64,000 bases of DNA from Naegleria gruberi (lineage: Eukaryota), in assembly GCA_000004985.1 (NCBI GenBank), contig GG738876.1, one strand, 5' to 3'. Every line of letters starts with the position of its first letter. Position 1 is the first letter of the stretch. Positions 1-64,000 of this stretch are shown one piece after another. The notes beneath the pieces are model-generated. The model searched no databases. It was not told where the DNA came from and was given only the letters and a program-made list of their open reading frames with translations. The position numbers and the translations under genes are program-made.

Positions 1-2420
1 ATATATGCTGAAAGAAATCCATAGTATTTCCCTTTCTCAAGTTCTGAAATTGGATATTTATGGAATGGAATAGAATTTTGTGTTACCCATGTCAATAAAT
101 TGGTTTGTTGTGTCATATCCTCTTCCAATAGTGATTTTCCGTTTACCAAGAAATCAAGTATTTTGATAAGAACTCTTTCATAATATTCCTTATCACTTCC
201 CTTTTTTCCATTTTCAATAACTCTGTAGAGAAGATTTCTTTGGTAAGCATCTTTCTTTTCAACAAGTTGCTTCACAAGCTCACCCAAATTTTCAGAATAT
301 CCCATCTGTTCCAATAAATATTGAGCCACTTTGAAATATCCGTGCTCGATGGCTAAATCTACTGCTCTCAATCCGTTTCGTGTCTTTGTGTCCATGGAAA
401 GCTTATACTTTTCCACCAACAACTTGACTATTTCTAAAGCTCCAACAACTGATGCTCCATGAAGGAAAGTATTTCCCTCCAAAGTGGTCATGTTATTATC
501 TGCTCCACGATCCATTAACCATTCAACAATATTGGCCTTGCCATAATATATCGCATAGTTAACAGGACTGGAATGTTTAACATTGGTAATTTGATTCATT
601 AGCTTGTGCAGAGTTTCTTTTGAAAGTTTGGTTTCCAAATATTCCAAAACATTCAAGTGACCATGAATAGCTGCAGCATGAAGGATATTCTCACCATTGT
701 TATCAATTTGTGGATCAGCGCCATGTTCCAACAAAAATTGAAGACATTCCAATTGGCCCATAGTACTAGCTTGCAAAACAGGTGGTTGATAGGGATGAGT
801 AGAGAAGTTTGGATCCACCTGCAAGTCTTCTATCAAATACTTTAAAATATCAATTCTTCCAACAGAACAAGCAGCAGATAGGCATCTTTGTACTGATTTT
901 AGGTTGGTTTGCATAAAATCATCTCTTCTTGGCAAAACCAATTTGAAAATAGAGACATCCAAGCTGTTGAGTGGCACATATTCTAGAGGGAGGTTTCCAG
1001 ATTTGTCAATTTTCAATGCCAGATGAGGATATTTTTGTAGAATATACTCTATGAGATCCTTATTCTTTGATCCAATACTCAAGTGGGCAATATTCTTGTC
1101 TGCTTGGTATTCAACCTGTTCAGGATTAATATTTAATTCCTCGATAAGATACTTGACAATTCTTAAATGACCAAAATTGGCTGCCGTTGAGAGACAATCC
1201 AATTGGTTAAATTGACGTAATGTGAAAGTCTCCTTGTATTTGGTCAAATATTGTAATATTTCTAAATGGCCAAGTTCAGCATAAAGATTGGGAAAGTTTG
1301 CATTTGAGTTATTCAAATAGTAAAATCCATTCCTCATGAAATAATCTGCCAAATAAATATTCAATCCAAGTTCGGCACACCACAAAGTTGGATACTTGTT
1401 ATTCACATCTTTGAATTTCTCAACTGGATATTTATCCCTATTTGAAAGGAAATAGTAGAGAATTTTCATAGATCCATACATGGATGCCAAATGGTAACAT
1501 GTTGGTTTCCTTGGATGATTGGCAGGTTCTAACAATGAAATTTCATTATGAATTGAAAGAATGTACTCGAAAATTTCCACTTGATCATAAATTGAAGCTA
1601 AAAACAGTGGAGAATAACCATCTATATCTGAGCAAGAACAACTCAAGCCACCTTGTTGTTCATCAGCAATTAAATACTTGAAAATTGATAATGATCCATG
1701 CATGGCAGAATAATGCAAAACATTCCTGCCTCTATGATCTATAAATTGCAAAGCCTCCTTGCCAAATTTTCCAACCAATTGTTGGAAAAGGCTTAAATTA
1801 TCATTCATTGAAGCAATCATTAGAAGATTTCTACCCTCGGAATCTCTCATATCCTTCAAACTCTCCCAACATTCTTCAATCCACTCGAGAGGCACCATAA
1901 ACAACAAATGCAATGGATGGCACTCTTTGCAATCAATCACTGATTTTTCTGCTAATTTACACAATCTAACAAAAGACTCCTTCTCTTGTTTCACAATGGC
2001 ATTCACGAACAATTGATGAACATTATCATCATGATTAAATTTCTTTACATTGATCAATATTTCAACCATTGATTTCCTCTCGGAAATAATCATCCAATCT
2101 AACCAATTAAAATCCACGAGAGAAATTGACAAATCTACCAACTTGGTCAAATAAAACAATCTCAAGATGAAATTTGCTAAACTTGACTTTCTTCTCGTGA
2201 TTAACTTGTTCAGGTAATTGTTTAATTTTCCCTCCAACATTAAGTAATTAATTAAATTTTGATTTAAATATAAATTCTGACCAACATTGATTGTATGTTG
2301 CTCATCCGAACAATTTCTCAGCAAGGCATTGGGTGAATCCTCCACGTACGCCTTCTCAAAGAGTAGAATTTCAGTGTTGAAATGATCTTCAAGAGGTGAA
2401 GGAGTGACTTTTCTTTCCAT
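1..2420 (-). CDS. Ankyrin-repeat protein, 3' end runs off the window start (ATG at 2420-2418 on minus strand)
   Basis: Reverse-strand translation reads open from 2420 down to position 1. It contains repeated ankyrin-like units (e.g. NGENILHAAAIHGHLNVLEYL, GNTFLHGASVVGALEIVKLL, RNGLRAVDLAIEHGYFKVAQYLL). It is absent from the ORF track because no stop falls inside the window. Confidence 0.55.
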   Translation of the reverse strand, partial: MERKVTPSPLEDHFNTEILLFEKAYVEDSPNALLRNCSDEQHTINVGQNLYLNQNLINYLMLEGKLNNYLNKLITRRKSSLANFILRLFYLTKLVDLSISLVDFNWLDWMIISERKSMVEILINVKKFNHDDNVHQLFVNAIVKQEKESFVRLCKLAEKSVIDCKECHPLHLLFMVPLEWIEECWESLKDMRDSEGRNLLMIASMNDNLSLFQQLVGKFGKEALQFIDHRGRNVLHYSAMHGSLSIFKYLIADEQQGGLSCSCSDIDGYSPLFLASIYDQVEIFEYILSIHNEISLLEPANHPRKPTCYHLASMYGSMKILYYFLSNRDKYPVEKFKDVNNKYPTLWCAELGLNIYLADYFMRNGFYYLNNSNANFPNLYAELGHLEILQYLTKYKETFTLRQFNQLDCLSTAANFGHLRIVKYLIEELNINPEQVEYQADKNIAHLSIGSKNKDLIEYILQKYPHLALKIDKSGNLPLEYVPLNSLDVSIFKLVLPRRDDFMQTNLKSVQRCLSAACSVGRIDILKYLIEDLQVDPNFSTHPYQPPVLQASTMGQLECLQFLLEHGADPQIDNNGENILHAAAIHGHLNVLEYLETKLSKETLHKLMNQITNVKHSSPVNYAIYYGKANIVEWLMDRGADNNMTTLEGNTFLHGASVVGALEIVKLLVEKYKLSMDTKTRNGLRAVDLAIEHGYFKVAQYLLEQMGYSENLGELVKQLVEKKDAYQRNLLYRVIENGKKGSDKEYYERVLIKILDFLVNGKSLLEEDMTQQTNLLTWVTQNSIPFHKYPISELEKGKYYGFLSAY

Positions 2421-2920
2421 TTTTTAATGATAGATGTTCTGGTCATCAAGATATGGATAATTATTGGTTGTCATTGATAAGGGAGAGTACAAGATGAATC
2501 CTATGGCTTTTCTCTTTGTTCGGATGTTTCTCTTCTTTCACAAGTTCTTGTTTGTTGGTAGGAAGGAAAAATTGAAACATTTTTTTCCAAGTTGAATTGA
2601 TTAAGGCGCGAAATTTATTAAATTATTTTCAATTTAATAATTGTAAATACATGTATTGAAAGGTACTGTACATTATTGTTCATAGGTTACTCGGAAAACA
2701 ATTCCTTCTTTAAATTCCCTCAGAGGATATTTAAGATGAGCTACTTCATTTCAAAAAAGTAAATTTCCAAGTCGTCATCCATTCGGAGAAAACCATCAAC
2801 TCAAAGGATATTAAATACTCGTGTCCTAAATACCCTCTGCGCTTATTTACTATCCAATCAACTAAATGCATTTATGAACACAAGTTAGAGTGGAAACTTC
2901 AAGAAACAATTCAAAAAAAA

Positions 2921-4638
2921 ATGTATCTTATTGAACTGTTGCTTGCAATTCTACTTGTCATTGCAACCATTATCATTGTGAGAGTTTATACGAGTTATAG
3001 AAAGGTTTCACACATTCCTGGAGGTTGGCAAATAACCAGTTTTCTATTTAGAATTCCAATTGTGGCAGAGTATGTCTTTATTAATAATCCGAGAAGAATT
3101 CTTCAATTGGTAAAGGAGAAGAGTGAGAAGGAGAATGGAAATGTTGTGAGAGTTAGTTTGATGGGTAGAAATATTGTCTATATCAATGATAAAGAGTTAC
3201 TGAAAGAGGTTATTGTGACGAAAGGTCATAATTTCCCAAAACATAAGGCGCCTTATGAAGGATTTACTATATTTGGTGAGAATATATTGACCATTGAGGA
3301 TTCTGCTGATGAAAATTTAAGAAATCATCACAAGGTTTGTTCCCCTGCATTCACAAATCAAAATTTGGAATATCTTGTAGATTATTCTTCTAAAAGTATC
3401 GGAAAGTTGTTCGATAGATGGCAGAAACAAACTAAAGAATACACAATCAATGGAAAAACTGTACAAGGTTACTCACCTGCAGATATCAAGAATGATTTCA
3501 GTGATTTGACTCTTGATATTTTAGGACAAGTTGGTTTTGGTTTGGATTTTGACATTTTCTCTGCTAATGAACATTCTGAAGGCATTGAATTTAGAAAAAG
3601 TCTTGAATTACTTTTCACAACTGGTGTATTTGTTAAATTATATGTTGGAATGAATCCTCTCCTTAAATGGGCTCATCCACTAGCTCAACAATATTTTGGA
3701 ATTGACCATGCATTGAAGTATGTGAGTTCCAAATTGGATGACATGATTTCTGTGAGAAAGAATGAAATTGAACATCAATTTAGTTTATCTGGTGAAGGTT
3801 CTGATAGAAGAGACTTGTTGAGTTGCTTGATTGAAGCAAATTATCTTCAAAAAGGTTTATTGACTGATGATGAAGTCAAGTCTGATGCGTTTATTTTTTC
3901 GCTAGCCGGCCACGATACTACTTCAACAACCTTCCAATGGGTAAGTTTTAATTTTTTTATTGTTATTTAAATTTTTTTTATTTTTTTAAAATTTTCAAAT
4001 TCCATAAATAGTGTTGTTATGAATTAGGAAAGAGATTGGATGTTCAACAAAAAGTTCGTGAAGAAGTCAATTCCATCTTGAAAGGAAGAAAGCCAGTCTT
4101 TGATGACTTTACCGAAATGAATTATTTGAATTGTGTTGTTATGGAAACTTTAAGATTGCATCCACCAGTTCCAGCTGGTTTCCGTGTGGCCAAGAAATCA
4201 ACCAACATTGGAAAATATCAAATTCCAAAGGGTACCATTATTGCACTCGATTTGGCTAATACCAATTGGAATGAAAAACATTGGGAGAAACCTTTCGAAT
4301 TTATTCCAGAAAGATTTGCTATGAATTTTGATGAAAGACAAAAAACTGAAAGTGATTTTACGTGGGTTCCATTCTCTATGGGTAACAGAAAGTGCATTGT
4401 AAGTTTGAAAATCTATATTTCATTTATTTAGGCATTTAAATAATTCCAAATTTGTAAATTTTAGGGATTTAAATTTTCCAGATATGAATTATTCACCCTA
4501 TTGAGCAATATGATGCAAAAATATGAAATTATCACATTGAATGATGAATCTAATCCAAAAGATAGAGTATATGAAGTCCCTGGTCCAACCATCAATCCAG
4601 GAAATTTAAGATTGCTATTTAAGGAAATTTCCAATTAA
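2921..4638 (+). CDS. Cytochrome P450 monooxygenase, 3 exons: join(2921..3940,4012..4398,4465..4638), about 526 aa
   Basis: N-terminal hydrophobic anchor MYLIELLLAILLVIATIII. I-helix AGHDTTSTT, ExxR (ETLRLHPP), PERF, and heme-binding FSMGNRKCIGFKFS spanning the exon 2/3 junction. Introns are GTAAGT...AG (71 and 66 nt) and phases are consistent. The joined reading gives ...TTFQW|CCYELGKRLDVQQKVREEV. Confidence 0.85.
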
Positions 4639-4703
4639 TTAAAAAAATAATTTAATAAATAAATTGAGAAACACAAGAAATCAAATCTTGATCTCAAGTT
4701 GAA

Positions 4704-5906
4704 CTACCACATTTGGAATAAATCATCAGCATTTGTTGGTAACATTGTGAGTCTCTTCTTCTTTTGCTCTATAAAATCTTGCAAGTCAACTGGATCACTA
4801 TTTGCTGGACTCACGTCACTTTTTCTTGGAGTTCTATTAGAAAAACTATTCAATGGAGTGGATGTAATCGTACCAGGTGTTGGGAGTGGTCTTTCCTTAA
4901 GAGGTTTTCCACTAATTTGAACGGTTGGAGTTGTTGGAAGATTCGTCTTTTCCTTTTCAAGTTCCTTATTGAGAAAATCATTTCGTTCTTGTTTAATCTT
5001 ATCCATCAGATTGCTGGTGTGGAGAGTTTTAATGTTAGTGCCTGTTACTGTTGATGTGCTTGGTTTTGGTGAGGTTAGTGCTGAGCTAGTGGTATAGTCA
5101 ACATTCGAATAAGATTTCGAATGGACTGGACTTGAAGGTAATTGTACGGATTCTCTTTCTTTTCTTATCATATTTTCCAATAATTCTAAACGTTTCATTT
5201 CTTCTTCTCTCAATAATCTTAACAATTCTTGTAAGCGATCTTCTTCAGAATTCGACCAATTTTCGGATGAAGAAGGTGTGAATCGAATAGACTTTCTTTC
5301 AAATAATTGCATTGCTTCCTTGTAATTTGATGAATCCAACTTTTCATTTTCAAATTGTTGCAATAATTTTGAGAATCTTTCTGTCATTTTACTGTCAGCT
5401 GTCGAGACATTCTTTCTAATATTGAAATTTCTCTTAACTCTGTCATGATGGAAAGCTGTGGTGGATTGTTGTTTTGGTTTTCTTTCAATTCTTGCAATTT
5501 TCTCGCTTACACTTGAAGTTGGTGGAGAGTTTCCTCCAGTTTCGGTTAATTGTTCGAAATTACCAATTGTCTTTCTGATGGAAGAATTAGTTTTGATATT
5601 TCTTGAAATTCTGTGATCCGAAGATGGGGAATGATTCTTTGGTGATGAAGATAAATTTGGTGAAGAGGACATTCTATTCAAATTATTATTCGAATGTGGT
5701 TTAATCATCACAGAGGAAGAATTTGAACGATTTAATATTGGTACATTCGAATCATCCTTTGCTGATGGTTGAGTTGGCGATGATCCTTGCTTTTCAAAAA
5801 TGTCAATTCTTTCTTTCGTCTTGTTGGAAATCGAAACTGTATGTCTCTTATTCGAATCATCAAACTTTTGAGCAAGGGATGAAACTTTTTTCACTCCAGG
5901 TGACAT
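4704..5906 (-). CDS. Ser/Asn-rich low-complexity protein with a coiled-coil segment (hypothetical)
   Basis: 400-aa ORF. Poly-S/N/T tracts plus a heptad-like stretch EEDRLQELLRLLREEEMKRLELLENMIRKERE. No recognisable catalytic domain. Confidence 0.45.
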   Translation of the reverse strand: MSPGVKKVSSLAQKFDDSNKRHTVSISNKTKERIDIFEKQGSSPTQPSAKDDSNVPILNRSNSSSVMIKPHSNNNLNRMSSSPNLSSSPKNHSPSSDHRISRNIKTNSSIRKTIGNFEQLTETGGNSPPTSSVSEKIARIERKPKQQSTTAFHHDRVKRNFNIRKNVSTADSKMTERFSKLLQQFENEKLDSSNYKEAMQLFERKSIRFTPSSSENWSNSEEDRLQELLRLLREEEMKRLELLENMIRKERESVQLPSSPVHSKSYSNVDYTTSSALTSPKPSTSTVTGTNIKTLHTSNLMDKIKQERNDFLNKELEKEKTNLPTTPTVQISGKPLKERPLPTPGTITSTPLNSFSNRTPRKSDVSPANSDPVDLQDFIEQKKKRLTMLPTNADDLFQMW

Positions 5907-6079
5907 GTTGTGATAGGATTGGTGTAAATTTTTTTCTTATTGGCTTGACGAAACCTTTCTAATAACTTTGCTAAGACTGCGGAGTGCAAAAACGACAATT
6001 TTTTGAGAATCATTGAAAAGGATCCAAGAACCAAATCAGGCCAATAATTAAAGGTATTTAATGGATATTAAACGGCGAA

Positions 6080-6427
6080 ATGAAAGGTCCGAAAATCAAT
6101 ATTTTCAAAAAGAGATTCTTTAAGATTGAAGGTCATAATCTAATATATCAAACGGATAGTAAGGATTGCAAAGCTCTTGGTTCAATTGATTTGAGAACAG
6201 CTCTCACTGATATTGCTCCTGAAAAATCGAGTAATAAGAGAAAATATGTTTTCAGAGTAGAAATTCCAGGAAGAACCTACTTTATGTCAGCACCATCCAA
6301 ATTGGAATGGAGAAGGAAATGTTATGGATTAGTTCTTTCACTTTCTAATTTGTTAATTTATATGAAGAACTGTAAAGCAGTTATTGTAAACTTCAAAATA
6401 TTCCGCATTCCAATGATATTCTATTGA
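6080..6427 (+). CDS. Small PH-domain-like protein (hypothetical)
   Basis: 115-aa ORF. FFKIEGHNLIYQTDSKDCKALGSIDLRTALTDIAPEKSSNKRKYVFRVEIPGRTYFMSAPSKLEWRRK resembles a pleckstrin-homology fold pattern. The C-terminus is uncertain. Confidence 0.35.
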   Translation: MKGPKINIFKKRFFKIEGHNLIYQTDSKDCKALGSIDLRTALTDIAPEKSSNKRKYVFRVEIPGRTYFMSAPSKLEWRRKCYGLVLSLSNLLIYMKNCKAVIVNFKIFRIPMIFY

Positions 6428-6530
6428 AAATTGTTGAATTTAAACTTTCCACTGCTTTCTAATAATAAATTGACCTTTCGTCCATCATCAACTCCAAATA
6501 GTTCATCAATTAATTCATTGTAATCAATAA

Positions 6531-8063
6531 TTGTTCAACTTTCCACAAAAAAAAATGTCTCAATTTCCACTCCCAATCTCCCACTTTCTCATCCGAAACC
6601 AAGTTGAATTTCTTCTTCTCACCTCCGATGGTAAACTCTTCATCTCCCCTCACATGCACAATACTCGTCACATTCACATGATCCGATCACAATATTTACA
6701 AGATTTATCATCCGAAAATTTTTATATCACAATGACGGATAGAAATTTACATCAGAAAGATGTCGTGATGGAAAATACAAGTCTTGTAGAGTTTCGGTTG
6801 AAATCAATTGATTTGCTAAATGTGGAGAAGGTTAAGAAGATGAATGAGAATAGGAATGAGAAGGTGATTTTGATTAATGATGCTCATCAGGTTATTGGAA
6901 AGAATGTTAATGGAAAGGTTTCGTATTTGAGTGAAATGGAAAGTTTGATAGTGAGAGCATCAAGTTGGGAACCAATTATTTTGGAAAATTGGATATATGC
7001 TACAGAAATGTATCCTGCCTTGGATTTCTTATGGAATTGTGAGAGAGTGAGATGTTTCAGTGTGTCTGTGAATGGAAATATTTCTCTAGTCACTGAATCA
7101 AACTCAATTTATATATTTGGAAATGTGGAAAATTTTATTGGAAAGAAGTGTGAATTCAGAGGAGAGTACGAGAGAGATGGATTGAGATTTGTTCGATTGA
7201 GGCCACCAAAATTGGCCTGCACAAAGAGTCAATATTGTGAGAATGAATTTTCCACGAGTAATGACTTTCAAATCACTCAGATAGAATGTGGAATTTCACA
7301 TGTTATTGTGCAATGTAAGAATAGAGATATTTATGTGGTGGGAGAAAATTCTGCCATGCTCATTGGATTGGAACATCGATCTCTGTATAGAATGTTAACT
7401 CCTCTTAGAATTTCTGTATTGAACGATCTTGAGTATGTGGTGCAAATTGTTTGTTTGACATCTTGCACTCTTTTCTTGACAAGTGAAGGTCGCGTCCTAT
7501 TTACTGGATCGTTTAAGAGCAAATCAAATGGAATTGAAGTATTTAAACAACTAGTGGGAAGAGTTTCTAAAATTTCAGGAGAATCTTCATATGTCGCATT
7601 CCTAATGGAAGACAATCAAACAATTTGCTTGTTTAATGTATCTCTACGATTTGGAGAAATGATTTTTGAAACAAATTTGGAAAAGGGTCAAATTGCTGAC
7701 ATTAATTGTTCTTCTTCTGGAATTGAAATATTAACAAGTGAGGGAGACATTGAGAATATTTGCTTTTCCCACCAAGGAATGAAAGATATGGATGAAAACT
7801 ATGGAATGATTCCAACAAAGGTGGTACCAGTCACTGTGAAAGAATGCTACAATATTACACCTTATTATTTCGAACACACAGAAAGTGACCTCTCTCCAAT
7901 TCATCCCTGTACAAGAATTGCCCAATTTCTCATTTACAATCAAACACCATCCTACATTACAAGTATAGAAACAAGAAATGTCAAATATTTCAAAGAAAAT
8001 TTACATTCAAATTTGAAATCCCTCTTAGAAACCTTCTCTGATATATCACTTTCCACAATTTAA
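6531..8063 (+). CDS. Hypothetical protein with RCC1-like beta-propeller repeats
   Basis: 510-aa ORF with repeated blade-like units (QIECGISHVIVQCKNRDIYVVGENS; QIVCLTSCTLFLTSEGRVLFTGS; SGESSYVAFLMEDNQTICLFN). Weak family assignment. Confidence 0.4.
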   Translation: MFNFPQKKMSQFPLPISHFLIRNQVEFLLLTSDGKLFISPHMHNTRHIHMIRSQYLQDLSSENFYITMTDRNLHQKDVVMENTSLVEFRLKSIDLLNVEKVKKMNENRNEKVILINDAHQVIGKNVNGKVSYLSEMESLIVRASSWEPIILENWIYATEMYPALDFLWNCERVRCFSVSVNGNISLVTESNSIYIFGNVENFIGKKCEFRGEYERDGLRFVRLRPPKLACTKSQYCENEFSTSNDFQITQIECGISHVIVQCKNRDIYVVGENSAMLIGLEHRSLYRMLTPLRISVLNDLEYVVQIVCLTSCTLFLTSEGRVLFTGSFKSKSNGIEVFKQLVGRVSKISGESSYVAFLMEDNQTICLFNVSLRFGEMIFETNLEKGQIADINCSSSGIEILTSEGDIENICFSHQGMKDMDENYGMIPTKVVPVTVKECYNITPYYFEHTESDLSPIHPCTRIAQFLIYNQTPSYITSIETRNVKYFKENLHSNLKSLLETFSDISLSTI

Positions 8064-8338
8064 TCCTCAATCCACTCATCCCATTCAAATTTCCTCAATA
8101 AATCCTCTCCTAATCTTTAGTTCACCTTCAACAATGAAAACGCCATTCTTCAACAAGGCAAAAACTTTTCATTGTAAAATCTGTCGCCCCTCCTTCAACA
8201 ATTTTTTGGTTGGTTCCAATTTTTTCCAACCGCTCTTGTTCCCGTAATCATCAGGGTGAATAATTGGTGAAAAATTAAAAAATACCTCAACAATATTTAA
8301 CAAACTCTTTCCCGAATATATAATAATACCTAATTACA

Positions 8339-9949
8339 ATGGCCAACAAGACTAAACGTCCACAACAACAAGATGAATGGGAAGATGAATCTACCCTCAA
8401 GAAGGTTCCAGTTACCTTGTTGAGTGGTTTCTTGGGAGCAGGTAAGTAATTTCACATTGTCATCTTTGTATTCGATATTGATGATGTTTCTTGTGATTGT
8501 GAAATGGAAATTGGATAGGTAAGACAACACTGCTGAGACACATCCTAAAGAATAGAAATAACCTCAGAGTTGCTGTAATTGTCAATGATATGGCTGCATG
8601 TAAGTAATTTCCCCTCCATTCAATTTTTCACACCAACATCATGGTCAATTGCTGCAAATTTTAACACAACATGTTGAAATTCAATTCAATCACCACCAAC
8701 AGTGAATATTGATGAAGCTCTTGTCGAAAAATCAGGAGTCAAACTCAAACAATCAGAAGAGAAACTTGTCTCGATGAAAAATGGTTGCATTTGCTGCACT
8801 CTTCGTGAAGATTTACTCGTAGAATTATATGAATTGGCACAAGAAGGAAAGTTCGATTATTGTGTGATTGAATCGACGGGAATTGGTGAGCCAATGCAAG
8901 TGGCAGAAACTTTCACATTCGATGTTGGTATTCAAATTGAACAAGACGAAAAGAGTGGAAAGAGAAAGAAGAAGAACAAGAAGGAAAAGAAGACTTTCAT
9001 CTTGTCAGATTTTGCACAATTGGATACTTGTGTGACAGTGGTAGATTGCAACAGTTTCTTCCAAGATTTGAAATCAGTCGAAACATTGGCCGAAAGATAC
9101 AACAAGCAAAATGATGAAGAATATGAAAGAAATTTGGCAAACTTGCTGATTGACCAAATTGAATTTGCCAACGTCATCCTCTTAAATAAGACAGATCTCG
9201 TCACTCCGGACGAATTGACCAAGATTAAGGGTGTCATTTCCAAACTAAACCCAGACGCAACCGTACACGAAACCCAAAACTCTACCGTTCCATTGGAGAA
9301 GATTTTAAACACTGGACTATTTGACTTTGAAAAGGCAGCATGCAATCCAGGTTGGCTTAAAGAAATTCGTGGCTCTCACAATCCTGAAACTTTAGAATAT
9401 GGCATCTCCAGTTTCGTCTATAGACGTAGAAAGCCATTCAACACCAAACTCTTATTCGATTTCTTCTATTCTGAAAAGTACATGCAACAAAACGTGCTCA
9501 GATCGAAAGGTTACTGTTGGCTTAATACAAGAAATGATTACTGCGGAGATTGGGAACAAGCAGGAAACCAAATTACCATCCACGATGGAGGACTTTTCTT
9601 TGCAGCACTCGGTGAAGAACAAGGAAAATCAATGTACGGAGAGGAAGTCTTTGAAAGGGTCAAGAAGGAGGATTTTAAGGACGGAGTTGGGGATCGTCGT
9701 CAGGAGTTGGTGATTATTGGACAGAATTTGAATGAGGAGGAAATAACTAAGAGATTGGATGCCTTATTGATTAGTGATGAAGATTTTGCTAAGGGAGTTG
9801 AGTATTATTCAACTCAATTGTGTGGTGATGAGGGATTATTTGCTCCGTTCAATAGTTTTGAACAAAATGAAGAGATGGAATGGGAAACTGATGAAGAGGA
9901 AGAAGAAAAGGTTGTACCAGAAAAAAAGAAGAATCAAAAGAAGAAATAA
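8339..9949 (+). CDS. CobW/ZNG1-family metallochaperone GTPase (COBW domain), join(8339..8441,8519..8599,8703..9949)
   Basis: P-loop GFLGAG|GKTTLL split by a phase-1 intron (GTAAGT...AG). CobW motif [11 protein letters not shown]. Switch region and an acidic Glu-rich C-terminal tail. Exons 1-2 were found upstream of track ORF 8702..9949. Confidence 0.8.
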
Positions 9950-9993
9950 ATATTTTGTAAATAATTAAATAATTTAAATATTTATTAAAAAAA

Positions 9994-11205
9994 ATGAATG
10001 AAAGCGAAAAGAAGAGAAAATTTGATGAATTTAATGAAGCGAATAATTGTATTGAATCGTCATCAGCATCAGCACCATTAATTGGTTTATCTTCGGAAGA
10101 GTTTCATCTCCAAGTAGTAGAGGAAAATAATTTAAAAACTTCATCATCGGAAGAAGAAACAACGAAGAAGGCTTTGCCATCATTAGTAGATACATCCTCT
10201 CCATCATCAAAATTATTTACCATTCTCTATCAGGATAAAGACGTAGTCATCATTGATAAGCCTCCAAATTTAAGGCTCTACGCAAGTGAACATTATTCAA
10301 TGGAAACGGTAGAAAAACTTGCAAAGGAACAATTTGCTTCCATGTTGATGGATAAGGACCCACAGAATTCTTGTTCTTCTTCTGGTAAAATTGAGGATGA
10401 TAATTCTTGTAAAGGAAGTAATAAGAAAAGGAAAATTCAATCACGTACTGGTAGTAGTGATGAGAGGAAAATTAGATTTCCTCACCGATTGGATATGGCC
10501 ACTTCTGGAGTGTTGTGTTTGAGCATGACAAGGGAGAGCTGTGCTTGTTTGAGTACAAGTTTTGAAGACAAGACGAGTAGGAAGTTTTATTTGGCCTTGT
10601 TGAGTGGAGATGTGAATTTGGAAGAGTTGAAAATGAATGAAAAATTGAGGAATAATGTCAAGGTCGTGAATGAAAATGATTGCTCGAAAATTATCATAAC
10701 ATCATTCATTGGAAGAGATGATGGAGGAAATAATGAAAATGAAGAGTATGATCCAACTGGAAGAGGATTTGTCATGAAACAAACATTGGAAAAACCTATT
10801 GAAGATTTGAGTAAATACAAGACTAAGCAGGAGAGACAGCAACATCAATTTAGAGAAGGGACGTCAGAGATGATCATTCTCAGTTATGGACAAGTGGAAA
10901 ATAAGCCAGTTACAAAGGTGCTGCTGAGGCCACTCTCTGGTAGAAAACATCAATTGAGATTGCATTCACTCCTCTTAGGACATGCCATTATTGGAGATGA
11001 AATGTATGGAGAAAATGATGGATTTTCAAGATTAATGTTACATGCCTATTCGTTGCAAATTCCAATTGATAAGGAATATCTTTCAGGAGAGAAGAGTAAA
11101 CGAAGTATCAATGTGAGAACACAAGATCCATTTGACAAGATTTATGTGGAAAAGCAAGTATTGGTAGATGAATCTAAATTGGTAGAAATTTTGGGAACTA
11201 GATAG
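9994..11205 (+). CDS. RluA-family RNA pseudouridine synthase domain protein
   Basis: Catalytic [11 protein letters not shown] motif, KHQLRLH motif, and [13 protein letters not shown]; 403-aa ORF. Confidence 0.7.
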
Positions 11206-11255
11206 TTATTAATTCTAGATAGTTATTCAAACTTGTTCTTGTTATGAAAATTTTA

Positions 11256-14200
11256 TTAACAAATGATGGATAGGCATGCCATTATCAAAAGCGCAACCAA
11301 AACCAGAGAAACATGTGCAATAGGAGAGGCATGTGAAAGAGATTGAGACGGATTGATAATATTACTAACTTCTAGTTCAATATTTTCACCAGTAACAACC
11401 AGAGCATAACTCTGTGGTCTGAAAATGTAACTTGCCGACACCTTAATGATAATTCCAACACTGCTTTCATCAATCCAAACTTGTTCAACATTATTTCTAA
11501 AATCACGTTCTCCTGCTGTTGATCCAACACCACTATTCTTTTCCTTGAGTTGTGAATTTCCGTAATATTGTTGAGTTCCAACTTGTACCAATAAATCCAA
11601 ATCATTGACAAGTTGGCTAGAGGAAGAAGGACTTCCTGGATAATCTGCCCACACCAATGTTATTTTCACATTTGAAATCTTATTCTTCTCATTCAAAGCT
11701 TTCAAATAATAATAGTGATAGGTTTTCACACTATCAATAACTGGATCTCCAAATTCGGTGGTAACATTTGTGCTTCCAACTTGAGTATTGAATCGATTAT
11801 CTGTATTATGAATGTGTTTCACTCTTCCAATTTGAAGAATTCTCTTACTTTCCTCAAATGCAAGCACTTTATCCAATTGAACTCTTCCAAATCCTTGATA
11901 GAAGCATCCAATTTCAGTACGTGGCAAAATTTTGAAAGAGGTCAGATAGTCATTACTCACTGTCTGTAAATCAGTTCCAGAATTAATGACTGAGGCCTTC
12001 AATAAGGCAGATGATGGAATAAAACCATCCTGTGCTTGTTTCTTCTTACTTGGATAATAGCCCTCTCTGTAATATTGACGAACGATAGCAACAAGACCAG
12101 CTGTTGTTGGTGTGGCCATACTGTTGTTTTGTACAATTGATTGATAAATTAATTGATAGATTAAATACTATTTTCAAAATATTAAACTAACCTTGTTCCA
12201 CGAGTTGCTCTGATGGCATCAACTGGCGATTTGTAAGTATCTGAACAAGTCAATCGAGGTGAATATTTTGTACTGCTGTATGATCTGGCACTCAAAACGT
12301 CAGCTCCAGGAGCATTCACGTCAGGTTTAATTCTCAAATCTGGTGTTGGTCCTCTACTGGAAAATGTTGCCATCGAATCAATTTGTAGACCTTTTGTATT
12401 GAGTGAATCAAAGACACACTTTCCACAAAACCTGTCTCCACTAGCACCAGCAGCACATCCACAATTTCCAGTTGCATAACTAATATTCGATCTGGCACAG
12501 AAACCATCCGTTGAACAAACATTGAAATCAGTCATGAAGAATGCACACTCCTCCACGGCAACACTACAATTGAGAGATGCCAAAATTTCCTTCCTAATAT
12601 CATCCAAAGCAGGTGGTTGTTTGAACATTAATTCGTGTTCTCTTCTGGCCTGGAATGAATTATGACTTGCTCCAACTGCCAATCCATTCTTTGTTTGAGC
12701 TTGAGCTCCAATTGACTTGAATCCATCATTTCCTGAATTTCCAGCTGAGAAGAGAACTATCAAATCCTTGTGTTGCCAAATATATCGATCAGTGTACATG
12801 GCATAGAGATTGTAAGAAGTTCCTCCTCCCCAACTATTGGTCTGAATTCTACTATTCATCATTTCATATGTGAATATGTGAACACTCTTGTGTGGCTCCA
12901 ATGGTTGATAGGTGGCACCTCTCCTCTGTGGACAAGTTGAGTTGGCATAACTCTTACAGGCACATCCTGGAATGGAATCACATGTGCATCCACCTGGTTT
13001 GGCACATCCCAATTGAACGAGTGCCAACTTGGCCTCTGAGGCAATTCCACGATAATCGTACAGTTCTGGAATTGAGGAATATCCAGCAACAGTTGCAGCA
13101 ACATGAGTTCCATGATCATAATCATTCGAATTGAGATCGATTAAACCAAAATGCATTTTGACTTTTCGATGATTGGACGAAAGATTAATATTTGACTCAT
13201 TCAGAGTTCTAATTTGCTCAACCTTCTCATTAGGATCATAAAAGAAACAAGATAATGTGTCAAACGTTCCATCCACAACAGTAATCACTTCATCTTTCCC
13301 AGTTAATCCATTAAAATATGATTTCCCCTGTTCTGGAACTGCATCCGATCCATAATTAATAATTCTCTTTGAATACTTGTTCATTTCATAATTGGCATGC
13401 ATTGGTTCAATCCAAATAACTGAAGATAACTTTCCAATTTCATAAGCAATAGCAAGAGCATGGTCTTTCCTCACAGTTATGGCAATACTCTCAGAATGTT
13501 CGACTAATTTGGAAATTATCAATTGACCATTGTTAATGGATTGAGTGAAATGTCTCAATTGTTCACTCACTGTTTCAATTTCTTGATTCATTTCAAGGAG
13601 AATGGTCATGGAAATGAATTGTATTGGAGTTTCTTGTTGGGATTTTGTAGATTCTGAACTTTCTTGGGATTGAGTTTCTAATAATTCTTGATCTTGAAAT
13701 TCGCCAATGTGAAACTTGAAAATTGGATCAATTTGACCTATCCATTCGATATTGTCATTAGAAAGTAAATCTTTAACATTCTCCAAGCTAGCTCTCATGG
13801 AAAATGTGTTCATTGCCAAATGCGAAACCTTTCCGCTTTCCAATAAACTTTCGTCCATTGAATTTCTCAGCAGAATTGGTTTCTCAACGTTTCTACATTT
13901 AAAAAGAATGTGGAAATTATAATCACCCAAACTGGAATGATCCACATTCCTTTCCTTGTTATTGTGAATGAACGGATTCGAATAGTGTAAATAATTTCTT
14001 CTAATTTCGTTGATATTTCTAATATTTTGCAAAGATGATAGAGTAAACATATTCTTTTGGTAAATATCATCCAAAGCCTTCATTCCCAATCTTTTCAAAT
14101 TTTCTTCTCCTCTCAAAATCCCTCCATTCATACGAAAGGTTTCGTCTAATGATTTTGTCAAGTAATTACTTTCGTCTAACTGCAACTGTAAACCATCAAC

Positions 14201-14290
14201 ATTCGATGCTGCAAGTGTTACACTCCACAACATGCACTGGAAGAATAGAATACACAAGAGACCAAATAATTCGAAAGGTTTGGAGGACAT
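11256..14290 (-). CDS. Secreted subtilisin-like serine protease (S8 family), complement(join(11256..12120,12192..14290))
   Basis: Signal peptide MSSKPFELFGLLCILFFQCMLWSVTLAAS. His motif DYDHGTHVAATVAG, Asn motif SAGNSGNDG. The Ser motif GTS|MATP is split by a 71-nt phase-2 intron (GTTAGT...ACAG) that joins the two track ORFs. There is a Cys-rich insert GCAKPGGCTCDSIPGCACKSYANSTCPQRRG. Confidence 0.8.
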
Positions 14291-14519
14291 TTTTTTTAAC
14301 TTCCGAAATGATGTTCTCCTTTGAATTGTTTCATTGATTTTTAGGAGATATTTGTTTGATTTAGTTGGGATAAAAGGATGTTTATTGGTCGATTTAGTAA
14401 TTGAATGGTTTATTGTATGTTGAAATTATTAGAAATGAAGAAGTTATTGACATGGGGTAAAATAGAGAACTTGTTGAATGTTTGTTTTTGTTTAACATTT
14501 TATATTCATAAAATGTGAA

Positions 14520-14590
14520 TCGGGTGTGGTATAGTGGTAGCATTCCAGACTGTCACTCTGGCGACCCGGGTTCAATTCCCGGCACTCGAG
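14520..14590 (+). tRNA. tRNA-Asp (anticodon GUC), intron-less
   Basis: Cloverleaf drawn by hand: acceptor TCGGGTG/CACTCGA, anticodon stem CCAGA/TCTGG with loop CTGTCAC, T-arm CCGGG-TTCAATT-CCCGG. Closely resembles eukaryotic tRNA-Asp-GTC. Confidence 0.85.
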
Positions 14591-14787
14591 ATCAAATTTT
14601 TACTTCATCACTGTATTTTACTTTTCAATATTGTCATAATATCAAGAAAAGCATCTAATCTACCTAATTCTGAAATTTCATATGATCATCTCTTAAAACC
14701 ATATAGAAAATAACCTCGTACTAAACTGACCTATTTTATTCAAAAATATCTTCTCTAATTGAACTTTGAATTTTCATTTTAAAAAAA

Positions 14788-15744
14788 ATGATTAAACCCA
14801 ATACCACATCGTCCCTCGATCATGAAAATAATCACAACTCCACTAGAAGTGTCATACAACAAGATGATTCGGAATCTAAACCAATCCAACTCTCAGAAAA
14901 TCTGCATTTCAATTATTTGTACCTATCGGACGATGTAATTGGTGAAATTCTATCTTTTCATGATGATTTTCAATTTGTAGTAATGAATTGTGCATTGGTT
15001 TCAAAACAGTGGTTGAAAGTCATTTCGGAACGATCAAAACTTTCATTGGAATGGAATAACTTGAAGAAATTGAAGGGAAGATTTTTACAGAATATCACAA
15101 CTTTCACAGTGAGGGCTATTGAAGGAATTGGATTGATTAGTGACATACTGAAACAATTGAAATTTCTGGATATTTCTACTAATGCTATTGGATATAAAGG
15201 AGCTAGATATATTGGCCAATTGGAACAATTAAATCATCTTGAAATTAGAAATTGTAATATTGGAGTGGAGGGAGATAAATATATTCGTCAATTGCAACAT
15301 TTGACTCATCTTGATATTGGATGCAATAACATTGGTGATGAAGGAGTCAAATATATTAGTCAATTGAAACCATTAACTAATCTAAATGTTTATTTAAATA
15401 ATATTGGTGTTGAAGGAGCGAAATATATTAGTGAGCTTAAACAATTAACTCATCTTGATATTGGGTGCAATGACATTGGTGGTGAAGGTGCCAAATATAT
15501 TGGTACACTTGAAAATGTAACTCATCTCAGTATGTCAGATAATAATATTGGTTGTGAAGGTGCAAAATATATTAGTGGAATGAAACATCTAAGTTTTCTC
15601 GATATTGCTACCAATCGTATTAGAGATGAGGGAGCGAAATATATTGGTGAAATGGAACAATTATCATTTCTGTTTATGAGATACAATATTATTAGTGATG
15701 AAGGAGCAAAATATTTAAGCGAAAGAGGATTCAATAATTGTTGA
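14788..15744 (+). CDS. Leucine-rich-repeat protein (ribonuclease-inhibitor-type LRRs), possible F-box-like N-terminus
   Basis: About 8 tandem 24-28-aa repeats of the form L(T/S)HLDIGCNNIGDEG(A/V)KYI(S/G)QL. 318 aa. Confidence 0.6.
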   Translation: MIKPNTTSSLDHENNHNSTRSVIQQDDSESKPIQLSENLHFNYLYLSDDVIGEILSFHDDFQFVVMNCALVSKQWLKVISERSKLSLEWNNLKKLKGRFLQNITTFTVRAIEGIGLISDILKQLKFLDISTNAIGYKGARYIGQLEQLNHLEIRNCNIGVEGDKYIRQLQHLTHLDIGCNNIGDEGVKYISQLKPLTNLNVYLNNIGVEGAKYISELKQLTHLDIGCNDIGGEGAKYIGTLENVTHLSMSDNNIGCEGAKYISGMKHLSFLDIATNRIRDEGAKYIGEMEQLSFLFMRYNIISDEGAKYLSERGFNNC

Positions 15745-15823
15745 TCTAGAGAAATGCAACACACTCTAGTTTCCAAAAATGTGTGTTTAATGTATATGTT
15801 CAAATGATATATTTCAAAAAATA

Positions 15824-16894
15824 TCATTCTCCAATAAATTTAAGACCAATATCAGATCTAATCTTATCCATAATTTTCAATGTGTTAATTGTTACATTAG
15901 ACGAAACTATTTCACTCTCGAGTTTACTTTCTAATAAACAATCAATGACATGTTCAATTTCGTATGCAAGTCCTTCAGAATTAGGGAAATTAAATTGTGA
16001 AAATTCAGTTTTTCCATAAAGTGGCTCTTCTAATTCAATAGTTTCGTGACCTTTCGAATAATTTGTCCAAGTCAACTTGGTAGGACAACAATGCATACCA
16101 CCTAAATGAATTTTACCTAAACTTCCATGAATAGTTGCACTACTATCCAAGAATGCATTAATACTTGTCGAAACCTTTCCAATTCTATTTCCAGAAAATT
16201 TAAATTGACATTCCACACTTTCGTCCACATTATTAACAAATGTTCCAATCGATTGAATAGTTTCTGGTGAGAAATCATTCATCACCATACAAACGAAAGA
16301 AATAGGATAAATTCCACAAGCCAACAATGCACCTCCTCCCAATGAATTTTCAATTAATCCACTATTCGAAACATGATTATTCTTAAAACCCAATTGAGCA
16401 TGAATCAAATGAACCTGTCCAATCTCTCCACTTTCGATCAATTGTTTAGCCTTCTTGAAAAGTGGAAAGAATGGCATCCAATTAGCTTCCATCAAGAATA
16501 ATTTTCTTTCTCTTGCCATTTCGAATAATTCACTAGCTTGTTTTTCATTCAAGGTAAAAGTCTTTTCGCATAGAACTGACTTTCCACTTTCCAAACACAA
16601 TTTAACATTTGAATAATGTTCGGAATTTGGTGTTGCAACATAGACAATGTCAATATTCGAATCTTGCAACATTTTTTCATACGAATCGAAACTCTTTCCA
16701 ATATCGTGTTCCTTTGCAAATTGATCAGATTTTGATGAATTTCTCGATGCTACTCCATAAATTCTACACTCCCGAATGGTTTCGTATTTTGTTGACTTAT
16801 TTTCATGATGAAATTTATGCATGGATTGAAAAGCAAGTGAAAAATCATGAGCTATACGCCCTGTTCCCATTATTCCAAACGAAACTCGTCTCAT
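15824..16894 (-). CDS. Gfo/Idh/MocA-family NAD(P)-dependent oxidoreductase (dihydrodiol dehydrogenase-like)
   Basis: N-terminal Rossmann FGIMGTGRIAHDF; NIDIVYVATPNSEHY; consensus EKP-like LCEKTF. 356 aa, intron-less. Confidence 0.8.
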   Translation of the reverse strand: MRRVSFGIMGTGRIAHDFSLAFQSMHKFHHENKSTKYETIRECRIYGVASRNSSKSDQFAKEHDIGKSFDSYEKMLQDSNIDIVYVATPNSEHYSNVKLCLESGKSVLCEKTFTLNEKQASELFEMARERKLFLMEANWMPFFPLFKKAKQLIESGEIGQVHLIHAQLGFKNNHVSNSGLIENSLGGGALLACGIYPISFVCMVMNDFSPETIQSIGTFVNNVDESVECQFKFSGNRIGKVSTSINAFLDSSATIHGSLGKIHLGGMHCCPTKLTWTNYSKGHETIELEEPLYGKTEFSQFNFPNSEGLAYEIEHVIDCLLESKLESEIVSSNVTINTLKIMDKIRSDIGLKFIGE

Positions 16895-18819
16895 CTCTTT
16901 AATTCACTCCACAGAAAATGTGCAATTCCAAATTGTTCCAATTTTTTTTTTCACTTTTGAAAAATCTTATTGTAAAAAATTTTTAAGAATCCCAATAGTG
17001 CGCCCTTCTCCAACCCTTATCATCCTGTGATGGAAGTTGTAAATGGATGCAGTTGATATCTTTGAGATGATGGATCAGAAAGAATCTTTCAGAGATATGC
17101 ATATGAACAATAGACACATCTATGTCAATAAGTATAATTGGTGAGAGATGTGCGTTCGATACTTACTGCAGTATCGTTTACCAAATCTTGCAGATTCTTA
17201 TTCCACCACCACCAAGGGAATAATTTCAGTTAGCATGCTTTGCCTCTCGAACAGCTGTAGATTTTTTTCATTGAATAGTTTTTTTATTGAATTTATCCTA
17301 TTTCTTGGGATCACTTTACAATAATATATTATCGAAAGCAAGAAATAATAAAAAGAGAAGTGGTATATGATTCTTACATTTTGAAAACATCCTGCCAATC
17401 TTGCTCAGTTATTTCAATTTGTGTCTTTAAAACTGTCAAACGACATAATTATAAAATGGCTCATTTCCATTTATGTGAAAAGTTTAACAAAAGAAATACC
17501 TCAATGATTCGTAAGGAGATTCTTGATGATTCTTTTTGATATCTAAGATTTGGAATGATCGTTTATCCTGAAGTAACACCTTCAATCAAACTAAACTCCC
17601 AAGATTACAATTTTTTTCATTATTCACCATTGGTTGACCATTGAAATGATTCTCAATGGGCAGTGCAACAATATTATTGAAAGTTCTAGATGCAATTTTG
17701 TAACACATTCGTATTTACTTCTTTCCAACATCATTAGTGTTCCATACCGAATGTTATGTTCACATACCAAATGGAATTGTTGTACCTCCCAAATCATATT
17801 CAATAATCATTGTCATCTTTAACATGTTATTTACATATTGTATATTCTCTCATAAGAATCCATTAGTTTAGTTTATCCTTGGTTGACTTGTTGAGATTCT
17901 GTTTCAATAACTGTTCAGAACTTTAAAGATTTTCAGATAACACTTGCTAAATCATCAAAAGACTTCCTTGTTGTGTGAATTTTCTCACCAAACGTGTGAA
18001 AACTATCCATTAAAACCAAATTTCTTTTATTTAGACCATCACCTGCCAAAAATCAATAACAATCCCATTCAGAAACCACTAACCGTTTTATTATTGAATT
18101 TTGACATTTTTTCATAAATGTCTAGTTTTTATAAAAGTATCCTACCACTTTTTAGTATCACTTCAACCATTTTCATATCGACACTTGAAAGGTTTTCCTA
18201 CGGAAAAGTGATGGACTTGCAATTTATTCTAATACCGAACAGCGCTTTGATCAAAAACCTCAAGAGCAACCTCGATTAACCAAGACTTTCTCCTCTTGCT
18301 TTTTGATTATATTTTCACAACAGTTGGTCGATGCAGAGATTTTGAGCGTTTAAAATGATCTTGGTGTTGAAACTCTGAGGGAACTAACACTTTGAAAAAA
18401 ACAACTTGATACCCAACCATTCAACGGTTTTAATATTTTGTGCCGGCAATAACACACAACACTCAGAAGAAGAAGCGTTATCTTATATATTGAAACATTA
18501 ATCTGTTGATCATATTATCAATAGTGATTTTGTGTGCGCTTTTATATTTGATTCATTATCATCAACAAGAAGACTGTTGTTGAAATTTTGCTACCTCATT
18601 AATCATTCCTTTTCCCTCTCCCGTAAATATTTATCTTTAAACGTTTGTGTTCTCTCTCCTTTCAAGAAGAAGCAAAAACCAGAAGAATAATAACAACAAC
18701 AATACCTTTCCCTATCTCCCATCAACACGTGTAAACAGCCCTTTCAATATTTCAGCACATAATATTGCTAAATAGACCTCCCTGCTAACATTACTTCCAT
18801 AATATACTACTCGAAAACA

Positions 18820-20439
18820 ATGTCCTCATCAATTGCCCTGAATAATTCTAATACCTCTACCACTACTACTACCAATCCTCCTTTTGATATTTCCAAGCTT
18901 GTTACTCAAGCAGTTTTGTTACCTTCCTCCTCATCGTCATCCTTCCATAACAACCTCCCTAAATCATCATCATCATCCCCCTGTGCATTGGATAATAATA
19001 CCAATGAACAACAACAACAACAACCATTGAGTGATGATTCGATCATTCTCGAAGAAACAACCACCACCGACGTTGATAATACAGTAATTGCCACCATAAC
19101 GACAAAAGCTGCTCTAGGCAGTGGTGCTTTGATGGTTGAAGGAGTTGCCCTTGTCGACGATGAAGATGACGAAGAATCAACACCTGCCACACCAGAAGCT
19201 AATGGAGAATCCCAGCAAGAATCTTCTCAACAAGAACACCAAGAATCTGGCCTTTTAAAAGCCAAGAAGAAGAAGAATTCATTGACTAATAGTGCAGCAG
19301 CTCTTGAAGATTTGGAAACTATTTCAACCATGACAACTGTCAAGACTACAAGTACAACAAAGAAGGTTGTCAAGAGACATTCATCGCTCTCTGCTCAAAC
19401 TATGAACCAAGCAATGGATCAATCAATGAATCAATCAGCTCAACAAGAAGAACAATACACCACTCTTAAATCATCCACTCCAACAAAGAAGCAGAACAAG
19501 GAAAAGAAAGCAAGTCCTATCAATAATCTCTTCAAATCCATCAAGGGTGTCATTAAATCTTTAAAGAAGAATAAGAATAACAAGAGCACTTCTAGCTCAA
19601 CGACTTCACATAATAATAGCAAGCAAGATGGTGATTTAATCCATCAATTCTGTANNNNNNNNNNNNNNNNNNNNNNNNNNNNNNNNNNNNNNNNNNNNNN
19701 NNNNAACAAGGTGAAGCACTCACTGGTTTCTCAACAAGACGAAGAAGTCAAGACAAATAAGAAGAGAGCTCACAAGCAAGCTCCACAAACTGCTCTTCTC
19801 CCACCTCAACGACCACACGTTCAAGGCAAGAAGACTCTTGTACTTGACCTTGATGAAACATTGGTTCACTCTGTCTTTGTACATACTGACCAAGCTGACT
19901 TTGTGATTCCAATTGAAATGGATGGTAGAACATACTCTTGTTATGTTCTCAAGAGACCTGGAGTTGACGAATACTTGAGAGAACTCGGTCAATACTATGA
20001 AATTATCATCTTTACTGCTTCTCTCTCCCTGTATGCCAACCCACTTCTTGACATTCTTGATAAGCATGGTGTCATTGAAGGTAGATTATTCCGTGAACAT
20101 TGTACAAAGGTTGGTGATACTTACATTAAGGATCTCTCAAGATTGGGTCGTGATTTAGATCAAACCATTATTGTAGATAATTCTCCAAGTTGCTATGCAA
20201 TGCAACCACAAAATGCTTTGGCTTGTACCACATGGTACGATGATCCAAACGATAGAGAGCTGGGTCTTCTTGCTGATTGTCTCAAACGACTTGAAAGAGA
20301 AAAGGCTGTCTATGATGGTCTCAAGTCATGGAAGGAATTAATTTCATCAGGTGTTAATGTTACCTCATGGAATGGCGGATCAGCAATGACAGTATCCTCG
20401 ACGTCTCACCATCATCAAGTAATAAAGAAAAGAATGTAA
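18820..20439 (+). CDS. CTD small phosphatase-like protein (FCP1-homology/NIF domain), interrupted by N-gap 19656-19704
   Basis: C-terminal catalytic domain KKTLVLDLDETLVHS (DxDxT motif) ... IIIFTASLSLYANPLLDILD ... IIVDNSP. Long Ser/Thr/Gln-rich N-terminal region. The gap sits in the low-complexity linker. Confidence 0.8.
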   Translation: MSSSIALNNSNTSTTTTTNPPFDISKLVTQAVLLPSSSSSSFHNNLPKSSSSSPCALDNNTNEQQQQQPLSDDSIILEETTTTDVDNTVIATITTKAALGSGALMVEGVALVDDEDDEESTPATPEANGESQQESSQQEHQESGLLKAKKKKNSLTNSAAALEDLETISTMTTVKTTSTTKKVVKRHSSLSAQTMNQAMDQSMNQSAQQEEQYTTLKSSTPTKKQNKEKKASPINNLFKSIKGVIKSLKKNKNNKSTSSSTTSHNNSKQDGDLIHQFCXXXXXXXXXXXXXXXXXNKVKHSLVSQQDEEVKTNKKRAHKQAPQTALLPPQRPHVQGKKTLVLDLDETLVHSVFVHTDQADFVIPIEMDGRTYSCYVLKRPGVDEYLRELGQYYEIIIFTASLSLYANPLLDILDKHGVIEGRLFREHCTKVGDTYIKDLSRLGRDLDQTIIVDNSPSCYAMQPQNALACTTWYDDPNDRELGLLADCLKRLEREKAVYDGLKSWKELISSGVNVTSWNGGSAMTVSSTSHHHQVIKKRM

Positions 20440-20698
20440 ATAACAAATCATTTTCACAACTATTATTGTTGAACTGTTAGCTAAAAGTGTAAAATATTTG
20501 TCAGTTTTCTTTACAAAGTTCATGAGTACCGGCAAATACCTTCGCATGAGCGAATTGCTTATTGTAAACGTTACAATTTTGTAATCAAGATGTCAATCAC
20601 TGTAGTTTATCTCTAAATAACTGTAAATGCATTGTATAATCTGTCTCACAGTGAATTTGCTAGATATTGTCATTCTTTATTCAATCTTTCTGGAGAGT

Positions 20699-20780
20699 GA
20701 TAACCAGAGTTTTGAATAAGTGTTTAAACAGCTAAATTTGTCAGCATCTTCAAGTTGTGCAAGAAATTCAAAACTCTGGT
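20699..20780. repeat. Hairpin-forming inverted repeat (about 18-bp arms, about 46-nt loop) in 3' flank of the CTD-phosphatase gene
   Basis: ATAACCAGAGTTTTGAAT (20699-20716) pairs with ATTCAAAACTCTGGTTAC (20763-20780), 17/18 complementary. Confidence 0.5.
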
Positions 20781-20991
20781 TACGATAGGTTTGGTAATAA
20801 AGCAGTGATAAAGCTCCACAATTTTTGAATAATAAGTTACTGCAATTTTTTAGAACCACTTATCATTAATGATTAACTTTTTAAATACAAAATATGAAGA
20901 GGCCTTATATTATAAACTAGACATTAGGGGGAAGATATTTATCTATAAATATAAGGTGCTGTCATTAAGGAAAAAGAATAGGAAGAAAAAT

Positions 20992-21072
20992 TGCAGAAGG
21001 TGGGATTTGAACCCACGAAGCTTGCGCAGTAGAACTTGAGTCTACCCCCTTTGACCACTCGGGAACCCCTGC
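20992..21072 (-). tRNA. tRNA-Leu (anticodon CAA), intron-less, long variable arm
   Basis: Minus-strand GCAGGGGTTCCCGAGTGGTCAAAGGGGGTAGACTCAAGTTCTACTGCGCAAGCTTCGTGGGTTCAAATCCCACCTTCTGCA. 3-bp D stem, anticodon loop CT-CAA-GT, 12-nt variable arm, T-arm GTGGG-TTCAAAT-CCCAC. Confidence 0.8.
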
Positions 21073-21219
21073 TTCACATTCATGATGAAAATTATCCTGA
21101 TTTGACATTACCCAAGACACTAAGGCACTAGGTTTGAAATGGTTGCCTTAATTTTCCAGTTCCTTGTATTAGTAGTTATTTTTATATTATTAGAGTTTTT
21201 ATTTACAATTTATTCATTG

Positions 21220-22521
21220 TTATTGATTGAATGCCTCAGAGAATGCTGCCCAATTAGGACTTTCTTCCAAGTCGAAAACAGCAAAAATAACTTGTTTGAG
21301 GCATGAGTTTTCATACTTTTTCAAACATTTTCTCCACAATTTGGCTTCTCTGAATGGATCATGTAAGAATGCTCCACATCCACTGGCACCTGTTACAAGT
21401 GTGTGAATATTCTGATCGGCACACGTCTTGAGAACTCCCTCAATATCTAGAATGAGTCGTTGTTCCAATTCCTTTTCATTTGTAATATTTCCATAACCAT
21501 ACCAGGAGTAAAAGTAATTTCTCTCCGAGTATGGAGTAAAGAAGGGAACAAATGGTCTGAAATCTGCAAATGCAGCAGCAATCATGTAGCAATCGACTGG
21601 CTCACTACCAGTCACGAATTTTGTCTTGGTAAAGTAATTGCCACCTGGAGGCAAATGAAGACCCTTCTTGTAAGAAACCCACCTTCCTCTCACAAAGCTC
21701 TTCATTCCAGTATCAATTAATTTTCCAACAGTTCCCAATAGAGCAGCACCATCACAATTGGTTGCAACTTCTTCCTCTTGAGATCCTCCATAATCAACAC
21801 AATATGTTCCACATACATTGTGTGCATTAGCAAAATTGACCCAGGCAACTTTCTTACTAGAATCATTTAATTCCTTTGAAACCAGCTCAACAACTTCTTG
21901 TGTTCCCATTCTCAGTGACCTGGTTTTTAGTAGGTTTGAATCTAAAAGCTCATCAATTAAAAGAGGAGCTTCAGGTTTCAATTCAGGACAAAACCAATCA
22001 TATAAAGTGAGAGAGCTCAAATGGTCAATTAATTGAGAACGTTTCTCCTCTACCTGTTCTTCACTCAAGTTCATAGTACCGTCCCAAGCTACATCTACTC
22101 TCGATCCAATAGCATATACTCTTCCTCTCAATAATCTTTTATCTGCATGACTTTTCGAATAGCTCAACTTTCGAACATTCTCTCTCGACATTCTATTCGT
22201 CACTCTCAAGCAAAAGTTTTGGAATTCCTCTCCATGTAAATCAAAACTTCTCGATCCAATTCTATGAAATGCTTCTCTGTACTTTTTGAGAATTTCCTCA
22301 ACAGATAATGAAGATTCACAAGGTTGAATATCATTTAACCAATTTAAACAAGTTTGATCTTCCACCAATTTTAAATATAATTTTTCATTAATTATTGTTT
22401 TGATCTTGTTGTTTTCCTGATCCGATTCTTGTTGATGAATTATTGTTTTAAATTGTTTCAAACCGGAAGGAAATTCAGCTGGATAATCATTACGAAGTTT
22501 TGGCAATGTCGAGTTGATCAT
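21220..22521 (-). CDS. Bacterial-type poly(ADP-ribose) glycohydrolase-like macrodomain protein (DUF2263-like)
   Basis: VAWVNFANAHNVCG...GGSQEEE matches the PARG signature (NFASA..GGG..QEE). The later LVTGASGCGAFLHDP matches the second conserved block (GAWGCGVFGNDP). 433 aa. Confidence 0.55.
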   Translation of the reverse strand: MINSTLPKLRNDYPAEFPSGLKQFKTIIHQQESDQENNKIKTIINEKLYLKLVEDQTCLNWLNDIQPCESSLSVEEILKKYREAFHRIGSRSFDLHGEEFQNFCLRVTNRMSRENVRKLSYSKSHADKRLLRGRVYAIGSRVDVAWDGTMNLSEEQVEEKRSQLIDHLSSLTLYDWFCPELKPEAPLLIDELLDSNLLKTRSLRMGTQEVVELVSKELNDSSKKVAWVNFANAHNVCGTYCVDYGGSQEEEVATNCDGAALLGTVGKLIDTGMKSFVRGRWVSYKKGLHLPPGGNYFTKTKFVTGSEPVDCYMIAAAFADFRPFVPFFTPYSERNYFYSWYGYGNITNEKELEQRLILDIEGVLKTCADQNIHTLVTGASGCGAFLHDPFREAKLWRKCLKKYENSCLKQVIFAVFDLEESPNWAAFSEAFNQ

Positions 22522-22754
22522 TTTTTTCTATTATTATTAATATTATGAATAAACCACCATTTTCTTATCAGTTCCATGAAGAAGTATTTTCAGAAGAGTT
22601 ATTTCCCAATGTGCTGAGAATTGATGATATCATCAAAAAGATGACGTCATTTTGCCGCCATTTTTTTCACGGGTGGCCGACGCATATTCAAAATGGCCTG
22701 AAATCGTCACTGGGAAAACATGGGCCAAGTTGACTTCCAACGATATATATAATA

Positions 22755-23902
22755 TCACACCACATAAAATTAACAGTACGTGACGGTCATATATAAACTA
22801 CTATTCATGAATTGTAATGGTTTCAATCGTTGTATTACACGAGTAAATAATCAATTTGTCATTTTGAAAAATTACAATTTTAATTACAACAACTTAAAAA
22901 CCACATTTTCTAAATTTCATATGGTAATCTCTCTGAATTATATTGTATACATACCAAAAAGTAATGTATCAATTATTTGCTATTTAAAACCTTGTATTTT
23001 TAAATATTTATCTATTAAACTTTAACTACTATATTTGGAATAAAATTTTCAATATTCTCAAGAAATAATTAACCAATGTTTTCATGGTTAATGTTAAATT
23101 ATATAAAGATGATAATCAAGCAAAATAATATAAATTGTTAATGATTTAGTGTTTCAGGATTCAAATCTTATGTTTTTGTCAATTTATCTTCCTTATTTTT
23201 CAGTATTTTAAAAAAAGCCGAATCAGAAAGATTGTAATTGTAATTTAATTTAGTTTCGTATATTGTTGGAGATGTAAATCATTAAGAATAAAAACTAGAT
23301 ACGAAAAAACATTGAAATTCTTGCTGGGCTAGTGGTAAATTTTTAACTTGGTCAAAATTCAAAAAATGCCACCAAAGCCAAGCAAGTTCATGCTTCGATC
23401 AAAAATTATGAAATCAACAAGATCCAAGAACAAGAATGATGATGATGATCTCTCTAATATTTGTCCTGGTATTGATTTAAAAAGAATTGGTGATGTAAAA
23501 TTGATTAATTTAATTGGAAAGAAAGTTTTTATTCGTGATGGTCGTTTATTCACCCATTCCGAACCTATTACAATATCATCTAGACAATGTACATGTTCTT
23601 CTTGTGGAAAATTGTATAGAAATTCATTACGAAAGTACCATGACAGAACATTAGCAAAGAAAAATCAACAGTTCCGTAAAACAATCAAATCACTCAAAAG
23701 GAAAGTCAAAATATTGTCACATAATGATGATGTTATTGTAGAAAAATTGAGATCACTGTTGGAACGTAATATTATCACACCAAATCATTTCTTTTATAGA
23801 TTTATATCTAACACGATCCTCAATGCCGACAAATCTTCACATTACTTCATGAATAGTAGTTTATATATGACCGTCACGTACTGTTAATTTTATGTGGTGT
23901 GA
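22755..23902. mobile_element. TIR-bounded element (non-autonomous DNA-transposon-like), about 1.15 kb, abuts N-gap 23903-23952
   Basis: Perfect 57-bp terminal inverted repeats TCACACCACATAAAATTAACAGTACGTGACGGTCATATATAAACTACTATTCATGAA at 22755-22811 and reverse-complemented at 23846-23902. AT-rich interior plus one 179-aa ORF. Confidence 0.6.
23348..23887 (+). CDS. ORF inside the TIR element: basic 179-aa protein with a Cys/His cluster (CTCSSCGKLYRNSLRKYH) and a coiled-coil-like tail; not a DDE transposase
   Basis: Track ORF. The protein is Lys/Arg-rich, the Cys/His cluster is a possible zinc-binding motif, and the 3' end runs into the right TIR. Confidence 0.35.
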   Translation: MVKIQKMPPKPSKFMLRSKIMKSTRSKNKNDDDDLSNICPGIDLKRIGDVKLINLIGKKVFIRDGRLFTHSEPITISSRQCTCSSCGKLYRNSLRKYHDRTLAKKNQQFRKTIKSLKRKVKILSHNDDVIVEKLRSLLERNIITPNHFFYRFISNTILNADKSSHYFMNSSLYMTVTYC

Positions 23903-24024
23903 NNNNNNNNNNNNNNNNNNNNNNNNNNNNNNNNNNNNNNNNNNNNNNNNNNCTGAAATTTTATTAATTTTATCTTTTTTTGCTTAATCATCATCATCCT
24001 AGGATGAAAATGCATAATTTATTA

Positions 24025-24603
24025 TTACAAGACATACATACACACGATGGTATAAATGGCCAAGCAAACAGTACTCAATAATCCCCATAACCAAACCAAT
24101 GTTCTCAATGGAGGCAAATTGAACCAGTACATGAAAAAGTAGACCATTCTAGAGAGGGTAAAGCTTGCCATCAGAATATTCCCCACAATGGCATTCCACA
24201 AGGAATATTGAGGATCGGTGATTGATGTATAACTCATTGTAGAGATGATAACGTATGGAATTGCAATCATGATGAATGGCACAACATTTTCAATGTCATT
24301 TCTGTGAATGTTGCCAGCCAATTCGGCACGAGAGGCCCATGAGGATGGTTTCTGATCTTCGAGGGAGTAATTGCTATTGTTGAGTGCTTGTTTTTGCTTT
24401 TTAGTCGACATGGCATCTATCATTTTAGAAATACCTGTTATTTGAGCAGCAATGAATAGACGAAACATTAAGAGAAAGACATTATAGACAAATCCTTGAA
24501 GGACAGGATTGTAGAGAATGAGTGGTTGCATTTTGTTTTGTTGTGTGAGTTTTTCTCTTTTACAAAGAGTTGAGCTATTTGAATGAAATATTGTGTTGTT
24601 CAC
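24025..24603 (-). CDS. MAPEG family protein, microsomal glutathione S-transferase 1-like
   Basis: NIHRNDIENVVPFIMIAIPYV aligns to the MGST1 RAHLNDLENIIPFLGIGLLY block, and RMVYFFMYWFNLPPLRTLVW to the RIYHTIAYLTPLPQPNRAL block. 4 predicted TM helices; 192 aa. Confidence 0.65.
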   Translation of the reverse strand: MNNTIFHSNSSTLCKREKLTQQNKMQPLILYNPVLQGFVYNVFLLMFRLFIAAQITGISKMIDAMSTKKQKQALNNSNYSLEDQKPSSWASRAELAGNIHRNDIENVVPFIMIAIPYVIISTMSYTSITDPQYSLWNAIVGNILMASFTLSRMVYFFMYWFNLPPLRTLVWLWGLLSTVCLAIYTIVCMYVL

Positions 24604-24799
24604 AACTCAATGCATCCTCCCGGATCTTTTAGTGTACGTCCACAGGTCAACCTACTCTCACAAATAACAATGTTTCTTCTTCAAGTGTATGTGCTGATGC
24701 TAATTTCCAAGGGATCTCATTTCTATGTGTTATTAAAAACAGCAATGAAAGATTGTTAAATTTCTGAAAATTTAACATATTAAAGAAATTTAATTTACA

Positions 24800-25771
24800 C
24801 TACAATTTAATATTGGTAATATCTCTGAGAACTCTATCAATTTGTGGACTGTTCAACACTGAAGAATCCACAAAGATGACCTTCTTGTTGGATTTCATCT
24901 TGCCTGACTTGACAATTCCCTTCTTTCTCGGTGTTGGAGTTTTTGGTGATGTTGGAGAGAGAAGTGAATTATTCAAAGTTGTGCTCGTTTCAATGATACT
25001 TCGTTCTCCAAATTTGAATTCATTCCAAGGTCTAACTTCTGCACAATTGGCCAAGTTCAACAAATAATCCACATCGTGATTATTTCTTCTGCCAATGAAA
25101 TCATATAAGTAAATAATTAATGTACAAATGTCACGGGTTGAATCCAATTCCAATTCTTGAATGAATTCAAACTTTTCATTACTTGAATTTTCCTGATTTT
25201 CAATTCCAATGCAATTGAACAGGTAGATGAATTTGAAACTCTTCAAAAAGGAAAATTGTGCTTGAATAGAGTTTGTTGCCTTTTCATTCAAGGTAAAGTA
25301 CATTTCGAACAATTCATGTTCTGTTAATTGTTTTTCGAATAGAAAACCAGAGATTCCACACGAAGAAGAAACTTGTTGAAAATCTAAATGATTTTCAACC
25401 TGTCCAGAATGCCCAAATATTTGTTGAATTAAATGTAAGCAGGAGAGAAGATGAAAGCTTGTTCGTGATGAATTCAAATCCGAAATCCAAACTCTAATTT
25501 CGGTTATTAACGGATTCAACACTTGAAACTCTGCGCTAAATTGAACAAACATGGTCAGATATTCATTATCAAGTAAGGCTTTGAGGAAATCTACTTTTTG
25601 TTCAAAGGGTTTCGGATAGCTTTTAGAGAGAATAAAAGTATTTTCTGAGGTTGGAGGCGAGCCAATAAAGGCATCATTCAACATGGACTGCATTGATAAT
25701 AACTTGGATGGATGAATTGTTTTACTAGGAGTACTAACTTGTGATATTTTATCATTGGAAAAGGAAAACAT
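24800..25771 (-). CDS. Hypothetical protein (no recognisable domain)
   Basis: 323-aa ORF of ordinary composition with a Ser/Pro/Thr/Lys-rich C-terminus. Confidence 0.4.
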   Translation of the reverse strand: MFSFSNDKISQVSTPSKTIHPSKLLSMQSMLNDAFIGSPPTSENTFILSKSYPKPFEQKVDFLKALLDNEYLTMFVQFSAEFQVLNPLITEIRVWISDLNSSRTSFHLLSCLHLIQQIFGHSGQVENHLDFQQVSSSCGISGFLFEKQLTEHELFEMYFTLNEKATNSIQAQFSFLKSFKFIYLFNCIGIENQENSSNEKFEFIQELELDSTRDICTLIIYLYDFIGRRNNHDVDYLLNLANCAEVRPWNEFKFGERSIIETSTTLNNSLLSPTSPKTPTPRKKGIVKSGKMKSNKKVIFVDSSVLNSPQIDRVLRDITNIKL

Positions 25772-26345
25772 TGTGATGAGAATGATTGAGAATTTTTTTT
25801 AAGGTTTTTTGGAGGTTTTTCAAAATGTTGGCGGGAAATTTGAATTAAGTTCTTTTGAGGTCAAGCTTTTGTTGAATATTTAAATTGTAAAAATGAGAAA
25901 ATTGTAAATAAATTGAAGAGATTATATAGAAACACCAACTAAAATCTTCTTCCAAGTTGTGCAATAACGAACAGCAATTTCTATGTTATTTTCACTATTG
26001 AAGTATGTCCAAAATAATCTTGGTACAAAATTGTGTTTTGCACAAACATTGAAACAACCCATGGTCATACAGTGGACATATGATATTCAGAACATTGAAA
26101 CTCTTTCGAACGCATCATTTCCTTCCCTATCCAACTGCACAACTTTCAGAATCTAATTCCAATTCCGCAATAATTCCACCTCCTTAAATGTTAATTGTTT
26201 AGAACCGCCTGATAGAACATGAGATAAGTTACAAGCTGGAACTTTTGGCGCCAACCTCAAAAGTGTCGTTGCAACCAACATCTTCTTTCAGTAAAAAAAA
26301 CAAACAAGAAAAAAAAGTGGCGTTTTCCAATCAGCAAAAAAACCA

Positions 26346-28774
26346 ATGAAAAGAGAAACTTTTAAGGTTCATGCAATACAACAAGGAAGAAGGAATAATG
26401 ATTCAACTCCTTCTTCTTCCTACTCGGAAGGATTTTTAAAGATGAAGAAGAATGTAAATAATAGCTTGATGATGCTGGTTGCATTAATATCAATCATGCT
26501 GCTGTTGGGTTTCTCTCAATATGTTGAAGCATTGAATGGTGAGGGAGTTGATGTATCCAAGTGCACTTATCAGAGTTCTGTCTCATTGGGCTCTACCATG
26601 ACTTTAAAGTGGAATGTTTTGAAGAATCCTAGTGATGCCTCCAATTATATTCTCGAATTTGGTTTAATTTGCACAAAGGCAGGTTATTGTTCCATTGGAT
26701 TTGATCATCCGTATGGGCAGGGCATGCAAAGTATTGATACCTTGTTTGCTTTTGTGAGTTCTGGAGTTGCCAATGTTCAGGATTGTTACTGCACCAATAA
26801 GCATTCAATTCCAACCATCGATTCGAACAATGGAGGTTCTAATGACTTTTTGGAAACTAATGGTGGAGTTGTGAATGGACAGTATCATTATAGATGGAGT
26901 AGAAAGATGAGTACTGGAGATTCACAGGATGCAACCTTTAAGAATTCAAATGTTTATGTGAGTTGGGCCTATCATTCATCCTCTACCTCAATTTCTTCAA
27001 CTCACACCGACTATGGAAGAAATATTGCAGTTAATTTCCTTTCCAATACACCAACTGAAACCTATGTGAAAGGAATGATTAATAATGGAGCTAGTAGTTC
27101 ATCCTCTTCTTCCTCAAATTCAACAAGTACTAGTAGCTCCACTTACACACAAGTTCCATCTCTATGCCCTTGCCATTGGTATTGCTTCACTAATCATGGC
27201 TGGATTAATTGTGACTTATTTGCCAACTGCTTTCAAATCCAACATTATTACTCACTTTTTATTTTATAGAAAGATTTCCAAGGTTATTCCATATGATTTT
27301 CCATTAGTTTCTTATGTGAATCAATTCCTTGATTTGACAATTGGTGAAGTATTGGTGATTATTGTCTATTTGGCTATGAAGGTTGTTTGGTTTGTTTATG
27401 GATTTCTTACTCAAACTGATGATTCTACAGCAAAGAAGGTAGCCTCTGGATTTACTCAATTAATTGTGTTTAACTATATTTTCCTGTTCATTCCAGTGAC
27501 AAGATATTCAGTTTTACAAGCATTATTTGGAATTTCATTCGAAAGATCAATCAAATTCCATAAATGGATTGGTGTCATGGTTTTCCTCTCTGCAACTGCT
27601 CATGGTATAGTGGAATTTATTGCGTACAGGGACAATATTCCATATATATTCTCGGTTGGTGATGGTTTTCCATTACTGGGAATTATTGCTTGGTTGACTC
27701 TTGGATTGCTTCTTTTATTCTCACTTGAGCCAATCAGAAGAAAATTATATGAATTGTTTTTGGTATTCCACATTCCATTGACCTTTATCACAGTCACATT
27801 CTCAATTATTCATGGTGAAGGTTGGATTAATTTACTTCCATATATGGCATTCTCACTCTTTTTAATGGTAGTGGATTTTCTTTTGAGAGCAATAATTGGA
27901 TTTGGCGTTCCAACCAAGTTGGTTCAGATTTCATATGATGAAGATGCTGAGGTTACAACTTGTGTATTCGAAAAGAGATTCTTGACCCTGTTCCACAATC
28001 CAAATCATGCTCACTTTGTCTTTGTTTACATTCCACAAGTTTCCATTTATCAACTCCATCCAATGACAATTAGTTCATGTGTTAAGTTGCATGATGGTAG
28101 TCATCAATTTACATGCCACATCAAACGAATGGAAGGAGGTTCTTGGTTAACCAAATTGGCCAACCTAGCCAAGTCAAAGAATGATTGATGAATATTTTGG
28201 CGTTAGAGTTGAAGGAGCATATGGAAATCTTTCCATTCCATTCTTCAATTCAGGACTATTCTCAAAAATAGAAGATCCAAAGCGTACCATTGTCTTTATC
28301 GTTGCTGGAATTGGAGCCACTCCTGCCAATGCTATCCTTACAGCTCTGGAAGATCCAAAATATAATGAACCAACTCCTTACAAGGTCTTTGTTAACTTTA
28401 CAATGAGAAATGAAGCTCTCCTTCCTCACTTGACCAAAATTATTCAACAAAAACCCAATGTTGAAAGTTCCTTCTATATTACTGGTTCCAAATCAAAATC
28501 TCACAATGCCAATCAGATTGAAATGCTAGAGAAGGGAAGAAGTACTGGAATAGATCATAGTAATGATAGAAGATTTATCAAGGGATCAAGACCAGTCTAT
28601 GAAGAGTATCTTCATAAGGTGAAACAATATGTTGCCCAATCTAAATCAAAGCCATACGTTTCAGTGTTTGCCTGTGGTCCAGCAGCCATGATGAATGCAG
28701 TTCATAATGCTGTAATTTCAGCTAGTGATATGGATTGTCGATTTGAACTTCATAAGGAAGAATTTGAATTTTAA
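26346..28774 (+). CDS. DOMON domain fused to a ferric-reductase/NADPH-oxidase-type flavocytochrome (paralog A); coding spread over 3 frames by two apparent +1 frameshifts near 27100-27170 and 28160-28185
   Basis: Signal peptide, then Cys-containing DOMON-like domain (CTYQSSVSLGSTMTLKWNV...GYCSIGFDHPYGQGMQS...DCYCTN). TM ferric-reductase domain with His ligands (HKWIGVMVFLSATAHGIVEF, FHIPLTFITVTFSIIHGEG). FAD motif HPMTISS. NAD(P)H motifs IVFIVAGIGATP and VFACGPAAMMNAV. The frameshift positions were inferred by comparison with in-frame paralog B. Confidence 0.65.
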
Positions 28775-29065
28775 TTTATAAACTATTTTGTTTTAAGGTA
28801 ATAAAAGCATCTTGGAATTCCAAGAGGAAGTTTTTTCCTCTGTTGTTGAAAAATATGGACTTTTTTGGAACTTTTACGACAAGAATATGTTGTTAAGGAT
28901 GCATCCTTCCCTTTTAATCTTCTTATTTTCCATTATTCCACATGAATCATTGTAAATTGCGCTGGTGTTTTTAAAAATTGGCGTTTTGCATGGCCTCCTC
29001 TCCTCAAAACCAAGAAGACAACTGGAAAAAATCTTTAACACAACCATTGAATAGGATTTTCACAC

Positions 29066-31497
29066 ATGTGGATATTAAGGCAGCAGCAGAATCATCCAAT
29101 AAAACATTTAGAGAGTGTTAACTACTCTCTTTCATCAAATAGAACACAAAAATGTTCGGAAAGAGGATTATTAAAATTAACTGTCATGTGTTTGATAATA
29201 TTCATGATAAATATCACTCATATACAACATGTTGAGGCATTGAACAGTGCAGGAAATGATGTGTCCAAATGTACCTATCAAAAATCAGTAAAACTTGGCT
29301 CTACCATGACTCTCTACTGGAATGTTTTGAAAAATCCCAATGATGCCTCCAATCCCATTCTTGAATTTGGTTTAATTTGCACAAAAGCAGGTTACTGTTC
29401 CATTGGATTTGACCATCCATTTGGAAAAGGTATGCAAAGTATTGATACCTTGTTTGCTTATACTTCCAATGGAGCTGCATATGTTCAGGATTGTTATTGC
29501 ACCAATAAGAAATCCATTCCAACCATCGACTCGAACAATGGAGGTTCTAATGACTTTTGGAAACTAATGGTGGAGTTGTGAATGGACAGTATCATTATAG
29601 GTGGAGTAGAAAGATGAGCACTGGAGATTCACAGGATGCAACCTTTAAGAATTCAAATGTTTATGTGAGTTGGGCCTATCATTCATCCTCGACTTCAATT
29701 AGGTCAACTCACACGGCCTATGATAGAAATATTGCCATCAACTTTCTTTCTGTCTCGCCAACTGAAACCTACTCAACTGGTATGATTAATTCTGGAACTA
29801 GTAACAATAATAATGGAGGTGGTAATAATAATGGTGGCAATGATGACAATGAAGGAGACAATGATGATGACCATGACAGTGGAGATTCAAAGAAGCACTT
29901 GTATCATTTGTATGCTTTGGGAATTGCTGTATTTTCCTTAATGGTATTAGGAATTATTACCACTATCTTACCAGCTTCTGTCAAATCTAATATCTTTACT
30001 CACTTTTTGCTGTACAGAAAGGTTTCGAAAGTTATTCCATATGATTTTCCATTAGTTTCCTATGTGAATCAATTCCTTGATCTGACTCTTGGTGAGTTGG
30101 TTATCATTTTAGTATATGCTGGATTGAATGTTATTTGGTTTGTTTATGGATATTTGGAAAGTCAAAAGGTTTCGTCTGCATTTGCAAAGGTGATTGTATT
30201 TAACTATATTTTCCTGTTCATTCCAGTGACAAGATATTCAGTTTTACAAGCATTATTTGGAATTTCATTCGAAAGATCAATCAAATTCCATAAATGGATT
30301 GGTGTCATGGTTTTCCTCTCTGCAACTGCTCATGGTATAGTGGAATTCATCGAATTTAAAGATAACATTCCATTCATGTTTTCAGTGGAGGATGGATATC
30401 CATTGTTGGGAATTATTGCATGGCTAGCTCTTGGATTATTATTGCTATTTTCAATGGAGCCAATCAGAAGAAAATTATATGAATTGTTTTTGGTTTTCCA
30501 TATTCCATTGACATTTATCACAGTCACATTCTCAATTATTCATGGTGAAGGTTGGATTAATTTACTTCCATACATGGCATTCTCTATTATTTTAATGGTA
30601 ATTGACTGGACTTTAAGAGCAATTATTGGATTTGGTCTTCATACACAACTAGTCCATATATCCTATGATGAAGAGTCTGAAGTGACCACTTGTGTATTCG
30701 AAAAGAGATTCTTGACCCTGTTCCACAATCCAAATCATGCTCATTTTGTTTTTGTTTACATTCCACAAGTTTCCATTTATCAACTCCATCCAATGACAAT
30801 TAGCTCATGTGAAAAACTTGCAGATAGTAACCATTACCGATTCACATGCCACATCAAAAGAATGGAAGGAGGTTCTTGGTCAACCAAATTGGCCAATCTT
30901 GCAAAATCCAACAAACCAATCGATTCATATCATGGTGTTAGAGTTGAAGGAGCTTACGGAAATCTTTCCATTCCATTCTTCAATGACAGTCTCCTCTCCA
31001 GAAGTGAAGATAAAAAGAGAACCATTGTCTTTATCGTTGCTGGAATTGGAGCCACTCCTGCCAATGCTATCCTTACAGCTCTGGAAGATCCAAAATATAA
31101 TGAACCAACTCCTTACAAAGTCTATGTGAATTTAACTTCAAGAAATGAAGCAATTCTCAAGCACTTTAGAATACTGGTCCAACACAAACCAAATGTAGAT
31201 TGCACATTCTACATAACAGGAACTAAACCATCCAAATCTATAGAAATGTTAGAAAAAGGGCAAAGTACTGGAATTGACCATAGTACAGATAGAAGGTTTA
31301 TCAGAGGATCAAGACCAAATTATGTTGATTACTTGAATGGTGTGAAAGCACAAGTCAATCAATCAAAATCGCTCCCTTACGTTTCAGTGTTTGCCTGTGG
31401 TCCTTCTTCAATGATGAATTCTGTTCATAATGCTGTGTGGTCATGTAGTGATATGGATTGTCGTTTCGAATTACATAAAGAAGAATTTGAATTTTAA
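29066..31497 (+). CDS. DOMON-ferric reductase/NOX-type flavocytochrome (paralog B); one apparent -1 frameshift at a T-homopolymer near 29553-29560
   Basis: Same architecture and long 100% identical stretches with paralog A (e.g. 27461-27600 = 30211-30350). The homopolymer is T4 here versus T5 in paralog A at GACTTTT(T)GGAAACTAATGG. It has a poly-N/G/D acidic linker instead of paralog A's poly-S linker. Confidence 0.65.
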
Positions 31498-31827
31498 ATT
31501 GTTGATGAAATTAAATGATAATTTTCTGTGTCATTGTGTGAAGATCACTGAAGCGCTGTTGATTTTTTTTAAGTGATCACACAATTTAGAGCAAACATAA
31601 CCTATTTCCAAACACTGACATTTGACGTCGTCATTAAAACAATCGAACAGTCAAAAAAAATCACCCATCTGTCCAACATCAAAGTTGTCAAAATTACGAT
31701 AGAAAACAACCAAGTCATCCGTAACAAGAGATAGTTTTCTTCTTCTTCATCTTTAAATTATAATCTTTTTTCAACAACACATCATCATATCCAACACAAC
31801 CATTGGATATATTCACATCATAAGAGA

Positions 31828-33860
31828 ATGGGAAATGGAAAATCAAAGGAAGGAGGAAAAGGTGGTTTGTTAGCCGTGTCGAGAAATTCCCTCGATGAAG
31901 GTCCTCCTGCAAAATCCTCTTCCAGTGTAAAACCAAATCAAAGAGTTAATATCTATGTTGATGAAACGTCGGTTAAGAATAATAATAATACTACTACTAC
32001 ATCTAATATGAATAATAATAATAATAACAATACTAATAATAATAATAGCCTTCATCAGAGTCAACTTTCCAATGATTCATCATCAACTAATAATAATACA
32101 ACAACAACAACAGCAACTCCACCCTCCAATAATCAAAATCCAAACACAGCAACAGGAACAACAATTTCCAATACCAATACAGATAGTACCACATCATCAT
32201 CACCCAACGCGTCGACTAACAATTCTGTTCTCACTCCTTCGAATCAGCAACAACAACATCATGTAACTTTTGGCGCCAATACTGGTTCTTCTTCGTCTAT
32301 TGTTTTTGGTGTTGATGTGAGTGTGGCGGTTCAGAGAAGCTGTAAATTAATTCTCAAAATGTTACTCCAGAAAAAACAACAAGAATCAGGCGCTGCTGCT
32401 GCTGATAGTTCTCCTCCTCCTCCTCAGGAAAGTATTTCGGAAGAAAAAGTATGTTAATTTAATTATTATTTCAAGTGTTCTAATAGAATTTTATTATTTT
32501 GATATTATTGTTATTGTTATCGTAATTGATTACGATGATGATGATTTTAATTATTATGAATGATGATTTTAATAGAAGAATGAATATAAACATCCATTGG
32601 CAAGTGATGAAGAAATAGAAGCCATAGAGAAAGTATGTGCCAATCTAGAAACTTTATTCATTCCGGAAGTATTACGTCAATGTCTTAGATTTTTAAATTA
32701 CTATTCATCTCTTCTTGAACAAGGTGTCTATCGTATACCTGGAGATACACAGAAAATGAAAGAATATAGAGAAGTATTTGATAAAGGTCAGTCCATTGAC
32801 TTTTTGGCAGAGAATCGAGAAATTGATAGAAAGAGAAAGGAAGCACAAGAAAATGGAGTTACTGTTGATATAGTGCATCACGGAGTAAGTATTTATTCGA
32901 AAGTATAATATTCTCATTATCATCATTATAATCACAATGAACATCATCACAACAATAGATTAAACATGATGCTCATGATGTGGCTGGTCTCATTAAATTG
33001 TTCTTGAGAGAGCTTCCTGGAGATTATCATTTATTTACATCACAAACAGCTCCTGAATTTTCCATTTCACATTTGAAGAATTTTGCAACAGAGGAAGAAA
33101 AAGTTGAATCAGTGAGGACAAGTTTACTTCGAGTACCAAGAGCTAATAGAGATACTTTGAAAGCTCTGTGTGAACACTTTAGACTGATAATCAAATACGA
33201 GAAATCTAACAAGATGACAACTGACAATTTACTCAAATGGTATGTTTTAATTTTTCACATAATTTTTCAATAACATTTGATCCTATTCAAATGAAATTAT
33301 CGCAACAATCTTCTTTCATCATCTGGAACAATAACAGTATATGTGGAACATCACCTTATGTATTGGCTTTCTATTTTATGGTTCAATTCTATGATATAGT
33401 TTTCAGAGAGGAGGAAAAGAAAGAACCATCTAAACCATTAACAGAAGAGGAAATGAACTCGACCAAGAATATTGAATGGTTGCTAAGAGCTCAAAATGAT
33501 AACAAAAATGTACTCAGTCTGGGTAATCTTTCACACCTCACTGGAGGAAATAACAATTTATCAAATGAAGCACTTGCAGGTAAAGCCATGAGTGCTAGGG
33601 AAAGTAGAAGAAAGTCGTACTATCAAAGACAGCAAAGAAATGACAGCACAGCATCTGAAGATACACCAACTACTGCCACTGACCAATCTGATTTTGCCTC
33701 CCCAGCAACAAATGATAATTCCAATTCTGATTTAGATCCAATAACTTTAGCACTATTGAAAATGAAAAAGGACAAGGATACACAAAACGAAAACACAATT
33801 GCCACAGACAATGTAGACTCACAAGAACAAAATGATTCTTCGATTACAGTTGAGATGTAA
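31828..33860 (+). CDS. N-myristoylated RhoGAP-domain protein, join(31828..32448,32576..32884,32959..33239,33338..33860)
   Basis: MGNGKSK N-terminus (myristoylation consensus). Poly-N/T/Q/S tracts. The RhoGAP domain is spread over exons 2-4: GVYRIPGDTQKMKEYREVFDKG...DIVHHG|IKHDAHDVAGLIKLFLRELP...NKMTTDNLLK. Introns start GTATGT, GTAAGT, GTATGT and phases are consistent. The last acceptor (AACAG|T) is the least certain. Confidence 0.65.
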
Positions 33861-34626
33861 AATGTGAATGTTGCCATGTTTCCAATTTAACCTTTTTCGT
33901 AGTGTTATTGAAAAGGTACATTATGAATTTCGAGTTAATGCAAATATAAACTATTAAATTTTCTTTAAAGTTTCTTTAAAAATTATGAAAAGCGCAATAA
34001 CAATTAATAATTAATGTTTGGATTCTTCACGAAAAAAGTGATAGAAGGCTCAGGTAGACCTCTTTTCACAGCAATCCAATCTTCCTGACTTCTGCCACCC
34101 ATATTGTATTGGTATATTTCGTTTGCTGAATAGATTGCTGACAATCTTATTAAAGGTATTATTAACAACAATGATGGCAACAATTGAGATTGCAACATTT
34201 TGGTTTTCCTTTAATTTGTTTGAAGATTTTGTATCCAATTTGAACTTTCATTGAATGAAGATCTTGTAATCTTCCCATTTGAATTCCTATCCCACTCCTT
34301 TTGATTCCAAGTTTCAGTTGCAACAGTAATTATCAAAGTATCTCGATATGGAAATGATTGAAAATATCACACAGAACTCAGCATGTCTTTTTTCACATGT
34401 GCATTACAACATCCACCTCTGCATCCAATTGTAAATGATCCTTCACATTGAAAAATTCCACACTTCTCTTCATAGTTTCCACTTCTTATTCGGACTCTAA
34501 ATTATTTCGATAATTTTCAAAAATTAAAAATTTAAAAAAACTCGTTGAAAAAAAAGCGAAAAAACCTCAAACCGAATTTTTTGTGGAATATTTTTCATCA
34601 CCCTTTATCGTCATCTTCATCATAAT

Positions 34627-35856
34627 ATGTCTTCCTCCGCACCACCAGTTCTTCCAAAGGGAAGTACCATGAGAGATATTTTCGATTATTGCGAAAAGAA
34701 TGGATTAGATTCTGTTGCGCAAGGTATGATTGAATTGGCTCCTCCTATTAAATTGAGAGGTTTGCTTCAACATATTACTATGGATGATTCTGTCCATCAA
34801 TATAGATTACGTATGGGTCAACCAATTTATAGAGAAGGCTTGTTGAACATGTTGCATAATCACTATGGAATGAAGAATTTAACAGTTGATAACATTTTGG
34901 CTGTTCAAGGTGTTACTGCTGGATGTCTTTCTACATTGTTGTGGTTGAAGGAACAAGGTAAATCACAAATCGGATTAATGACACCATTCTATACTTATCA
35001 CTTGCGTGATATTGAAAGTGTTTTTGGTAATACTAAAGAAGCTTTGGAAAAGCATGCCAGATTCATTAAATTAGGTCCTGCTCCAAACTTTGATATTGAT
35101 TTTGATGATATTGAAGAAAATTATTTAAAGAAGGGATTGTTGGACTGTTTAATGATTTGTAACCCAGGTAATCCAACTACTCGTGTCTATGAAAAGGATG
35201 AATTGGAAAGACTTGTTCGTTTGTGTGCCAAATATGATTGTTATGTCTTGTTGGATGAATGTTATTGTGACATGGTTTGGAGAAGGGATGAAAATGGAAA
35301 GACTACCATTGATTTTGTTTATTGTCCACAAGCTAACGATGAAATTTTGAATACTTTGAAGAATGTTATTGTCTGTAGAGGTTTCTCAAAGAATATGGGA
35401 TGTCAATCATGGCGTTGTGGTTATGTTATTGCTCATCAAGATGTTATTAATTCATTGATGCGTACTCATGATCCATTGTACATTTGTGTTCCATATTTCC
35501 AACATGCTTTGGGTGAATATTTGAAGGATGATTTGCCAGATTTTGCTAGACATGTTAGAGAAACAGGTCAATTGATGCTTGATAACTTGGAAGTTTTGAA
35601 GGAAGCTTTCTCAAAGAGTTTGGGTTGGAAATTATATCAACCAAGTGGTTCCATGTATGCTTTATTCCAACATGAATCTGCTTCTGATTTGGATGCTGTT
35701 GTTGAAGCTCTTAAATTGGGTGTTGGTGTCTCTCCTGCCAGCATTTTCTATCCACCAGGTGTTGATAATAGTGGAATGATTAGAATTCACTTGGGTATTT
35801 CACACGAAAAGGCCAAGAGAATTGCTAAACAATTGGTTGAACGTTCTCAAAAGTAA
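34627..35856 (+). CDS. Class I/II PLP-dependent aminotransferase
   Basis: NPGNPTT (consensus NPxNPTG); PLP-lysine region CRGFSKNMGCQSWRCGYV; 409 aa, intron-less. Confidence 0.75.
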   Translation: MSSSAPPVLPKGSTMRDIFDYCEKNGLDSVAQGMIELAPPIKLRGLLQHITMDDSVHQYRLRMGQPIYREGLLNMLHNHYGMKNLTVDNILAVQGVTAGCLSTLLWLKEQGKSQIGLMTPFYTYHLRDIESVFGNTKEALEKHARFIKLGPAPNFDIDFDDIEENYLKKGLLDCLMICNPGNPTTRVYEKDELERLVRLCAKYDCYVLLDECYCDMVWRRDENGKTTIDFVYCPQANDEILNTLKNVIVCRGFSKNMGCQSWRCGYVIAHQDVINSLMRTHDPLYICVPYFQHALGEYLKDDLPDFARHVRETGQLMLDNLEVLKEAFSKSLGWKLYQPSGSMYALFQHESASDLDAVVEALKLGVGVSPASIFYPPGVDNSGMIRIHLGISHEKAKRIAKQLVERSQK

Positions 35857-35996
35857 ATTGATTGTTCTTTATTAGCAGTTTATTGGAATTTCTATATGGA
35901 CTAGAGTGAAACTTCTTTGTCTATTCCTTGTACAATCAACGAATAAGTTTAAAAACTGAATCAGAATCAGTGAAAACCTCTCCTAGATGAAATATT

Positions 35997-36608
35997 GTGA
36001 GGGAACTTTTCCTTAATAAAAAAATGTCCATTCTCTATGCAGCCATCTACCAATTTCAATCTTCAGATAATCCAGTTCTTCTCGGAGAGGGTCCAAAATC
36101 GAGTGAATTAAGCACGACCATTTCCAAGAAGGTATTGCCTTTGTGTTTATTTTCTTCATCATCAAAGACCGATGATCAAAAGCAAGCCATCACACATGGT
36201 CCTATTCAATATTCCTATGTGGTCTCCAAGCAGGTAATTTATGTGGTGGCCGCAGAGAAGGGAACCAAGTTGAGAGTGCTCTCGGATTTTCTCAGAGTTT
36301 TGGAAGATAAATTTACATGTATTAATGATAAGAAACAACCAGGAAGAGTTTCAAAATTCATCTTGGCCTGTGTTAAGCAATACAATACAGATCCTACCAA
36401 GATGGATAAGATTGCACAAATGGAGGAAAAGATTGAGACAGTTAAGGATAGTATGATGAATAATATTGATGAAGTTTTAAAGAGAGGAGAACGTGTGGAA
36501 AAGCTACAAGGTGATACTGGTGAGTTGGAGGACATAACAGCTGATTTTAAGAAGAATACTAGAAGTGTAAAGAGAAGACAAGTTGGTAATTCATGTCAAA
36601 TCCTATAA
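35997..36608 (+). CDS. Longin-domain R-SNARE, Ykt6-like, with C-terminal CaaX box (CQIL); likely true start at second Met (36024)
   Basis: N-terminal longin-like domain. SNARE heptads with central Arg (KRGERVEKLQGDTGELEDITADFKKNTRSVKRRQ). No TM; ends ...NSCQIL, consistent with a geranylgeranyl CaaX as in Ykt6. Confidence 0.65.
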   Translation: MRELFLNKKMSILYAAIYQFQSSDNPVLLGEGPKSSELSTTISKKVLPLCLFSSSSKTDDQKQAITHGPIQYSYVVSKQVIYVVAAEKGTKLRVLSDFLRVLEDKFTCINDKKQPGRVSKFILACVKQYNTDPTKMDKIAQMEEKIETVKDSMMNNIDEVLKRGERVEKLQGDTGELEDITADFKKNTRSVKRRQVGNSCQIL

Positions 36609-36680
36609 TTGTACATTAATATATTAATTTCTTCACATATTATAGCTTGGTCCAAATCCTCTTTTAAAAGATAGTGAACT

Positions 36681-39600
36681 TTAAATGTCAAGTCGAACAT
36701 CATCTGCAGTTTCGACAACCTTCTTGACTAAAACTTCCTTATGTAATTGTCCAATAAGTCTTCCCATCCAAACAACAAACAAATCGTCAATTCTCAATTG
36801 AGAGAAGAGAAGGTGAGCAATGAGGGCTGGTGTATCTTCACTTATGGCAACAGGACATGTTTGATAATCGAGCGAAATCCTTTCACTTCTTGGATTATTA
36901 TTGTCTTGTAACTCGATAGTGTGATTGGAATTTTGATTTTCTTCAGTGAGGGCAGGCTCCCACCCAAAATATAATGATTCACCTCTTGACAAGAGTTTGG
37001 TTGACAAATTCTCTTTTTCTTCTTGATGTTCTGGATGTTCTTGAGTATTACCACTATTACTGTGGCTAGACTCCTCCTGTTCGATTGCTTGCTTTTTCAA
37101 ATTGTAAATATTTTGTAATTGAATTAAAGAAATAGTACCCAATAAGAACATATCCTTCTTGCTATTGACAACTGGGAATGTCTTTGGCAGAACCTTTCTA
37201 TTTTCTAAAATAGTTTCCAACTCACTAAATGAAGCATTTTCCTCAAAAACTATTAAAGAATCTGCATAATTCATAATATCCTTAACAGTGAAATTATCAT
37301 TGTCCGTTTGTGCTTCCAACAATGCTGGCCAACCTTTGAGTTTGATAATTGAATCATAAATGTTCAAAGTTAAGGATCTACTAATCTTGACTGCAATAAT
37401 GGCTGCCATTAGAGAGGGTAAATAGACTCCAGTACCAGCCACTTCCAATAAGATAAATACTGTACTAAAAGCATGAGTAGCACTAGCAGACAGGGCAACA
37501 GCACCAACAATTGCATAGCCTCCAGCATTGATAGCATATTCTGAATTGGTGTATCCATTTTGGAACATAAAGTGCATCACTTCACCCCAGAAACGACCAA
37601 CACCAGCACCCATAACAACGAGAGGTACGTAAATACCTGCAGGGATTGGTAAGGAAACTGAAATAAAGCTAAGCAAAATTCTGAAAACGAGGAAAATACT
37701 CAAGTGGGCAAAAAGCTCATTATAATAATTTACACCTTTTGTTCCTTCACTGATCCATGCTCCAATTGCTCCATTTTCTGGTAGTAATTGTTGTCCGTAA
37801 AATAAGCTTTCCAATGTTTGACTAACAGAAAGTGACATGAATTTTCCAAACAAATAAGGGAATGTTATAACACTAGTAATGATTGCAATCAAAACAGACC
37901 AAAGGAAAATATTTTGGAGTGGATACAAGTATTTCTTTCCATTCAGTTTTCCAAATTTGAAAAATCCCAAATAATATCCTCCAAATCTATTTCTCAATCG
38001 AAGAAGTTTGTCATTGATAAAAACAAATCCTACGCCCATAAGTCCAAGGAATGCTCCTAAAAGTGCATATGAAATTAAATCTGGAATGGTATATGCTGGC
38101 AATGAAAATCTAATGTGCCAAACAAATGACAAGTAAATAGTGCCATCAGTTGCAGCGTGTAAAAGACGAGAAGTAAGAGCAGCAACTACGGCCACATAGA
38201 AAGACTTGATATAAGTTCTCAATGAATAGTATGTACCGATAGCTTCCAGAGCTAGTAATACACCACCTCCAGGTGTACCAAAGTTTGCACCAACACCCAT
38301 GGCCTAATGAAATTATAGTTCATTCAACAACCAGAAAGAGAAAATCAACTTACACAACCACAGGCAATCATTTGAGCTCTCAAGGTCTTACTATCCTTAA
38401 TGCCTTTGAATATTTTCAATTTCAGTAAATTATCAGCCAGTGAAGCTCCTATGGTGATTACAGGACCAACTCGACCTACAAACATGCTCGCTCCAATCAC
38501 TAGAGGCAAACAAAATACTCTTACAAATAAAGTTTTAAATGCTACTGGATCTTTGAGTGAATCGACACCAGTCTGAAATATTGAATCAGTTTCTGTTATC
38601 AATAAATTTGAAATATATCATGATAAACATACCAAAATTGCTTTGATTGCTGGAACACCACTTCCTTCAGCAGTTGGAGCGACCCAAGCAGTCATGAATA
38701 AACAAAATATAATAAAGGTAATATTATACAAGACCCACATTACCATCTTGACAGCATTTCTTGACGTTTCATCTGTTATGTAATTGAATTGTTCAATTAG
38801 TTCCCATCTCCCAATTTCCATATATGTTATAACAATATCCTGTACAAAGACAATCAAACCTCCCAAGAGCCCTAAAATACTCAAGAATGTCCACACATAT
38901 TTCTGTGCTGCGAAATCAGTGTACTTTTTAAATAACCTCTTGATATCAAATCTTCCTCCACTGGAAACAGTGGCAAGTCCTCGTTCCTTTAACTCTTTCA
39001 CTTTCATTTCAAAATCGTGAGCTGTGTGCAGAATTTTAAGCATTGTGTAAGTATTAATTTGGTCAAATGAGGCACTTGTTGAAATGTTAAAATTACTAAA
39101 TGCTGATTTCTTTTGTACTGTTGGTGGTGTCTGCAATCCAATATCTCTATCATCATTAAAATCCTCATTCGTTTCATTATTTCTTCTATTAAATATTGTG
39201 GTCATTTGTCCATATCTTGTTTTCGTTGTATCCTCTATTCCTAATTTCACCTCATTCTCATCCAACATGGGTACATCGGAAAAGTTTAATTTATCAGAAC
39301 ATGATGAACTACTCCTACTATGATCTGTTCCTGCTGAATTAGGAGTAATGATAACTCCAGAATTTACAGAATTTGCAGAGTTTGTTCTACTGTGAGAGGG
39401 AGGTTTTTGAGTTTTTGATTTTTCCTCTTCCTTCTTCGGAATTGCTTTCATTCCAGGAGGAGGCATAATATATGTAGTACTTGGAGAACTTGGGCTCTCC
39501 ACAACAATTACTTCCTCATCCTCCGAATCATCTGCATAATCATAGAATGGATTTCTTTCCAGAACAGCATTAATTACATCATTGTTGAGGTAGGAAGGTG

Positions 39601-39703
39601 TTGCTGGAGTTTTTACAGAATTAGTAGAACCACTTGCTCCTCTATTATTGCTATTCAAACTATTTGTACTAGCAGCCTTTGAGCCACCAAATCTAAAGGA
39701 CAT
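36681..39703 (-). CDS. CLC-family chloride channel/transporter with C-terminal CBS domains, complement(join(36681..38303,38354..38572,38633..39703))
   Basis: GSGVPAIKAIL (GSGIP motif), GRVGP (GKEGP motif), and FGTPGGGVLLALE (GxFxP motif) across the three track ORFs. They are joined by two short introns (60 and 50 nt, GTATGT/GTAAGT...AG), and the splice choice reproduces the conserved ILTGV...KTLFVRV spacing. Two CBS-like repeats at the C-terminus. Confidence 0.8.
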
Positions 39704-40069
39704 CCAAAATTATAATATATATATTTAATAATATTGATAATAATAATAATGATGATAAATTGGAATAAGATGATGCAGAAGTGTATTACACTGCGTGCCA
39801 ATAATATGCTGTTTGAAAAAACAGTGCACAAACTAACAACAAAATTATTCAAATTCCGATGTTGAAAGTTGCTGACCAAAGATGATGAAATATTTTTTCT
39901 GTTGTGGTGATCTTCTCCAAATTACAAATTATCCGTAAATTCATATTCTCGCCAATTCATCAAATTAAAAAATAATTGAGCTGTAGTTGATATTTGTAAT
40001 CTTTGGAACAAACAATGTTCTCAGAACATTCAATAAACTCGTTTACAATTTCTGGTTTGTTAGTGAAAT

Positions 40070-43000
40070 ATGGGAGCTGTGCGTTTAGAATCGAAAAAAA
40101 AAATGGCCGATAATCTTTCCACTGTCTCTGTTGCACGTGGAGGTGAGGATGATGGCACTGGTTTGATTGGTCAATTGCCGAATGAATTGATCAAACAAAT
40201 ATTTTACTATTGTAGTGGGAAGGAGGAAGTACAAAATTTAGCACTCACCAACAAGCTTTTATATTCAATTTTTGATGCCGAGATGGAATTGAATTTAGAT
40301 CGGCTAAGATTGGGATTTTTGAATGGAAGAGTAAAAAAGGAGAGTAGACTTTCACGTCTATTGGAGTTGTACAATTCTAATAATGGTGAAATGTTGACAT
40401 ATGACCAATACTTTGTGGATAAGAATTTAATGTACAAGGAGGCCTATACTGATAGAATTCAAGTACCTTCTCTGGATGCTGGTGATGAAGAAATTAATAG
40501 AGAGGATTTTATTAAGTCCATGCTATGTGATATTCCAGCCTCTCGTAATATGAAATTGAATGAAGATGATGAAGATAATGAGAAAGAAGATGAGGAAAAG
40601 GAGGATAAGGATAGTGATGAAGAGGAAGAAGCTCCAAAAAAGAAGAAACGAAAACTTTCTAAAAAAGCAAGGAAAAGATTTGACGATGAAGATATGAATG
40701 ATGACGAAGATGAAGAACAAGATGATGAAGAAGGGGATAGTGACGACGAAGAAGAAGCAAAAGTTGCCAAAGCAAAGAAAGGATTTGAAGCTAATACTCT
40801 CAATGAATTCAAGACTAGAATTAACAAATTGCTCAAGAAAAACACTTTGGCTGCAACAATTTCGAACATCATCTTTGAATTCAACAAGTCTTCCAATATC
40901 AAATTCATTATTGCAGGTGGTTTTGTGCTTCATTGCATTACTGGGTGTAGTTCATGTGATATTGATATTTTCTGTATCAATAATGGAGAAGATGACAAGA
41001 GTGTGGATATTGCTTTCAAGAAGGTTCTTGCTATCATTGAAAAGAAATTGAAAGAAGAATCTATCGAGTATAGAGTGTTGAAAACTAATGGTACACTCAA
41101 CATTATGCCTAAGATTAGTGGAGAACGAACAAAATTCCAAAACAAGTATCCAGACTCAAGCACACCAGATAATAAGTTGGGCGTTCAATTTGTTTTGAGA
41201 AGAGTTGCCTCTATTGAAGAGCTTATGTGTTTTTTCGATATTGACGCATGTAGATTTTCATTTGATGGTGAAAAGGTCTATACTATATTGGAAGGGTTAC
41301 GTGCTTTGCAGTACAATATGAATTTTATTGGAAGAGAACATATTTCAACTATTCTCTATTATGATAGAGCTATCAAGTATAGCAGAAGAGGCTTTGGAAC
41401 TTTCAGTGTTGACTTTCATCACCCACTCCAACACCGTTTGCACATTCAACCTTTTGTGACTTGGTTGAGAAAATTCTTTGGTGAACATTACTTTAATGAT
41501 GATCCACAAGTTATTGAAGATGATCCTTATTATTCAGGATATTCTAATTGGGATGAATATTCTCATTTAGCACCTTATATGTTTGTTCACATTTATGGCA
41601 ACGGAGACGAAGAACAAAATTATGGAAATAGAGATATTGATGAAGACAATTATTACACTGTCATTTTAAGAAGTGTAGACTATTGGTTGATTGACAAGTT
41701 TTGCAATCATCCAATCAGAACCGTTCTTTCTAGCTTGTGGGAATATTATTCAGATGGTAGATATATTAATGATTTAAAAAAGGTTAAAGTAGAGGATAAC
41801 GTAGACGGAGATGAGGAATTGATTGAATCAATTGCAACACACATTGAAAAGCATGATGTTCACTATTTTTGTAAAGACATTTCAGAATTGTTGCAAAAGA
41901 ACCAATCTATTTACATTACCGAGGGCTATTTAGATAGTCACTTGATGAAAAAGTACAAGTATTACAAGTGCTATATTTGTGGAAAGTATTCTCATATTAC
42001 AAAGAAGAAGAAGTGTGAAAATACAGATTTTTGTTCGGAATGTCACAAATTCAATGAGAGAGCCAAGTCACTCCGTAGAGATTTGAATGATAAGGTAGCC
42101 ATAGTAACAGGTGCTAGAGCCAAGATTGGTTATGAAACTGCCTTGTTATTGCTTAGAATGAAATGTACTGTTGCTGCTACTTCCAGATTTGCACACAATG
42201 CCTTTGACAAGTTCAAGTTAGAGAAGGATTTTAATGACTGGAAAGATAGATTACTTGTTTATCCATTAAATTTGAAAGATGGTAAATCAGTGATGGAATT
42301 TATTGAATTTATCAAGAAGAAATTCAAGCATATCGATATCATTATTAACAATGCAGCTCAAACCGTCCGAAGACCAGTCACTTATTATCAACCTCTTATT
42401 GAAATTGAATTGAAAAATTGTGATAGTCCTCTTCCTCTTTCCCTTCCAACTGAAAATAAGGATGTCAAGGAATTGCAAGTACTCAGCAATAATTTGATTG
42501 AACAAACCATTCGATGCACCAAAGAGACAAGTCTTCCTGAGGATTTATCTTACATACCAACTAGTGAGAAGGATAAGTTTGGAGAGTTTATTGATAAGAG
42601 AAAGCTCAACAGTTGGAATCAATCGTTGACTGATACTTCGACTATTGAATTGGTAGAGGCTCAAATGATTAACAATGTTGCTCCAACTCTTATTGTTTCA
42701 AATTTGCAGGGAGTCATGACACCTGACTATGATAAGGCTGATGGCGATAGTAATCCAAATGATTCTCTTGCATTGGGCTATTCTTTCATTATTAATGTGA
42801 GTTCTCACGAAGGTCAATTCAACACAACTGGAAAGACAGACAATCACATCCATACCAACACTTCCAAAGCATCATTGAACATGCTTACCAGATCTGGTGC
42901 TAATCAATTTGCCAAGAGTGGTATTTTGATGAATAGTGTTGATACTGGATGGGTTTCATCAGCAATCAAAACATTCAAAGATCCTGTACTAAATTGTGAA

Positions 43001-43090
43001 GATGCTGCCTACAGAATTTTATACCCAATCCTTTCAGGATCTTTGGATTATGGTAAATTGTACAAAGATTACAAAGTGGTAGATTGGTAA
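40070..43090 (+). CDS. Multidomain protein: F-box-like N-terminus, long acidic D/E tract, CCHC zinc knuckle, C-terminal short-chain dehydrogenase/reductase (SDR)-like domain
   Basis: LPNELIKQIFYYCSGKEEVQNLALTNKLLYSIF (F-box-like). About 100-aa D/E/K-rich tract. CYICGKYSHITKKKKC (CX2CX4HX4C). SDR Rossmann VAIVTGARAKIGYETA, NNAAQT, INVSSHEGQF...HTNTSKASLNML. The canonical YxxxK Tyr position appears substituted. 1006 aa. Confidence 0.6.
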   Translation: MGAVRLESKKKMADNLSTVSVARGGEDDGTGLIGQLPNELIKQIFYYCSGKEEVQNLALTNKLLYSIFDAEMELNLDRLRLGFLNGRVKKESRLSRLLELYNSNNGEMLTYDQYFVDKNLMYKEAYTDRIQVPSLDAGDEEINREDFIKSMLCDIPASRNMKLNEDDEDNEKEDEEKEDKDSDEEEEAPKKKKRKLSKKARKRFDDEDMNDDEDEEQDDEEGDSDDEEEAKVAKAKKGFEANTLNEFKTRINKLLKKNTLAATISNIIFEFNKSSNIKFIIAGGFVLHCITGCSSCDIDIFCINNGEDDKSVDIAFKKVLAIIEKKLKEESIEYRVLKTNGTLNIMPKISGERTKFQNKYPDSSTPDNKLGVQFVLRRVASIEELMCFFDIDACRFSFDGEKVYTILEGLRALQYNMNFIGREHISTILYYDRAIKYSRRGFGTFSVDFHHPLQHRLHIQPFVTWLRKFFGEHYFNDDPQVIEDDPYYSGYSNWDEYSHLAPYMFVHIYGNGDEEQNYGNRDIDEDNYYTVILRSVDYWLIDKFCNHPIRTVLSSLWEYYSDGRYINDLKKVKVEDNVDGDEELIESIATHIEKHDVHYFCKDISELLQKNQSIYITEGYLDSHLMKKYKYYKCYICGKYSHITKKKKCENTDFCSECHKFNERAKSLRRDLNDKVAIVTGARAKIGYETALLLLRMKCTVAATSRFAHNAFDKFKLEKDFNDWKDRLLVYPLNLKDGKSVMEFIEFIKKKFKHIDIIINNAAQTVRRPVTYYQPLIEIELKNCDSPLPLSLPTENKDVKELQVLSNNLIEQTIRCTKETSLPEDLSYIPTSEKDKFGEFIDKRKLNSWNQSLTDTSTIELVEAQMINNVAPTLIVSNLQGVMTPDYDKADGDSNPNDSLALGYSFIINVSSHEGQFNTTGKTDNHIHTNTSKASLNMLTRSGANQFAKSGILMNSVDTGWVSSAIKTFKDPVLNCEDAAYRILYPILSGSLDYGKLYKDYKVVDW

Positions 43091-43265
43091 ATTATCTATT
43101 TATGGTAACAACTCAAAATGAATAAACTACTTTTTAACACCTTTGATTTATCTTCCTTTTCTTTATTAGAAGCATCAAACTTTAATAAATACAATTCGTT
43201 TCTTGCTAACCGAATCAATTATCATTACAAAAAAACCAAAACAATTAATCTACTGAGAAGTTGAA

Positions 43266-43485
43266 GATGGTTCTCTCCAATTTAATTTTGATCATTTTGG
43301 CAATCCTTCTACCACCTGTACCTGTTGCCATCAAGGTAAGTGTTTAAATTGATTCTATTCGAAACTAAACAATAACTATAGACTGGCTGCAGTTTCCACC
43401 TCTTGATTAACATTATTCTCCTCATTCTAACGGTTTACATAGGGGCACTAATACACGCGATATACGTCATTGTAGCAGTTCATTA
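43266..43485 (+). CDS. Pmp3/Lti6/UPF0057 plasma-membrane proteolipid, join(43266..43334,43381..43485), 57 aa
   Basis: MVLSNLILIILAILLPPVPVAIK|TGCSFHLLINIILLILTVYIGALIHAIYVIVAVH matches PMP3 conserved positions (LPPV..., ...HAIYVI). 46-nt GTAAGT...TATAG intron, phase 0. Missed by the ORF track because of the intron. Confidence 0.75.
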
Positions 43486-43508
43486 GCTGAAATAAAAGTT
43501 TATTTTGA

Positions 43509-44138
43509 TTAGTCATGAATTTTACCATTTGCAATCACAGAAAGATTGGAAACCAATCCATCCAATTGAGAATGTTGTCTTCCTCCTCCATTATAAATGA
43601 TCTTTCCAATAGAAATCTTGTCAGATCTTGAATATTCCAAATTTCCTTGATATGCCTTAACAGAACCAACAACATTACCATTGACAGTAAGAATGGATCC
43701 ATGGTGCTTATTATATCTCCATTCTATGTGATGTTTCTCATTTAATCTCAAAGGTTCACTGTCATTGGTCAAGGCAATCAATTTTCCGTTTATATTTCCA
43801 TAAACACCAACAACTCCAGGTTTTTTATCAGAATCTTTTCCAAACAAGTAGAAGGTAAAGACCCATTTTGAACTATCTGATAAATCTCCCATGCTAATAA
43901 TCATGGAACAATACTTGTTGGCGAAAGAATTGATAACCACATCAAACGAAACCAAAACTTCACCTCTAATCACGCTGTATAGAAAGGAAACTTCCTTTTT
44001 CAAAGAATCAACTTGTTGTTCAAGAGATGGTTGAAATGAATCCTGTTGAGATTGTGTAATTTGCATACTGGACTTTTTTTTTGGTGTTTGAGAGCTTTTG
44101 AACATATTAGAGGTCGAATGAAACGTGAAAAATACCAA
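43509..44138 (-). CDS. Hypothetical protein, concanavalin-A-like/LamG-like beta-sandwich suspected
   Basis: 209-aa ORF whose pattern (VFTFYLFGKDSDKKPGVVGVYGNINGKLIALT...ILTVNGNVVGS) resembles lectin/LamG folds. Weak. Confidence 0.35.
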   Translation of the reverse strand: MVFFTFHSTSNMFKSSQTPKKKSSMQITQSQQDSFQPSLEQQVDSLKKEVSFLYSVIRGEVLVSFDVVINSFANKYCSMIISMGDLSDSSKWVFTFYLFGKDSDKKPGVVGVYGNINGKLIALTNDSEPLRLNEKHHIEWRYNKHHGSILTVNGNVVGSVKAYQGNLEYSRSDKISIGKIIYNGGGRQHSQLDGLVSNLSVIANGKIHD

Positions 44139-44199
44139 ACGTGATGAATCACTGATTGAAGATGTGAATGAGTGTTTAGCTAGTCATTTATTCATTGTA

Positions 44200-45303
44200 T
44201 TAGCAGCTATTATGCTTAATAGATGATTGTTGTGTTAGACCATCCTTTGTAACTTTCCAAAACGAAAGAGTGTTGTCATATGCTCCAGCAACAAATCCTC
44301 CTCTTGGTGATTCTACAATATTCAAAATTCTATTATCTGTAATTTCATCACTGACCAACAATTCTTCACCTTCCTCTTTTGTAATGTCAAATACTCTAAT
44401 AGCATTATTTTCTGCTGCATTGTTTTTTGACATTGCCGAACCAATTAGCAAGTTTGAATATACCTTAGACCATACCAATCCAAATACTCGTGAATTGAGG
44501 TGTTTAATTTTCCTTATTAATTTGCCAGTTTCGGTTTCCCAAATGCAAATCTTTCCATCACCGACTCCACCACCACTTGCTAGCTTGGGTGATTGATAAT
44601 TATGAGACCAAGATAATGCCTTAACAGTGCTGTTATGCTTTTGAAGTCTGAATTCAGGTTGTTCAACATTGACTTTCCATATTTGGATTTCGTTATCTGA
44701 ACCTGAGCTAGCCAATTGTTGTCCATTTGGAGACCATTCTAAGCCGCAGATTTTTGCACAGTTACCTGCAACTGAACTAATTACTTCTCCAGAACGAATA
44801 TCATGAGTCATAATATTTCCAAAATTATCCGATCCTGATGAAATCAAGTGCTTTTGAACTGGATTCCAAGATATAACTGGCACTCTGTCCCTGTGTCCAC
44901 TAATTTGTCCAATTTTAATAGTCCTCTCAATGTCCCAAAGGTGAATTTGTCCAGAATTGAAACCTATGGCCAAAATGGATCCATCCTTGTTCCAGGAAAC
45001 GCTCGTAGTGATATCACTTTCTTGTTTCAATTCACAAACACTCCCCAAATTAGCATTCCACAAATTAACTGCCTTATCCTCCGTTGCTACAGCAAGTATA
45101 TTTCCTCCACTCCAACAAATATTATTCGTATAATAATCATTCACATAATCAGACTTCATCAAATTCCGATATTCAAACTTCATATGAAAACTTTTTTCCT
45201 TCATTTTCAATTGTAATAGTTTGAAACTTTCATTGTGAGAAGAAGGAAATGAATTGAAATCGGTGAGAGGGATGCAAGCAATGTTGGGGTTTGATTGATT
45301 CAT
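44200..45303 (-). CDS. WD40-repeat protein
   Basis: Multiple WD repeats (GQIHLWDIERTIKIGQISGHRDRVPVISWNP; IQIWKV; KICIWETETGK). 367 aa. Confidence 0.7.
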   Translation of the reverse strand: MNQSNPNIACIPLTDFNSFPSSHNESFKLLQLKMKEKSFHMKFEYRNLMKSDYVNDYYTNNICWSGGNILAVATEDKAVNLWNANLGSVCELKQESDITTSVSWNKDGSILAIGFNSGQIHLWDIERTIKIGQISGHRDRVPVISWNPVQKHLISSGSDNFGNIMTHDIRSGEVISSVAGNCAKICGLEWSPNGQQLASSGSDNEIQIWKVNVEQPEFRLQKHNSTVKALSWSHNYQSPKLASGGGVGDGKICIWETETGKLIRKIKHLNSRVFGLVWSKVYSNLLIGSAMSKNNAAENNAIRVFDITKEEGEELLVSDEITDNRILNIVESPRGGFVAGAYDNTLSFWKVTKDGLTQQSSIKHNSC

Positions 45304-45390
45304 TGAATGAACGTTCTGGTATTTTTTTTGGTTTAATTTCTTACAATGGTTTAATTTATTTTTGATTTTAGAAATGTTACAAAAATTATA

Positions 45391-48300
45391 TTATGTGAGA
45401 CCAAATGATTGAGTACCTTGTTCAATGGCTTGAATCAATTTTTCCTTCAAGGTTTCTCTATCTCTATAGCTTGGAAGTTTCAAAAGAGAGTAGCAAGTAC
45501 TGGAAGTTGGTAAACGAGAGGTGTCAGTCACTCTTTGAATACAAATCTTTGGGTGCATATCTTTAAATCCGAGCAGTGGTGGTCTTGAAATTGAACTAAT
45601 GAATTTGAGTAACAAGACGTGTTGTGAAGAGGTCAAATCATTAAAGACAACATCCCAAAACATTTGAATGGTTGGATGTTCTTGACTGTAACCACTTCCA
45701 TACTCTGTATTGGCATATAGGTCATCAATATCGATTGGACTATCACTTCCACAGATAATATCAATAAATTCATTTTCATCAAAAAGAGAAATCCATGATG
45801 AAGGTACAATTTCATTCAATCCCTTCATGAATGCATCTGATTGACTCTTAATTTGGTGGTTGAGCTTATAATTAGCAACTCTGAAAATAAAGGAGAGTTT
45901 GTTGCTGTCAGTCACTGCAATATTTTCACCATTTGGTATCAATTGTCTTGCAATTCTGCCAGATAATTCATCTCCATCCACAATAGTAAAATTCAATCCC
46001 AAATCTCCTGCATTATTATTATTTTTCAAAAAGAGCAAGTTACGATGTAATTCCTTGTCAAATGTAGCCAAATCATTAATTAAATCATTGTTGTTACCCT
46101 TCATTAATTTTGAAACGAAAAATTTGGCAAATGGTAAGTCAATAACAATGGCATCATAAATTGCCTTGCCTAATATCTTCCCCAAAAAGTTATAAAATCT
46201 CAAATCAAGACCATCTGGATAAATTATTGAGGAATTAGGATTTGGATATAAACGACCATCATCGGTTGCTTTGAAAAGTCCATAGCTATTGCTGAATGCA
46301 AGTTTGCTCAATTCGAACAAGTATTCTCTCAATGGGCCAAGGCCAATACCATCCTCTACAGTGTTATGTTGATCAATAAATTGCACTCTTACTCTTCCTT
46401 TCAATTGAAGAGGGGAAAGGTTGTTCAATTTGGCATAAGAATCCTCAAATATTTGTTCCCTTCTTATTCCAATAGGTTCTATGAAATGCTGTAAATCATA
46501 ACAATAGTCTCTATCCATTGCAATAACTTCCTTGAATATCTTTAATCTTATTTCTAAAGGTACTAAGAAGGGTAATTTCTCGATAAGCTCTTTCGTCTTG
46601 TTAAATGCCTGAGCCTCTTTGAATGATGATGTTTTTCTGGACATGGCTTCTCTTAAGGCTTGAATTCGTTGTAATCTGAGAGGAATATATTCCCCTGTAA
46701 CCATTGGAGAGTCATCATCAACCATTTCATCACCTCTAAATATAAACTCGGAAATCTTTTCAATATCAAGATTAGATGCCTCAGTTATAGTGAAATGATT
46801 CTTTGGACAAAAGTTTAGCCTAACATCTCTGTTGTGTAATTTGGTGAGTAAATCACAGAGGCCGGCTTTGAGTGTGAGTTTCGAATTATTCCACACCAAC
46901 TCAAAACATAAGGGAATGAGAAGTGCTGATATTTGAACATTTTCCTCCAATGAAAATGGTTTTGTCTTGAAGCTTTCATCATCCATAAAGGCAAGAATAT
47001 TGTCATATACTTTACAAAATAGAGCTAGAATTTCAATATTTTCCAACAGGTCATTCTTGATAGCACTCCACATTAATTTGACTAATTTAAAATCATCAGA
47101 ACAATAGGAAATAATATTCAATATGGTACTTGTATGTTTGCTTTCATCATGCATTAGGAAAAGAAAAATGTTTGAAAAGTCTACAAGACTTTCCTTATTT
47201 TCATCCACTGACAAAATAGCATCAATGATACGTTTGAGGTGAACACCTTTCATTAAGAGTTCGACTTGCTGCCTGATATCGGAAAGTGTTGAAAATTGTT
47301 CATCACTTTCTTCAGATACCACTGATTCATTTATGGAAATCAAATCAAAGTTCACTTGAGGCAAAATGGTAGCTACAATACGAAGATAATTAACAATGCT
47401 TTGAGGGGAGATCTTGTTCTCTTTCATGAATCCATGTACAAGCTCTATTAAATTTCCACAAAAATAGAGTCTTCTCTTACTTTCCTTCTCTTCTGATTTG
47501 AATTTTTCAATGACATCTTGAGGATTCAATTTGGAAAACAATGTATCAATATCAATCTGAAGAAGAGAACTTGTAGAAAAGTGTGTAAAAATGAATGGAA
47601 GAGAAAAGAGCTCCAACAAAAAAGACAGTGACAGCTGTGGATCAAATACACAACCTGACAATGTCAATCCCAATATGCTAGCAGCATAATTCTTTGATTT
47701 TTCTTGGTGATGTGTCACAAATTGATGAATAATTGAGATGATGTTACAGTCCTTTGTACAAATAATCTTTCCTAAAAACTTGGCAAAACTCAAGTCATTA
47801 GTGAAATACTTCCTATCAAGAAGGCAAGTTAGTGATTGTGTCGCAAGAATTAATCTCTTGTTTGATGAGAGATCCAACTCATTGTCGTTTGTTCTACTAA
47901 TAAAGTCCAATACTAATCGAGCTAATTTAGAATATTTGAAATGAGCAGCATCTTCAGAAATGATGGCGGAACTATTTCTTATTGTTCTTATCAGAAAATT
48001 CAAAATAATCAACAATCTGTTGAAATCCTTTTCATCTCGTTTAGGATTATAAAAATACAAGAGTTTGTTCAGTAGTTGTATAAATTTCGACAAATCCAAT
48101 CCTGATTTCATATATTGTTGTACCAATTCATCAAAGGCTAACCGTTGTCTATTTTTCTCCTTTCTACTATTCAAAAACTTTCTAGCAACCCTCACCAACA
48201 AGGCTCCTGATTGTTCTTCAAGCTTTGATTGCCGATTCCTCTCTCTTTCTCTTCTAGCATTTTCCAATATTTCCTCTCGGGATAAATTCTTTGATCCTCC

Positions 48301-48402
48301 CATGGAAACTTTCTTTCCACTTGCTCCACCACCAAAAGAAAAATTCATAGTGAAAGATAACAGCAATAGAAAAACGGAAAACACAACAGAAAGATTGAAC
48401 AA
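45391..48402 (-). CDS. HECT-domain E3 ubiquitin ligase, UBE3C/Hul5-like (N-terminal IQ-like basic helix)
   Basis: C-terminal HECT lobe ending LPTSSTCYSLLKLPSYRDRETLKEKLIQAIEQGTQSFGLT (catalytic Cys context). N-terminal ARRERERNRQSKLEEQSGALLVRVARKFLNSRKEKNRQ. 1003 aa, intron-less. Confidence 0.8.
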   Translation of the reverse strand: MFNLSVVFSVFLLLLSFTMNFSFGGGASGKKVSMGGSKNLSREEILENARRERERNRQSKLEEQSGALLVRVARKFLNSRKEKNRQRLAFDELVQQYMKSGLDLSKFIQLLNKLLYFYNPKRDEKDFNRLLIILNFLIRTIRNSSAIISEDAAHFKYSKLARLVLDFISRTNDNELDLSSNKRLILATQSLTCLLDRKYFTNDLSFAKFLGKIICTKDCNIISIIHQFVTHHQEKSKNYAASILGLTLSGCVFDPQLSLSFLLELFSLPFIFTHFSTSSLLQIDIDTLFSKLNPQDVIEKFKSEEKESKRRLYFCGNLIELVHGFMKENKISPQSIVNYLRIVATILPQVNFDLISINESVVSEESDEQFSTLSDIRQQVELLMKGVHLKRIIDAILSVDENKESLVDFSNIFLFLMHDESKHTSTILNIISYCSDDFKLVKLMWSAIKNDLLENIEILALFCKVYDNILAFMDDESFKTKPFSLEENVQISALLIPLCFELVWNNSKLTLKAGLCDLLTKLHNRDVRLNFCPKNHFTITEASNLDIEKISEFIFRGDEMVDDDSPMVTGEYIPLRLQRIQALREAMSRKTSSFKEAQAFNKTKELIEKLPFLVPLEIRLKIFKEVIAMDRDYCYDLQHFIEPIGIRREQIFEDSYAKLNNLSPLQLKGRVRVQFIDQHNTVEDGIGLGPLREYLFELSKLAFSNSYGLFKATDDGRLYPNPNSSIIYPDGLDLRFYNFLGKILGKAIYDAIVIDLPFAKFFVSKLMKGNNNDLINDLATFDKELHRNLLFLKNNNNAGDLGLNFTIVDGDELSGRIARQLIPNGENIAVTDSNKLSFIFRVANYKLNHQIKSQSDAFMKGLNEIVPSSWISLFDENEFIDIICGSDSPIDIDDLYANTEYGSGYSQEHPTIQMFWDVVFNDLTSSQHVLLLKFISSISRPPLLGFKDMHPKICIQRVTDTSRLPTSSTCYSLLKLPSYRDRETLKEKLIQAIEQGTQSFGLT

Positions 48403-48662
48403 GTTGTGTTGCTATTTTTTTCAAGTTATTTTTAAATTGAAATGTTCCGTTCTTCAATTAGTGCCTACAAGAAATAAAACACAATAAAAAAATTAAACAA
48501 TGATCCTTTGTTGATTTTCGGAGGGGTTTTTCATGATGAAACCACCAAACTTTCATATCATCATCTCAACAAGATCTAAATAGTAGTAATAGTAGTAATT
48601 TTTATTAGTGGATTATCATCATTAAATTGTAATTTACTTTTCATGATGGACATAAATTCAAG

Positions 48663-50546
48663 TTGGTGTTCATCCTATCATTCACCCACCATCACCATAC
48701 AATAATATTATTTGTAGAAATTAATTTTAAAAAAATGTCATTACGCAATAATGCTTCATCTTCGTTACTTCAACTTCCGCCAGAAATAACTTTCAAAATA
48801 CTTGAATTTATTATTTCAGAAGAGTTCTACTGTTCGGATATTTGTGATCAAGATGAAACGAAACTAATGGAAATGATTCAGAGAAAAGTTGTTTCCAACA
48901 CTATTTATAATCTCTTTGAAGAATTAAAAGATTACCTATTAGTACATAGAGATTTATTTTACAATAATTTTATTAATATTCATTGTAATAGGCAGTTTCT
49001 AATAATTTGGAAAAGAATTCTCTATTCATTCGAATATCATTACAAAAAGGAATTTAAAAAAGAGTTTATTCTCGCTGATCAAGTTCTTTCATTAATTAGG
49101 GAATGTAAAACTGGAGATGAACTTTCTACCAAAAAATTAATAATTGCTGTGTTTTCAAGATTTAATAGTCCTGAATGCATATTAGAAACGTTCTTTAATG
49201 TGAAATGCTCTTCATCAAATTCAATTTTATATTTTAGTGGATATAATGGTATTCTTGGAGAATTGATGTGTAAGGATCATGATTGTGAGAATTGGAAGGA
49301 ACAGTTACATAAATTGGATCAGTTATTGATTCAATACCCTTCATTGACTCAGAATCCGAAATATTCAATGGTTATTATTCAAAAAATGTGTATTTTCTTA
49401 ATCTCAAAGCAAATCTATTCTAATATTATTCGAGCGACAAAGAAGAAACGAGATAAAACTTGGAAAAAGAAAGCTGAAATAATAGGTAATGTCTTTACTA
49501 TGATATTTAGTAAAGATTTCATAGTTGAAAATTCACTGTCCTCCTCTCAAATGCAATCATTAAGTATAGTTCTAGCGACTATTAAGGTTGTGTGCTCGAG
49601 TGATCTATTTGATAAGATATTTTCCAGGTGGATTCTTAATAGTTCGAATAGGTCATGTTACTTGAATAATTTACTGTTTACCAATACTTTCTCTGGCGAT
49701 TGCAAAAGATTTAAATATTGCATAATTGAATCATTTATAGTACATGGTCAGTTTAAAGAGCTTGAAAGGCTTATTGAAACGGTTTCCAAGCTCCCATCTC
49801 AGCCATCTAGTGTAATTTCCAGTACAATATCTGAAATACTGTCAATCTACTTTGATAAGATTGAATTGTTCCAATTAGAAGTAGAGAAATATACCCAACA
49901 AGTTATTGACCTAATATTAGCATGTTGGAATTTGAAAGCCAGTTTAAGAAATGAGGATGTTATTGATATTCTTCAGAGTTTGACAAGTACTGTATGTACA
50001 AAGGCGTTACAGGTGAAAGATGATAATTTCTTGGTAGAATTATTTGATAAGTTTTACTTCACATTATTCTCAAAAGAGTTTCTGTGTAATAGGCTAATAT
50101 TAATGGAGTCTATACTTCTCCAATCAAATATACTCTTACATGCAATTCAGAACGTTAGAATTTTTGAACATTTGATGAATAATGTTGGAAATCAGAACAC
50201 TTTCAAAAAGCAGTTGACCTGCATTTGTCAGGATTCAACCATCTATTCCAAGGTACTTTCCTTTTCTGTCAGTTATGAATCTACCTTTTATTTACATAAT
50301 GAAATTTACAAAATGAGAACAGAGAGTCCCTTCCATGATACTATTGAATTATTTGAGAAGAGATTGAGGGTAATTAAGAAATACCTTAACAACATTTCAA
50401 TTTTCAAAAACACTATCACTGATCAATCTTCAAAATTCAACGAAACTCTCGAACAGTATACTAGAAAACATAATAGTGAATGGAAAAAGAACATAGACAA
50501 ACTGAAAGGAATTATTACAATATTGAAGGATGAATTTTGTGATTAA
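48663..50546 (+). CDS. F-box-like domain protein (hypothetical)
   Basis: LLQLPPEITFKILEFIISEEF near the N-terminus (F-box-like). The rest is helical and has no recognised domain. 627 aa. Confidence 0.45.
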   Translation: MVFILSFTHHHHTIILFVEINFKKMSLRNNASSSLLQLPPEITFKILEFIISEEFYCSDICDQDETKLMEMIQRKVVSNTIYNLFEELKDYLLVHRDLFYNNFINIHCNRQFLIIWKRILYSFEYHYKKEFKKEFILADQVLSLIRECKTGDELSTKKLIIAVFSRFNSPECILETFFNVKCSSSNSILYFSGYNGILGELMCKDHDCENWKEQLHKLDQLLIQYPSLTQNPKYSMVIIQKMCIFLISKQIYSNIIRATKKKRDKTWKKKAEIIGNVFTMIFSKDFIVENSLSSSQMQSLSIVLATIKVVCSSDLFDKIFSRWILNSSNRSCYLNNLLFTNTFSGDCKRFKYCIIESFIVHGQFKELERLIETVSKLPSQPSSVISSTISEILSIYFDKIELFQLEVEKYTQQVIDLILACWNLKASLRNEDVIDILQSLTSTVCTKALQVKDDNFLVELFDKFYFTLFSKEFLCNRLILMESILLQSNILLHAIQNVRIFEHLMNNVGNQNTFKKQLTCICQDSTIYSKVLSFSVSYESTFYLHNEIYKMRTESPFHDTIELFEKRLRVIKKYLNNISIFKNTITDQSSKFNETLEQYTRKHNSEWKKNIDKLKGIITILKDEFCD

Positions 50547-50752
50547 TAGTACATCACGATATCGATTAAAACCATAGTGATGATTTACTGTGATTTTACA
50601 TGATGAAAATTTCAAATGAAAATTCACTAATATACATTACAATTGGGTTTCATAGGAGATGTGAAACTTTTATGCACCAATTTTAATTGCACAGTAGTCC
50701 ATTCCAATTTTCAAAAAATTAAGGACTTGGAAATCTATAAGCGTTGATGAGA

Positions 50753-53422
50753 TCAATCATTAATTTTGGAACATTTGTGCATTAGTAATTCAGCTGCCAC
50801 ATCATTGTTGAGTTCATGATATTCTTTGAAGAGTTCTTTTGCTTCGTCGAATTGATTTGAGAAGAAGAGTATGCAAGCTTGATTGTATTTGGTCCATTTG
50901 GCTTTCTTTTCCTTTTCTTTTAACTCATACATCCATTCTGTTAAAAAAGAATAGTTAAATATTTTAAATATTTTCAAAATTATTACTTACCATCCATGCC
51001 AACATGTAAACTTTCACCCAATTCATAAATGTGTGTTGGTTCTATTGGTGCTTTTTCATTATCTTTGTGTTGAATAAATGGTGATGAAAAGTATGTATCT
51101 AGGATCAATTCTGTCGTATAAACATATCTCATTTGATAATGTTTCTCTAAACTTGAAAATACTCTATCAGATAAAACAATATTCAAATTCATTTTTGATG
51201 CAATATTCAACATGGACTCCAAATTGAATCTAGCACTTGAAATAACTGTGAAGTTCTTAAAATCATTCGATCCTAAATTTCCACATAATGATTCTTGAAC
51301 ACAAATTGCAAATCTAAATTTTACAATTTCAATCAAATGAGGTTTCTTTTTCAAAATTTGATTTGGCCATTTCTTTGATTTGGTTGTATTTAGTTTTTCC
51401 ATTAATTGAACACATGTTGCAGCTGCTTTTTCTGAATGTTTTGACTGGTTTGAACTTGCATTGAATGAAATTGAAATTAAATCATTTTCAAAATTTCCCA
51501 AATATCCATTACTTGTTCGACAAACTAATCCCACATGATCAAAGAAATCTTTCAACAGGTCAACACAATCACCTGCTGATATTTCAGAGAATAATCTATT
51601 CAATCCTTCAATATGAATTGCAACAATGGATAATTTCTTTCTATCCAAGTGAAGTGAGAAAATGTCCAAATCATTCGAATATCTTCGATGTGAACTAGAG
51701 GTATGACTTCTACTCCAAGCGGATGCTTTTGAGGATTTATGATAGGAATCCATTGAAGCACCCTTCTTCTTTGAATCTTGGCCTCCATTGTTTTCATTGT
51801 TAGATCCTCCTTGATCTAATTGAGAAAGTAAATGTGATGGAATGAAAGCTCTGTAAAGTTTGATTCTGTCTGTCATGGTTTTGAAATGATTTTGTAACTG
51901 TTTCACTTCTGTAAACTTGGAATCATGAATTTCTAAATTATCCAAATCCATGTGAGAAACACTTTCGAATAAATCAATCAAATTGTAAAATGGTTTCACT
52001 AATCTGACTGAAATGAAGATGGAAATGGCTACACCTGTTGTGACAATGAATGTGGCACCAACAATAGCACAAATTACAGCAATAACAATTGACCTAATGT
52101 AATTCCATTGAGGAACTGCTAACACAAACAACCTATTTTGAACAATTATTATATCTAACTCGTTTAGGTTACTTACCAATCAACATCAGTATCTGTACAT
52201 AATCTGTAAATTGAAATGTAATCAGTTTCTGATGTAATTAAATACTTGGTATTGCATTTAATATTCAAACTAGTTCCATAGTGTTCTTCTAATAGGCGAG
52301 CAATAGCAGAAACTCTTTCATCATTATCAATCTTGAGAAAGGTCTGTCTTGTGACAGATCCATCTGAATTAACAACTGCAACTCTTGCATTAGAATTGTC
52401 ATCTTCAATATTGTAAACTATTTACCTTAATCATTGTACAACTTACTTGCAATCATATATTGAGTTGCCATTTCAATAATAAAACTTTTAGAACCAGTTA
52501 TTTTAGAAGTTGCATTCGCCAAATATTGAGAAATAGTTTCAGCAGACATGTCAATTGCCAGATAATACTTAAATTTGTTTCCTTTTGCATCTGGTTGAGT
52601 TAATGGCATTGAATTATACATGGTAATGAAAGTATACTGTGGTTGTGATGCATCTATGAAACTTAGAGACATGGTTGCTTTGTTGGGATGAGTATTTCCT
52701 GTAGTAATCATAACTGTCAAGTCAAAAAATCCTAATTGAATGTCAGGAATAGAACTTCTATTGCAATAGTCAAGTTCATCAAAGTTATTACAATAATAAA
52801 GTTGTTGATCCTTTGTGGTGATGTTGAATAAGGCTTGCTTGCCTCCCCAGTCCATAACTCCATATTGTCTTTAAGAAATTAAAGAAATATTGTAAAGCTT
52901 AAAACTTTTGTAAAGTATTTACCTTCCTTCATTGTCACCAATATTGCAAGTGACAACAACTCCTTTCATGTAACTCTTTTGTTGCTTATAAAACTGATAA
53001 ATCATCACTTCTATCTGATCTCTATCCGAAAAATCAAGTGATTTCAGCATTAAATGTTTGGCATTGTCGCTTGACATTGACACTTCTCTAATCAACTGTG
53101 CTACAAATGAAATAATATTATTAAACTCATAATCTCTCAATTCTGAACTATAAGAAACCACTGATGGCATAAAACTGCTCAACCATATTGCTGAAAGCAT
53201 TAAAACAGTCAACAATACAATTATTGAAATTATTAAAATTAGCCACATTTTAATCGAACCAAAGAATGCAATCTTTCTCTTGTCTTCGTTACTAAAAAGG
53301 CCATGTTCTTCCTTGGTGATCCACATTTGTAGAGTGGACAAGGAACTACCATTCTTTGGGTTTTCCTCAATCTCTCGCTCAATTTTTGTTTGAACGGGTG
53401 TGACTTGTTTCTTTTCTTTCAT
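50753..53422 (-). CDS. Sensor adenylate/guanylate cyclase, ACG-like: TM, extracellular sensor domain, TM, HAMP-like, class III cyclase domain, TPR-like tail; complement(join(50753..50937,50991..52132,52177..52417,52447..52868,52923..53422)), about 829 aa
   Basis: Five exons link track ORFs 52919-53422, 52427-52855, 50983-52179 and 50753-50977 plus an unlisted exon 52177-52417. Introns of 54, 29, 44 and 53 nt all start GTAAGT/GTAAAT and end AG with consistent phases. TM1 WLILIISIIVLLTVLMLSAIWL, TM2 IVIAVICAIVGATFIVTTGVAISIFISV. The cyclase-like block is LSIVAIHIEGLNRLFSEISAGDCVDLL...FAICVQESLCGNLGS. Confidence 0.6.
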
Positions 53423-53799
53423 TTTTTTATATTGTGGTGCTCAAAGTTTGAGTCATTACTGCTCCAAGAGGACCAGGAAGCGAGGGTGGTATTATAATAA
53501 GATAGTGGCAGTATCTTATGGTCTCACTGTTTTTGGTCTTCCTCTACATTTTGGAGTGTTGGTTGGGCGGTGGACCAGAATTGTAATGGTAATAGGATTT
53601 GTGATTAAGCCACACGAACGTTGTCGAACACTTATTTATTTGATCAGGCTCTAATAAGGTCCATAATTGTTAAAATGGTTTACGTAAATCTAGGAACTGC
53701 ACAAGTAACATGACCTGTTCGAACTATTAAGAAACCAAATGGAAAATTTCGGTAGTTGTTGAAACACAAAGAAGCAAGTTGCTGAAGAGTTAAAACAAG

Positions 53800-54010
53800 A
53801 AGCTGAAGTAAAGGCCACTGTATTTGATTTGTCAAGTTGGGGCGCACAATCAGGATCATCTGCAAGTATTCCTCTTCTTCTCTTCTTGTTGATGAAACAC
53901 CTCTCTTCATTGGAGGAGGCTGCTTTGTTATTAAGCACTGGTGAGTAGCCCTAAATACGCAAAACATCAAGAACAACAACATGTATAATTTTTTGGAATT
54001 TGGAGTAGAA
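53800..54010. repeat. Subtelomeric dispersed repeat copy A (partner copy at 58290-58580)
   Basis: Shared blocks by eye: TGTATTTG(ATTT)GTCAAGTTGG; CAGGATCATC; TCCTCTTC.TCTCTTCTTGTT; TGCTTT.TTATTAAGCACTG; CGCA.AACATCAAGAACAACAAC; TATAATTT.TTGGAATTT. Confidence 0.55.
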
Positions 54011-54415
54011 TTACTCCGGGAGTACACACCGAAGGAGACACATTTTGAATTTGAGATACTGTTTTTGTGATGACCAAGTAGATGTGCCGATCTGGAGTTC
54101 ATTAGGTAAAGAAAAAGAAAAAGAAATCCAAAGCCAATCTTCAAAATGGTGAATCTATTCACTTGCCACCACAATAAAAAAATAAATTGAAACTTCCAAT
54201 TCCTCAATTTCAACAGATTTTGGTTCTCCTTTCATAAACAGAGCAAACACTTGGATCAGCGACAGGTTCTTTCTCAGAAACAGATGAATTGTACTACAGA
54301 GTCTCGGCTTTCAAATAATTGTGCCTTTGATGATGTGAAAGTTTGGTGGTATGACTCTAGTTACAATATCTAATCAATTAGCGCAAGTTCGTTCTAATTT
54401 CCAACTCGAAAAAAA

Positions 54416-56329
54416 ATGAAAACACTTGCTAACAAGGTTATTTCATCATCAATTATTACCGCTTCTCGAGGATCCTCTCTCAAGAATGGTTCTATTCTTG
54501 TTGGTGGTACTTTTAATACATTACCATTGATCAATATTGGAAAACATCATCCATCATTTTCAATAATTGAAATTGCTAGAAGAAATTATCATGCAACAAG
54601 TAGTAAAATGTTCTTTGATTTGAAAAAGGCCAAACAAGAAGCAGAGACTGTAGTTTATTCCGAACAAGAACAGAATGAATTGATCAAAAATTATCAACTA
54701 CTTGAGGACAAATTTCAGAGATTAACTGAGAATATTATTGAATATCGTAGAAATCATCCTACTCCTGTTCAATTAGAAACGAACCACTTATTTGTTCAAG
54801 TTTGTGATATTGTAAATTTTTGTTACAAAACCTTTCCGACAGGTAGTGCTCCAGTTAACATGCAAGTTAGATTCTTCAAATCAAATGTTGGAATGAAGTC
54901 ATATGTCTTGATGAAGAAGGTTGAGTTGTTAATGTTAAAGATTGTAAATCAAGAATGGTTCCCAGTTGAAACAATCAGAACTCAATTCCATGAGGAAAAT
55001 ATCATGGAATCCATTTCTGATGTTGTTCATCCTCCTGATACACCTATTGACGATACACTCTTCTTGTATGCTTCTTATAATACAGCCCTTTCTTATGCAG
55101 CTTTCATTCCAAAACTAAACATTAGAGATATGGTGAGACCAATCACAAAGGAAAATCTAATTGCTGCAACATTATTCTTGTTTAATCGATTGAAGGATTT
55201 TCCAGATTGGACCGATGAGTTTAGAGCTTATGTCGAGTGTGTCTTTTCAGATTATGAATCAGCCAAATTGGCTTATACTACTGCAAATCCAATTGAAAAT
55301 GAACCAGCTTTCCATTATAATGCTGATGATAATGCTTATTCTTACTTGGGAAAGACATTCACAGAGCACGAGTTTGATTGGTTCGAAGATATTGAAACAA
55401 ATATTCCAATTCATCTTGGAAATTTTATCAAAGCTGTGTCGGCTGCTGCTTATTTTGATGGAGATAGAAAGCAAAGTATTGATATTTTGGATGAATGTAT
55501 CAAAACTGATCCAAAGAATATTTATATTCACTATTTGAAGGCATCTTGTTTAAACAATCTCACTAGTTCAGAGTCAGACCTTAATATTGTTCGCAATAAT
55601 TACTCAGATGCTATTCATCATTTGGAGAAGGCATTGGCCTATCTTGAAAATATTCCAAAGTTGCCACTTCCTACTCTTGCAAAGACTAATTTTTCACACG
55701 AAATTGAAGAACCAGAAAAACAGGTTGAAAGAATTAACGATCTCAAATTCACACCAATTTGTTTATTATTGGCCAACGTGTATGCAAGAGCTGCTGAATC
55801 TGGAGTTTCAATAGATTTGCGACACATTTACGGTGCAAAGGGGGTCGATTATGTCAGACAAGTTGAATTATATTCAAGATCACCTAATGAGCCTTATTTG
55901 TATATGAGTAAGGGAGGTTGCTATTATGCTTGTGGTATGTATGAATTGGCAGTCAATGCCTATTCTTCTGTTGAAAGATTTGAAGCAGTTTTGGATCCAA
56001 ACGCCATCATTGACTCTCTTTGTTATGCTTCGAATGGAATGGTTGCTCTTGGGTATTCTGATAAGTGTTTGGAAGCAATGGAATTTTATATTGAAAAATA
56101 TAATAATGATGCGAGATTAGTTTTTCAAAAGATTCTCTGTAAAGAGTACATGTGTAGATCAAAGGATGAATTGAGACAGGTTTTGAAAGAATTCGAACAA
56201 TTAAAGGAGAGCATTCAAGATTTGAAACTCACTCCATGGATTTATTCAAGGGTTAACGAGCAAACCGATGCAAGAATTAACGATATTTTTGCAGCTATCA
56301 ACAATCCACAAATTGCTGAACGTTGGTAA
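54416..56329 (+). CDS. Hypothetical protein with TPR-like helical repeats; N-terminus resembles an organellar presequence
   Basis: 637-aa ORF. N-terminus MKTLANKVISSSIITASRGSSLKNGS is basic/hydroxylated and free of acidic residues. C-terminal helical-repeat-like segments (GGCYYACGMYELAVNAYSSVERFEAVLDPN). Last gene before the subtelomeric non-coding zone. Confidence 0.45.
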   Translation: MKTLANKVISSSIITASRGSSLKNGSILVGGTFNTLPLINIGKHHPSFSIIEIARRNYHATSSKMFFDLKKAKQEAETVVYSEQEQNELIKNYQLLEDKFQRLTENIIEYRRNHPTPVQLETNHLFVQVCDIVNFCYKTFPTGSAPVNMQVRFFKSNVGMKSYVLMKKVELLMLKIVNQEWFPVETIRTQFHEENIMESISDVVHPPDTPIDDTLFLYASYNTALSYAAFIPKLNIRDMVRPITKENLIAATLFLFNRLKDFPDWTDEFRAYVECVFSDYESAKLAYTTANPIENEPAFHYNADDNAYSYLGKTFTEHEFDWFEDIETNIPIHLGNFIKAVSAAAYFDGDRKQSIDILDECIKTDPKNIYIHYLKASCLNNLTSSESDLNIVRNNYSDAIHHLEKALAYLENIPKLPLPTLAKTNFSHEIEEPEKQVERINDLKFTPICLLLANVYARAAESGVSIDLRHIYGAKGVDYVRQVELYSRSPNEPYLYMSKGGCYYACGMYELAVNAYSSVERFEAVLDPNAIIDSLCYASNGMVALGYSDKCLEAMEFYIEKYNNDARLVFQKILCKEYMCRSKDELRQVLKEFEQLKESIQDLKLTPWIYSRVNEQTDARINDIFAAINNPQIAERW

Positions 56330-56640
56330 TAACTAAGCACATGGTCTAAGTTTGAAAAGGTGTTAAATAAACATCTTTTAACTTACCATTGTGATATATA
56401 ATAGTCTGATCTACATGTGTTGCAAACAGGAAGGTGTACCTTCCTATATTTATTGAGATAATCAATAAAGTTTGGAATGTGTCAGAAAAACTTGCCCTCT
56501 CGCCATTTTGCCATATTTGAGATCTGGACTTTTATAGTCTGGAAATAGGGTAGACGTGTTCCATATTCAATAATCTATATGAAAAAAAGAAGAAATAAAA
56601 TTAACTCTTGAATTGAGTATATAACGACTATTGATATTAC

Positions 56641-56658
56641 TATATATATATATATGGT
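56641..56658. repeat. (TA)n microsatellite
   Basis: CTATATATATATATATGG, direct reading. Confidence 0.8.
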
Positions 56659-58289
56659 ATTTGGATAATAAATTCCACAGAAATCACTCTTGAAATATAA
56701 AATGCACTAGAGTATGTGAGAAACATAATGGTGGTGAAACTGACCAATAACTCGCTGAAATGACTGATATGGAATGTAAACTATGGTCTATTATTCATGT
56801 AAGTGTGACTAGACAGTGTCAATTCCACTATAGTATTTCATACTGGATTGAAATCATCAAATATACTTCTATACATCACATATATCATGTAGAACTAGTT
56901 TCAATATTTAATATTGTGAGATGACTCTGTTGGATACCATCTCTATAAATATAACAAGATGAAAAGTGTCAATATATGTTTTCACATACATGTTACTATG
57001 AAGAGTCATCATTATATCATCTAAATAGGTAGTATTTATATATAACAATTGAACATATGATTCCTGTATCAATAATTCATTATTCAATGATTTAGATATG
57101 ATGGTAAAATTTAATTTTGGAATTAAGATTCTTCCCTATTGATTACCTTAGATGTTTCCTTAGTTGACTTGAAGTTTTTGAGCCATCAATATGAAACTTT
57201 CACAGATTGTTCTCCTCACCAAGAGGAGTGTATTCATATTGATACTTGTATGATATTTTGTAAAATGAATGAGATGGAGTATATTTTATATGTTGAAATG
57301 TGACAATTTGACAGATTGTTATTATTATCATACTGAATTCAACTCTAATAGACTTAAATTGATACCATATGTAGGTTGGGTTTGGTTAACCTGGCGCCGG
57401 ACGATTTTGTCCAAAAATCCTGCCTTTCGACCTAAAATTTTTTAGCTATGCCTTCTACACATCTATTTCTATCTACCATATTAATATCTAGTCTTGTCTT
57501 TAAGTAGTTTTCGAGAAAATAGCCTCTGATTAGAGGTCATTTTTCAATAAAATTTTCCCGCGGAAATTTCCCCGCTTTTAGTATTGGGTTTGGTTATCGT
57601 TTCGTACTATTGGATCTTCATTATTACTGAAATACATAATCAATGATATACATCATTAAATAGGTTACAATCTCAGCTATCCAGTGGGCTATAGATTGTG
57701 TATAGTTTCTTATATAATTATTGAGATAATCAGCAATTCCTCACTCAATATATTGCGATTTTACTATTCCTAGGGAAAGGTAAAAGAATGATCAGAAATT
57801 GATCAATAAAAAATATATGTCATACTAGAGATGATTTGCTATCGATTGGTGTTTCAACTTTTGGATTTCACTAAGTAATTATTGAATTATCACCGAGGGT
57901 TTGGGTTGGTGGGGTTTGGGTGAGTTTTATACACTTTCATACAATAGAGTGATATTGAAATGTACCCTTTGATATTTCTGGATGGGTAGCATGATTTAGT
58001 GATGATTCCGACAATAAAAATCATATATTGTTCATATAATTATCAAGATATTGTATAATTTATTAAATATAAAGTGGGTAATATTGAATATTCTTTGTAG
58101 GAGCGGAAGCACTTATTCTTGTCAGTTGGAGTCAGTATTGTATTAAGGTTCATTTAAGGAATCTTAAAAAAATACAATAACAACTCACCTGCATCAACAT
58201 CATCAAGTATATCATCTATATTGAATATAAAGCAACAGCAAGAATGTATGGAGTTGATTCAACATGATTATTGGATTGGAGAGATGGCA

Positions 58290-58580
58290 AAAATATTACT
58301 ATTATTGTATTTGTCAAGTTGGAAGTACCCTCAGGATCATCAGCGAGGTTTCCTCTTCATCTCTTCTTGTTAGAGAGGTTTTTCATCCACAAGATGGTCA
58401 TCTTCTTCAATTGAAGAGGTTGCTTTATTATTAAGCACTGAGAGAAGCGTTTTTAAATTTTATTTTGATGAAATAAATCAAAATTTATTACGCACAACAC
58501 ATCAAGAACAACAACAGCAACATGCTGATACACCATCATCATCACTGGGTGAATTGGCCATCATTGTTGTATAATTTCTT
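58290..58580. repeat. Subtelomeric dispersed repeat copy B (partner of 53800-54010), followed by His-rich partial ORF running into scaffold gap
   Basis: See copy A. The downstream ORF 58522-58753 (MLIHHHHHWVNWPSLLYNF...) is truncated by the N-run. Confidence 0.5.
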
Positions 58581-58753
58581 GGAATTTATTGGATTAACAG
58601 TAAATTTTGGAATTACTCTCCTATTGAAGATGGAACATCAGCAACATCACCAAGATGATCTTCAATTGGATAGTATTGTTTTCAGGAGTGGTTTCACGCT
58701 TTTTGTGGGCTCTTTCAACATACCATCATCAGAATGGTCATCATCTTGTTGAG

Positions 58754-61700
58754 NNNNNNNNNNNNNNNNNNNNNNNNNNNNNNNNNNNNNNNNNNNNNNN
58801 NNNNNNNNNNNNNNNNNNNNNNNNNNNNNNNNNNNNNNNNNNNNNNNNNNNNNNNNNNNNNNNNNNNNNNNNNNNNNNNNNNNNNNNNNNNNNNNNNNNN
58901 NNNNNNNNNNNNNNNNNNNNNNNNNNNNNNNNNNNNNNNNNNNNNNNNNNNNNNNNNNNNNNNNNNNNNNNNNNNNNNNNNNNNNNNNNNNNNNNNNNNN
59001 NNNNNNNNNNNNNNNNNNNNNNNNNNNNNNNNNNNNNNNNNNNNNNNNNNNNNNNNNNNNNNNNNNNNNNNNNNNNNNNNNNNNNNNNNNNNNNNNNNNN
59101 NNNNNNNNNNNNNNNNNNNNNNNNNNNNNNNNNNNNNNNNNNNNNNNNNNNNNNNNNNNNNNNNNNNNNNNNNNNNNNNNNNNNNNNNNNNNNNNNNNNN
59201 NNNNNNNNNNNNNNNNNNNNNNNNNNNNNNNNNNNNNNNNNNNNNNNNNNNNNNNNNNNNNNNNNNNNNNNNNNNNNNNNNNNNNNNNNNNNNNNNNNNN
59301 NNNNNNNNNNNNNNNNNNNNNNNNNNNNNNNNNNNNNNNNNNNNNNNNNNNNNNNNNNNNNNNNNNNNNNNNNNNNNNNNNNNNNNNNNNNNNNNNNNNN
59401 NNNNNNNNNNNNNNNNNNNNNNNNNNNNNNNNNNNNNNNNNNNNNNNNNNNNNNNNNNNNNNNNNNNNNNNNNNNNNNNNNNNNNNNNNNNNNNNNNNNN
59501 NNNNNNNNNNNNNNNNNNNNNNNNNNNNNNNNNNNNNNNNNNNNNNNNNNNNNNNNNNNNNNNNNNNNNNNNNNNNNNNNNNNNNNNNNNNNNNNNNNNN
59601 NNNNNNNNNNNNNNNNNNNNNNNNNNNNNNNNNNNNNNNNNNNNNNNNNNNNNNNNNNNNNNNNNNNNNNNNNNNNNNNNNNNNNNNNNNNNNNNNNNNN
59701 NNNNNNNNNNNNNNNNNNNNNNNNNNNNNNNNNNNNNNNNNNNNNNNNNNNNNNNNNNNNNNNNNNNNNNNNNNNNNNNNNNNNNNNNNNNNNNNNNNNN
59801 NNNNNNNNNNNNNNNNNNNNNNNNNNNNNNNNNNNNNNNNNNNNNNNNNNNNNNNNNNNNNNNNNNNNNNNNNNNNNNNNNNNNNNNNNNNNNNNNNNNN
59901 NNNNNNNNNNNNNNNNNNNNNNNNNNNNNNNNNNNNNNNNNNNNNNNNNNNNNNNNNNNNNNNNNNNNNNNNNNNNNNNNNNNNNNNNNNNNNNNNNNNN
60001 NNNNNNNNNNNNNNNNNNNNNNNNNNNNNNNNNNNNNNNNNNNNNNNNNNNNNNNNNNNNNNNNNNNNNNNNNNNNNNNNNNNNNNNNNNNNNNNNNNNN
60101 NNNNNNNNNNNNNNNNNNNNNNNNNNNNNNNNNNNNNNNNNNNNNNNNNNNNNNNNNNNNNNNNNNNNNNNNNNNNNNNNNNNNNNNNNNNNNNNNNNNN
60201 NNNNNNNNNNNNNNNNNNNNNNNNNNNNNNNNNNNNNNNNNNNNNNNNNNNNNNNNNNNNNNNNNNNNNNNNNNNNNNNNNNNNNNNNNNNNNNNNNNNN
60301 NNNNNNNNNNNNNNNNNNNNNNNNNNNNNNNNNNNNNNNNNNNNNNNNNNNNNNNNNNNNNNNNNNNNNNNNNNNNNNNNNNNNNNNNNNNNNNNNNNNN
60401 NNNNNNNNNNNNNNNNNNNNNNNNNNNNNNNNNNNNNNNNNNNNNNNNNNNNNNNNNNNNNNNNNNNNNNNNNNNNNNNNNNNNNNNNNNNNNNNNNNNN
60501 NNNNNNNNNNNNNNNNNNNNNNNNNNNNNNNNNNNNNNNNNNNNNNNNNNNNNNNNNNNNNNNNNNNNNNNNNNNNNNNNNNNNNNNNNNNNNNNNNNNN
60601 NNNNNNNNNNNNNNNNNNNNNNNNNNNNNNNNNNNNNNNNNNNNNNNNNNNNNNNNNNNNNNNNNNNNNNNNNNNNNNNNNNNNNNNNNNNNNNNNNNNN
60701 NNNNNNNNNNNNNNNNNNNNNNNNNNNNNNNNNNNNNNNNNNNNNNNNNNNNNNNNNNNNNNNNNNNNNNNNNNNNNNNNNNNNNNNNNNNNNNNNNNNN
60801 NNNNNNNNNNNNNNNNNNNNNNNNNNNNNNNNNNNNNNNNNNNNNNNNNNNNNNNNNNNNNNNNNNNNNNNNNNNNNNNNNNNNNNNNNNNNNNNNNNNN
60901 NNNNNNNNNNNNNNNNNNNNNNNNNNNNNNNNNNNNNNNNNNNNNNNNNNNNNNNNNNNNNNNNNNNNNNNNNNNNNNNNNNNNNNNNNNNNNNNNNNNN
61001 NNNNNNNNNNNNNNNNNNNNNNNNNNNNNNNNNNNNNNNNNNNNNNNNNNNNNNNNNNNNNNNNNNNNNNNNNNNNNNNNNNNNNNNNNNNNNNNNNNNN
61101 NNNNNNNNNNNNNNNNNNNNNNNNNNNNNNNNNNNNNNNNNNNNNNNNNNNNNNNNNNNNNNNNNNNNNNNNNNNNNNNNNNNNNNNNNNNNNNNNNNNN
61201 NNNNNNNNNNNNNNNNNNNNNNNNNNNNNNNNNNNNNNNNNNNNNNNNNNNNNNNNNNNNNNNNNNNNNNNNNNNNNNNNNNNNNNNNNNNNNNNNNNNN
61301 NNNNNNNNNNNNNNNNNNNNNNNNNNNNNNNNNNNNNNNNNNNNNNNNNNNNNNNNNNNNNNNNNNNNNNNNNNNNNNNNNNNNNNNNNNNNNNNNNNNN
61401 NNNNNNNNNNNNNNNNNNNNNNNNNNNNNNNNNNNNNNNNNNNNNNNNNNNNNNNNNNNNNNNNNNNNNNNNNNNNNNNNNNNNNNNNNNNNNNNNNNNN
61501 NNNNNNNNNNNNNNNNNNNNNNNNNNNNNNNNNNNNNNNNNNNNNNNNNNNNNNNNNNNNNNNNNNNNNNNNNNNNNNNNNNNNNNNNNNNNNNNNNNNN
61601 NNNNNNNNNNNNNNNNNNNNNNNNNNNNNNNNNNNNNNNNNNNNNNNNNNNNNNNNNNNNNNNNNNNNNNNNNNNNNNNNNNNNNNNNNNNNNNNNNNNN

Positions 61701-62899
61701 NNNNNNNNNNNNNNNNNNNNNNNNNNNNNNNNNNNNNNNNNNNNNNNNNNNNNNNNNNNNNNNNNNNNNNNNNNNNNNNNNNNNNNNNNNNNNNNNNNNN
61801 NNNNNNNNNNNNNNNNNNNNNNNNNNNNNNNNNNNNNNNNNNNNNNNNNNNNNNNNNNNNNNNNNNNNNNNNNNNNNNNNNNNNNNNNNNNNNNNNNNNN
61901 NNNNNNNNNNNNNNNNNNNNNNNNNNNNNNNNNNNNNNNNNNNNNNNNNNNNNNNNNNNNNNNNNNNNNNNNNNNNNNNNNNNNNNNNNNNNNNNNNNNN
62001 NNNNNNNNNNNNNNNNNNNNNNNNNNNNNNNNNNNNNNNNNNNNNNNNNNNNNNNNNNNNNNNNNNNNNNNNNNNNNNNNNNNNNNNNNNNNNNNNNNNN
62101 NNNNNNNNNNNNNNNNNNNNNNNNNNNNNNNNNNNNNNNNNNNNNNNNNNNNNNNNNNNNNNNNNNNNNNNNNNNNNNNNNNNNNNNNNNNNNNNNNNNN
62201 NNNNNNNNNNNNNNNNNNNNNNNNNNNNNNNNNNNNNNNNNNNNNNNNNNNNNNNNNNNNNNNNNNNNNNNNNNNNNNNNNNNNNNNNNNNNNNNNNNNN
62301 NNNNNNNNNNNNNNNNNNNNNNNNNNNNNNNNNNNNNNNNNNNNNNNNNNNNNNNNNNNNNNNNNNNNNNNNNNNNNNNNNNNNNNNNNNNNNNNNNNNN
62401 NNNNNNNNNNNNNNNNNNNNNNNNNNNNNNNNNNNNNNNNNNNNNNNNNNNNNNNNNNNNNNNNNNNNNNNNNNNNNNNNNNNNNNNNNNNNNNNNNNNN
62501 NNNNNNNNNNNNNNNNNNNNNNNNNNNNNNNNNNNNNNNNNNNNNNNNNNNNNNNNNNNNNNNNNNNNNNNNNNNNNNNNNNNNNNNNNNNNNNNNNNNN
62601 NNNNNNNNNNNNNNNNNNNNNNNNNNNNNNNNNNNNNNNNNNNNNNNNNNNNNNNNNNNNNNNNNNNNNNNNNNNNNNNNNNNNNNNNNNNNNNNNNNNN
62701 NNNNNNNNNNNNNNNNNNNNNNNNNNNNNNNNNNNNNNNNNNNNNNNNNNNNNNNNNNNNNNNNNNNNNNNNNNNNNNNNNNNNNNNNNNNNNNNNNNNN
62801 NNNNNNNNNNNNNNNNNNNNNNNNNNNNNNNNNNNNNNNNNNNNNNNNNNNNNNNNNNNNNNNNNNNNNNNNNNNNNNNNNNNNNNNNNNNNNNNNNNN
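58754..62899. other. Scaffold gap (4146 N) between subtelomere and terminal telomere-associated sequence
   Basis: Uninterrupted run of N. The giant six-frame ORFs spanning it are artefacts. Confidence 0.99.
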
Positions 62900-63600
62900 G
62901 AATTGATATGAAATTCAATACCAATTATTGAAATACCATGATTAATTGATCTATATATGATGCTATAATTGAAAGATTTTAAAATTAATATCATTTCATT
63001 ATCTTGATATTCATTATTCCCATGATTACACTCCTGACATGTTGAATGATATCAAATTGTCATGAAACTGATACAGTAGTGTTTATTCACCATTAGTAAG
63101 GTACTGTATCAATTTCATAATGATCTGTATAGTAGATGTCATTGTCTCATCCCTGTAGGTATCAAGTGGATCAGCCATGTACCATGAATGATATGGATGA
63201 TCTTCAAAATCATATAGATATATTTAATTATCATGTATAGATGTATTGGAAGTGAATTGAAGTGGTATAGATTTCTATCTTCAATGTTAGTATAGGTCAG
63301 TTGACAAGTTGAATAGTTAATTTCCTTAGATGATTCCACAGTACCTGAAATTGATACATGTTGTTACCAACATGATTTATAAGGTGATATATTGATTTGA
63401 ATTGATTTTGAAATGTTTTCATTGATATTCTAATTGTCTAATCTATTATATGAAATTAACTTATATAAGTCATTATAATGATGTAATATTATGTTATAAT
63501 ATGATTATATATTCAATTTGGAGTATATTGATATATAATATATTGATTTATAATGAGTATTTATTGAGATAATCAATTAAGATGACTAAAAATCAAAATG

Positions 63601-64000
63601 TTGGGTTTGGGTTTGGGGTTGGGTTTGGGTTTGGGTTTGGGTTTGGGTTTGGGTTTGGGTTTGGGTTTGGGTTTGGGTTTGGGTTTGGGTTTGGGTTTGG
63701 GTTTGGGTTTGGGTTTGGGTTTGGGTTTGGGTTTGGGTTTGGGTTTGGGTTTGGGTTTGGGTTTGGGTTTGGGTTTGGGTTTGGGTTTGGGTTTGGGTTT
63801 GGGTTTGGGTTTGGGTTTGGGTTTGGGTTTGGGTTTGGGTTTGGGTTTGGGTTTGGGTTTGGGTTTGGGTTTGGGTTTGGGTTTGGGTTTGGGTTTGGGT
63901 TTGGGTTTGGGTTTGGGTTTGGGTTGGGTTTGGGTTTGGGTTTGGGTTTGGGTTTGGGTTTGGGTTTGGGTTTGGGTTTGGGTTTGGGTTTGGGTTTGGC
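63601..64000 (+). repeat. Telomere repeat array (TTTGGG)n with occasional TTGGG/TTTGGGG variants, about 65 units, G-rich strand 5'->3' toward the window end (right chromosome terminus)
   Basis: Direct reading. The array begins after the unique junction ...GAGATAATCAATTAAGATGACTAAAAATCAAAATG and runs to the last base of the window. Confidence 0.9.

What the first reader, a model, noticed from the sequence alone, without database searches (positions are those of the whole stretch)
63601..64000. Chromosome end with an uncommon TTTGGG telomere unit
The window ends in about 400 bp of near-perfect (TTTGGG)n with sporadic TTGGG and TTTGGGG variants, which looks like telomerase stuttering. The G-rich strand points outward, so this is a genuine right-arm terminus and not an internal satellite. 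TTTGGG is not the canonical unit of the best-known model taxa (TTAGGG, TTTAGGG, TTGGGG, TTAGG). Ciliates with mixed TTGGGG/TTTGGG were considered but are excluded by the standard stop-codon usage here. The repeat unit could therefore help place the source organism, and it marks everything from about 53.4 kb onward as subtelomeric.
Basis: seen in the sequence. Interest (0 to 1): 0.6.

Follow-up and report, generated by a model that had tools for sequence, protein, structure and literature searches.

The report
Naegleria gruberi TTTGGG telomere, already reported
The window ends in a genuine chromosome-end (telomere) repeat of the amoeboflagellate Naegleria gruberi, whose unusual TTTGGG unit was already reported from this same genome assembly in 2013, so the finding is correct but not new.

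Summary
Window 63601-63999 holds 66.7 tandem copies of TTTGGG, 62 of 66 units perfect, with the G-rich strand running 5'->3' to the end. Exact protein matches identify the source as Naegleria gruberi NEG-M, on a 396,977-bp scaffold. It is not a ciliate. Fulneckova et al. 2013 (PMC3622300) already listed TTTGGG as the candidate telomere repeat of N. gruberi, from terminal arrays in this assembly. I found no later experimental validation in the paper library.

- A 4,146-N scaffold gap lies 700 bp upstream, so the 1.1-kb telomere contig is joined to the rest by scaffolding only.
- The last base is C, not G.
- Only one of the "stuttering" variants is a real length change. The TTTGGGG+TTGGG pair is a single in-phase T->G substitution.

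The distinct subtelomeric domain starts at about 56.3 kb, not 53.4 kb. It is gene-free, its GC falls from 0.31 to 0.25, it carries three short degenerate telomere-like tracts in the same orientation, and a 24-nt motif occurs three times, once 20 bp before the array.

The most likely mechanism is telomerase synthesis on a CCCAAA-type RNA template. This is inferred, not shown. Novelty: already known. Interest: low.

The parts
63601..63999 (+). Telomere array (TTTGGG)n: 66.7 copies, G-rich strand pointing to the end. 62 units are perfect. Variants: one in-phase T->G substitution at 63618 (read as TTTGGGG+TTGGG, 63612-63623) and one 1-nt deletion (TTGGG at 63924-63928).
64000..64000 (+). Single non-repeat base C after the array. 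Most likely a low-quality read end or clone junction. It shows that the array stops exactly one base before the window end.
   Evidence: inference
62900..63600 (+). Unique, very AT-rich (GC 0.25) telomere-adjacent sequence of the terminal contig. No ORF longer than 66 aa.
63558..63581 (+). 24-nt subtelomeric motif TATTTATTGAGATAATCAATTAAG, copy 3. It ends 20 bp before the array.
   Evidence: 0 expected in 100 shuffles
58754..62899 (.). Scaffold gap of 4,146 N that separates the telomere contig from the rest of the scaffold.
56330..58753 (+). Gene-free proximal subtelomere (GC 0.31, no ORF of 60 aa or more until 58.5 kb). It is part of the longest ORF-free run in the window (56327-63572).
56447..56470 (+). 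24-nt motif, copy 1 (TATTTATTGAGATAATCAATAAAG), 118 nt after the stop codon of the last gene.
57715..57738 (+). 24-nt motif, copy 2 (15-nt core TTATTGAGATAATCA exact; 79% identical over 24 nt).
57376..57388 (+). Short telomere-like tract TTGGGTTTGGTTA. It is the left copy of a direct repeat spaced 208 bp apart.
57584..57596 (+). Short telomere-like tract TTGGGTTTGGTTA, the right copy of the 208-bp-spaced direct repeat.
57897..57925 (+). Degenerate interstitial telomere-like tract GGGTTTGGGTTGGTGGGGTTTGGGTGAGT, in the same orientation as the terminal array.
58305..58440 (+). Decayed duplicate (about 80-86% identity, in-frame stops) of 53824-53940, the sequence upstream of the last gene.
54416..56329 (+). 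Last intact gene before the end: NAEGRDRAFT_80226 (637 aa, weak TPR matches). Residues 339-637 are identical to NAEGRDRAFT_74410 on another scaffold (236,320 bp).

Best explanation
This is the telomere of one Naegleria gruberi (strain NEG-M) chromosome end, as captured in the 2010 Sanger scaffold assembly. It is at least 400 bp of (TTTGGG)n with the G-rich strand running 3'-outward. Before it lie about 0.7 kb of AT-rich unique sequence and, across a 4.1-kb sequencing gap, a gene-free subtelomere that carries relics of older telomere repeats. The most likely mechanism (inferred) is the standard one. A telomerase reverse transcriptase copies a short RNA template complementary to about 1.5 repeats (a permutation of 5'-CCCAAACCC-3') onto the 3' G-overhang. 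The C-strand is then filled in, and sequence-specific duplex and single-strand binding proteins cap the end. The near-perfect homogeneity of the array reflects faithful templated synthesis. The substitution near the proximal junction is what one expects of older repeats that are rarely resynthesised. The 399 bp is a lower bound set by read length, not the true telomere length.
For: Shown here:
- Array anatomy, purity and orientation.
- The array ends exactly one base before the window end. For an arbitrary cut that would be about a 1-in-64,000 coincidence unless the sequence itself ends there (inference).
- Seven window ORFs match N. gruberi NEG-M proteins exactly, all on one 396,977-bp scaffold.
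- Outside the array, the 8-mer GGGTTTGG occurs 4 times on the + strand and 0 times on the - strand, all within 57.37-57.93 kb. About 0.32 per strand is expected (Poisson P about 3e-4). These are same-orientation telomere relics of the kind typical of subtelomeres.
- The longest ORF-free run in the window leads to the array, and GC declines stepwise 0.34 -> 0.31 -> 0.25.
- A 24-nt motif is shared between the terminal contig (63558) and the contiguous scaffold (56447, 57715), with 0 expected by chance. This ties the small telomere contig to this region independently of mate pairs.
- Among environmental contigs carrying (TTTGGG)6 or longer at a terminus, 25 have the G-strand outward and 8 have the opposite orientation. 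Elsewhere, too, this repeat behaves mainly as a telomere.

From the literature: Fulneckova et al. 2013 (PMC3622300) searched this assembly by position and orientation and named TTTGGG as the candidate telomere repeat of N. gruberi. The genome was among those with a 'convincing pattern'.
Against: - The telomere contig (62900-64000) is linked to the rest only across a 4,146-N gap.
- The final base is C.
- I could not retrieve the scaffold coordinates or any other N. gruberi scaffold end. Terminal position in the record, and recurrence at other ends, rest on the coincidence argument and on the 2013 paper.
- No TERT gene, telomerase RNA, Bal31 or TRAP evidence was obtained. The 2013 authors themselves say experimental tests are required.
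- I found no later paper on Naegleria telomerase or telomeres in the library.
Confidence: 0.9

Rival explanations
1. The array is a real N. gruberi telomere, but it belongs to a different chromosome end. The 1.1-kb terminal contig was joined to this scaffold wrongly, through mate pairs that fall in duplicated subtelomeric sequence.
For: - The join is a 4,146-N gap.
- The region is demonstrably duplicated. The C-terminal 299 residues of the last gene are identical to a protein on another scaffold.
- 58305-58440 is a decayed copy of 53824-53940.
Against: - The 24-nt motif is shared by the terminal contig and the contiguous part at 56447 and 57715.
- Same-orientation telomere relics and a gene desert begin right after the last gene. 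This part of the scaffold therefore looks like a chromosome end in its own right.
Confidence: 0.08
2. The array is an interstitial telomere-like satellite, and the scaffold continues beyond the window.
For: - The last base, C, is non-repeat.
- The 2013 survey notes that most genomes with terminal repeats also have internal blocks.
- 93 of 126 environmental TTTGGG arrays were internal, although those were short at 29-138 bp.
Against: - An arbitrary window boundary falling exactly 1 nt after a 399-bp array is very improbable.
- The array is about 3 times longer and purer than any internal environmental array seen.
- The orientation, the gene desert and the degenerate relics all fit a true end.
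Confidence: 0.02
3. The terminal contig is contaminating ciliate (Paramecium-type) macronuclear DNA.
For: TTTGGG is one of the two Paramecium telomere hexamers.
Against: - Paramecium telomeres are a TTGGGG/TTTGGG mixture. This array has no TTGGGG unit at all.
- The flank shares a 24-nt motif with bona fide N. gruberi sequence.
- The 2013 survey reports a convincing terminal pattern of this repeat for the N. gruberi assembly.
Confidence: 0.005

Closest known systems
Candidate N. gruberi telomere repeat TTTGGG (Fulneckova et al. 2013, Genome Biol Evol 5:468, PMC3622300)
   Same: Same organism, same assembly, same repeat unit, and the same criteria of terminal position and orientation. This window is one instance of what that survey reported.
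   Different: Nothing substantive differs. This analysis adds locus-level anatomy: the gap, the variant positions, the subtelomeric relics and the 24-nt motif.
Paramecium macronuclear and micronuclear telomeres, TTGGG(G/T)
   Same: The TTTGGG hexamer occurs there. The repeat is G/T-only with no A. It is made by telomerase.
   Different: In Paramecium, TTTGGG is a by-product (misincorporation or stutter) on a Tetrahymena-like TTGGGG template, and arrays are mixed. Here the array is 62/66 pure TTTGGG with no TTGGGG unit. The organism is a heterolobosean that uses the standard genetic code.
Tetrahymena-type TTGGGG and the widespread TTAGGG (including trypanosomatids, fellow Discoba)
   Same: A six-nucleotide TxGy-class telomerase repeat with a G3-4 tract capable of forming G-quadruplexes. 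Each is one substitution away from TTTGGG.
   Different: One base in the unit is different (TTGGGG: third base G instead of T; TTAGGG: third base A instead of T). This implies a different telomerase RNA template and probably altered specificity of the telomere-binding proteins.
Interstitial telomeric sequences and subtelomeric telomere relics
   Same: The short degenerate tracts at 57376, 57584 and 57897 behave like such relics. They are short, mutated and in the same orientation as the end.
   Different: The terminal array itself is long, pure and terminal, so it is not one of these.

Membership tests
Telomerase-type eukaryotic telomere | Tandem array of a short G/T-rich unit | tested here: met
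   66.7 copies of TTTGGG, 98% match, TRF score 784
Telomerase-type eukaryotic telomere | Located at the end of the sequence with the G-rich strand running 5'->3' outward | tested here: met
   The array occupies 63601-63999 of 64000 on the + strand. That the scaffold record ends here is inferred from the 1-nt coincidence and was not read from the record (searches failed).
Telomerase-type eukaryotic telomere | Same repeat at the other chromosome ends of the organism | not testable with these tools
   The N. gruberi assembly is not retrievable here. The literature reports a 'convincing pattern' of terminal arrays in this assembly.
Telomerase-type eukaryotic telomere | Physical terminal position (Bal31 sensitivity, 3' G-overhang) and telomerase activity (TRAP) | not testable with these tools
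   This is experimental. The 2013 authors state that it is still required.
Telomerase-type eukaryotic telomere | TERT gene and telomerase RNA with a template complementary to the repeat | not tested
   There was no genome access. The window has no Rfam telomerase RNA hit. The only CCAAACCCAA strings (minus strand, 57376 and 57584) show no excess structure.
Paramecium-type mixed TTGGGG/TTTGGG telomere | Interspersed TTGGGG and TTTGGG units; ciliate host with reassigned stop codons | tested here: not met
   0 TTGGGG units among 66. The proteins are exact N. gruberi matches under the standard code.
Interstitial telomeric sequence | Flanked by non-telomeric sequence on both sides | tested here: not met
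   Only one base (C) follows the array.

The most novel reading that the evidence does not exclude
The subtelomere may hold more than decay products. A 24-nt motif (15-nt core TTATTGAGATAATCA) occurs three times, only in the last 7.6 kb, always on the + strand, and once just 20 bp before the telomere. It could be a chromosome-end-specific cis element, for example a site that directs telomere healing or addition, loosely analogous to the ciliate chromosome-breakage sequence. It could instead be a binding site for a subtelomere factor. Separately, the 208-bp unit bounded by TTGGGTTTGGTTA reads on the minus strand as CCAAACCCAA, 1.67 repeats of template-like sequence. In principle it could be a telomerase-RNA-related sequence, not a relic.
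Probability: 0.04. Interest if true: 0.6.

Novelty: already known. Interest (0 to 1): 0.15.

Why it matters
It matters little for discovery. It confirms that a tool-less reader can correctly recognise a chromosome end and an unusual telomere unit. That unit was already published for this very genome in 2013. There are two residual points of value.

First, the N. gruberi telomere is still only an in-silico candidate. I found no Bal31 or TRAP data, no TERT characterisation and no telomerase RNA for it. Heterolobosea therefore remain a gap in telomerase biology.

Second, this locus gives concrete probes and junction sequences for such experiments: the unique 62900-63600 flank, the 24-nt motif and the relic tracts.

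Tried and rejected
1. Retrieving the N. gruberi scaffold, to read the true scaffold end and other scaffold ends. Exact-protein look-ups of five window proteins and of P0003 all returned 'not on record'.
2. Using GenBank accession numbering to place the window in the scaffold. Minus-strand genes are numbered as a separate block (EFC43079-83, 43085), apart from the plus-strand EFC43007. However, the count between them is the same wherever the window lies, so it does not discriminate. I dropped it.
3. Synteny. The N. fowleri and N. lovaniensis orthologues of the last gene (35% identity) lie 137-169 kb inside their contigs. The subtelomeric position is therefore not conserved, and their contig ends could not be inspected.
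4. Metagenome scan for motif plus telomere (ATTGAGATAATCA N15-45 GGGTTTGGGTTTGGG). It gave 0 hits, which is uninformative.
5. Metagenome scan for (TTTGGG)6. It returned 120 loci, none similar to the window by blastn or tblastx and none carrying the motif.
6. Identifying the organism behind the JAESGV01 contigs that end in TTTGGG. The DYW-type PPR protein has only 22-25% identical, plant-like hits, so this is unresolved.
7. Supplementary Table S5 of the 2013 paper is not held.
8. Rfam over the whole window and over the gene-free stretch found only two tRNAs and sub-threshold noise.
9. Folding of the 208-bp unit showed no excess structure (z -0.19 and -0.75).
10. Ciliate contamination was rejected (see rival explanations).

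Full report
1. THE OBSERVATION

Tandem Repeats Finder gives a single array at 63601-63999: period 6, 66.7 copies, 98% matches, no indels at its resolution, score 784. Parsing it as T-run/G-run units gives 62 TTTGGG, 3 TTGGG, 1 TTTGGGG and a final truncated TTTGG, followed by a single C at 64000. The 11-mer GGGTTTGGGTT with up to one mismatch occurs 67 times in the window, against 0.74 expected from dinucleotide-preserving shuffles. All 67 are on the + strand and 64 lie in the array. The G-rich strand therefore reads 5'->3' towards the end, which is the geometry of a right-hand telomere.

Three details were missed or misread.
- The 'TTTGGGG' at 63612 and the 'TTGGG' at 63619 are adjacent and together span 12 nt. 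They are one T->G substitution that preserves phase, not a slippage event. The 'TTGGG' at 63601 is just the junction unit. Only the TTGGG at 63924 changes length, and it lies 75 nt from the end of what is very probably a Sanger read tail.
- The last base breaks the repeat.
- A run of 4,146 N occupies 58754-62899. The array and its 700 bp of unique flank form a 1.1-kb terminal contig that is attached to the rest of the scaffold only by scaffolding.

2. THE ORGANISM

The window is gene-dense with long ORFs under the standard code. It encodes typical eukaryotic proteins: a HECT ligase, a CLC channel, a ferric reductase/NOX-type oxidase, RNI-type LRRs and a subtilase. A homology search with the HECT protein found Naegleria lovaniensis at 57% identity. 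Exact-sequence look-ups then settled the question. Seven window ORFs are identical to N. gruberi NEG-M proteins (EFC43079-43083, EFC43085, EFC43007), all on one scaffold of 396,977 bp. The two 50-N gaps and the sized 4,146-N gap fit the published Sanger assembly ACER00000000 (784 scaffolds, 1,977 contigs, 35% GC; Table 1 of PMC6831594).

3. WHAT IS ALREADY KNOWN

Fulneckova et al. 2013 (PMC3622300) searched 143 genome assemblies for telomere-type minisatellites and judged candidates by position and orientation. [quoted passage not shown] They add that experimental tests are required to confirm terminal position. Their Table S5 is not held in the library. Full-text searches for Naegleria combined with TTTGGG, telomeric repeat, telomere plus genome assembly, telomerase, or telomerase reverse transcriptase turned up no later work on Naegleria telomeres or telomerase. 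The N. fowleri nanopore paper does not mention telomeres. The repeat is thus published but remains an in-silico candidate.

4. IS THIS THE END OF THE SEQUENCE?

I could not obtain the scaffold's own coordinates. The N. gruberi assembly is absent from the contig index. The argument is therefore indirect. The array stops exactly one base before the window end. For an arbitrarily cut 64-kb window that would be roughly a 1-in-64,000 coincidence, unless the sequence itself ends there. Had the window been cut inside a longer array, the last base would be an in-phase G. The lone C is most simply a poor-quality final base or a clone junction. The 399 bp is a lower bound on telomere length, set by read length.

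5. THE SURROUNDINGS

The last intact gene is 54416-56329 (+), NAEGRDRAFT_80226: 637 aa with weak TPR matches. Its closest paralogue in N. gruberi is 44% identical. Its N. fowleri and N. lovaniensis orthologues are 35% identical and lie 137-169 kb inside their contigs, so the subtelomeric location is not conserved in the genus. Residues 339-637 are identical to NAEGRDRAFT_74410 (304 aa) on a different scaffold of 236,320 bp. That is either a recent duplication shared with another locus or an uncollapsed haplotype. If it is a duplication, the breakpoint is near 55.43 kb.

From 56,327 to the array runs the longest stretch in the window without an ORF of 100 aa or more. GC falls from 0.34 in the body and last gene, to 0.31 at 56330-58753, to 0.25 at 62900-63600.

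Within 57.37-57.93 kb there are three short telomere-like tracts, all with the G-strand on +:
- TTGGGTTTGGTTA at 57376;
- TTGGGTTTGGTTA again at 57584, a direct repeat exactly 208 bp apart;
- GGGTTTGGGTTGGTGGGGTTTGGGTG at 57897.

Outside the array, GGGTTTGG occurs 4 times on the + strand and 0 times on the - strand, against about 0.32 expected per strand (P about 3e-4).

A 24-nt motif, TATTTATTGAGATAATCAAT(A/T)AAG, occurs at 56447 and at 63558 (1 mismatch). Its exact 15-nt core also occurs at 57715. All three are on the + strand and are found nowhere else in 64 kb, with 0 expected in shuffles. The third copy ends 20 bp before the array. Because the motif is shared by the terminal contig and the contiguous scaffold, it is modest evidence, independent of mate pairs, that the two belong together.

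Finally, 58305-58440 is a decayed copy (about 80-86% identity, with in-frame stops) of 53824-53940, the sequence upstream of the last gene.

Together these features mark a subtelomeric domain that starts at about 56.3 kb. Nothing changes at 53.4 kb. The single TTTGGGTTT at 53355 lies inside an ORF, and I judge it compatible with chance.

6. HOW IT MOST LIKELY WORKS

The mechanism is inferred from general telomere biology and not shown here. Telomerase would extend the 3' G-overhang by copying an RNA template that carries about 1.5 repeats of the complement (a permutation of CCCAAACCC). The C-strand would then be filled in and the end capped by sequence-specific proteins. Each GGG tract separated by TTT meets the simple G-quadruplex rule.

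The high purity (62/66 units) argues for faithful templated synthesis, and against the Paramecium situation. There, TTTGGG arises by misincorporation or stuttering on a TTGGGG-type template and arrays are mixed. This array contains no TTGGGG unit. The substitution sits 12-18 nt from the proximal junction, where repeats are oldest. The evidence for 'stuttering' is one 1-nt deletion that may be a sequencing error.

I could not test for TERT or a telomerase RNA. Rfam finds only two tRNAs in the window and nothing credible in the gene-free stretch. The minus strand of the two 57.4/57.6-kb tracts reads CCAAACCCAA, which is template-like. However, the 231-nt segment shows no excess folding energy (z -0.19 and -0.75) and contains several T-runs. 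Relics or a target-site duplication are the parsimonious reading.

7. IS THE UNIT TAXONOMICALLY DIAGNOSTIC?

- Of 126 arrays, 93 are internal microsatellites, 25 are terminal with the G-strand outward and 8 are terminal in the wrong orientation.
- One WGS project (JAESGV01) contributes at least a dozen contigs that end in essentially pure TTTGGG, each abutting a different unique sequence.
- Some of those contigs have much longer ORFs under the ciliate code.
- One (L085) carries a Ty3/gypsy-type element running into the telomere and a DYW-type PPR gene. That gene's nearest named relatives are only 22-25% identical plant proteins.
- None shows any similarity to the window or carries the 24-nt motif.

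Pure TTTGGG termini therefore exist outside N. gruberi, and the unit alone would not have placed the organism.

8. RIVALS

- Mis-scaffolding of a genuine telomere contig onto the wrong chromosome end is the only serious rival (about 8%). It is favoured by the gap and the local duplications. It is disfavoured by the shared motif and by the independent end-like character of 56.3-58.7 kb.
- An interstitial array (about 2%) is disfavoured by the 1-nt coincidence, the length and the purity.
- Ciliate contamination is effectively excluded.

9. VERDICT

Novelty: already known. Interest: 0.15. What remains open is experimental validation of the Naegleria telomere, identification of its telomerase RNA, and the meaning of the recurrent 24-nt subtelomeric motif.

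Noticed in passing
window 56447-56470, 57715-57738, 63558-63581: A 24-nt motif, TATTTATTGAGATAATCAAT(A/T)AAG (15-nt core exact in all three copies), occurs only in the last 7.6 kb, always on the + strand. The last copy ends 20 bp before the telomere. 0 copies are expected by chance. Its function is unknown.
   Followed up: partly
window 57376-57596: A 208-bp unit is bounded by direct repeats TTGGGTTTGGTTA and encloses unusually GC-rich hairpin-prone sequence. Its minus strand reads CCAAACCCAA, which resembles a telomerase template. It has no excess fold energy and no Rfam match. It is probably a telomere relic with a target-site-like duplication.
   Followed up: partly
window 54416-56329 (residues 339-637, from about 55.43 kb): The C-terminal 299 residues of the last gene (NAEGRDRAFT_80226) are identical to NAEGRDRAFT_74410 on a different 236,320-bp scaffold. 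This is either a recent duplication with a breakpoint inside the gene or an uncollapsed haplotype.
   Followed up: partly
window 58305-58440 vs 53824-53940: A decayed duplicate, about 80-86% identical with in-frame stops, of the region upstream of the last gene lies just before the scaffold gap. The gap may hide a second copy of that gene block.
   Followed up: partly
window 58754-62899; 19655-19704; 23903-23952: Scaffold gaps: one sized gap of 4,146 N and two 50-N gaps. The first separates the telomere contig from the rest of the scaffold.
   Followed up: yes
window 14520-14590 (+) and 20992-21072 (-): Two tRNA genes (Rfam RF00005, 57 and 49 bits).
   Followed up: no
window 15197-15714: A 72/144-bp tandem periodicity inside an RNI-type leucine-rich-repeat gene (ORF 14788-15744; LRR_6, E 3e-36). 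This is coding repeat structure, not a satellite.
   Followed up: partly
L008, L030, L032, L043, L055, L078, L079, L084, L085, L103, L116, L121 (WGS project JAESGV01): At least a dozen environmental contigs end in essentially pure (TTTGGG)n with the G-strand outward, each abutting a different unique sequence. L085 has a Ty3/gypsy element running into the telomere and a DYW-type PPR gene with only 22-25% identical, plant-like hits. The organism or organisms are unidentified. Some contigs look ciliate-coded.
   Followed up: partly
L001 (N. fowleri VFQX01000006.1, 137-159 kb) and L002 (N. lovaniensis PYSW02000006.1, 147-169 kb): The orthologues of the last N. gruberi gene lie deep inside the contigs and have different neighbours in the two species. 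There is no conserved synteny with the N. gruberi chromosome end.
   Followed up: partly
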